DNA of 63,892 bases, filler included, from Octopus bimaculoides (Eukaryota), in assembly GCF_001194135.2 (NCBI RefSeq). It is 12 parts of 11 records of this genome, joined end to end, with 100 filler letters (N's around TTAATTAATTAA, not from the genome) between each part and the next. Parts side by side here need not be neighbours in the genome. Positions count along the whole stretch, not along the records: positions 22,571 to 32,995 come from NC_068991.1; 11 more parts are not named here. One strand, 5' to 3'. The notes beneath the pieces were generated by a model. The model saw only the letters and a list, made by a program, of their open reading frames with translations, made no database searches and had not been told where the DNA came from. Positions 1-63,892 of this stretch are shown one piece after another. Both the position numbers and the translations under genes were made by a program. Position 1 is the first letter of the stretch; the number at the start of each line of letters is the position of its first letter.

Positions 1-115
1 GTGGTGGTGGTGGTTATAGTGGTGGTAGTAGTGGTAGTGGTGGTGGTGGTGGTGGGGTGGCTTCAGCGGCAGCTGCTGCAACAGTGGTGGTGGTGGTGGC
101 ACTGGTCGTAGTGGT
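1..115. repeat. (GGT/GTA)n degenerate trinucleotide repeat
   Basis: Direct reading. It is followed at 134 by a consensus donor (AAAAG|GTGAGT) that could end an upstream exon of the SDR gene. Confidence 0.85.
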
Positions 116-525
116 GACAGCATCATCTAAAAGGTGAGTTTTTTTTTTCTTTTAATCATTTTTAATGGACCAAGAAAAAAAAGAAATTAAATAATTAAAA
201 GTGGTGACCATTATGCTATTTCATGGCCTTCAAAATTGGCAGAAGAGAAGATAGAGGATAGTACCTTCAAACATGAGATCTGGTCTGACTACTTACAACA
301 AAGTTCTCTAAAGCCACCCAAGGATTAGGTGGTTGGTGAGATAAAATTAAACCAGGCAACAGAAAGTCTTGCTTAATAATATATCAAGAGAATGATTTGC
401 TAAAAGCAATGACATAATCAGAAGATGCAGTGAAGGCTTTGACATAATTCATTTATTTGTTTGTTTGTCTTTATGTCTGTTTTTTCATGATAGCAAGAGT
501 TAGATGAATATATATAAATATATAA

Positions 526-789
526 CGTGGTCGATGCCAGCCCCCTTGCTCCAAGTGGCTCCTGTGCTGGTGGCACATAAAAAGCATCATCCAATCGTGG
601 CCGATGCCAGCCTCCTCTGGCCCCTGTGCCAGTTGCACATAAAAAGTACCCACTACACTCTCGGAGTGGTTGGCGTTAGGAAGGGCATCCAACTGTAGGA
701 ACTCTGCCAAATTAGATTGGAGCCTGGTGTAGCCACCTGGCTTCCCAGACCTCAGTCAAACCGTCCAATCCAGAAAACAGACATTAAAC

Positions 790-820
<31 letters not shown>
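526..820 (+). mobile_element. 3' UTR/tail fragment of RTE-clade LINE, ending in (GAT)n
   Basis: Matches the 3' end of the longer RTE copy at 54652-55703 (ggcacataaaaagc repeats, ctacactctcggagtggttggc, ggaagggcatccagctgtag, GAT tail). Confidence 0.85.
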
Positions 821-821
<1 letters not shown>

Positions 822-1461
822 GATATCTCTNNNNNNNNNNNNNNNNNNNNNNNNNNNNNNNNNNNNNNNNNNNNNNNNNNNNNNNNNNNNNNNNNNNNNN
901 NNNNNNNNNNNNNNNNNNNNNNNNNNNNNNNNNNNNNNNNNNNNNNNNNNNNNNNNNNNNNNNNNNNNNNNNNNNNNNNNNNNNNNNNNNNNNNNNNNNN
1001 NNNNNNNNNNNNNNNNNNNNNNNNNNNNNNNNNNNNNNNNNNNNNNNNNNNNNNNNNNNNNNNNNNNNNNNNNNNNNNNNNNNNNNNNNNNNNNNNNNNN
1101 NNNNNNNNNNNNNNNNNNNNNNNNNNNNNNNNNNNNNNNNNNNNNNNNNNNNNNNNNNNNNNNNNNNNNNNNNNNNNNNNNNNNNNNNNNNNNNNNNNNN
1201 NNNNNNNNNNNNNNNNNNNNNNNNNNNNNNNNNNNNNNNNNNNNNNNNNNNNNNNNNNNNNNNNNNNNNNNNNNNNNNNNNNNNNNNNNNNNNNNNNNNN
1301 NNNNNNNNNNNNNNNNNNNNNNNNNNNNNNNNNNNNNNNNNNNNNNNCATTAATCCGTTAGTTAAACATCGAACCTTATTGATGATATCCACAATATCTA
1401 TCTACATGTGTCTGTTTGTGTCTGAGTGTTTTTCCCAATCAATTTACACCTGAAGTCTGCG

Positions 1462-1740
1462 ATGCCATCAAAGAAGCCAAAACGTGGTTCATTACCACCG
1501 GAAGACGAAAATCACATGCAACAAAGTTTCCTTACGAAAGTCATAAACATCTTCCATTTCATTTTGTTTGTATGTTATGGGTTGTTGTCAACTGCTTGTA
1601 GCGCCCTTAAAGGATACTGGAGAATTATACAGCCCCAGAAAAAAAAGGACATCTCACAGGAAATTATTCTGGTGACAGGAGGGGGTCGAGGACTTGGCAG
1701 AAGACTCGCTCTGGAATTTGCAAAACATTCACCGAAACAG
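1462..1740 (+). CDS. First coding exon of a classical short-chain dehydrogenase/reductase (SDR16C/retinol dehydrogenase/17b-HSD11-like)
   Basis: MPSKKPKR..., a hydrophobic membrane-anchor segment, then [30 protein letters not shown] with the TGxxxGxG Rossmann motif. Phase-0 donor CAG|GTACCA at 1740/1741. The subfamily call is inferred from this exon only. Confidence 0.85.
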
Positions 1741-1884
1741 GTACCAAACATCTCTTTTCTTTTTGTTTGTTTTAACGTGTCATTTATATCATGAAAATAC
1801 TTGTCATTACCGTTGAAAATATTTTGCAATGTGTTTTACCATTGAATTAGTAGAATCATAAGAGTATTGAAAAAAAAATACCGT

Positions 1885-2052
1885 GCAGCATTTGATTTGG
1901 CTCTTTACATTATGAGTTCAAATCCTGCCAAGGTCAGTTTTGCCTTTCATCTTGTCTGTAGGTGATAAAACAGTTAAATACTGAGCTGCTTAATGTAATT
2001 GATTTACTTCATCCCGTAAAATTACTGGCCTTGTGACAAAATCTGAAACAAT
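1885..2052 (+). mobile_element. tRNA-derived SINE family A, degenerate copy
   Basis: gagttcaaatcc B-box-like motif plus gtcagttttgcctttcatc core shared with the copies at 2832 and 43455. Confidence 0.7.
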
Positions 2053-2054
2053 TA

Positions 2055-2078
2055 TAATTATTGTTGTTGTTGTTATTG

Positions 2079-2128
<50 letters not shown>

Positions 2129-2380
2129 TTTATCATCATCATTATTATTATTATTGTTATAATTATTATTATTATTATTATTTTTATCATCATCATTATT
2201 ATTATTATTGTTATAATTATTATTATTATTATTATCATCATCATTATTATTATTATTGTTATAATTATTATTATTATTATTATCATCATCATTATTATTA
2301 TTATTGTTATAATTATTATTATTATTATTATCATCATCATTATTATTATTGTTATAATTATTATTATTAATATTATTATT
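2055..2380. repeat. Higher-order (ATT/ATC/GTT)n minisatellite
   Basis: About five recurrences of (ATC)3(ATT)n GTTATA (ATT)n. Confidence 0.9.
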
Positions 2381-2587
2381 AATTGGCCCCATGCCATCAA
2401 AAATGCCGGTTAATTGTAGTATTTTAAATATAAGTAAGGTACAAAATAAGGTACATAATAATCACATATACAAACATTCACATACTTACCTTGTACACAC
2501 ACACACACACATATATACTCACACAGAGTTGAAACACTATTTGATTTTTCTTTTCAGCGCTGAAATATCCACCATCCCACTTCCATT

Positions 2588-2620
<33 letters not shown>

Positions 2621-2831
2621 TTCACACACCTCCCTTTTACATACACACACATATACTCACACAGAGTTGAAATGTTGTTTGATTTTTTTGTTTTTCTACC
2701 ACAGAACTTCCATCATCCTACTACCAAGTTTGGCATCACCCCTTCCTTCCTTATTCATCTATCACCCCTTCCTTTCTCATTTATATGTTGTGACGGAGAA
2801 AAACACAGGAGTATTATTATAGTAGATTATT

Positions 2832-3215
2832 AAGGTGTTGAGCTGGCAGAATCGTTAGCACACTAGATGAAATGATTAGTGGTATTTCATCTGTCTTTAC
2901 ATTCTGAGTTCAAATTCTGCCAAGGTCGACTTTGCCTTTCATCCTTTCAGGGTCGATGAAATAAGTACCAGTTACGCACTGGGATCGATGTAATCGACTA
3001 TCCCCCTCCCCCAAAATTTCAGGCTTTGTGCCTATAGTAGAAAGGGTTATTATTATTATTATTAAGGTGGCAAGTTGGCAGAATCATTAGCATGCTGGAT
3101 GAAATGCTTAGCACTCTTTTGCCTGTCGCTGTGTTCTGAGTTCAAATTCCACCAAGGTCAGCTTTCATCTGTTTCAGGGTCAATAAAACAAGTATCATTA
3201 TTTACACTGGACAGA
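2832..3215 (+). mobile_element. Two tandem SINE family A copies
   Basis: gagctggcagaatcgttagc (A-box-like) ... ctgagttcaaattc (B-box-like) ... gtcgactttgcctttcatcc; the second copy starts at about 3063. Confidence 0.85.
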
Positions 3216-3419
3216 TATTTGTCCTCATCTTGTTTGTTGTTACCACATTTCATCTGATTTACTCTCCAGCCTTCATCGGGTGTCCTGGTGGAATTTTGAA
3301 CTCTGTTCTCATTCCTAAGGTACTCTTTTTTGCTGATGTTATTTTTTCTGTTAATATTATTTCTCAAGTCCCTGCCTGAGATTGAACTCAGAATCCGAGG
3401 GTTAGTAGCCTGTACTCTA

Positions 3420-4150
3420 TCTTCTTTGATCCGGATGATAGGATAACGGTCCTGGACGAGAATGGCAGCGAAGGTGACGCCTTTTGACCTGTGATGGTTT
3501 ATATTCCAACAGGAGCTGGAAGGCCAGATTTCTTCAGGCGTCTAGAAACATTCTTGGGAACGTCTCGCACTTTAGGATTAGTGGGGAGACTGGAATAGTA
3601 TTTTGGACTCAAAGAAGGATTGTGTGGGTTTAGTACATAGCAAAAGGGGGTGCAAAAATCTCAAAAACTTGCTCAGGCCTTTTCAGTTTTCTGACAGGTA
3701 CCGACTGGATTTCCCTGATGTGCCAGTGTGGACATAGAGTAACCACAGTGGGTCATCGTATTTAGACAGAATATTTGTTAGGTCAGAGGATAGGGATAGG
3801 ATAGTTTTTATTTTTTATTTATGTGTTTCAGCCAAGTGGCTGCGGTCATGCTGGTGCACCACCGTGAGTTGTTCACAATTTAAATTGGTCGGCTACACAG
3901 ATCACAAATTTGTGATATTCGCAGTCGATTTAGATAGGACCCGTAGACAGGGACCCGGTTATTGGTAGATGAATGCGTCCTTACCGGCTCGTAAAGACTA
4001 CAGGGACCGGATTAGCGAACTAATCCACCGGTGGTGGATTGCTCTGAAGAGAGTGATTAGGCTTTTGTTCTTGGTTCTCAGGGTGATCTTGGATGGTGGG
4101 GTTCCTTGATTATCCCTAGAGGTCTTCCTGAATCAGGGGAATCCCATCAC
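3420..4150 (-). mobile_element. Decayed LINE-like fragment with a CR1-type 3' tail at about 3800-3870
   Basis: The minus-strand tail ggtggtgcaccagcatgaccgcagccacttggctgaaac resembles the CR1 tail at 33257-33320. No clear protein motif was recognised. Confidence 0.4.
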
Positions 4151-4366
4151 GATCACTTTTTCTCCTTCTTTTTCTGATGTCATACGCTATGTATACTTCC
4201 CTTCTTCTGATGTATACCGTGTATACTCATGTAGCATGTCTGTATTAGCTTTAGTTAAAACATGCATTTTGGACTTCAAGGTAGGCTCAAGCGATACTGT
4301 CAGTCTGTGATTGGCTGAATTAACTAGCTCCCTTGGACAGGCGTTCTCCGCTATGTCCGATTGTCT

Positions 4367-4676
4367 TGTAGTAACGCCTGCGCATGCGTAGAATTTATAA
4401 AGCAAGCGTTTCCCGCTCAATTCATTCTCTTTCACGCTGGCCAGCGATTGAGCATGGACGTATGTTTAAAAGCTGTCCCTACATCTTTCGGTCTTATACT
4501 CGACAGCTCGTTATTCTCACCTCTAAAGATGTATAACTAAAGATATGTATGTTTTACCAAGTAAATAAATGTTGTTTAAGTTGATAGTCTGGAGTTCAGC
4601 GTTCCGTTATATTCTTTAAATTTTATAGTAGAAAGTCAGGTATACAATCTAAAGATGTATAACCCACTTTCTACTA
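4367..4676 (+). mobile_element. 5' LTR of a short LTR retroelement
   Basis: Begins TGTAGTAA and ends TTTCTACTA. Followed by TGGTGACCCCCGACG (4680), a tRNA-Trp-type PBS with one extra C. Near-identical sequence recurs at 5755. Confidence 0.8.
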
Positions 4677-5754
4677 AAGTGGTGACCCCCGACGAAGAAA
4701 AAACGCAGCATGAACTACGGATTACCAACTTATAACTGGTGAACCTCGACTAAAGAACNNNNNNNNNNNNNNNNNNNNNNNNNNNNNNNNNNNNNNNNNN
4801 NNNNNNNNNNNNNNNNNNNNNNNNNNNNNNNNNNNNNNNNNNNNNNNNNNNNNNNNNNNNNNNNNNNNNNNNNNNNNNNNNNNNNNNNNNNNNNNNNNNN
4901 NNNNNNNNNNNNNNNNNNNNNNNNNNNNNNNNNNNNNNNNNNNNNNNNNNNNNNNNNNNNNNNNNNNNNNNNNNNNNNNNNNNNNNNNNNNNNNNNNNNN
5001 NNNNNNNNNNNNNNNNNNNNNNNNNNNNNNNNNNNNNNNNNNNNNNNNNNNNNNNNNNNNNNNNNNNNNNNNNNNNNNNNNNNNNNNNNNNNNNNNNNNN
5101 NNNNNNNNNNNNNNNNNNNNNNNNNNNNNNNNNNNNNNNNNNNNNNNNNNNNNNNNNNNNNNNNNNNNNNNNNNNNNNNNNNNNNNNNNNNNNNNNNNNN
5201 NNNNNNNNNNNNNNNNNNNNNNNNNNNNNNNNNNNNNNNNNNNNNNNNNNNNNNNNNNNNNNNNNNNNNNNNNNNNNNNNNNNNNNNNNNNNNNNNNNNN
5301 NNNNNNNNNNNNNNNNNNNNNNNNNNNNNNNNNNNNNNNNNNNNNNNNNNNNNNNNNNNNNNNNNNNNNNNNNNNNNNNNNNNNNNNNNNNNNNNNNNNN
5401 NNNNNNNNNNNNNNNNNNNNNNNNNNNNNNNNTTATACATTGCATGTTCTGTGTTTTTCTCACACACACACACTTGTGCACTCATACATTTTCTTTCCTT
5501 TCAGGGAAAACAAACTCTCAGACTTTTACATCGCGTGATTCCAGTTTCCTGGACAGTTGTCATCACGGTTGTTTTGTCATTGTCATTTCATTTATACGTT
5601 GCAAGCATGTATTTCACAAGTGTACATTTCATTTCTTTGAATTTTCTTTGTGTGTTTGTACCACATCTTGTGGGTGGTTTTTCAGTGGCCATCCTGCCTC
5701 AGGCGTTCTAACAGATTTTATTTATCGTGCGTTTCCGCTCTGGCGAGGGAGCTC

Positions 5755-5947
5755 TGTAGTAACGCCTGCGCGTGCGTAGTCTTACGCGTGCGTAGTCTTA
5801 CGCATGCGTAGTCTTACGCATGCGTAGAATTAATAAAGCAAGCGTTTCCCGCTCAATTCATTCTCTTTCTCGCTGGCCAGCGATTGAGCATGGACGTATG
5901 TTTAAAAGCTGTCTCTACATCTTTCGGTCTTATATTCGACAGCTCGT
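5755..5947 (+). mobile_element. 3' LTR (truncated by gap) of the same element
   Basis: TGTAGTAACGCCTGCG start and high identity to 4367-4510. Preceded by a short purine-rich GGCGAGGGAG tract. Carries four 16-bp tandem units. Confidence 0.8.
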
Positions 5948-6277
5948 NNNNNNNNNNNNNNNNNNNNNNNNNNNNNNNNNNNNNNNNNNNNNNNNNNNNN
6001 NNNNNNNNNNNNNNNNNNNNNNNNNNNNNNNNNNNNNNNNNNNNNNNNNNNNNNNNNNNNNNNNNNNNNNNNNNNNNNNNNNNNNNNNNNNNNNNNNNNN
6101 NNNNNNNNNNNNNNNNNNNNNNNNNNNNNNNNNNNNNNNNNNNNNNNNNNNNNNNNNNNNNNNNNNNNNNNNNNNNNNNNNNNNNNNNNNNNNNNNNNNN
6201 NNNNNNNNNNNNNNNNNNNNNNNNNNNNNNNNNNNNNNNNNNNNNNNNNNNNNNNNNNNNNNNNNNNNNNNNNNNNN

Positions 6278-7680
6278 GCCTTCGTAATGGAGTGCGAAGG
6301 TTTGAATTCTTCTTCTTTAGACTTTACGTCGTCTGAGGAAGAGCTGGTTAAAAGTTTGAAGAGAATAAACGAAGCAATGGAGGTGAAGAATTATGAATTA
6401 TGCAGAGGCGATGAAACAGAAAAGCTAAGATGTGTGTCTGGAGAAGTTGAGTAGATTCAAAGAAATGCTTAAAAGGGAGGGGAACGACGTAAAAGTGTCC
6501 CCCCACCAAAGAAGTTTTAAATGAGAAAAAAAGGGGGAAAAACGTTATTTACAAGACGTACTCAGCAACAACCAGAAAAATTGAAATCATGTCGACCGCT
6601 GAAGTCGAAAGGGTATTAAAACCAATCTGGCAAGGGATTTCTTACTTTGCCAAAGGAAGAAAGTTTGGAACGGTGGAGGTGCAGTTCCGGAAGGTAGCTA
6701 CTGTTAGGTTGCACTCGGCAACACCCTTAAATACGGATGAAGTGGTGCTTCTACCCATATACCTTGGGAGACGTGCTTCCAGGGTTAGGGTAGAGGATAT
6801 ACCCTCAGAAATTGATGTAACTTGATTAGCAGCTGTCATACTGCTAGAAGGTAGTGGTCCTCCAGGCTACCAGAAGACCCCACAAGAACTGGCAAGGGCA
6901 GAGCCTAGATATGATAATCCAAGCGGCTCCGGTAGACCTTGAAAATATATATGGTCGAGACTATCACTGTCGAAGAGGTGACACTCTGGGTCAGAGTAGA
7001 AGGCAGGAACCCGCGATGCTATAAATGTGGCCTGAAAGGCCACATTAGAGCGGACTGTCTTCCTCCACACGTGAAGACTAAAGAGAATCCCGAGAGCAGG
7101 AAGGAAATCGCGACTTTACCACCGACAAAAACCAGTACCAGCGCCGGGGAAGCGGAAGTGAACGAGGAAAAGAACGGATGGGAAAAAAAGCACACTTTGC
7201 AGTCCACATCCACCCGACTCCCACCCACACCCACTCTACCCCAACCTCTCCCTACAGACACCAACCCTCTCCATGTCCCATCTGACATAAAGACAAGCAC
7301 AATCACACAAGAGCCCCAAACTTCCATACCCTTGACTTGTGAGAAAAAAATATGGTATACTGTACGACGGACAGAATAAAAAGCTTTATAATGAGATAGA
7401 TTTGTGGGACAGAGCGATAAAAGTGAATATAACAGAAGTTAGGAGATTGCCCGAGTACATTCATTGTGTAGTGACAGACCCAGAGTTTCTTTCGAGAGTA
7501 AAGGATTATGAGGAGGATTTTGAGTGGTGGGTCAATAAAATAGACACCAGCACAATACCAGAATGGGTGAGCTATCTTGAACTTTTAAAGAAATTTAACA
7601 TATCATTCTTCGGAAAGATGAAAGTTAGCTGTTGCAAATAATGTTTTGAACTGTTACAAATAGTGTTTTAAAAACAAGTT
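6278..7680 (+). mobile_element. Decayed non-LTR retrotransposon ORF1 (L1/Tx1-like) with CCHC zinc knuckle
   Basis: Frameshifted ORFs 6589-6825, 6939-7379 (RCYKCGLKGHIRADC) and 7339-7641. The RVEDIPSEIDVT*LAAVI segment is homologous to 12742-13023. Confidence 0.65.
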
Positions 7681-8061
7681 GTATTAACAGGTTCGCTGAA
7701 ATTGCTTGGATGAACTTACATACTGGCAGATTAACGCCTGTCTATATGCTCTGGCTACTACTACAAAGCAGTACATGAATGACATTCAAAAAGTAAACCG
7801 AAACAAAGTACCCTGATGGGTTTTGAAAGCAGAGAAAAAGATAACTGGTTTACGGAAGACCATCAGTCATGTAATGATGCTTATTGCAGGAAAACAAGCA
7901 AATCACACTACGTCCCAGCAACAGGAAGTAAAGAAGGAGATAGAAATGATGTTTGGAGACAGCAAGAGAGGATACTCACTTACAAACTGATTGCCCTCAA
8001 TCTGGAGCTAAAAGCTGTCAGTGAAAAACTTCGACATCAGAAAAAAATAACCAAGAGAAGA

Positions 8062-8340
8062 ATATCATCATCATCGCCATCATCATCATTGCTTAACATG
8101 CTTTTTCCACGCTGGCATGGGTTGGACGGTTTGACTGAGGTCTGGAGAGCCAGCAGCTGCACCAGGTTCCAATCTGATTTGGCAGAGTTTCTACAGCTGG
8201 ATGCCCTTCCTAACGCCAACCACTCCGAGAGTGTAGTGGGTCTTTTTTCGTGCCACCGGCACAGGAGCCAGTCAACGGGTACTGGCATCGGCCACGATCG
8301 GTTGGTGCATTTTACGTGCCACCGGCACAGGAGCCAGTCC
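8062..8340 (-). mobile_element. RTE LINE 3' tail, minus strand
   Basis: Reverse complement of the 526-820 and 55500-55703 tail; (CAT)n at the left edge. Confidence 0.85.
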
Positions 8341-8844
8341 ACCATTGTAATTTTTTTTGGCCTCTTTTACTTTTGAATAGAAAATGAAATATGTAACTTC
8401 CCTTTGTTTAAACTTTTTCCATTCAACACAAACAAAAGAAATTAATGAATCCAAAAACAACTGTGGAACCATATTTAACCTGTATTTATGATTTTTTTTT
8501 TTACTCGGTAATCTTAATTACAGAGTAAATATAATTCCACTCTCATTTCTAGATTCAATAATTCTTTCGTTTGTGTCTGATAAAGTCTGGATGGATGGAT
8601 GGATATATGTACGTACGTGTATGAGTACGTGTGCATGTATATATGTCTATACTTGTATATATGTAAGCATGTATTTATGTGTATACATAGTTATGTACAT
8701 ATGTAATTTTGTATGTATACATGCATGTATGTATGTATGTTTGTATGTATGTATGTATGTATGTATGTATGTATGTAGGTGTGTGAGTATGCATGTGTGT
8801 GTGTGTATATCTGTGTGTGTCTTAGTGTCTATGTTTGTCCTCCC

Positions 8845-8955
8845 CATCACTACTTGACAACCGATGTTGGTGTGTTTACATCCCAGTAATTTAGCAGTTC
8901 AACAAAATAGGTTAGATAGAGTAAGTATTAGGCTTAAAAAATAAGTCCAGAGATC
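8845..8955 (+). mobile_element. SINE family B body fragment
   Basis: cttgacaaccgatgttggtgtgtttacatccc matches the reverse complement of 46560-46750. Confidence 0.7.
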
Positions 8956-11313
8956 GTGAGATGATATCTTTCCACAATCCCAATTCCACTCGGCCTGCAT
9001 ACCGCTTTGAATAAGCGACGCACGTTCCATTTATCAAGCATATTCTTCAGTGTCTCTGAACGAAATTCAGTGCCATTGTCCATCAGCAATTCGTCCACAG
9101 AGCCCCACTGCTAGCATTGCACCCTACAGTCCCATTCTCCAATTTGGGCAAGTACCAGTTCCAGTTTGCTGGATCTTCTGTTCTTGTCCTCTCCAGATTC
9201 CTCCTGCATCATCGTCACCATCCCCTCCCCCACCACCCAGTTTGCCCCTTCCGCTCGTCTCTTGATGTAGCTGCATGCTGTTCGTAGCCACCCTGCGTTT
9301 GGATAGCGACCCACAAAGGATCCCACACATCAAGAATAGTGCTCTCCTGCTGATGCTGGTACCTGGTTCCGGGATCTCATTTCCCCTCCGAAACGAGCCT
9401 ATTTTATTTCTTTAAAGCTTGAGCCCAAGTGCACTTCCGCCAGTTATTGGTTCCGCTGGCATCAACTCGGAACTTCTTGAGATGATTTACAACCNNNNNN
9501 NNNNCATGCTGTTCGTAGCCACCCTGCGTTTGGATAGCGACCCACAAAGGATCCCACACATCAAGAATAGTGCTCTCCTGCTGATGCTGGTACCTGGTTC
9601 CGGGATCTCATTTCCCCTCCGAAACGAGCCTATTTTATTTCTTTAAAGCTTGAGCCCAAGTGCACTTCCGCCAGTTATTGGTTCCGCTGGCATCAACTCG
9701 GAACTTCTTGAGATGATTTACAACCTTGGTGGCAGATACTACAGTCTCGTGTCTACCAAGATGTCGTCTATATAGGAATTGGTGGCCTTTCTTGTCTCGT
9801 CTACCTTTCCCAGGACAGACTTGAGCACCATCGTTCATGATCTTTGGCACAGAATTTAGCCTGAAGCCCAGCCTAGTCAAACAGTATGTCCGGCCCTTAT
9901 ATTGCACCAGCAGATACTGCCACAGTTTTTCGCTCACATGGAGCTGCAAATATGTTGATTTCAAGTCAACAATTGTTGCCACCCTCATCATCTGTTTCCA
10001 TTTGCGCAGCGTCTCACCGCAGACGTCAGCTACCTCGCTACCCGTGTGGCACGATACATGGCCATTCTTATCTCGAAAGTCCAGTACCGGCCTGACTTTT
10101 CCCTTTGCTGGCTCTACCGCTGCCATTGGTGCTAGCACTCTACTCTTCCTTCCACGGGATAAGGACACCCTCCTTTATCCACCTCTCTACCTCTCCTTCA
10201 AACTCACTCTTGACATTTCTTCAGCATCGGAGGATCCCCTTTCCAGCATCACTCAATTGTCCACCGCTGATCATCGAATTCCGCCTTTGTCATCAACGCT
10301 GTAAGCAGTACAGTCCCTCACAGATCTCTGCTCCCTCCCATGTTGTAGACACACAATGCATGGAACCCCTGCAGCACCAAATGAAACCACATCTCCAGCA
10401 ACACTGACATCAAAGCGGGTGCTCACATCCATCTCCATCACCACAGCAATTCCGTCTTCCATACAGTCAATGACAATTGCCAACAGCCTCATTGCTGTGC
10501 CTCGCACTGTTAATCTCCATCTTGCTGCTATCGTTACAACCAATTCGGCTGCCGTCGAACGCCCGAACTTTACCTGTCCCCGTCCATTTTTTTGCCACCC
10601 TCGGGGTCACAAGAGATGTCGCACAGCCCGTATCCACGAGGGCTTTGAACAGAAAAGGACAAAGCCATCGGTCAATCGGGCACAGTCCGAGGGCTCGGAG
10701 ATCTGAGGTGCCCGCATTCTATATGTTAACTCTTTGATATCAATGCTAAGGGGTCTGGTAAACAGTTATGCCCGACGGCCCTTAATACACCGTCCATCCC
10801 TGGTTTTGAACACCTTTCCCACAACGAAAGATTTTAACAACGAGCACGAATGTCTCTACTCGCTCGCAGAGGAAATTCGAGAGGCAGCAACTTCCCCGTG
10901 GCCTTTTCCCTGGCTGCAGTTTCGAGCAATATACCCAGTCTGCCTACTCTGGTAGAAAACGGGTCTACAACAACAGAGAAAACGGGAGACTACAAGAACA
11001 GAGAAATATACTTGTTCACGAGTGCCCAAAGAGCTTGTACGAAGGAACTAGAATGAGTGGAAATAAGATACGGTACACCTACCATCGTGTTGTCGGCCGT
11101 CTTAAGTCCAAAACTCGAGCCCTACCCATCGTAACTAATGTAAGCAGCTGCTACTACCAATCCCACGAGCTTGCTCCACTCACGTCTGTTCGAACGAGTG
11201 CCCCAGGCAGAAAGAGGACGACTCTGGCCTTGTTTCCTTCGTTTCCTCTCTCGCTCTTCCTCTTCCAGTCAGGCCCTTTGATCGTTGACGTCACAGCTCA
11301 TCTTATCCCCACA
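8955..11313 (-). mobile_element. Internally deleted Gypsy LTR retrotransposon (5' LTR about 10960-11313, gag tail, protease, RT, RNase H/integrase remnants)
   Basis: The minus strand begins TGTGGGG at 11313. Motifs in order: GYIARNCSQG (gag knuckle end), ALVDTGCATSLV (aspartic protease), KGKVRPVLDFR, IVDLKSTYLQ, RLGFRLNSVPKIM (RT), and DNGTEF...IVERYH (integrase). Confidence 0.9.
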
Positions 11314-11670
11314 GAAAGAAAATGCGAGTGAAAGAAAATGTAAGAAAGGAATTGTTTAACCGATGTAGCTTATGAAAGGGGGTTAAGAGAACAAAGTAGA
11401 AACAAAAGAATATAAAAGTTACTTCTTATCTTTTGTTTTCCTTTTGTCTTCACATGCTGAACATAGAATCCAAATGTGACCATTTTGCTCAGAAAACAAA
11501 AAAGTCTAACAAAAAGAGATAAGAACAGAAACGTGTTTTTTAAACCACAAAAGCTCCTTAATGCTTTTATTATTCTTTTCATGGTGTAAAGTTAATTGTC
11601 TTCAATTAAATTGTTGAACATAATTCTTTCAAACAGATGAGAACCAAAGAGTTGTAACTTATATTAATAT

Positions 11671-11910
11671 TTATAGCGACTGCGCCTCCCTCTTCCACTT
11701 CCTCTTCGTATTGAAGTCCCCTTCAAAAATATTCGTAATATTACTTGACATATCAAAATTCCAAATATAGTCGATATAATTGCTCCTATAGCTGTAGTAA
11801 ACCACATGATGTGAAGTTACGGTTACTTGACGCTCTTTAAGTTGTAATAGTGTTTTATAAACTTTTCGGCATTCTAAGGCCCTGTGTGTTTTCACTTTTA
11901 TTGTTACCAC
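11671..11910 (-). mobile_element. Possible LINE AP-endonuclease fragment
   Basis: IFEGDFN resembles the GDFN motif of APE-type LINE endonucleases; a single motif only. Confidence 0.35.
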
Positions 11911-12339
11911 CGTATTCTGGACATTGTCCGGACTGCGCCGATTGTATTTTGTTTAGAAACACCTCTTGTTTTGCAGGAGGTGTGCATAAAGAAATATTGA
12001 TTTGTAACAACTTGCGAAAAAAGCAAATGTTTTGCCACTTTTGTTATTTATTTAAAGATGGCTGATAAAGAAGTCATCATAATGTTCCACAACGACGCGT
12101 TTTTGTCGGAGAAAAGACAGAATGAAGGCGGGGCGTGGAACACACATGATGACGTCGCCGAGGCGAAAACAGTTTCGTCTTTAAGCAACGTCAAGAGATT
12201 AGGTGATTATGACGACAACAGCAGCAGCAGCAGCAGCACTAGCAGAAGTGGCAAATAACAACAACAACAACGATACTAACGATAGGAAACTTAGAAACGT
12301 CATTAACCTCACTGCCACTGCCACTACAACCATTTTCTT

Positions 12340-13133
12340 TATTTAAGCACTCAGATTTTTAAAGAGGCGACAAACCACCTCCGCTTCAGTGGAGGTTTCT
12401 TTTGCGATTGTTACCAGAAGTTTGGAAGATTTCCGCATAGGTGAAGAAGATCTGAAAATGATCAGGAAAATTGTTGAAAGGAATAGGAGAAGAGTAGCCC
12501 TAAACCCTGCATCTGATGTGAACGAGAATCTTATGATGTATGGGGACATACCGCTGCATCGGAGTTAAATCACGCCGGGTGAAAAATGCTTCTGTGAGCC
12601 AAATACCAAAAATGCCTTGGTACGTGTTTGAGCCGTTTGAACAGAAGAGCCACATCACCCGATGAAAGAAATTTGAAACTATTGAGGTGAGATTAAAGAC
12701 CGAAGAAGAAGTCAGGTGTCATTGAGCGACCACTTTGAGGAATGAAAACTGACCCTAACCCTAACCCTACCTATCGCAGTCAACACCTTGCTAAGATTAG
12801 GATATTGAACGTGCCATCAGAAATATCCATCACTTGGTTAGTGGCGGTCATCCTGGCAGGTTTAGAAGGCGATGTGACAATGTTGGAGGTCAAGAAAATA
12901 CCTAATCAAAACCGGTCGGGAATAAATATGGAACTGACCTTACAATGTCAACAAGCCTATATCGACCAGCTGCCCGATCTAATCCATCTCCCGATTAGTA
13001 CTTCATTTGTCAGTAGAGGATAGAAGACCAAGATGTCACACATGTGGGTTTGCGATGTACTAAAGAAGCCATACTTTGTCACCGCTCCTTCCGCACGGTC
13101 GATTTCAGAACGTTTACTAAGCTGGGAACGTAT
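12340..13133 (+). mobile_element. L1/Tx1-like LINE fragment (ORF1 part joined to a downstream segment)
   Basis: KIRILNVPSEISITWLVAVILAG is homologous to the 6589-6850 ORF1. Confidence 0.55.
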
Positions 13134-13839
13134 NNNNNNNNNNNNNNNNNNNNNNNNNNNNNNNNNNNNNNNNNNNNNNNNNNNNNNNNNNNNNNNNNNN
13201 NNNNNNNNNNNNNNNNNNNNNNNNNNNNNNNNNNNNNNNNNNNNNNNNNNNNNNNNNNNNNNNNNNNNNNNNNNNNNNNNNNNNNNNNNNNNNNNNNNNN
13301 NNNNNNNNNNNNNNNNNNNNNNNNNNNNNNNNNNNNNNNNNNNNNNNNNNNNNNNNNNNNNNNNNNNNNNNNNNNNNNNNNNNNNNNNNNNNNNNNNNNN
13401 NNNNNNNNNNNNNNNNNNNNNNNNNNNNNNNNNNNNNNNNNNNNNNNNNNNNNNNNNNNNNNNNNNNNNNNNNNNNNNNNNNNNNNNNNNNNNNNNNNNN
13501 NNNNNNNNNNNNNNNNNNNNNNNNNNNNNNNNNNNNNNNNNNNNNNNNNNNNNNNNNNNNNNNNNNNNNNNNNNNNNNNNNNNNNNNNNNNNNNNNNNNN
13601 NNNNNNNNNNNNNNNNNNNNNNNNNNNNNNNNNNNNNNNNNNNNNNNNNNNNNNNNNNNNNNNNNNNNNNNNNNNNNNNNNNNNNNNNNNNNNNNNNNNN
13701 NNNNNNNNNNNNNNNNNNNNNNNNNNNNNNNNNNNNNNNNNNNNNNNNNNNNNNNNNNNNNNNNNNNNNNNNNNNNNTTCAGGCCTTCTGCTTAAAGCAG
13801 AAATTAGTACGTCTCCAGCGTTAGAGGCTGTGCAAAGAC

Positions 13840-13906
13840 AACAACAACAAGAATGATGATGATGATGATAATAATAATATTATTAATAATAGTAATAATA
13901 ATAGTA

Positions 13907-13987
<81 letters not shown>

Positions 13988-13996
13988 GTAATAATA
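13840..13996. repeat. (CAA)(GAT)(AAT)n microsatellite
   Basis: Direct reading. Confidence 0.95.
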
Positions 13997-13999
13997 TAT

Positions 14000-14200
14000 A
14001 TGGATGACCTAAAACATGTCGTGTTGCTTTCTCTAGGCCCTCTCCGGTAAGATCGGATTGCATAGACAGTCTCCAAAACTCTGCGGCATACGCATCGACT
14101 TGTTCTCTTATCTACCTGACAGTTCCCAGCTTAGTAAACGTTCTGAAATCGACCGTGCGGAAGGAGAGGTGACAAAGTATGGCTTCTTTAGTACATCGCA
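14000..14200 (-). mobile_element. LINE fragment of the same family as 13051-13129, inverted
   Basis: 14122-14200 is the reverse complement of 13051-13129 with one mismatch. Confidence 0.6.
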
Positions 14201-14467
14201 CGGTTGATGCAAATAAAATATGGAAAACGATAAATGAGAATAAGTGCCAGAAGGAAAAGAGAGACACAACCGGGGTAGAATGTTTAAGAGAAGATTTTAT
14301 TTTTATGTTAACATGTTTGTCTGTGTATGCGTCATGTATACATAATTAAATTCTTTATTGCCCACAANNNNNNNNNNNNNNNNNNNNNNNNNNNNNNNNN
14401 NNNNNNNNNNNNNNNNNNNNNNNNNNNNNNNNNNNNNNNNNNNNNNNNNNNNNNNNNNNNNNNNNNN

Positions 14468-14841
14468 CGCACAGACCTCCCTCAAGCACTGCTCGATCTT
14501 CGCCGCACTCACTTGGTCTTCCTCGTCCATCTCGAGGTACAGCGCCAGCAAGCTTACCTCCAGGTACAGGGCCATGAGACTTGCTACATCGTTGATGCAT
14601 TGTAGCCTGGCCACTACTTTGATCTTACGGATGCAGGCTACTACATCTCTTTCGCCATAGAAAGGAGTAATGGCATTGCTGCCGATTCTTACCTTTGTTG
14701 TCATCTCGTGGCAGGAGACAACAACAACAGAGAAATATAATGATTTATGAGTGCCCAAACAGCTTGTACGAAGGAACTAGAATGAGGGGAAATAAGGTAC
14801 GGTACACCTACCATCGTGTTGTCGGCCGTCTTAAGTCCAAA
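14468..14841 (-). mobile_element. Second Gypsy copy: LTR part plus gag N-terminus
   Basis: 14748-14841 matches 11016-11110. MTTKVRIGSNAITPFYGERDVVACIRKIKVVARLQ...LALYLEMDEEDQ resembles the gag start of invertebrate Gypsy families. Confidence 0.8.
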
Positions 14842-16144
14842 NNNNNNNNNNNNNNNNNNNNNNNNNNNNNNNNNNNNNNNNNNNNTTAATTAATTAANNN
14901 NNNNNNNNNNNNNNNNNNNNNNNNNNNNNNNNNNNNNNNNNTATATATAACTGTACATTATATATATACATGCATATATCTATATTTGTGTGCATATCTG
15001 TATGTGTGTGTGCATGTGTATATATACACACATACATAAAAAAAACTACAATACATTTCTATACATTGACTTTATGAAAAAAATTTCTCAAGAAAGAAAA
15101 CAAACATAAAATCTGTCTTAAACTTAAATCTCCTGATAGCACTTACCAGGAGATGAGGGCTCCATTTCCATTAGATACTCTCAGTTTTTTTCCTTTCTGT
15201 TTATCTCTTAACTGGACACTGTATTCACATTACTTTTTTAACAGCCCTAGTTAAATAATAAATCAATTTTAATTGTTTTAATAACAATTTCTTACATTTG
15301 TTCAAGGCTAGAAATTCAACCCAATAGTTGAGTACAAGTAGAGTGGTATTTATATTATCAGCATTAGAAGGATGAAAGGCAAATTTAACCTTAGCAATAA
15401 AATACTATCACTAGCAAGAATAATAGTAATAAAATAATAGAAATAAAAATAATAATAGTAGTTCTTTCTAATTGTAGCACAAGGTCCTTAACTTTAAAGG
15501 AAGGGGGTTAGTGAACCCAAAAGAACGAAAGGCAAGAACTGAACTCAGAATATAAGGAACTGAAAGAAATACTACAGTATTTCTTTCCAACATTCTAATG
15601 ATTCTGTCAGCTTACTGTCTTTGATTTCTGATTTAAGCACAAAGCCAACAATTTTGGTGGGAGGAGTCTAAATGATTTTATCAATCTCTGAATATGACTG
15701 GTATGTTATTTTATGAACCCTGAGAGATGAAAAGCAAAGTTGATCTTAGCAGTATTTGAAATCAGAACATGAAGGAAAAGCTATAACTAAGTTATTAAGT
15801 ACTGCAAGATATTTTGACTAAAATTCTAGTGATTCTGCCAACACAATCCTTTTTAATGATAACAAGAACATGAAGAAATAACAACAACAATAATTACTAT
15901 AACTCACATTATAAAGTAAAGGCCATCAGGAAAAAATGACAATTAAATAAAGAAGTTGCATTATTTTTGTCCATAATCATTAGGCTCAGATAGTCCAATG
16001 TTTTTTGTTTTTTTTAAGAGCAGTGACGAAGCAGCTGTTAGTTAATTCAACACACAGTTTCAGCATAAAAACACTGAGGAACAATCACTTAGGCAAATCT
16101 CATGAATGAACTGTACTATTAGTAACCCTTCTCTCTCACTAACA

Positions 16145-16214
<70 letters not shown>

Positions 16215-16814
16215 TCTCTTCCTTCCTCATGCTTACTCTTATACAAACACCCTAAGCAATCTTTATTTCTATTTTATTTACAGTTTTTTTTTTCTCACAG
16301 TCTAATACTATTTCAGACTCATTTCCCCCTAGCATGCTCTCATCTCTCTATCTTTCTCTTTATTTCTTATTTACCTTCTCTCTCTTTCTATCTTTCACAG
16401 TTTTTCCTTTTCATTCATCATCTGTATGTATACAAACATAAACACACACACAGAACACGAACGCGTGCACACACACACGTGTGTGTGTGTGTGTGTGTGT
16501 ATGTGCGTGCATGCATGTGTGTGTACATGTGTGTCAGAGGTGAAGTAACATTAAAATATGTTTTATAATGGAAAATCTGACAGATTTCTGGTACATTGAT
16601 GCACATAATGCACATGTGTTTGTATGTGAGTATATGTGTGGTCTATACATAGATGTGTATGTGTATCTATTTAATAATAGCTGATATAGATGTTGGCTCA
16701 CTGACTACTCGTCACACTTTACATTATATATAGAGAGAGGAGAGAAACAGCAAAGGAGAAGTACAGGGAGAGCTAACACACACACACACACACACACATT
16801 CATATATATCACAA

Positions 16815-17305
16815 GAATAGGTGCAGGTGAGGCTGTTTGGTAAGAAGTTTGCTACCCAACCACATGATTCTGAATTTAATCCTACTGCATGGGACCTTGG
16901 GCAAGTGTCTTCAACTATAACTTTGAGTTGACCAAAGCCTTTTGAATGGATTTGGTATATAAAATCTGAAAGAAGCCCATCATGTATATGTGTGTGTGAG
17001 TGTGTGAGTATGAGAGAGGAGATGTGTAAATGGGTGCATGTATGTGTGTATTACTGTCTTCTTGCCTTAATATTGCATGATAATTGTAAGCAAGTCTCAG
17101 TTATACAAGCAGCGTCCTTCATTTCCAATTTTCTGTGAAAACATGTCTGGTTATGGGAAAATATTACCTTACTTGAAGCAGGTGAGATTTGGCAACATGA
17201 AGGGTATCCAGCAGTAGAAAATCCACTCCCAAATTCCATTTGATCCATGCCAATATGGAAAAGTGGACATCAAAATACTGCTGCTGATGATGATGATGAT
17301 GATGA
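16815..17305 (+). mobile_element. tRNA/CORE-like-headed SINE with RTE-type 3' tail (family C)
   Basis: Head ggctgtttggtaagaag...gaccttgggcaagtgtctt, an internal (TG)n, and tail gaagggtatccagcagtagaaa...ccatgccaatatggaaaagtggac (GAT)n. Confidence 0.75.
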
Positions 17306-17347
17306 GAGAGAGAAAGAATATATATATATACATATATATATGTATAT

Positions 17348-17386
<39 letters not shown>

Positions 17387-17769
17387 NNNNNNNNNNNNNN
17401 NNNNNNNNNNNNNNNNNNNNNNNNNNNNNNNNNNNNNNNNNNNNNNNNNNNNNNNNNNNNNNNNNNNNNNNNNNNNNNNNNNNNNNNNNNNNNNNNNNNN
17501 NNNNNNNNNCTAGCTGAGTATCCTGTTGTTGCCAGGTAATTTTCACAATAGAATACCTTGGTGAACTTTCGAAAGTTGGATTTTCTCCATTTTGACTGAG
17601 ATTTTTTCAAATTTGCTTGTTACCACCTCCTTACAAATGATGGGGGGGGGGTGAAACATAATTTTAAAATAATAGTGAATTTTAAAAAAAACTTGTTTCA
17701 TTAAACCCCATAAACTCCTCATAAATCCTAAAAGTTTGGCATTTTTTAGAATCTCTTTTTAATCAGAGT

Positions 17770-20260
17770 TTTATAATATGGAGACATCAGGGAGAAAGAA
17801 GTCAATGGTTTTGTGAGAAAAGCTAGAGCAAAGAGTGCCCCAAGGGGTGATGGCATTTCATATAGAAGCTCTTTGTCCTGCTCTGACAGCTATGGCATGA
17901 AGAGACTCTAGTAGAGGATTGGTGTAAGGCAGAAGGCATGTACCTGCTGAAGGAAGTCAATGCAGAGACTATAAAACAGTTTAGGCCAATATCTTTATTG
18001 AATGTAGTAGGCAAGATCTTTCTGGGAATTCTCTCAAGGAGAATAATGGCATATCTACAGAGTAATGGATATGTTGCTGAATCTGTTCAAAAAGCTGGAA
18101 TCTCTGGATGTGTTGAGCATTGTTTCTTGATTTGGAAAGTGATCCAGGATGCCAAACAGAACAAGACAAGTCTGATCATGGTATGACTTGACCTAGCTAA
18201 TGCATATGGCTCAGTGCCACACTAATTACTGATAAGAGTCATGGACCACTTCCACAGTCTGGAGAAAGTAATAAAATTAATGAGCGTATATTATGACAGT
18301 TTTGAGATGAGGCTTACAGCTTGAAATTTTACAACAAATTGGCACTGATTGGAGACTGGCATCGCTGCTGGCTGCACAATATCTGTCACGTGGTTTATCC
18401 TAGTCGTGAAGATGATTTTGAAAGCAGTGGACTTTTTGAAACAAATCACCCATGTACAATCGCCTGAGAAGGCCTTCATGGATGACGTGACACTTCTGTT
18501 GACTGACAAGCAAATCATGCAGAATTCCCTCTTGAAGCTAGACAAGCTGATGAAGTGATCAAGGATGAGATTCAAGGCAAAAAAGTCGTGTAGTCTGATA
18601 TTTATTAAGGGAGTGCAGAAAGAAGTTAAGTTTAAAATAGCTGAAGAAAGCATTCAAACAGTCAACGAAAAACCCGTTAAGAGCATGTATATGCTGGAAC
18701 ATTGTCAGATAGGTGTCACGGGATGCAAATGATGAAACAAGCCAAGGATGGGTTAACAGCAATTGATAGCTCAAAGCTACTAGGTAAATATACAATATGA
18801 TGCTTATAGTTCAGCTTGTCTCCATGCCTTTGAAAGCCACTTCTGATATACAAGGTGGCATTGTCATGAGTTCCAATCATTAAACAAAAGTGTAATGTGT
18901 TCATTAGAAAGTGGCCAGGCCTACCTAGGATACTGAACAGTTCAGCTCTCTATTGTTAAAGGGGTTCATTGCAGTTACCACTGGCGTCAATTGTCAAAAT
19001 TTATAAATTAGAGAAGGTACAAACAATGATGATGCTGAGAGAGTCAAATGATACAGAAATCAGGCATAATCCACTAGATGTAAAAACAGTCATGAAGTGG
19101 AAAGCAGAAGCAGAAGCTGATGACATCCTGTCTTCACTTACACACCAAGATATGGTGGGTGCAATGCAAATTCATTGGAAGGGACTTGGATTTGGTGCAG
19201 ATCGGTTCAGACCATTTGCAAGCATGATGTGGAGTGAATGCAGATTTGTTGTTAGCAACAGCATTAAAGCAAGGGAAACAGAGAGAAGAGGGCTTCATTT
19301 GATCTAATGCACTCAACAAGAACAGATGACAAAATGGAAGGAACATATTGTTGAGAGAAAAATAAGTTGGAATGAGATATGGAAGTGGACTACATTACGT
19401 CTAAGTTTTCTGATTCATTCATCCTAGTAAGATGGAACATCTCAGAAAATGATATATGCAGATGTGGAAAAGTTGGAACATTGAAGCATATTCTTTCCAA
19501 CTGTTCACTAGTATTGAATAGATATACATGAAGACACAATCTGGTCCTTAAGGTTATCTTCAATGCTATAAAGAACCAAATTGCTCTCATCAACAGTGGC
19601 AAAAAAAAAAAAAAAAACATTGAAAGAGCCAACCAAAGATTTCATTATCTTCGTGTGCTCAGGACAGCAGATATGTTTGAAGAAGAAGAAGAAATTTCCT
19701 GTGAGCAATGAAAAGTGGAACGGCTATTGGGAGATGGCTGCAGATTTACTAGGGTGCTAAGGATTCTTTCCCATCCCAGTTACAAAGAAACTGGATATCA
19801 TAATATGATGTGAAAGAAAGAAAGAGATAAATCTAGTCAAGTTAATGGTTCTTCATGAAGATAACATGGACACTGCTCAGGCTCAAAAGATTGATTGATT
19901 GTGAAGACACAGGCTGGAAAGAGGATCATTCCAGTCAGATGTAGAAGATTCATTGGACATAGTGTAAGGTGACTGTTGTTATCGTTAGGCCTAACTCATT
20001 GTAAAGCAAATACCACCATGAATGATATCCAAACTACAGTGGAAAAGGCAAGCCACCAGATTTGGTTAAAAAGAGATGATGAGCAATCACTAGAAAAATA
20101 TCAAGCTAAATCTGATAACCAGTTGATCTAGCAAGCAGGGCTTCATTTCAGTGAGGGGGAAGGTAGTGCGCAATTATGCTATCACGAGGTAGACCCCGAA
20201 AGGGTGTACATTCTCTGCTGATGACCCCATACATTTGCTGGTATCTGGTATGTGGAGCTT
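17770..20260 (+). mobile_element. Decayed RLE-type non-LTR retrotransposon, HERO-like
   Basis: FRPISLLNVVGKIF, VQKAGISGCVEH, LDLANAYGSVPH, GIAAGCTIS, KAFMDDV (RT); CGKVGTLKHILSNC...RHNLVL zinc knuckle; endonuclease remnant near 19780-19870. Many stops and frameshifts. Confidence 0.85.
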
Positions 20261-20923
20261 TCAACTAGTAGCACTTGCATCTGCAAGTTGTTTGCAAAAC
20301 ATATATTCTAGAAAAATTTTAGAAATATGCTATGGAGGTTTGTAGTTTGATCATGTTTACCCAATCAGAAAACAGGATTTTTGTATGTGATAGCTGTGAT
20401 AAAATGAAAATAAACAGTTGACACACTATCTCCTCCAAACCAAAACTTTTATGCTTTCTGAAATTCGCCAACAGTACATCTGATGCCCCCCATCATGCAG
20501 TTTTGGTTACTTTTTCTGACGAGATGTAGTGCATCCAAGCACTGTGTACAATAAGTTCATTATATGCACTATATTATATATATTAGAATATGAGGTGTTA
20601 AACAAAATAAAAACAATGCATGAGAGTTAATACATACACAAAGAGAGTGAGTGCCAAAGAGTATGGTAAATATATAGTGAGAGATAGTTTGATAGTGACA
20701 GATAGAGAGTAGGAGAGTTGTCAATTATTTCTCATAGAAAGTTGTCAAGTTATTTCTCATAGAAAATTATAGTTTTTTATTACTATTTACAAATAACATT
20801 GACTGTGGAATGCAGAAATCAAAAATCAAATTTGTTCTTCTGAAGGACACACTGTTTCAGAGCCTTTTTGAGCTAAACACACATATACAACCACATACAA
20901 CTCACATTTATACAGTAGATATT

Positions 20924-20992
<69 letters not shown>

Positions 20993-21029
20993 AAATATAG
21001 AAAAAAATATGCAGGTCCAATAAGTACTG

Positions 21030-21790
21030 AAAATGCACAGACAATAGACTCCCTCTAATGCTTGGGAGGTGGCGGGAATATCATTAGAAGTAGTAGATTG
21101 TTGTTGTTACCTAGGTGATCAAGTTAGCAGTGGAGGAGGAAGTTCTGAAAGCATAGTTGCTAGAACAAGAATGGGCAGGGCAAAGTTCAGAGAGATTCTA
21201 CCTATGTTGGTAACTAAGGGCCTCTCCCTCAGAGTGAAAGGCAGATTGCATGATGCCTGTGTATGTACAGCTATGCTACATGGCAGTGAAACATGAGCTT
21301 TAACTACAGAAGACTTGCAAAAGGCTTGAAAGAAATGAAGCTAGCATACTCCGATGGATGGGTAATGTCAGTGTGCACACATAACAGAATTTAAAAGATT
21401 TAAGAAGAAAACTGGGTATAAGAAGCATCAAATGTGTGTAAGAGAGAAAACTGCACTGGTTTGGTCAAGTGATGCATATGGATGAGGACAGCTGCATAAA
21501 AAAGTGCTGAGCTCTAATTGTGGAGGGAATCTGCAGAAGGGGTAGACCCAGGAAGACATGGGTGAAGTTGTGAGAAGGAATCTTCTGACGCTGAGCCTCA
21601 CTGAAGAAAAGGCAAGGGACCAGGAGTTGTGGCAATTTGCTGTACTTGAGAGAATGAGTCAAGTGAAGTAAAATTGCTGTCATCCATACATACAAACTTG
21701 CCTTTTACATGTGCCAGTGCCACATAAAATGCACTTGTGCCAATGCTGCATACATGTACCTGTGCCAGTGGCATGTAAAAAGCACCCATA
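21030..21790 (+). mobile_element. RTE LINE 3' fragment
   Basis: LEVVDCCCYLGDQVSSGGG...LRVKGRLHDACVCTAMLHGSET; homologous to 54652-55110. Confidence 0.9.
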
Positions 21791-22744
21791 TGCACTCATA
21801 TATTTGTCAATAGAGTGGGTATATTGATCGAAGTGTACAGTATAATATATTCAATCCAGTGACGTGCAGTGACTTCTAAGGTTGGTCATGCAATAAATAC
21901 TTGGCGCACATGGTGGAGATGTAACCCAATCCCTCCCCACCTTTAAAAAAAATTTTTTTTACTGAAACCACGTTTCCGATTCTGGAATACAAATTGGCAA
22001 AAATCGCAACTTCAAAATTTCAATTACCCCAACCCCCTTCCCTCCCAATTCTACGGCCTTCAAGCAGGCTATCTATATGATAGAAATAACAGCTAAATCT
22101 CACAAGAATTTGTTGGGCAAAGAAAACTGCGATAAAATAATGAAACAAATATGTAATCAATCTACTTACCTTAAAAGACTTTGTTGGAGATTTGACTTAT
22201 TTCTTCACTCATATTTTTTGTAACTTTCAAGTTTCATTTGGTAGAAAAAAAACACTTTCAGTTGTAAAAAAAAGAAAAGAAAAGAAAAAAACAATGAACA
22301 CTTTAATTTCACTTTCTCACAGTATACCTCATTTTACTGTGGGAAATTTCTCTGAAAGAAATCTTTGCAGTAAGGTGAGTAGATTGATTACATATTTCTT
22401 TCATTATTTTATTGCAGTTTTTTTTTCACCCAACAAGTTCCTGTGAGATTTGGCTGTTATTCCTAGCATGNNNNNNNNNNNNNNNNNNNNNNNNNNNNNN
22501 NNNNNNNNNNNNNNTTAATTAATTAANNNNNNNNNNNNNNNNNNNNNNNNNNNNNNNNNNNNNNNNNNNNAAGCCATAATTTTAAGGAGCGATAAGAATT
22601 TTGAATAAAGGAAAATGGGTAGGGGTGGGTAGGTACCGCCAGCGAGTAGATAGGGCTCTTAATTGTAGATTTTAAATATTTGAGAGACAACAATGCATAA
22701 ATCCAAATTTTAATACTCTTATGAATATTGTCTGCACTTGTTAT

Positions 22745-22920
22745 TAGAGCTGGCAGAATTGTTACTGCACCAGGCAAAATGCTTAGTGGCATTTAATCTG
22801 TCATTATATTCTGAGTTCATACTTTTGGGGTTGATGAATTAAGTACCAGTTGTGCACTGGGGTTAATATAATTGACTTCTTCCCTCAAAAACCAGGCTTT
22901 GTGCCTATAATAGAAAGGTT
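22745..22920 (+). mobile_element. SINE family A copy
   Basis: gagctggcagaattgtt...ctgagttca...gtaccagttgtgcactgggg. Confidence 0.75.
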
Positions 22921-24296
22921 TATTAGCTACTGCCAATATGCTTGAATTTATACAATCAATGCAATTACCCAGTTTGCTAATACTTTTTGATAACAAAAGG
23001 TGTTAATTATCTACTAGTCGTCACTAAAATAAGTTTAGTGACAACTAGTAGATACTCAACATGGTAACAGCACAGAAAATTACACAGCTAAAATATTCAG
23101 TGCAGCATTACTTTAATCCAGATTTTCATTGTATGTTTTTGTTTTATTCTTATTCTAGTAAAAAAAAATTGCCATATCAATCTGAGAAAATTACAAAATA
23201 TTGTGGTTTGAATTTAATTATGCTGTTGCATTTCAACATAGATCATTTTTTTCTATATTGGCCTTTCAAATCATTTAGGAATGTACTTGTAAAATTACTG
23301 GTGTCTTATCTCGAGGAAGCTCTATGCTCCTTCCAGTTTATAGCCTAAAACTGAAACTATGCACCATTTGATTAATAAGTGATGTTTTTTGTTGTTGTTT
23401 TTCTTTTAATCTTTAGTATACTCATTGCCAACATTTCATATTAAATGGTTGATACTCTATTGTTTGGGGATAAGGAACACTATTCTACTTGTTTCAGTTG
23501 ACTTGATTGGATAATAGCTACTTAGGGAATCAAGCAAACAAAATAGTTAAAACAAAGGGCTTCCAAACAGTTGCTTCACTTCCTAGAAATAGCAGCTAAA
23601 TCTTCCTCAAATCAAATTTAGAAAATGTGCTACTGAGTGAGTACACAGTACCTAGAAACAAGTTAATACTATAATTTACTGATGAAGTCTAATAATTCTA
23701 GAGCTTGCTCAAAGTTATAACCCTACTATTGAAGAACAAACCCACTGACTGTCTTTATTTATTTATTGTGATGGCAGCTAGCCATATAAATTACCATTTT
23801 TCTGTACTTTTAATCAAAATTTCTTGGTAAACTACCTTACTAACCAGGTGAAATTTTGACGATTTGATTTTTTTGAGTGGTACAGCAATGTTTCCAAGAA
23901 GATATAACAAATCTATTGATCGCATTTTGTTTTAAGAAAATGAATTTCCAATTCCAAAATTTAAGATAACCAGGGCTTTACCTACTTCCTGCATTTAATG
24001 TTAACAACTAGTGCTTTTTAAGCGTAATTTATTATCTAAACAATATATGCGTTTCGTGTATAAAGCTTTAAGTGTCTGCTTCATTTTGTTTACAGTTTAA
24101 CAGGTTAGAAAGAAAACAAACAAAATACCGAGTAAAGACTTGCCAAAACAGGAACCCCCCTAAAAGCAGTAGAAATGCACGAACGATTGTGGTGGTGTCA
24201 TGAAGTAAATATGCTTCGGATACACTCGTTTACTCATACGAACGTAACTGGGATGAAATATGTCATAAATAACAGTGACAAACGAAATATACACCG

Positions 24297-24361
24297 CCGG
24301 AAGTTGTTGTTGGCAAACAACAGCAGTAATTTTATTCAGCTGAATACACGTCATTGATTGG
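24297..24361. promoter_or_regulatory. Promoter motif cluster: ETS (CCGGAAGT), CRE/ATF-like (TGACGTG, minus) and CCAAT (minus)
   Basis: CCGGAAGT at 24297-24304, CACGTCA at 24347-24353 and ATTGG at 24357-24361, in a CpG-retaining, repeat-free stretch upstream of UTP23. Confidence 0.55.
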
Positions 24362-24695
24362 TTGAAATTACCGAAATACGACAACTTTAACACGAAATAA
24401 CTTCGAAACTAGAAACCTTTCTCAACAACGTTAAGAGTAAAAGATGTTCTATATGACACATTTTACCAGTATCCGAAGTTTCAAAGTGTTTAGTTAAAGA
24501 AAATTAATTAATCGAGCTGCCCATCAAAAGGACAAGATCCATCATATCCTTTTTGTTTCAAGACTTACATTGTCTTTTGTGTTTGCTCTTTTTTTCCTAA
24601 AGACATCTGCATGTGGTATGAGAGAGATTTGAGTGCTGTTTTTAACAGGTTAAACGACTCCATTGAAGCTCTTTAAGTCATGTATTCAGATGAAA

Positions 24696-24773
24696 CCGGA
24701 AGATATAATAACGTAGCGTTCCAAGGGATATCACTCTTGTTTCTAACATTGCGCCGCCTAGCGGATCAATCAG
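24696..24773 (+). other. UTP23: Probable UTP23 proximal promoter and 5' non-coding exon
   Basis: CCGGAAG at 24696 and a strong donor CAG|GTAAGA at 24773/24774. The first coding exon has an acceptor (TTCCAG|, 26607) 16 nt before its ATG, so an upstream exon is implied. Confidence 0.6.
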
Positions 24774-24904
24774 GTAAGACGTTGTTTTGAACGAATCTAA
24801 TTTCATATTGTAAGTAATTCATTAGCACTTTGTTCTAAACATCTAATTAATAACCATTCCTGTACATGTTTTAGATTTAAAATAGAAGAATCTGACGTTA
24901 AACA

Positions 24905-25075
24905 GGTACGAGCATAGTTGTAGAGTTGCCAAGTTCGCTACCACATGGTCCGAGGCCCAATTCATCTGCACGTTGTCTTGAGCAAGTGTCTTCTACCAAT
25001 GCCCCAGGTTAATCAATACTTCATGAGTAAAATATGATAGACGGAAACTGTGCAGAAGTCCATTGTATACGTATA
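24905..25075 (+). mobile_element. Degenerate SINE head (family B/C)
   Basis: cttgagcaagtgtcttcta...gacggaaactg. Confidence 0.6.
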
Positions 25076-26623
25076 GATGGTTAATTATTATCTCGTTTGT
25101 GTATAGCTTTCACCGACATGAATAAACATCGACGAAGGTTGTAAACATCGGTGAAGAATCCGATGTTTACATTATCTTTCGTTGAAAACTTTGCCATTAA
25201 TTTTTACAAACAATCAAAACTTCTTAGCTATTCAGTTATATAAACATTATTACATACAACCATAAAGATTCAGTTATATTTATTATTAGTAAGTTTGGTT
25301 AGTTAGTAGAAGTCCAGGCGAAATGAATTATAAAACTGAATGTGTTGTTTCAGCGAGTTCAGATGCCATTGATAACAAAACATCTTGAACAACGAAGGAA
25401 CCTTTGCATAGTTGCTCTACCTGCTAGAGGTAGCAATCAAATCTCACATCAAGCCCCACTGTCTTATGGAGTAACATTGAATCATACGATGCTAGTTGTT
25501 CTATATCAGTGGTTGTCCACCATTTTTTATCTATAGACTCCTTCGATTACTATTTTATTCTGGTGGACCCCCATAGCCTTTCGATGTTTAAAAACTAGTT
25601 TTATAGATACTTCTTTCAATGTTCCTATTTTGTTTTTCACACACTGTCGGTTGAACTATGTAAAATGCTGGAGAAAGAATCCTAGCCGTTTCTTGTAATA
25701 TATACCAATACATAAATCTAAAGCAACATTTTTTTCAGAGGCCCTTAAAATACTATTGTGGACAATTTGCTATTTTGTTGCGGGGACCCCCCCCCCAAAT
25801 CTTATCTAAGGACCCCAATTGAGAACCACTGCTCTATATAAACGGTGTGGCATGGCTGGAATGATTTTGATCATAGGTTTGCTTCATTAGATACATTTAA
25901 ACAGCTGATCTTATACCGCAGTAAGGAATAACTACAAGTGTAATGACATGGCCATTCAAACAGTCAAGCGATGTTTTTTTGGTTTTTTTTTGTAGGGGGT
26001 TGGGTAATCAGGACGAAAAATGGTTTCTTTTGCTGATCATTTTCCCTGCCATTTGCAAGTTATTGACATCGCAGCTATTACAACGTAAAGCTAAATGATA
26101 TCTAAGCAATACAGAGCAGTAGGTAGTTGAATAGTTAGAATATTTGCTTTTCGTTGAAAAGACGCAAACACTCGGTACCAGTCTGCTTGGTTGTAAATTA
26201 GCTGTCACATCATCAATGATTAGAGGTAATAAAGTATAACTGACTACCGTTTCCTTTGAGCAAAATCTCTGATTGCCAGCCTGTTCAAAAAAAGGGAGTT
26301 ATCTTAACCACTTAATGGGTTAAGTATTAAAACTTGTATTTCGCCATGGAATTGTTGTGGAACAAATAAAAGTGGATTAATTATAGGAAGAGAGATTTAG
26401 AAATTTATGAGAATCAATTGTTTTTCTGGATGTTAAAGCAAATTCTGCTTAGTGACTATTTCTTGTACCAATTATTTTAATCCAATGGAGTTAAATAGCC
26501 ATTTACTTATTGGACTTGTGCATTTGGTTTTTAGACAACTCTTAAAAGTAAGTTTAAAATGTAGAAATCATTTAATTAAACAGGTTTCTCTTTTTGTTTC
26601 ATTCCAGGAATAACTTTGTGAAT

Positions 26624-26840
26624 ATGAAGATTTTACGAGAAAAAAAAGTTAAAAAAATTTTAGCATTTTATAAGAATTATTTTCACTTCCGAACACCATA
26701 CCAAGTTTTAATTGATGGGACATTTTGTTTAGCTGCACTTAACTCTCATCTTGATATAAATGATGTCCTCTCTAAATATTTGCAAAGTGAAATCCGGCTT
26801 TTTACCACCTCGTGTGCAATTGCAGAGGCACATAGTTTAG
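26624..26840 (+). CDS. UTP23: rRNA-processing protein UTP23, coding exon 1
   Basis: MKILREKKVKKILAFYKNYFHFRTPYQVLIDGTFCLAAL is the UTP23/Fcf1 PIN N-terminus; phase-1 donor G|GTATGG. Confidence 0.95.
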
Positions 26841-27569
26841 GTATGGCATTTCTGATTTGTGTTATTTCGGTCTTTAGAGTTAATGGTGTTTTGTGCTATT
26901 CATCAATAAATTAATCATTCATATCTTTTCATCAATGCATCTAAAACACCGTTATTTGCTGACTCACCAAGTCCATTGTATACATATAGATGGTTAATTA
27001 TTATCTCATTTGTGTATAGCTTTCACCGACATGAATAAACATCAATGAAGGTTGTAAACATCAGTGAAGAATCTGATGTTTACGTTATCTTTCGTTGAAA
27101 CCTTTGCTTCTAAACTTTGCTTAGAAGTAATTGATGAGGTTTTTAACAGTTTGCAGTCATGGCCTCAGATCTTGCTATAAGAATAACTAAGTAAAAGATG
27201 GGCTTTAGTGGAATATAATTTCAATTTATGTTCAGAATTAAGTTATTTATCAAAGCTAGGGTGGTGAATGTTTGCTTATTGATAATGCGAGAGTTCTTTG
27301 GGGTAACAGAGAGATAAATAGTTACCTGAACTTTAATAGAAACCAGATTTTCTGTACATCTGCTTCTACAGATCTTATGTGTATCTCCTACTTCTGAGAG
27401 ATGTTCTGTAAAGTTCATGAAGTATTTTGTTGCTTTTCACAATTTCTATTAAACCTTACATGGAACAATCTCTTCCTGGTTTCCAGAAGTGAAATGACTT
27501 AATGAATATCTTATTGGACTGCTAACATATAAGTCTTGAGATCAAATCTAGTTTTTTTTTTTCTTCTTA

Positions 27570-27778
27570 CTCTTTCATTTGTTTCAGTCATTTGACTGTG
27601 GCCATGTTGGAGCACTGCCTTAAAGGGTGTTAATCAAAGAAATTGACCCCAGGACTTATTCTTTGTAAGCCTTGTACTTATTCTATTGGTCTCTTTTCCC
27701 GAACTGCTAAGTTACGGGGACATAAACACACCAGCATCGGTTGTCATGTGATGCTGGGGGAGACAAACACAGACACAC

Positions 27779-27864
<86 letters not shown>

Positions 27865-27990
27865 GACGGACTTCTTCAGTTTCCGTCTACCAAATCCACT
27901 CACAAGGCCTGAGGCTATAGTAGGAGACATTCACCCAAAGTGCTACACAGTGGGACTGAACCCAGAACCATGTAGTTGGGAATCAAGCTT
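27570..27990 (-). mobile_element. Near full-length SINE family B with internal (TA)n
   Basis: tRNA-like head at about 27990-27930, (TA)n at 27783-27862, and tail gcagtgctccaacatggccacagtcaaatgactgaaac. Confidence 0.85.
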
Positions 27991-28887
27991 CTTACATTCT
28001 ATATCAATTTATATCATCTGAGAGCATTGCTTGAGCAGAGGAAGGCATGCTGTGAAAATGGAAATACCTGTTCATAATTTGAAGGGCTGAGCCATTGATA
28101 GTTTGATTGGTTGGTCAGGAAAACAGTACTGCACCAGTTTCACTTGACTACAATACTGAAATAGCTGAGTGGATATGATATAGGAATTCCAATTCAATAA
28201 TTTTGAGTTCAAATTTGTTATAGACGTTTTGTAGTGTATTTGGACAATGTTCACAGTTCTACTTTGCCTCAGTTAATCTAACTGTTGGAAACAGGCACCA
28301 CATCATCTTGGAATAATACCTTCAGTTGACAAGTGTTTTATCCAGTGGAAGATATACCTACCTGCTTCATACACTAAAACTGGAGTAGGGAGACATTTAC
28401 ATTTTTTTAATGACTTGGGAAGCTGCATCTCACATGAAATATGAGTAATGGATCTTTTTACATTTACTAAGCAAATAGATTAAGAAGCCTGTATGGCTGA
28501 ACTTCATTGCAGTTTTTATATCATTAAAAAACATTAAATGGTAGAAATACAAATACCAATTCGTTGGAATAGAGAATGTCTTTGTAATACAACAGAATAA
28601 ACTGTAAAATCCAGTGATATTTACCTGTACAGTTCTAGTGAAATACCTGCAGCTGATATGAACTCATGAGAAGAAAATAGTTAGGATAGATCTGAGATTA
28701 TTAGTAATTATTGGTTGAAATTAAGATAGATTAAGAGGCATGTAATGTTTGTTTACAAAGATACATGGAAATCTTTGCAGACCTGTCTCATCTTTACTAC
28801 TGTACAGAAAAAAAATGTGAAAATGGTGGAGACAATAATGATTTAATTTTTCTTTTCCATAATTTTTTCTAGAAAAATTGTTTCCAG

Positions 28888-29018
28888 GTCTTTTACCTCA
28901 ACTGTGCAGTTGTCAAGTATGTTCATGTGGGCACAAAAAGAAAGCAGTATCAGTAGTTGAGTGTTTCAAGAGTATGGTCAATAATAATAATAATAACCAT
29001 TATATTTTATGCACACAG
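28888..29018 (+). CDS. UTP23: UTP23 coding exon 2
   Basis: TTCCAG| GLLPQLCSCQVCSCGHKKKAVSVVECFKSMVNNNNNNHYILCTQ |GTTAGT. 131 nt; phase 1 in and phase 0 out, consistent with the flanking exons. Confidence 0.93.
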
Positions 29019-29244
29019 GTTAGTAGTTTTCTATTTTGTTCTGTATATATACATATGTACTCATCTGTATTTGCAGCACGTGCACATACACACACACACA
29101 CACCTGTTTATATGTATTTGTGCATGAGTATTTTTAAAATTCTTTTTACTGATTTCATTTAAGGGACTTTGGCCTGCTGGGCACTGCCTTTAAAGATTTA
29201 GTCAACCTTATCAACTCTATTTGTTGAATTGCTAGGTTATGAGA

Positions 29245-29585
29245 TATAGTTCCAAGATACATCTCACAGATACTCTGGGATGCATCATCAGTGATGTTTC
29301 TGGAGCTGCAAGGGGCTTTTAAGTCTTTTAACACCCTTTCACCCAGTTGACCCAGCCTGGGTTAATCAAATCTCAGCTTGCATCCTAGTAGCAGTAAACC
29401 TCTCATCTACCTTCTTTATCTAAAGACATCATGTGACTTCCTCTGCAGCTTCATTAATGAAACTTATAGATCTCCTCTTATAATTCCAAACCCAGTCAGA
29501 ACTTTGTAGAATAAATGCCCTGCTAAATCCAGGTAGCTCATTTCAGTTGCCTTGTTACATGCCTGCTAGCTCTGGTTTCTGCACT
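29245..29585 (-). mobile_element. 3' end fragment of a HERO-like non-LTR element in UTP23 intron 3
   Basis: Degenerate NEAAEE..CL*IKK C-terminus and a ccagaaacatcactgatgatg 3' UTR motif, similar to 20040-20230. Confidence 0.55.
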
Positions 29586-30271
29586 GCTTTAACACTTTCG
29601 TTACTGTATTTATTTTGAGATGCTCTGTGTTTCTTTCAATTACTTTAAATATAACAATGAATTTAGTAAAATAACTTAGTTATCATTCAGCTAGTATTAG
29701 GAACATAAATACTGCTAAGATTCCTTGGTAAGCTTTAGTAAAACTTCACCAACCTGAACTACACTTAGTAACAGAAATTTAGTCACAAATTTTTGTAGGT
29801 AACATAACAAGTTTCAAGTTATCTTTCATGAATGTTACATGTCTCAGAACTGTTCTCTATTAAACAGAGCAAGATTAATAACTAAGAAGAGGTTAATATT
29901 TTAGAAATGTATGTTTGCACAAGTAAATAGAATCAGTGATGTAATGACTAACTGTTAATTAGAGCAATTCCAGATTCCTTTTACATCTGTTTCTTGTAAA
30001 CTTACTTTTCTAATTTAGTATTTGGAATATTTGGTTTGCTAGCAGCATAACTTCTCACTCTTTATTCTAATCTTTCATGCTGAAAAAATTTTACTCGTTA
30101 GGTATGCTTTACTTCATAAACATTATCACTTTAACAATAAACCTCTGAGCGAGGTATAAACAGAGATTTATTATTGCTTATTTCTACTTTTTCGAGATCA
30201 ATGACTTTTCGTCACTGGAAAAAGTATATATTTGCATTGAGAACCAGTTCCCATCACCAACCGGTGGTTGT

Positions 30272-30316
30272 CACATGCTGATGACGGGTCAGTACCCAGA
30301 AACTCAGGTCCATGTG
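30272..30316 (+). ncRNA. Type I hammerhead ribozyme (near-intact), intronic and sense to UTP23
   Basis: CACATG / CTGATGA / c-GGGT-cagt-ACCC-a / GAAA / c-tcag-g / TC / CATGTG: perfect 6-bp stem I, canonical core, GUC cleavage triplet, C-A mismatch at the base of stem II. Confidence 0.8.
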
Positions 30317-31861
30317 TATCACGTCAAGCTGGAGATGGGAAAGATAACTTCCCTTTGCAAGTACTGATAGGGCACAGTGTCAATAGTCAGCTGGAGGAGA
30401 TGTCTTCCTGGGGCTACAGTAGCATCAACCCTTAAGGGTTAGCCACATTTAGGTGGCAAATATATTTCACGATATTATCACTTTAGTTACTTTGAAGCTG
30501 ACATCATATGAAGTTGTGCTTTCAAACTTTGGTAGCTTGTGAAGCAGTGAGAAACAAAAGTTCTTATATGAAGGTGAAATGGACAGGTTAATTTAGTAAT
30601 AGTGTGTCATTATAAAAATTCATTTGGATATTTTTTAACTCCACATTTTAATAACCATTTCTTTTGCACAGTAACTATTGTTACATCTCTTTAGGAATGC
30701 TCTATGTGCTGGTTCATGAAATAAATAAATGTGTTTGAATTTTCAACACTAATATTGTTACACACTTGTATAGTTAAGTCATTGGAATGAAAAACTATAT
30801 GTTTGAAGTGAGACATGTACAATAATGCATTAAAGTTTTTTCAGCATTGTGGAAAAACAAAAAACAAAACAAGTATGTTGCTGAAAATAGTCAAAAAAAA
30901 AAAAGAGAAGCAAAATTAAAATTAACTGGTGTCCCTTTCCCAGCAATTAATAAGAAACTTAAATACATTTCAATTAAAAGAGAGTAATGAATGTTTCACA
31001 TGACTGTAGAATTCCTTTGTAGACACACTTCATTTATCTGGGTTAATATTTTTATAAACAACTTAGTTTGATAAAATAAGTAGCAGGCTTGAAGAATAAG
31101 TAATGGAGATGATATTATTGACTAAATGATTTCAAGGTGGTACCCCAGCATGACCGCAGTCTAACACAATTTGGAAACTTAATTCTATAGATAGCGATTG
31201 TTTTTTGCATTATGTAATATGGTTAAAAATAATTTACTTTTTGTTTTGTTTTGTTTTTTTCGCTTTATTACATTTTTTTACAAACACGAAGAAAAACTAT
31301 TTGTTTACATATGGAATTCAAACAGAAGTTGATGCTTAAAACAGAAGCAAATCTTGTAATATTAAGCATTACAATTTATGTTTAATATACAAATAAACTT
31401 TATTGTTTAGAAATTTTTTAATATTCATTTATAATTTCTTCAGAGTAATATGACTTTTTTTTAATAATGTGGGAAAAAAATGATAAACTGGACACAGTCT
31501 TGCACTTCTTCAATCACTATATTATAGATATTAGCTATCAAAGAATTTGTGCCAAGGCACCTGTAACAGTTATACTTTATTGCAGTTGGAATCATTTAGC
31601 CTTGTAGAATGTCTGCAGTTGTTTAGCGTTGAAGTACTTCTTGGTTTTAGAGAGAAAGGTAAGTCTTGGATACAAATTAGGCAGTACTAAAAGAAAATTT
31701 CTCAGATATTCAGTTCTAGTATGCATGTATGGATTGTGAAAAAGATATGTCCTTAAAAAAATAAAGAGAAAAACGGCTTTATGAATTTTCAGACTTAATC
31801 AAGTTTTTCTTAGTAGATAAGATACTTGTAAAGTTTTATTTTTATTAATTTTTTTTCCTAG

Positions 31862-32239
31862 GACAAGAAAATTCAGAAGGTTCTTCGAAAAACTCCTGGT
31901 GTTCCCATCATTTTCATTGATAGAACTGTCTGTATTGAGCAACCAAGCAAAGTTTCTCAGCAAATAGCAACAGATGGTTTTGATGGAGAAGTGGAGGAAT
32001 TAAATTATGAAGACAAAGTATTAAATCAGTTAAAAGAAAGGATTTTGGTTAAAAAACCTCGTGTTGATTTTAAGAAGCAAAAATCAAAGAAGGGAGCTAA
32101 TCCATTGTCATGCAAGAAAAAGAAAGTTGTAAATGTTGTTCCTAGCAAAGACAATGGCATCAAAAAATCTCGCAAAAGAAGAAAAAAATATAAGGTTTCT
32201 TCTCATATTAAAGAACTTTTGAAAAATATTCAGCAATGA
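31862..32239 (+). CDS. UTP23: UTP23 coding exon 3 (to stop)
   Basis: CCTAG| DKKIQKVLRKTPGVPIIFI...GANPLSCKKKK...KSRKRRKK...NIQQ*. The conserved PGVP and NPLSC motifs and basic tail are present; the three exons total 726 nt. Confidence 0.95.
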   Translation, partial: DKKIQKVLRKTPGVPIIFIDRTVCIEQPSKVSQQIATDGFDGEVEELNYEDKVLNQLKERILVKKPRVDFKKQKSKKGANPLSCKKKKVVNVVPSKDNGIKKSRKRRKKYKVSSHIKELLKNIQQ

Positions 32240-32692
32240 AATAGGTTCATCTCAATTTCATTAAAAATTTATACTCTTTTACTTGTTTCAGTCATTTAAT
32301 GGTACATTTTTATTAGATCTCTGTAGGTAGGAAATGGAGTATTGCAGTTGTTCATTTAACTGAACTACCTCCTCATGGAAGTACTGCGTAAGTGGCTGAG
32401 TATTCTACAAATTGTTGTATACTTAACTTAGTCTTCAGGCAAAATGATTGTGATCTAATGACAAGGTTGGTACTTTGATGCATCTACAGAGCAATTCAAA
32501 GCTTCCACACAGTTTCCACGTACCCAGTTTTACTACCAAGGATTGGGATAGTTTGAGGCAATGGTAAAAGATGCTGTGAAATGAGAATGAATCTAAGACC
32601 TCATAATTTTGAAGCAAACTCTTTACTTGGTCATGCCTCAGCCTTTTTTGCAGTACCATTGGAAAATAACTTTGTCTTCAACATTACTGCCA

Positions 32693-32996
32693 TCTATATA
32701 TATAAAAATGAGAATGTCTGTCTGTCTGTCTGTGTGTGTGTGTGAATCCCTAAAACTCGAGAACTACGCAACCAATTTCATTCAAATTTTACACATGCCT
32801 TACTTAGGGTTCCAGTTGTGTTTTAGTCAAAAAAATTTTTTTAACTTCTTGCAGAGTTCGAGCCCACGGCAACATAATATCTCCTCCACTATTTAAGTAT
32901 TACGTGTCAAAAGTGAAACAAAAACACTCATGTCAAATACTTTCACTTTAAAAATGAAACTATTCCACTAACTGAAACAATCACATTTCGATACTN
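32693..32996 (+). mobile_element. Non-autonomous Helitron/HINE-like 5' end (runs into gap)
   Basis: A|TCTATATATATAAAAATG, (GTCT)n, then aactacgcaaccaatttcattcaaatttt; architecture similar to 50270. Confidence 0.65.
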
Positions 32997-33213
32997 NNNN
33001 NNNNNNNNNNNNNNNNNNNNNNNNNNNNNNNNNNNNNNNTTAATTAATTAANNNNNNNNNNNNNNNNNNNNNNNNNNNNNNNNNNNNNNNNNNNNATCAG
33101 CATATATACGCTTTTTTTTAATTTGGAAGCCCATGTATAAACACACTCACATACATATATGTTTACACATGAAAGAATTGAGCAATCAATACATGAGACC
33201 AGTTCCATCATCA

Positions 33214-33256
<43 letters not shown>

Positions 33257-33259
<3 letters not shown>

Positions 33260-34570
33260 TTTTATTCTTTTCGTTGTTTCAGACATGCAGCTGCGGTCAT
33301 GCTGCAGCACCACTGTGATTTTGTTCTTTTATTTATCACACTTCCGTAGTTGATTTCTTCAGTGTGTAAAAAATTGATATAATCTCTCCCGTGTGTGCTT
33401 TTCCCTTTTGTTGTTGCCCCATTTGGTGTATGAGGGGGTTTCGTGTTGCTACTGTCATCAATACTTCATACCGGGCTGTTGGTTCATCCAGTGTCGTGGA
33501 TAGGAAAATGTTCAGTTCCTTTTTAAAGACGTCCACTTCCACATTGTGTAGGTTTCTTAATTTTTTGGCAGAACAATGAATATCTGCGTGCCATTGAACC
33601 CTAAACTATTGTAGTACCTGGCCCTGACTTTATATGGATTGGACGGTACATTAGGCACAATGCAATGGCGTCCAGCTCGGGAATTTCTATAACACTCGAT
33701 GCCTAAATTAGGTACTTGTCTTTCCAGAATATTCCATATGTAGATTATTACATATATGTCGCCTCTTCGCTCGAAGGAGTAAACTCGTGGTTTTTTCAGA
33801 GTCTACCAGTAATTCATCTGCCACACTGTTTCAGTCTTGGACTGCTCCGTTGTTAGTTTGGCGCTTTGTGGGGAATACAGCTGAGAACAAAAGCCCTCCA
33901 CAGATTCAACTTGACTTCTTGGTATCTTGTCTTGAAGGACCTTACTATCCATCCTATCAGTTGTCTGCACTTCGTTGCCATCTTGGTAATGTGCATATGA
34001 AACAACGCATCATTACATATACTGATCCCCAAGTCTCTCACTGTCTGTGTTTCTGGGATTGTAGTGTCTTTGGGTCTTATATATGCCGGCTGCGGTGCAT
34101 TTGTATGTTGATAACGCAACGCTTGAAGTTTTTCCAATATTAAACTGCATGTTGTTTTCTTCAGCCCACTTGTATATTGCATTTAGGTCCCACTGCCTGT
34201 AATAATTTCGTAGCTAGTAGTTATTCACAATAGCTGTCTGAATGACCATGGGCATGTCCAAGAGAGCGTCTATAAGCAGTAATGGCCCCAAGACAGTTCC
34301 GTGGGGTTTGCCATTCAGAATCCGTGTTTCCTCGGGGAGGGCATTATTGGCTGCAACTGCCTGAATCTATCTTTTAGAAAGTCATGCAGGCACTCTTCTA
34401 GTCTACTAGCTTTGCCAAGGTCTCAAGTTTGTGACATATCATGCTATGGTCCACCCTATCAAAAGCCTTTGCGAAGTCAAGATACATCACATTGACATCT
34501 GAATGATCAAGCACCTACTCCAGAATCCAGTCATAGTGTCGTGAGAATCGTGTGAGGCAGTCTGAAAGCG
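33257..34570 (-). mobile_element. CR1-like LINE 3' portion with tail
   Basis: VDVMYLDFAKAFDRVDH-like RT motif near 34500-34450, VRDLGISI...IGWIVRSFKTR, and VDVFKKELNIFLST; tail ggtgctgcagcatgaccgcagc...ctgaaac...aaaagaataaaagaat. Confidence 0.85.
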
Positions 34571-34737
34571 TTTATAAAAAAAACTCATACATTAAGTATG
34601 TTACATCGATATATGTTCACATTATTAGAGCTGCTTCTAACTCAGAATTTGATGTTGGAATGTGTATGTATATGTATTTACATATGAATAATTGTATATA
34701 TGTGTGTGCGCGCGTTTCTTTTTAGGTATATACATTC

Positions 34738-34770
<33 letters not shown>

Positions 34771-34793
34771 CAGATACACACATATATATGTAC

Positions 34794-34828
<35 letters not shown>

Positions 34829-35862
34829 TGTACGCGCATGTATAATAAAATCGAACCAACTATTGATATTTTGAATATAAAATATCAATATTTGGTTTGA
34901 CTTCATATATACGACTCGCTTGCCTGCCCTTACTTCGTCGACAAGATAATCTAACAAGGATTTGGACTGCTTGTACGCTTGTATGTATTTTATACGTGCA
35001 TAGGTGATTTTCTGTCGGTGCACACATGCACACATGTGCATGCAAACGTGCTTGTGTGCGTATGCATATGTGTTTGCGTGTTTGTATGTATATATGTATG
35101 CATGGGTGTATGTATGCATGTATACACATGTGTTCAAGATGTGTGCTCATATTTTATAATGGGTAGGTATGTTCCCTTTCATAGTGTGTGTTGTTTCATG
35201 ATCCTACGTATATATATGTGGAATATATTTACATCTCTCTTTCTGTCTTTCTCTTTCTATTCATATACTGCTATGTGTATATGTATATGTATGTGTCTGT
35301 GTCTATGTATATGTATGTGAAGATGTGTGTGTAAAGTATATATACACGTTAATTTATATATACATACAGACACATTAATCTGTATGCGAAACATATATAC
35401 ATCTACACTCATATATCTACGAGAAAAAAAAAAGGGGGAAAGAAAAAACAAGACCAAACGACATCATGACGCGTCTTGGTAGATTTTAGTATTCAAGAAT
35501 ATAGTGTATTGAGGAATATAGTGCAGGAACTCCCATGGTAGGACAAATCACCCGAGGTTATCAGTTGGTGCATGAAACACAGTAAATGTCTCCAAATTGC
35601 TGTTACTAAGATAATGGTGTGGATGGCGCCAGCCATGGTGTCGTCACCTGATTGTAGGTTAGACGAACGCTGCATATCAATGGCGAGTGGTCAGCAGAGT
35701 GGGGCATGGAATGATATTCTCACTTTGCTGCAGTTCTTAATCGAAACAATTTACAAACGATGAGAAAGGTGACGACGAAGCCATGAGTTTTTTCTGTCTA
35801 CTTAATGTAGTTCGGTCGTATTTTTAGCTGTGACTGTTATTACATGTACGGAAACGAGCTTT

Positions 35863-35876
35863 GCACACACACACAC

Positions 35877-35956
<80 letters not shown>
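35863..35956. repeat. (CA)n microsatellite at gap edge
   Basis: Direct reading. Confidence 0.95.
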
Positions 35957-37599
35957 NNNNNNNNNNNNNNNNNNNNNNNNNNNNNNNNNNNNNNNNNNNN
36001 NNNNNNNNNNNNNNNNNNNNNNNNNNNNNNNNNNNNNNNNNNNNNNNNNNNNNNNNNNNNNNNNNNNNNNNNNNNNNNNNNNNNNNNNNNNNNNNNNNNN
36101 NNNNNNNNNNNNNNNNNNNNNNNNNNNNNNNNNNNNNNNNNNNNNNNNNNNNNNNNNNNNNNNNNNNNNNNNNNNNNNNNNNNNNNNNNNNNNNNNNNNN
36201 NNNNNNNNNNNNNNNNNNNNNNNNNNNNNNNNNNNNNNNNNNNNNNNNNNNNNNNNNNNNNNNNNNNNNNNNNNNNNNNNNNNNNNNNNNNNNNNNNNNN
36301 NNNNNNNNNNNNNNNNNNNNNNNNNNNNNNNNNNNNNNNNNNNNNNNNNNNNNNNNNNNNNNNNNNNNNNNNNNNNNNNNNNNNNNNNNNNNNNNNNNNN
36401 NNNNNNNNNNNNNNNNNNNNNNNNATATATATATATATACATGCATACATATATCCCCTTACCACCATTTTCCTCCTCCTCCCACTCCTCCTCCTTCTTT
36501 TTCCTTTTCTTCTTTTCTTCTTGCATGTTCTTTAAAGTAATTACTCATCCCCTTATCGTACTTTATTTATTTATTGTTTCCTCCCGATATAAGCAAAAAA
36601 CAAAATCTGGATGACGCACAATATATACGAGAGCAGCTTTGATTCAAATCTGATGAAGTGCCACTCTAATGTCTGTTTTAGACATTATTACGTAAATCTT
36701 CACTTCGAATTTCGTTTAAACTGGCGTTGCAAGAAACAACTGTAATTGATCATTAAAGATGTGTTAAAGTATTTCTATGTCTTATTATTTGGATTACACA
36801 CACACACACACACATACACACACACACACACACACATATGCGCGTACGCATGCACTCTAACATGTGTTAAAATAATACTACGTCTATATACTTATGTTTA
36901 AATACTCACTTTAATGCATAAAATGTATGGTCATAAATAGAGAAAGGGGATTTTTGAAGGGAAATAGTTGAGAATTGGTCTAAAGTGACATTAATGTATG
37001 TTTGAAGGTTCTTAGTAGCTTATTGCAGTGGCAGGTGGGTAAAAGAATAAACGAAGTTGAGAATGAAGAATATATCTTCAGTAAGTAGTAGAAGTAAATA
37101 ATCATTAGGATATTACAGTTATCCTTAGTTTGTTAAAGCCACAGCATGGATGACAGAACGAAACAAAGTATGTTTCAATGTGGATCACAAAATCTCGGAC
37201 ATTTCCCCGAAGCATTAACGCCGCCCTTTTCCACTTTATTTAGCAGTTCTCTTGTAAAGCGACGAAACCGATTTGGTCTAAAATCGACTGTTGATGAAAG
37301 ATTATTTCCATGTTGTATGCTATATCTATGCACATGCGCAAATAAATCTAAATTCTCTAGGACAGGTTTACGATACATCCTCTGTTGTTTATGAGGCACA
37401 GACAATGACAAATTATGTCAGAGGCTGGATAGAGACCAAACGCTATATAGAATCCGTGGGTGGGGGGATTTAATTTCGGATAAAATAACCATCTTTTAAC
37501 CTTTAGACGCACTAAGAAGAGACATGCAACAATCATCTGGGGAGTTAAGGACGTGGACATAACAAGAGTTTCAAATGGAAGATTCTTTCTGAGATTAGG

Positions 37600-37631
<32 letters not shown>

Positions 37632-37754
37632 NNNNNNNNNNNNNNNNNNNNNNNNNNNNNNNNNNNNNNNNNNNNTTAATTAATTAANNNNNNNNNNNNN
37701 NNNNNNNNNNNNNNNNNNNNNNNNNNNNNNNTATATATATATATATATATATTA

Positions 37755-37935
37755 GATTGGATTCTTTCAGCTTCCTTCTGCGAAATCTACTCACAAGGTT
37801 CTGGTCGACCGGAGGCTATAGCAAAAGACACCTACTCAGAGTGCCTTCTTTAGTACTCTGGTAAGGTGTCTAATCTCACGCAGTAAGATTGAATGCGGAG
37901 ACATGCAGTTGGGAAGTAAATCCCTTGCCATGCAG
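37755..37935 (-). mobile_element. SINE head (family B/C), degenerate
   Basis: Reverse complement of the ...ctactcacaagg...ggctatagca...gacac... head. Confidence 0.6.
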
Positions 37936-38785
37936 ACTCGCTAGTGCCTATATATTCTGTCATGTTAAATATTTTGACAAGATTAGCGATTTCATTCGGT
38001 AGTTAAGGCTGGTTGGAGCGTAACACTGGCACAATTCATGACAAGCACTGTCTGTTATGTTACAGACATTTAATGTATGCCATAAACTTAAGTAACTTTT
38101 ATTTCATATGGAAGAAACGTATGTTTTGAAATGTATAGCGGAATAGATTCTGCCTCTTTTACTTCCTGAGTCTGAATCCCAACAAGATCCCGACTTTATC
38201 CTTCCGCAATCTATAAATAATGGATCATTGAAATACTAAAAGTGACATAGTTTTCTACACGTTTTAAACTTTGAGCTGGAGGGCTAAGAATGCCAGATAT
38301 CTGGTTTGCGTAGCGTGTAAGTGACAAACATCCGGACCGCCCTCCTGAACATGAAACCGTCACATTGAATGTTTCAATGGCAATATTTTTGGTGGGAGGG
38401 AGAAATAACATGCATTGATCCCAGTCCTTACTTGGTGCTTTATTTTATCGACCATGAAGGGATGAAGCACAAAGTTGTAGAATGTGGGATTTTAACTCAG
38501 AGCGTAAAGACGCATATGAAATGAAACTTGTATCTTGTCCGACGTGCTAACAACTCTGCTAGTTTATCGCCTTGCTTTTAATTTTGAAATTAAATAAATA
38601 TCAGTAAATTGATTGTCATATGACATATAGGAGAAAGATGTTTATATAATCAAACGAATACATTAAAATATTTCAACGAAAGGAATATAGAAAAGAAGTA
38701 ATTTCGATATCAATCAGAAATCATATACGAACAGAGACTGGGAAGCTGTATGGAGATGTTCAGAAGGACCGATTGTTGTTATATA

Positions 38786-39110
38786 CAGGGTTATTCAAAA
38801 AGAATGAACCGATTTCTTTACGCAATATTTTAATTAAAAAAAGGCAATAGAAACTCCAGCAAAGTCACAAGTATTTACTCCCAATCAACCTTTATTTCCT
38901 GTCTTACAAAGTGTTCAATGTGGCCACCACCTGCAAAATGGGCAACGTCAATGCGATAAGAGGATTCCTCCCAGACGCGTATCGGCATATCACGATCGAC
39001 TGAGTTGATCGGTGTTGTTATTCGATGTTTAAGGTCATCGAGGTTAGTGGGAAACAGTGGAACCGAAACGCGGTCTTTTACATATTCCCACAAGAAAAAA
39101 TCACATGCCC

Positions 39111-39112
<2 letters not shown>
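38786..39112 (-). mobile_element. Tc1/mariner transposon 3' end with TIR
   Basis: TA|CAGGGTTATTCAAAAAGAATGAACCG terminus; transposase C-terminus DFFLWEYVKDRV...TNLDDLKHRIT...GGGHIEH. Confidence 0.85.
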
Positions 39113-39179
<67 letters not shown>

Positions 39180-41329
39180 GTGCGTGTGTGTGTGTGCGTG
39201 TGCATGTTTGTGTGTAAATACGTAGCATGCATTTATGAATATGCGTACGTGTGTCTGATCTGTCTGTGCGTCTATGTCTAGTGTGTGTAAGTATTCATAA
39301 AATTCGTTCTTGTTTCTATGTTTTATCAACTTCTCAGTCTTGCTCTTTAAACGTCCACCACTCTTTTTGTACATTATTTCTACGACCACGACCGCCACCA
39401 CTACCACCACCATCACCACTAACAACAATGACAACAGCAACGACAACAACAACACCCCCATCATCATCAGCATCGTCATCACTACTATCAGCATCTCTGT
39501 CGCCAGCGTCACCCTCAATATAATATCGATCGAATGGACAAATAGTAGAAATGAATTTATAGCACCATTAACATCCATACACCTTACTCTTCGCGAATGT
39601 ACTTCGGACCTCACACAAGCATATACACACTGACATATAATCGTACATTTATAGCCACAAGCATACACAGGTGTACAAAGTCACGCGTACGTACACATAT
39701 ATCTCAACTCAAACGTATATATATATATATACACTCTGAATCCACCTACAGATATACTCGTATAACTGTCCGGTTTGTTCGCTGTACTGAATATATATTG
39801 TGAATATACGACATCATTAAACGCATTATTCACTGTATCTTAATGCTGACCCAAGCTTATTTCTAAATGCTTCTGCTACGCTGCTGCCAGTGCCGTAGCT
39901 TTTGGCTATATTTTCTATTGATTTCTGTTTCTGCTTTCATTTCTACAAAACTCACCACTCGCGCCATAGTATTTCAAGATTTAACAAATTAAAGATGGCC
40001 GACATTTGTTGCTTTTATTGCGTTGCTGCTTTCTCCACCCCTCTCTATCTCTCTCTCTCTCTCTTCCTCTGTCTCTCTCTCTCTTCCTCTGTCTCTCTCT
40101 CTCTCTTCCTCTGTCTCTCTCTCGCCCCTCCCATTCTCTTCTCTCCCTGTTTGATCTGTCAGCATCTATTTTGCATTTCTTTTGAAGCAAATTAGAACAT
40201 TGCCGTGATATTAATAATAAAAATAAAAATTTTGCAAATCACTATAAAATTTATTGTTTGACGAATAAAGAGCTATACTGAGTTTGATGATTGTTGTTCA
40301 TTTGACAGTCGGTAGTGGGTGATGTTGAGTAGGGCGTGTGTGGAGTGTCATTTATTACTGTACTTGTTGCTGCTGCTGCTGCTGCTGGTGGTGTTGTATT
40401 TACTGCTGCTCTCCTTCATGTTTTCCTTGTTGTTGCTATTCCATCTAGTTTTATTCCTCTAACCGATGCTGTCGTTTCTCTTTTTGCTTTTATTCCTAAG
40501 TACGTTATTATTGTTGTCCTACTTGTGGTTTTATGACTCAAACTCTTATTGTTGCAGTTGTTGTTCTTGCTGCATTTAGTTATAATCTTCACTCTGATAC
40601 ATTTATTGTTCTTTCTCTTTGTTGTCGTTGTTATTGTTACGGTTGTTTCACGTGCAGTTTTATTACTCGCACCCCTGTTTGTTCTTGGCGTTGTTGTTGT
40701 TGTTGTCGTCGTTGTTGGTTTTCTAAATAGTTTGATGGACTACAAGTTGTTCAAAAATTTGAATTTGATCTTACAGCTCTTTTTGCTGTTAGTTTTACTC
40801 TTGTCAAGCTTATTATATATTCTATTGTTCTTGTCATTCCCGATCTTAATGTCGTAGTATTTGTTCTGTACAGTTCAATGAGACAGAAGTTGGTGGAAAA
40901 AAAAGTTTAGGCGTGGTTAACGGGAATTAATGTAGTACAGTGTTTAGTTTTACGTGAGTTAATTTTAATGTGGTATATAGCATTAAAGCAGTGATGTTGG
41001 ATAGGTTAGCAAAAGTGTGGTTTATTTTCAATTTTGGTATACGTCATCGAGGTTTCGATCTGTATGATACTTTAATAGGACACAATGTGCTTCAGATGAG
41101 AAATTTGTAAGATTTCTTTCTCTTTTTTTTCTGTGGATTCCGGGGAAGAAGCATAGCCTTTGCAAGACCCTTCCAGACCCTTCCAGACCGGTAGGATGTG
41201 ATGTCACTGATGTTCGACCTATACTATTGCAAGTCGATACGTTTAAGAAAGCTATGAACAGAAAGGGTGTTCCTCCGGTCGGACATTCTAAGAAGTAATT
41301 GCAAAGAGTAATAGGTATGGGTAAACATC

Positions 41330-41560
41330 CTTTCTGAGGCATATAAATTCATAAGGCCGGTTTGCCAGTTTCAGTGACGCATATACATCACCCAGGATGG
41401 GACGCCAGAATTATTTATCTTTACTAAATGGGAGAACTGGAGCAACGTGAAATAAAGTGTTTTGCTCAAGAACACAACGCGTCGCCCGGCCCAGGAATCG
41501 AAGCCACAATCTTAGTATCATGAGTCCCAACTCTTAACCACGAAGGCGCGCGTCTCCACG
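41330..41560 (-). mobile_element. tRNA-derived CORE-like SINE (family D)
   Basis: Minus strand gtggttaag...ttcgattcctggg (A/B boxes), then tgtgttcttgagcaaaacactttatttcacgttgctccag. Confidence 0.75.
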
Positions 41561-42159
41561 CTGTGTAATGATTTGTGTGTGGTAAGGTTGGGGTTGGAGA
41601 CTATATTAGTTATGACAAGTGGAGAGATAACGGTTTCGGAAGAGACGATTGAGAGCATGAAATTGGACTAAGCACTTACGAGGGACGGACGCCGTGAAAT
41701 GATCGGTAGGAATAACAGGAAGAGAGCATTCACGCTGAGGCTGAAGCGCAACTGTGAGGGATCGTAGTGTAAGTTAGCAAGGAGCCTTCCAATTATAAAA
41801 GACAGCCATCATAATGAAAAAGACAGGAACCTGTTGTNNNNNNNNNNNNNNNNNNNNNNNNNNNNNNNNNNNNNNNNNNNNNNNNNNNNNNNNNNNNNNN
41901 NNNNNNNNNNNNNNNNNNNNNNNNNNNNNNNNNNNNNNNNNNNNNNNNNNNNNNNNNNNNNNNNNNNNNNNNNNNNNNNNNNNNNNNNNNNNNNNNNNNN
42001 NNNNNNNNNNNNNNNNNNNNNNNNNNNNNNNNNNNNNNNNNNNNNNNNNNNNNNNNNNNNNNNNNNNNNNNNNNNNNNNNNNNNNNNNNNNNNNNNNNNN
42101 NNNNNNNNNNNNNNNNNNNNNNNNNNNNNNNNNNNNNNNNNNNNNNNNNNNNNNNNNNN

Positions 42160-42212
<53 letters not shown>

Positions 42213-42662
42213 ATGTATGTATATATAAGGATATTATTGTTTACAATAAATATACCACTTACAAATATAGCACTTCGTGTTTTATACGGTTATATATGCG
42301 GTGAGGGCAAGCTTCACGTAGAATATCATTACCGAGGCTACACTCAGGAAAGTACTATTGTTACTGATGTACTTCGTAGTGTTACAGTTTATGATATAGA
42401 AAGCAATATAAAGAGAAGTATGATACACAGAAAAAGCAATTTCTAGATTTTTTTTCCTACGCCTGTTTCACCATTGCGTCTATTTACTCTCCCTGCACTT
42501 CATGTTCTTAGTGCAATTAGATGTAGATCCATTACAGGGAAATACTACGGAATAAATGGTATAAATCGTATATATATATATATATATATATACACATCCA
42601 TGCACATACATATGTGTGTATGTGTGTATGCCTCTCTGTGTGTTCGTGTGATTGCACGCGCA

Positions 42663-42705
<43 letters not shown>

Positions 42706-43454
42706 CTGAACGTGCTGAGTGAGTGAGAGAAAATAGGATAAGCTAATATATATTGCTAAGAACTAATATGTATTCTACTCGATTTCTCACAGCTTTCGTA
42801 ATGACAGATACGAGATATCCTACGTTTAAGTCGTTGCAATTTCTTTATAAAGCCGATTTGTGTGATATATAGCTTTGATATTCGCGCTCTTTTTCTTATA
42901 TCTACTTACATAAAGATTGCACGTAGATCACATATACCTAAAAATTATACATACATACATAGATACATGCAGATATATATATATATGTATGTGCGTGTGT
43001 GTGTGTGCGTGCGTTGCGCATATATACATATATATATGCACGTATGCATATATATATGTATATCTATATTTCTCTCATTTTCTCTCTCACACACAAACGC
43101 AGACATTGTACAGTTTACATTTAAGCTTCACAGAAAATAGTTCGAGAATGATATATAGTTCCTATTGCGTATTCAGATTTGCACAACCACGAACACACAC
43201 ACACACACACACGAATAAAACCCAAAAAGAAATAGAAGCCATGTAAGCACACACGTGTGTATCCGTATGTGGTTGGGCAGATTATCTATGTGTCTTGTGC
43301 TATATTCTCCAAGCGCTAAACCTGAGGAAGATAATTCATGATTTGAAGAAATATGTCTTCTAATGGCAGCCAGATACTCTCAGATTTGTAGGACTACCAC
43401 AGACCAAATATATCTAACTCTGCTTTAAGACATGTCTGTTTATCTATCTATCTA

Positions 43455-43788
43455 TCTATCTTATTTCTTTATTGCCCACAAGGGGCTAAACATAGAAGAG
43501 GACAGACAAGGACAAACAAAAGGATTAAGTCGATAACATTGACCTCAGTGCGTAAATGGTACCTAATTTATCGACCCCGAAATGATGAAAGGCAAAGTTG
43601 ACTTTGGCGGAATTTGAACTCAGAACGTAACGGCAGACGAAATACCTCTAAATATTTCGCCCGGCGTGCTAACCATTCTGCTGGCACGCCGCCTTCTATC
43701 TGTCTATCTATCTATCAATCATCTATCTATCAATCATCTATCTATCAATCATCTATCTATCAATCATCTATCTATCTATCTATCAATC

Positions 43789-43837
<49 letters not shown>

Positions 43838-44175
43838 ATAAGAAACCATTAATATTATATATATAATTTTGGTGGGTGAGAGCCAGTCGACTAGATTGAT
43901 CCCAGTGTGCAGCTGGTGCTTAATTTATCGACCCCGAATGATGAAAGCAAAGTCAACCTCGGCGGAATTTGTACTCAGAACGGAAAGACAGACGAAATAC
44001 CGCTAAGCATTTCGCTCGGCGTGCTAACGTTTCTTATTTCTTTATTGCCCAGAAGGGACTAAACACAGAGGGGACAAACAAGGACAGACAAATGGATTAA
44101 GTCGATCAGGTCGACCCCAGTGCGCAGTAAGCATTTCGTCCAGCGTGCTAACGTTTTTGCCAGTTCACCGCCTTA
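43455..44175 (-). mobile_element. Cluster of three SINE family A copies interleaved with (CTAT)n/(CTATCAAT)n
   Basis: A full copy at 43455-43695 and partial copies at 43880-44030 and 44030-44175. Confidence 0.85.
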
Positions 44176-44455
44176 GAGCAAGTGAAAGAATGATGAGGGT
44201 AATTTCAGTTTCTTCCTCTCGTTCAAGCGATCCCAGCTTCTTTCTTTATATATCACCTATTACGTTTGTGTCTAAAGTACTTTTCCCTGTGCACCACATT
44301 TCTTTGCAGAGTTTAACGCCAACATGTCTGCATGAATATATTACATACACATGGCNNNNNNNNNNNNNNNNNNNNNNNNNNNNNNNNNNNNNNNNNNNNT
44401 TAATTAATTAANNNNNNNNNNNNNNNNNNNNNNNNNNNNNNNNNNNNNNNNNNNN

Positions 44456-44515
<60 letters not shown>

Positions 44516-44632
44516 AATAGAAAAAGCAGAGAAATGTCATCAAAAGGTCAAGAATATATTTTCTTAAGTAACACAGGATTTGATGTAAAGTTAACGTAGC
44601 TTTCTGTGGTTAGGCACAAAAACACACTCATC

Positions 44633-44663
<31 letters not shown>

Positions 44664-44870
44664 GCGCGCGCGTGCAAGCATGTGTATATGTATACGGGTC
44701 TCTGTGCATGCATTATATGTTTAAGTGTCCGTTTCTATGTGTGTGAAAGAGCGTTTGCGTGTGTATAAATATATATATGTATTATGTCCGTGTGTATGTG
44801 TGTATACACACACACGCACACACACACACACACGCACACACACACATACACATATATATATATATATACG

Positions 44871-44915
<45 letters not shown>

Positions 44916-45863
44916 NNNNNNNNNNNNNNNNNNNNNNNNNNNNNNNNNNNNNNNNNNNNNNNNNNNNNNNNNNNNNNNNNNNNNNNNNNNNNNNNNNNNN
45001 NNNNNNNNNNNNNNNNNNNNNNNNNNNNNNNNNNNNNNNNNNNNNNNNNNNNNNNNNNNNNNNNNNNNNNNNNNNNNNNNNNNNNNNNNNNNNNNNNNNN
45101 NNNNNNNNNNNNNNNNNNNNNNNNNNNNNNNNNNNNNNNNNNNNNNNNNNNNNNNNNNNNNNNNNNNNNNNNNNNNNNNNNNNNNNNNNNNNNNNNNNNN
45201 NNNNNNNNNNNNNNNNNNNNNNNNNNNNNNNNNNNNNNNNNNNNNNNNNNNNNNNNNNNNNNNNNNNNNNNNNNNNNNNNNNNNNNNNNNNNNNNNNNNN
45301 NNNNNNNNNNNNNNNNNNNNNNNNNNNNNNNNNNNNNNNNNNNNNNNNNNNNNNNNNNNNNNNNNNNNNNNNNNNNNNNNNNNNNNNNNNNNNNNNNNNN
45401 NNNNNNNNNNNNNNNNNNNNNNNNNNNNNNNNNNNNNNNNNNNNNNNNNNNNNNNNNNNNNNNNNNNNNNNNNNNNNNNNNNNNNNNNNNNNNNNNNNNN
45501 NNNNNNNNNNNNNNNNNNNNNNNNNNNNNNNNNNNNNNNNNNNNNNNNNNNNNNNNNNNNNNNNNNNNNNNNNNNNNNNNNNNNNNNNNNNNNNNNNNNN
45601 NNNNNNNNNNNNNNNNNNNNNNNNNNNNNNNNNNNNNNNNNNNNNNNNNNNNNNNNNNNNNNNNNNNNNNNNNNNNNNNNNNNNNNNNNNNNNNNNNNNN
45701 NNNNNNNNNNNNNNNNNNNNNNNNNNNNNNNNNNNNNNNNNNNNNNNNNNNNNNNNNNNNNNNNNNNNNNNNNNNNNNNNNNNNNNNNNNNNNNNNNNNN
45801 NNNNNNNNNNNNNNNNNNNNNNNNNNNNNNNNNNNNNNNNNNNNNNNNNNNNNNNNNNNNNNN

Positions 45864-46275
45864 AAGAAGAAGAAGAAGAAGAAGAAGAAGAAGAAGAAGA
45901 AGAAGAAGAAGAAGAAAAAGAAGAAGAAAAAGAAGAAGAAAAAGAAGAAGAAGAAGAAGAAGAAGAAGAAGAAAAAGAAGAAGAAGAACAACAACAGCAA
46001 CAACAACAAAAACAACAGCAACAAGGCAGGAAAGAAGAAGAAAAAGAAGACGAAGAAGAAGAAGAAACAGAAGAAGAAGAAGAAGAAAAAAGAAGAAGAA
46101 GAAGAAGAAGAAAAAGAAGACGAAGAAAAATAAGAAGAAGAAGAAGAAGAAGAAAAGAAGAAGAAGAAGGAGAAGAAGAAGAAGAAGAAGAAGAAGAAGA
46201 AGAAGAAGAAGAAGATAAAGAAGAAGAAGAAGAAGAAGAAGAAGAAAAAAGAGGAAGAAGAAGAAGAAGAAGGCA
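45864..46275. repeat. (GAA)n degenerate microsatellite
   Basis: Direct reading. Confidence 0.95.
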
Positions 46276-46559
46276 GCAACATATTACAATAACAAGAACA
46301 ACAACAGCAACAACAAGAATGCGGAAGAGGACGACAGGAAGGAGGTGGTGTGAGAGTTGCGAAAGCGGAAGGAAGAACAACAGATGGGAGTTTATAGGAT
46401 TTATCGAAATCCTATTTCTGGGTTGCATCCAGTTTGGTCCCTTTTTTTTCTTTGAACACTCGATTCGGTTTATTGGGGTATGAAAAATTGAATCTAGGAT
46501 TAGAATCGAAGACGTGTGTTCGTTGTGGTTTGCTTTCTTGTGTCTTATGCTTTGATTAC

Positions 46560-46767
46560 TCTTTTACTCTTTTACTTGTTTCAGTCATTTGACTGCGGCC
46601 ATGCTGGAGCACCGCCTTTAGTCGAGCAAATCGACCCCAGGACTTATTCTTTGTTAGCCTAGTACTTATTGTATCGGTCTCTTTAGCCGAACCGCTAAGT
46701 TACGGGGACGTAAACACACCAGCATCGGTTGTCAAGCGATGCTGGGGGGACACAGACACAAACATAT

Positions 46768-46806
<39 letters not shown>
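46560..46806 (-). mobile_element. SINE family B 3' half
   Basis: tcttttacttgtttcagtcatttgactgcggccatgctggagcaccgcc...gtcaagcgatgctgggg. Confidence 0.85.
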
Positions 46807-46999
46807 NNNNNNNNNNNNNNNNNNNNNNNNNNNNNNNNNNNNNNNNNNNNTTAATTAATTAANNNNNNNNNNNNNNNNNNNNNNNNNNNNNNNNNNNNNN
46901 NNNNNNATATATATATATATATATATATATACGAAATTTAAAAAAAAATTTAAAAAAAGGAAAATACACACACTTTACATAGTTTTAATATATTTTTTA

Positions 47000-48290
47000 A
47001 TATATCGACCGGTTTCGCTTTCGCTATTCATGATGTTATGGTTTACTTATTTGAATATGTATTTTCTTAAGAAGACATTTTGTCCATGTTTTGTGTGATG
47101 ATATTTACGAGTGAATGGCTTGACAAGAAGAAGAATAATGGCAGGTAATTGGTTATCGTTATTATTTTTGTTGTTATTCTACACAAGGGAGATAACTGTT
47201 CAGCTTTCAGTAAGGGGAGGGGAATATATGTGTACACACACACACAAAACAAGGGTTGATGTAGTCGTGAATTGAAATATGCAAAAAAATAATAAAAGTA
47301 TTTATGCGTGCATATTACTACGTGTTCTGTATTTTTCAATGAAAAAAGTTTCTTTATTTAAACGTTCTTGTTGGAGAGATGGTGTTTTTGCACTGGTAGA
47401 AGGGGAAAACTGTGAAATTTGGTTTGATGTTATGTGAACATTTTTCTATATGTTCACTGAGAGGAATTTGCCTATATTGTGGAAACAGATTTCCTCTTTA
47501 TGTAGAGTGGTTCTCCTTCTTAAGGTCAACCCCGTCTGTCCAATATAGTTATGACCGCAACCCGAGCAGATTATTACATAAATTAAGTTCTCAGAGGCAC
47601 AAGTGTAACTAGTTTTAATTGTGAACCTCTGTCCTTGTTTGAAAAGGAAATCCGAGCCTTCAAGTAAGTTGAGGCAGGTTCCACAGGTTCCATATATATA
47701 TGGAAGACACTTGCCCAACGTTCCACGCAATGGGACTTACTACACAGACACACTAAGGTACGGGGACGTAGACACACCCATACGGTTGTCAAGCAATAGT
47801 GAGCAGTGGTGCGGGACAAACACATAGACACGCACCTCCCCCCTCCACATATATTATAATTATCAAATCCCATTAGAGGCTATGTTCGCCCCATGAATGT
47901 ATGGTGTTATCCAAGGAAGTACTGGTTCAATACCGAATATTTTGGTGGAATTAATTTCCTTAGGTGTATATATAAAACCATATTGATTATATTCATATAA
48001 AAGAAGAAAAAGAAAATGGAGATTGGGAAGTTAATAATTGTTTATTATTAACAACAAATCAATCATCATCCCTTACAACTGTTCCAGTTAATATACTCGA
48101 TGAATTAGTCAAGCATTAAATTGATATGCCCTGAGCATAATATCTTCAGAGGGTAAAAATATACCTTTTGATGTTTTATATATGTTGATGGAATCATTAT
48201 AGCCGACTGAATGGTGCTGTTCATGATTTGCATTTTTATGAATTCGGGCGGGGGGTTTGCAGGTTGGTTGAAGATAAGATATAAAAGGTA
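47000..48290 (-). mobile_element. Penelope-like element 3' part (RT end, GIY-YIG endonuclease, 3' region), interrupted by SINE fragments at about 47700-47830
   Basis: FTIKTSYTCASENLIYVIICSGCGHNYIGQTG is the PLE GIY-YIG motif with CxxC; a decayed hammerhead lies in the 3' region. Confidence 0.85.
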
Positions 48291-48294
48291 GATA

Positions 48295-49547
48295 TCAGGT
48301 CATCCTATAAGTTCTTTCCTATTTTACAATTTTTATTATTGAATGAAATTTAATAGCATTTCAGAATGTCTAATGGAATTAAAAATCCCTTTTTTGCATT
48401 CGTGTACATTTAAACGAATTAAACATTATTTTACAGAATAATGGAATTAAAATTTCTTTCATTAAAACCCTTTCTAACATGGAAGTATCCAAACACCATT
48501 TAAGGCACATAATGCTTTATGAGTACAAAAAGGAAACTCTGCGGCTGAAGCGACTCGAAACATACACTCAGTTTATGGGAAGGAATGCTTGAATGAAAGA
48601 TCTTGCAGAAGATAGTTTGCAAAATTCAGAAGTGGAGATTTCAGCTTTTGAAGATGAAGATCGAACAGGACGTCCAGTTGAATTTGATGATAAGCTCCTT
48701 GAGGCATTAATTGAAGAAGATCCTGCATTATCAGTTGAAGAACTGGCAATAAAGCTTAGTTAAAACCATAAAACTGTTCATTGTCAACTTCACCAACTTG
48801 GAAAGGCTCCTAAACTTGAAATATGGGTGCCTCATGAATTGTCCGAAAGCAACCGCAAATCCCGATTTGACATCTGCTCTTCCCTCCAATCTCGCTAACT
48901 CATTTCACACAATGGATCTTCTATTGAAATGTTAAACGTCGTAAACAGTGGCTTGGTAAAAGGGAAAAAGCTCAACGACAACCGAGAACGGATCTTCATG
49001 TACAAAAAAGTTCTCTCTATCTGCTGAGATTGCAAAGGAGTGATTCACTTTGAATTGCTACCACCTAATGCAACAATCAATGCTCAAGTCTACTGTTAGC
49101 AATTAGAGCGTTTGAACAAAGCTTTGAAGAAAAAAAGACCCGCTTTAATGAATCGAAAAGGAGTGATGTTTTTTTCATGACAATGCGCGACCCCATACTG
49201 CAAAGATCACATTACAGAAGATCGAAGATCTTGGTTTGGAAAAAATTCCTCATCCACCTTATTCTCCCGACCTTGCTCATTCAGACTACCATTTGTTTCG
49301 TAGCTTACAGAATCATTTGTGGGACATAACTTTCGCAAGCCAAGAGGAGGTCGAAACTGACATTTCAGAGTTCTTCGCTTTGAAGCCAAAAGAGTTTTAC
49401 ATTGATGGGATTAAATAGCTATTAAATAGATGGATGGAAGTCACGAATATTCAGAAGTACATTGATGATTAAATTTCAATTGAATATAATATTTGATCAC
49501 TTGCTTTCTTTATTCAACGTTCGGACAGAACTTATGGAATGACCTGA
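48295..49547 (+). mobile_element. Near full-length mariner (DD34D-type) element, pseudogenised transposase (ATG 48479)
   Basis: TA-flanked TIRs TCAGGTCATCCTATAAGTTC / GAACTTATGGAATGACCTGA; motifs WVPHEL, HDNARPH and HPPYSPDLAHSDYHLFRSLQ; stops and frameshifts. Confidence 0.92.
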
Positions 49548-50269
49548 TAGAATAAGAGTAATAAATGAATAAATTCAATAGGTGATGAGAGAAGAAATTT
49601 AAACTTAATGTGAAAATGTGATATGCTTTTATAAGGTATAAATAAAGTTAAGAAAATTTGTAAGCATGCAAGTAAACGCGCATACATAAACACACAAATA
49701 TGTATTCATCCGTACGGCCATATATATATATATATATATATATATANNNNNNNNNNNNNNNNNNNNNNNNNNNNNNNNNNNNNNNNNNNNNNNNNNNNNN
49801 NNNNNNNNNNNNNNNNNNNNNNNNNNNNNNNNNNNNNNNNNNNNNNNNNNNNNNNNNNNNNNNNNNNNNNNNNNNNNNNNNNNNNNNNNNNNNNNNNNNN
49901 NNNNNNNNNNNNNNNNNNNNNNNNNNNNNNNNNNNNNNNNNNNNNNNNNNNNNNNNNNNNNNNNNNNNNNNNNNNNNNNNNNNNNNNNNNNNNNNNNNNN
50001 NNNNNNNNNNNNNNNNNNNNNNNNNNNNNNNNNNNNNNNNNNNNNNNNNNNNNNNNNNNNNNNNNNNNNNNNNNNNNNNNNNNNNNNNNNNTATATGTGT
50101 GTGTAGGTATATATATACATACGTACATACATACATACACACACGCACGCCTATACATGCACAAACACATAGAGGCACATAACTACACCAGTATAGGTAT
50201 GAACCTGTTCACTCAGAGACTCACACGTGTACTTGTATAGATATATATACAGACACACACACACACACA

Positions 50270-51298
50270 TCTACTACATATGTGGGAAATATTCTATCTG
50301 TAGGTGTGTTTGTGAAGTTGCTAGCTAACTACTCCTACATCGTTCTATCGATTTTGATAATACTTGACATGAGTAGAACTCATGTCTGAAAACCTCATGG
50401 TATACTCAGATTGTTGAAAAAGTTGATAATAGGGCCCCTGGAAGGGATCCTTATATATATATCTAATATATTTTATCTTAAAAACCAAGGGAATTAATCC
50501 ATTCGCCGCTGGAAGTAATTCTTATATATAGCCAAGGAAAATAAACCTTTCATTTTCCTAAATTATTTGGTAAAAATGAAATTGAGTATGCTTATTTCTT
50601 AGTATTTGAATATGTTCGCATTTTATTTTAAAAACCAAGGGAATTAATTCATTCGCCCCTGGAAGGAATCCCTATGTATAACCAAGGAAAATAAACCATT
50701 CATTTTCCTAAATTATTTAGCTTATTTCTTAGTATTTCGCAATTTATCCAGTACAATCCTTAAGCAAGTAAATAGTATTTTCCTAAACAATAGGTCCACT
50801 TATTTCAGTTAGTGACTTATTCACGAGTATACCAACACTAGCGCACCTGGGGGTAATATTTTCTGGGAATGCACAAAAGCCCTTTTCAGAGTTAGTTACT
50901 TTGAATTGTTACTATCTAATATCTGATTAGCCTATTATTACGTAACATTTTTCACGATTTTAGAATACATACCTTGTTAGTATTTCCTCCTATGTTCTAT
51001 ATAGTCTGGAAACGCATTAAAGCCCTTTTCGGGGCTACTTTATTTAAATTCTTACTATCGGGTAACTAATTTCATGTTATTACATAACTGACTTCACAAT
51101 TTGGGTATCTATAACTTATTCGGAATTCCAAAAAACAAGATCCTGTGTAAGACTGTTCGGTATTCTCTGTAAATGCACAAAAACCGTTTTATGGGCTACA
51201 TACTTTATATTGTTTTTATTGGATAAGCGAAACAATTATGAGAACGGAACCAAGGGATAAGCCCTGTTTTCCCGGGAATTCCCGGGTACGTCAGCTAG
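50270..51298 (+). mobile_element. Apparently complete non-autonomous Helitron
   Basis: A|TC 5' end, a perfect 16-bp palindrome CCCGGGAATTCCCGGG at 51271-51286, CTAG|T 3' end, and internal degenerate tandem units. Confidence 0.75.
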
Positions 51299-51428
51299 TA
51301 TTCTTTCTGTCGAAGAGCGTAGCTCGAAACGTTAAAGACTTTCTGTATTCCCGAGCGTCAAACTAATACATCCTTTTGTTGTTTACACCACCTGTCCTCG
51401 TCTGATGTTGTTTTTTTTCGTACATTCT

Positions 51429-51459
<31 letters not shown>

Positions 51460-51601
51460 NNNNNNNNNNNNNNNNNNNNNNNNNNNNNNNNNNNNNNNNN
51501 NNNTTAATTAATTAANNNNNNNNNNNNNNNNNNNNNNNNNNNNNNNNNNNNNNNNNNNNATATGCACACACGCAGAAGCAAACCAACAACGCATATTGAA
51601 T

Positions 51602-51641
<40 letters not shown>

Positions 51642-63892: not shown

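What the first reader, a model, noticed from the sequence alone, without database searches (positions are those of the whole stretch)
30255..30460. Hammerhead ribozyme in a hairpin-rich retrozyme-like element on the sense strand of UTP23 intron 3
Seen: stem I CACATG/CATGTG, extended by GTGGT/ATCAC across an asymmetric internal loop (the kind that docks loop II), core CTGATGA...GAAA, stem II GGGT-cagt-ACCC and a GUC site (cut after 30310). Downstream hairpins are GGGAA/TTCCC, the perfect palindrome AACCCTTAAGGGTT (30427-30440) and GCCAC/GTGGC. The only defect is a C-A pair at the stem II base, explainable by CpG decay from C-G. Inference: every UTP23 pre-mRNA would carry a potentially self-cleaving RNA, which could affect splicing or turnover of a ribosome-biogenesis gene.
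Basis: partly seen in the sequence, partly recalled or inferred. Interest (0 to 1): 0.75.

Follow-up and report, generated by a model that had tools for sequence, protein, structure and literature searches.

The report
Lone hammerhead ribozyme relic in intron
A genuine hammerhead-ribozyme motif sits on the sense strand of a UTP23 intron, but it is best read as a single, decayed copy of a known ribozyme-carrying mobile element, not as a regulator of the gene.

Summary
The motif is real and sits at the stated coordinates. It is a type-I hammerhead: 6-bp helix I, a 3x1 internal loop, a 5-bp distal helix, CUGAUGA, a 4-bp helix II, GAAA, a 2-bp helix III and a GUC site cut after 30310. A loose descriptor expects about 0.001 such motifs per 10.4 kb. 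It is the only hit in the piece. It is also the top hit (15.8 bits, E~0.006) of a model built from four experimentally active animal retrozyme hammerheads. Its periphery matches the axolotl retrozyme ribozymes closely.

No Rfam hammerhead model matches it. It departs from the validated examples in two ways: a C.A mismatch at 10.1/11.1 and a non-palindromic helix III. It lies in a ~240-bp GC-rich, CpG-depleted island with no tandem partner, no second ribozyme and no Penelope-like ORF in the three sense frames. The "hairpin-rich" flank folds no better than shuffles.

The host gene is UTP23, on the + strand. The motif lies between coding exons 2 and 3. The orthologous intron of Argonauta hians lacks it.

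Best reading: a solitary monomer of a retrozyme/Penelope-related element with weak or no cleavage and little effect on UTP23. It is a new member of a known kind, of low interest.

The parts
30264..30268 (+). Distal helix I, 5' strand (GUGGU)
   Evidence: Pairs with 30318-30322 (4 Watson-Crick pairs and 1 G.U). Pairing probability is 0.65-0.99. Same geometry as the axolotl retrozyme hammerheads.
30269..30271 (+). Internal loop 1, 5' side (UGU)
   Evidence: Forms a 3x1 internal loop with U30317. Axolotl Ax330 has UGC/U and Ax353 has UUC/U.
30272..30277 (+). Helix I, 5' strand (CACAUG)
   Evidence: Six Watson-Crick pairs with 30311-30316. Pairing probability is 0.85-0.99, including in a +/-200 nt context.
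30278..30284 (+). Catalytic core box C3-A9 (CUGAUGA)
   Evidence: Read directly. Matched to the model consensus.
30285..30298 (+). Helix II hairpin. C30285.A30298 occupy positions 10.1/11.1 (mismatch). GGGU 30286-30289 pairs with ACCC 30294-30297, loop CAGU.
   Evidence: Pairing probability is 0.77-0.98. The mismatch sits at what PMC3088659 calls the most conserved pair after A15.1-U16.1.
30299..30302 (+). Core box G12 A13 A14 A15.1 (GAAA)
30302..30309 (+). Helix III: A30302-U30309 and C30303-G30308, with tetraloop UCAG. The inner sequence CUCAGG is not palindromic.
   Evidence: The shape (2 bp plus a tetraloop) is what PMC7229834 calls typical of invertebrate hammerheads and of HHR_Amex2.
30310..30310 (+). 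C17. The predicted scissile bond is 3' of this base (GUC site 30308-30310).
   Evidence: Follows from the hammerhead numbering. Cleavage was not tested.
30311..30322 (+). Helix I 3' strand (CAUGUG 30311-30316), unpaired U1.7 (30317), distal helix 3' strand (AUCAC 30318-30322)
30220..30460 (+). GC-rich, CpG-depleted island that carries the ribozyme. This is the probable body of the inserted element, and its borders are approximate.
   Evidence: GC is 0.45-0.51 against 0.25-0.31 in the flanks. CpG o/e is 0.22 and CpA o/e is 1.72. No Rfam family matches it.
30226..30233 (.). Candidate target-site duplication ATATATTT (second copy at 30460-30467). Weak evidence.
   Evidence: Read. An 8-mer repeat in AT-rich DNA is not significant on its own.
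30122..30133 (.). Alternative candidate target-site duplication ATTATCACTTTA (second copy at 30474-30485), which would bound a 340-bp element. Weak evidence.
   Evidence: family D12. Another perfect 12-mer pair occurs in the same 2 kb, so chance is not excluded.
28873..29018 (+). UTP23 coding exon 2, upstream of the host intron (donor GTTAGT at 29019)
   Evidence: The Argonauta gene has the same exon structure.
31862..32239 (+). UTP23 coding exon 3, downstream of the host intron (acceptor ...TTTTCCTAG at 31861)

Best explanation
The sequence 30264-30322 is a genuine canonical type-I hammerhead ribozyme of the kind carried by animal non-LTR retrozymes and related Penelope-like-element derivatives.

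It arrived as part of a ~230-340-bp retroelement copy that inserted, in sense orientation, into the intron between UTP23 coding exons 2 and 3. The copy is now a solitary, CpG-decayed monomer.

Shown:
- The motif and its canonical periphery.
- Its position on the sense strand of the intron.
- The compositional island around it.
- The lack of any tandem partner or second ribozyme.
- Its absence from the Argonauta ortholog.

Inferred:
- The retroelement origin.
- That helices I and II form on the transcribed intron.
- That catalysis is weak or nil. The 10.1/11.1 pair is a C.A mismatch. Helix III is only 2 bp. Its sequence cannot form the extended dimeric helix III that such ribozymes use in tandem repeats.
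- That any slow cleavage happens mostly after the downstream exon is transcribed and splicing is committed, so UTP23 output is essentially unaffected.
For: - Motif at the stated coordinates.
- Chance expectation about 0.001 per 10.4 kb, and the only hit in the piece.
- Top, full-length hit (15.8 bits, rough E 0.006) of a covariance model built only from four experimentally active retrozyme hammerheads.
- Periphery matches the axolotl retrozyme ribozymes feature for feature: 6-bp helix I, 3x1 internal loop with U1.7, 5-bp distal helix, 6-nt loop 2 in the 10.1-10.4 helix II register (its end bases U30289 and A30294 can also pair, giving the CAGU loop).
- Helices I and II have pairing probability 0.77-0.99, including in a +/-200 nt context.
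- GC island with CpG o/e 0.22.
- No second copy or tandem unit.
- No Pfam domain in the sense-strand frames of the intron.
- Same gene structure in Argonauta hians, but no CUGANGA box, no model hit and no similarity to the island in the orthologous intron.

Literature:
- Metazoan type-I hammerheads have a 6-bp helix I, a 4-bp helix II and a 1-2-bp helix III with a palindromic loop, and they act as dimers (PMC4209133).
- Natural, expressed HHR_Amex2 has a U.U mismatch at the helix II base and cleaves 22% per hour as a monomer (PMC7229834).
- Dispersed monomers are common, and about 43% of Xenopus retrozyme copies overlap introns (bioRxiv 10.64898/2026.07.22.740005).
- Slow intronic ribozymes do not affect splicing (Fong 2009, via PMC10919898).
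Against: - No Rfam hammerhead model matches, even at E<=10 on 281 nt. Rfam also missed the clear minimal hammerheads in metagenome loci L005 and L006.
- No other copy of the element could be found, so "repeat family" is an inference. A translated probe and a degenerate DNA pattern found no relatives, and the collections hold almost no cephalopod DNA.
- Target-site duplications are ambiguous.
- Activity was not measured.
- Nearest-neighbour folding cannot judge activity. Validated ribozymes also show the hammerhead fold 3.1-11.8 kcal/mol above the MFE, against 4.7 here.
- A mussel monomer with a similar 2-bp helix III reaches about 0.1 min^-1 (PMC7229834), so appreciable activity is not excluded.
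Confidence: 0.72

Rival explanations
1. It is an active intronic ribozyme. The motif self-cleaves fast enough on nascent UTP23 pre-mRNA to lower splicing efficiency or mark the intron for decay. That would tune a ribosome-biogenesis gene, by analogy with the CPEB3 ribozyme or the amniote intronic hammerheads.
For: - Sense orientation in the intron, a complete catalytic core and canonical tertiary-contact geometry.
- Helices I and II are predicted to form in context.
- Natural hammerheads with a mismatch at 10.1/11.1 are active (U.U in PMC3088659 and PMC7229834).
- An independent metagenome hammerhead has the same C.A.
- Precedents exist for intronic ribozymes that influence the host mRNA (PMC10919898, PMC6155905).
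Against: - U.U was reported as the best-tolerated mismatch, so C.A is expected to be worse (PMC3088659).
- Helix III is 2 bp and non-palindromic, with no partner copy.
- Only about 0.4-1.5 min elapse before the 3' splice site, 1552 nt downstream, is made. This assumes a Pol II rate of 1-4 kb/min, from general knowledge.
- The motif is absent from the Argonauta ortholog.
- Heavy CpG decay of the island suggests no constraint.
Confidence: 0.12
2. It is a fragment of a Penelope-like element pseudo-LTR, not a retrozyme monomer. In that case the autonomous element's terminal repeat was left behind after truncation.
For: - Penelope-like elements carry hammerheads in their terminal repeats, and most genomic copies are single, truncated motifs (PMC4209133).
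- Retrozymes are themselves derived from these repeats (bioRxiv 10.64898/2026.07.22.740005).
Against: - Penelope-type minimal hammerheads have a long helix II (6-8 bp), a short helix I (4-5 bp), little or no helix III and no loop-loop architecture (PMC4209133). This motif has the canonical retrozyme-type architecture.
- The bulge reading leaves an unexplained extra A30298.
- No RT or GIY-YIG remnant appears in the sense-strand frames of the intron.
Confidence: 0.12
3. It is a chance resemblance. The motif arose by accident in intronic DNA and has no ribozyme ancestry.
For: - No Rfam hit.
- The custom model gives only 15.8 bits.
- A loose descriptor would give a few hundred chance hits in a genome of several Gb. 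This extrapolates from 1 hit per 20 Mb.
- The scan looked at many windows.
Against: - The features not demanded by the descriptor are all present and canonical: U7, the 3x1 internal loop with U1.7, a 5-bp distal helix (about 0.007 at a fixed register), a 6-nt loop 2, and a 2-bp helix III with a tetraloop.
- The motif sits inside a discrete GC-rich island unlike the surrounding intron.
Confidence: 0.04

Closest known systems
Axolotl non-LTR retrozyme hammerheads HHR_Amex2 (Rtz353) and HHR_Amex1 (Rtz331) (PMC7229834)
   Same: - Type-I topology, 6-bp helix I and a 3x1 internal loop (UUC/U and UGC/U against UGU/U here).
- A 5-6-bp distal helix and a 5-6-nt loop 2.
- Like Amex2, a 2-bp helix III with a tetraloop and a mismatch at the base of helix II.
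   Different: - The mismatch is C.A, not U.U.
- The helix III inner sequence is not palindromic (CUCAGG against CACGUG and CAUG).
- The axolotl units are 330-350-bp tandem repeats in tens of thousands of copies. Here there is one copy and no tandem.
- There is no sequence similarity outside the ribozyme.
Mussel (Mytilus galloprovincialis) retrozyme hammerhead (PMC7229834)
   Same: - A mollusc type-I hammerhead with a 6-bp helix I and a 2-bp helix III plus tetraloop as a monomer.
- It sits in a non-coding unit of a few hundred bp and is active as a single genomic repeat at about 0.1 min^-1.
   Different: - The mussel motif has the canonical G10.1-C11.1 pair and a palindromic helix III (CGCGCG).
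- Its units are 350-390-bp tandem repeats in about 5000 copies, expressed as circular RNA.
- None of this could be tested here.
Minimal hammerheads of Penelope-like elements (PMC4209133)
   Same: - Widespread, mostly solitary hammerhead motifs scattered in metazoan genomes.
- An extra or unpaired nucleotide at the 5' base of helix II.
- Low activity as monomers.
   Different: Those have a longer helix II, a shorter helix I, no loop-loop architecture, a highly conserved G10.1-C11.1 pair and palindromic 15.2-16.2 positions. This motif has the canonical architecture and meets neither of the last two.
Conserved intronic hammerheads of amniotes (RECK, CTCL/C10orf118, DTNB; Rfam HH9/HH10) and the intronic CPEB3 HDV-like ribozyme (PMC6155905, PMC10919898)
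   Same: A self-cleaving-ribozyme motif on the sense strand of an intron of a protein-coding gene, probably derived from a retroelement.
   Different: Those are conserved across orders or classes and have measured activity. For CPEB3 there is a measured effect on the host mRNA. Here the one available ortholog, Argonauta hians, lacks the motif, and the Rfam models do not match.
Metagenome hammerhead in locus L005 (ENA assembly ERZ1740055, contig NODE-19508)
   Same: - Identical core and helix II base: CUGAUGA-C-GGGU...ACCC-A-GAAAC, that is the same C.A at 10.1/11.1.
- Helix III begins with the same CUC.
   Different: - Most of the shared bases were forced by the search pattern.
- Helix I is 5 bp with no distal helix.
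- Helix III is palindromic (CUCGAG).
- There is no similarity outside the 28-nt core.
- The source organism is unknown.

Membership tests
Hammerhead ribozyme, type I | Conserved core: C3 U4 G5 A6 N7 G8 A9, G12 A13 A14, and cleavage triplet N-U-H | tested here: met
   CUGAUGA 30278-30284, GAA 30299-30301, GUC 30308-30310.
Hammerhead ribozyme, type I | Three helices around the core in type-I order: open helix I, capped helices II and III, and an A15.1-U16.1 pair | tested here: met
   Helix I is 6 bp, helix II is 4 bp plus a tetraloop, and helix III is A30302-U30309 plus C30303-G30308.
Hammerhead ribozyme, type I | G10.1-C11.1 base pair closing helix II, the most conserved pair after A15.1-U16.1 (PMC3088659, PMC4209133) | tested here: not met
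   C30285 lies opposite A30298. Natural active exceptions with U.U exist (PMC3088659, PMC7229834). C.A was seen once more, in L005.
Hammerhead ribozyme, type I | Peripheral loop 1 / loop 2 architecture of canonical metazoan type-I motifs: 6-bp helix I, then an internal loop with an unpaired U1.7, and a 4-position helix II with a 5-6-nt loop | tested here: met
   Structural comparison with the coral and axolotl constructs. The tertiary contacts themselves cannot be tested.
Hammerhead ribozyme, type I | Match to the curated covariance models (Rfam Hammerhead_1 and the other hammerhead models) | tested here: not met
   No hammerhead family was listed at E<=10 on the 10.4-kb piece or on 281 nt. 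The same library also missed the minimal hammerheads in L005 and L006.
Hammerhead ribozyme, type I | Match to a model built from experimentally active retrozyme hammerheads | tested here: met
   Model R1 (4 sequences) gives 30272-30316 as a full-length top hit at 15.8 bits with a rough E of 0.006. The next hits are gapped partial matches. The score is modest.
Hammerhead ribozyme, type I | Site-specific self-cleavage giving 2',3'-cyclic-phosphate and 5'-OH ends | not testable with these tools
   This needs an in-vitro transcription and cleavage assay or end-specific RNA-seq.
Metazoan non-LTR retrozyme | Head-to-tail tandem repeats (at least a dimer) of a 170-400-bp unit, each with a type-I hammerhead | tested here: not met
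   There is one hammerhead in 10.4 kb, and no direct repeat of the unit around it. Solo monomers of such families do exist (bioRxiv 10.64898/2026.07.22.740005).
Metazoan non-LTR retrozyme | Palindromic helix III / loop 3 that allows an active dimeric hammerhead | tested here: not met
   The inner sequence CUCAGG is not its own reverse complement. All four validated examples are palindromic.
Metazoan non-LTR retrozyme | Non-coding unit that folds into a highly self-paired (circular) RNA, with low GC (<45%) | tested here: inconclusive
   The 64-aa translation that spans the island's 55-aa ORF found no homologue. Fold z is -1.0 to -1.6 for the island. It is -2.3 to -2.5 for the 340-nt version, where the shuffle control is biased by mixed composition. 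About 61-65% of bases are paired. GC is 0.43-0.50.
Metazoan non-LTR retrozyme | Multi-copy family in the genome, expressed as linear and circular RNA | not testable with these tools
   No cephalopod genome or transcriptome can be searched by DNA here. A pattern scan of the metagenome collection gave no relatives beyond the core.
Penelope-like element (pseudo-LTR hammerhead) | Adjacent RT / GIY-YIG ORF, or its remnants, on the same strand | tested here: not met
   Pfam scan of the three sense frames of the 2.8-kb intron gave nothing relevant. The minus strand was not scanned.
Penelope-like element (pseudo-LTR hammerhead) | [quoted passage not shown] | tested here: not met
   Helix II is 4 bp and helix I is 6 bp plus a distal helix. 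Only the extra 5' nucleotide (C30285) could fit, and it is opposed by A30298 (PMC4209133).
Domesticated, conserved intronic ribozyme (as in RECK/CTCL or CPEB3) | Presence at the orthologous intron position in related species | tested here: not met
   Argonauta hians UTP23 (76% protein identity, same three coding exons) was examined. Its intron 11914-13552 of L008 has no CUGANGA box, no R1 hit at E<=1, and a Smith-Waterman score against the island no higher than shuffles. Closer relatives could not be examined.

The most novel reading that the evidence does not exclude
The hammerhead is kept by selection in the source lineage (octopods closer than Argonauta) as a slow, tunable self-cleaving switch in the UTP23 intron. 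It would couple intron integrity to ribosome-biogenesis demand. In this reading the C.A at 10.1/11.1 acts as a pH- or cofactor-sensitive weak point, and is not a decay product.
Probability: 0.04. Interest if true: 0.7.

Novelty: new member of a known kind. Interest (0 to 1): 0.22.

Why it matters
If it is only a solitary retroelement relic, it adds one data point. Canonical type-I hammerheads of the retrozyme kind also occur in an octopod-like cephalopod genome. Sense-strand intronic monomers with a weakened core also persist in an essential gene.

It also shows that Rfam's hammerhead models miss such copies, which matters for annotation.

It would matter much more if close relatives kept the motif at this position, or if it cleaved quickly. 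It would then be an invertebrate counterpart of the amniote intronic hammerheads and the CPEB3 ribozyme. The evidence here points away from that.

Tried and rejected
1. **Rfam scan.** cmscan at E<=10 on the piece and on 281 nt gave no hammerhead hit. I did not treat this as refutation, because the same scan missed the obvious minimal hammerheads in L005 and L006.

2. **Translated probe.** I used the sense-frame translation of the element to fish for other copies called as spurious ORFs. There were no hits. Exact-product look-ups of two window ORFs also found nothing.

3. **UTP23 exon 1 alone as a query.** There were no hits. The full spliced protein worked.

4. **Degenerate pattern scan.**
   - The pattern was CTGATGANGGGTNNNNACCCNGAAAC.
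   - It gave 7 metagenome loci and 0 viral loci.
   - These are unrelated hammerhead-like motifs, and similarity does not extend beyond the core.

5. **"Competing fold inactivates it."**
   - CUGA 30278-30281 pairs with loop III UCAG, and the MFE is 4.7 kcal/mol below the hammerhead fold.
   - I rejected this argument. Four experimentally active retrozyme hammerheads show the same or a larger gap, 3.1-11.8 kcal/mol.

6. **"Hairpin-rich" flank as evidence of a viroid-like rod.** The z-scores are not significant.

7. **Target-site duplications.** There are two candidates, an 8-mer and a 12-mer. Neither is significant in AT-rich DNA.

8. **Penelope-like ORF remnants in the intron.** None were found in the sense frames. 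A first attempt failed on stop codons.

9. **MAFFT alignment of extended hammerheads.** It was too poor to build a second model, so I made a manual structural table instead.
Full report
**1. The observation**

| Element | Sequence and position |
|---|---|
| Distal helix I | GUGGU 30264-30268 / AUCAC 30318-30322 (one G.U) |
| Internal loop 1 | UGU 30269-30271 / U 30317 (3x1) |
| Helix I | CACAUG 30272-30277 / CAUGUG 30311-30316 |
| Core, 5' box | CUGAUGA 30278-30284 |
| Mismatch at 10.1/11.1 | C30285 opposite A30298 |
| Helix II | GGGU 30286-30289 / ACCC 30294-30297, loop CAGU |
| Core, 3' box | GAAA 30299-30302 |
| Helix III | A30302-U30309 and C30303-G30308, tetraloop UCAG |
| Cleavage site | GUC 30308-30310, cut predicted after 30310 |

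This is the type-I arrangement, with helix I open and helices II and III capped.

**2. Is it more than chance?**

- I wrote a permissive type-I descriptor. It requires CUGANGA, helix II of at least 4 bp (a base mismatch or 5' bulge allowed), GAAA, UH and helix I of at least 6 bp, with G.U pairs allowed.
- It finds exactly one hit in the 10.4-kb piece on either strand, and that hit is this motif.
- In 20 Mb of first-order Markov sequence with the piece's composition it finds one hit. That is about 0.001 expected per 10.4 kb on both strands.
- Such a descriptor would still give a few hundred accidental hits in a genome of several Gb. The features it did not ask for therefore matter.
- Those features are U at position 7, a 5-bp distal helix at a fixed 3x1 geometry (about 0.007 by chance), a 6-nt loop 2, and a 2-bp helix III with a tetraloop.
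- The motif also sits in a discrete island of 45-51% GC, in an intron that is otherwise 25-31% GC.

**3. Comparison with curated and validated ribozymes**

- Rfam lists no hammerhead family for this region, even at E<=10 on a 281-nt stretch. That is a failed membership test and is reported as such.
- The same library also failed to list the clear minimal hammerheads in metagenome loci L005 and L006, so its sensitivity for short-helix-III animal motifs is poor.
- I therefore took the four retrozyme constructs shown to self-cleave in Cervera and de la Pena 2020 (coral Amil224, mussel Mg353, axolotl Ax353 and Ax330; PMC7229834, supplementary table 2).
- I aligned their ribozymes, built a covariance model and searched the piece with filters off.
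- The top hit, and the only full-length one, is 30272-30316 on the + strand at 15.8 bits with a rough E of 0.006. The score is modest because a four-sequence model overfits the stem sequences.

A manual structural table is more telling.

| Feature | Axolotl Ax330 / Ax353 | Window motif |
|---|---|---|
| Helix I | 6 bp | 6 bp |
| Internal loop 1 | 3x1: UGC/U, UUC/U | 3x1: UGU/U |
| Distal helix | 5-6 bp | 5 bp |
| Loop 2 | 5-6 nt | 6 nt |

- Ax353 (HHR_Amex2) also has a mismatch at the base of helix II (U.U).
- So the window motif has the canonical metazoan type-I architecture described in PMC4209133.

**4. Where it departs from those ribozymes**

- *Positions 10.1/11.1 are C.A.*
  - PMC3088659 calls G10.1-C11.1 the most conserved pair after A15.1-U16.1.
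  - It also notes that U.U supports more activity than any other mispair.
C30297-A30298 is a CpA, and the island has CpG o/e 0.22 and CpA o/e 1.72.
  - The implied ancestor C-G is not the canonical orientation, however.
  - A degenerate pattern scan of the metagenome collection turned up an unrelated hammerhead (L005) with the same C...A, a 5-bp helix I and a palindromic helix III.
  - The mismatch may therefore be a tolerated variant, not a lesion. One copy cannot decide this.
- *The inner helix III sequence, CUCAGG, is not palindromic.* All four validated ribozymes and L005 are palindromic there. That is what lets tandem copies form an extended, active dimeric helix III (PMC4209133, PMC7229834).
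- *There is no partner.* The piece holds no second hammerhead, no tandem unit and no direct repeat of the region.

**5. An argument I dropped**

- RNAfold puts the hammerhead secondary structure 4.7 kcal/mol above an alternative in which CUGA of the core pairs with loop III UCAG.
- The four active ribozymes show the same behaviour, with gaps of 3.1-11.8 kcal/mol.
- Nearest-neighbour folding therefore says nothing about activity.
- What it does show is that helices I and II form with probability 0.77-0.99, even with 200 nt of flank on each side.

**6. The surroundings**

- The "hairpin-rich" flank is not special.
  - Region 30240-30470 folds with z = -0.47.
  - The island folds with z = -1.0 to -1.6, linear or circular.
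  - The 5-bp hairpins and the 14-nt palindrome are within chance.
- No Rfam family, tRNA-like head or protein domain is present.
- Two possible target-site duplications flank the island. They are ATATATTT at 30226 and 30460, and ATTATCACTTTA at 30122 and 30474. Neither is significant in AT-rich DNA.
- The element is thus a ~230-340-bp non-coding insert with one ribozyme.

**7. The host gene**

Their splice sites are GT-AG: donors GTATGG and GTTAGT, with acceptors ending in AG after pyrimidine-rich tracts.
- The spliced 246-aa product hits Pfam Fcf1 at 2e-24 and PDB chains named rRNA-processing protein UTP23 at 6e-25.
- The best database relative is UTP23 of Argonauta hians at 76% identity, so an octopod-like cephalopod source is credible.
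- The ribozyme is on the gene's strand, in the 2843-nt intron 29019-31861. It lies 1292 nt from the 5' splice site and 1552 nt upstream of the next exon.
- "Intron 3" is right only if there is an extra 5' exon. The Argonauta gene model starts 975 nt upstream of the ATG exon and encodes 272 aa, which hints at one.

**8. The orthologous intron**

- The Argonauta locus (L008) has the same three coding exons.
- Its corresponding intron (11914-13552, 1639 nt) has no CUGANGA box, no descriptor hit and no R1 hit at E<=1. Its best local alignment with the island is no better than shuffles.
- Introns are not alignable at this distance, so insertion and loss cannot be told apart.
- The motif is nevertheless not deeply conserved, unlike the amniote intronic hammerheads (PMC6155905). 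Closer relatives were not available.

**9. How it most likely works**

- Shown: a canonical type-I hammerhead motif, on the sense strand of an intron, solitary, in a decayed GC island, and absent in Argonauta.
- Inferred, origin: it is a monomeric copy of a retrozyme or Penelope-derived element.
  - Such monomers are spread evenly along Xenopus chromosomes.
  - About 43% of Xenopus retrozyme copies overlap introns (bioRxiv 10.64898/2026.07.22.740005).
- Inferred, activity: likely low.
  - Known monomer rates for this helix III class are about 0.1 min^-1 (mussel), and 22% and 6% per hour (axolotl).
  - This copy adds a C.A mismatch on top of that.
- Inferred, effect on the host: small.
  - At 1-4 kb/min (general knowledge), the polymerase reaches the next exon in about 0.4-1.5 min.
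  - Even a mussel-like rate would cut only a small minority of transcripts before the 3' splice site exists.
  - Slow intronic ribozymes leave splicing and protein output unchanged, whereas fast ones abort it (Fong et al. 2009, as summarised in PMC10919898).
- The expected effect on UTP23 is therefore negligible.

**10. Verdict**

- This is a new member of a known kind, a canonical metazoan type-I hammerhead in a retroelement-derived intronic insert.
- It fails the tandem-repeat and palindromic-helix-III features of an intact retrozyme, and the G10.1-C11.1 feature of the ribozyme consensus.
- Interest is low unless genome-wide copies, close-relative introns or a cleavage assay say otherwise.

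Noticed in passing
window 25056-25205 and 26969-27118: A 150-nt direct repeat (91% identical) lies upstream of UTP23 exon 1 and again in intron 1. Each copy holds a hairpin that gives a weak mir-30-like Rfam hit (25134-25179 and 27047-27092). It is probably an interspersed repeat (MITE- or SINE-like).
   Followed up: no
window 27783-27863 and about 29038-29133: A perfect (TA)n microsatellite of about 80 nt sits in intron 1. A TG/TA-rich microsatellite sits just after the exon 2 donor. Both produce spurious Rfam hits (mir-297, Pestivirus 3'UTR, RUF3).
   Followed up: no
window 28873-29018 (UTP23 exon 2): The encoded protein has a run of six asparagines (MVNNNNNNHY). Argonauta hians has MVDNRNKCHY at the same place, so this is a lineage-specific poly-N expansion in a conserved PIN-like protein.
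   Followed up: partly
L005 578-620 (+), ENA metagenome assembly ERZ1740055: A type-I hammerhead-like motif with the same C.A at 10.1/11.1 as the window motif, a 5-bp helix I and a palindromic helix III (CUCGAG). Rfam does not list it, but model R1 gives 21 bits. A tRNA gene lies at 15-87 of the same contig.
   Followed up: partly
L007 3903-3945(-), 9357-9400(-), 10936-10975(+), 12609-12651(+); also L002 and L006: JGI metagenome contigs from an unknown eukaryote-like source, with no ORF of 150 aa or more in L007 (the only one checked). L007 carries up to four minimal, Penelope-type hammerhead-like matches to model R1 (14-19 bits); the descriptor confirmed three, two of them with the palindromic ACAUGU. 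In L006, the one at 1649-1691 lies next to a 114-nt near-perfect hairpin (L006 1706-1819, scored as MIR7526 at E=1e-11).
   Followed up: no
L008 10001-10975 (Argonauta hians): The annotated Argonauta UTP23 gene range starts 975 nt upstream of the ATG exon and its product is 272 aa (partial), which implies an extra 5' exon.
   Followed up: no
window 27865-27953 versus L008 21828-21927 (opposite strand): A 100-nt stretch next to the (TA)n repeat is 72% identical to a stretch inside the Argonauta NFACT-family gene range downstream of UTP23. It is probably a repeat shared between the two octopod genomes.
   Followed up: no
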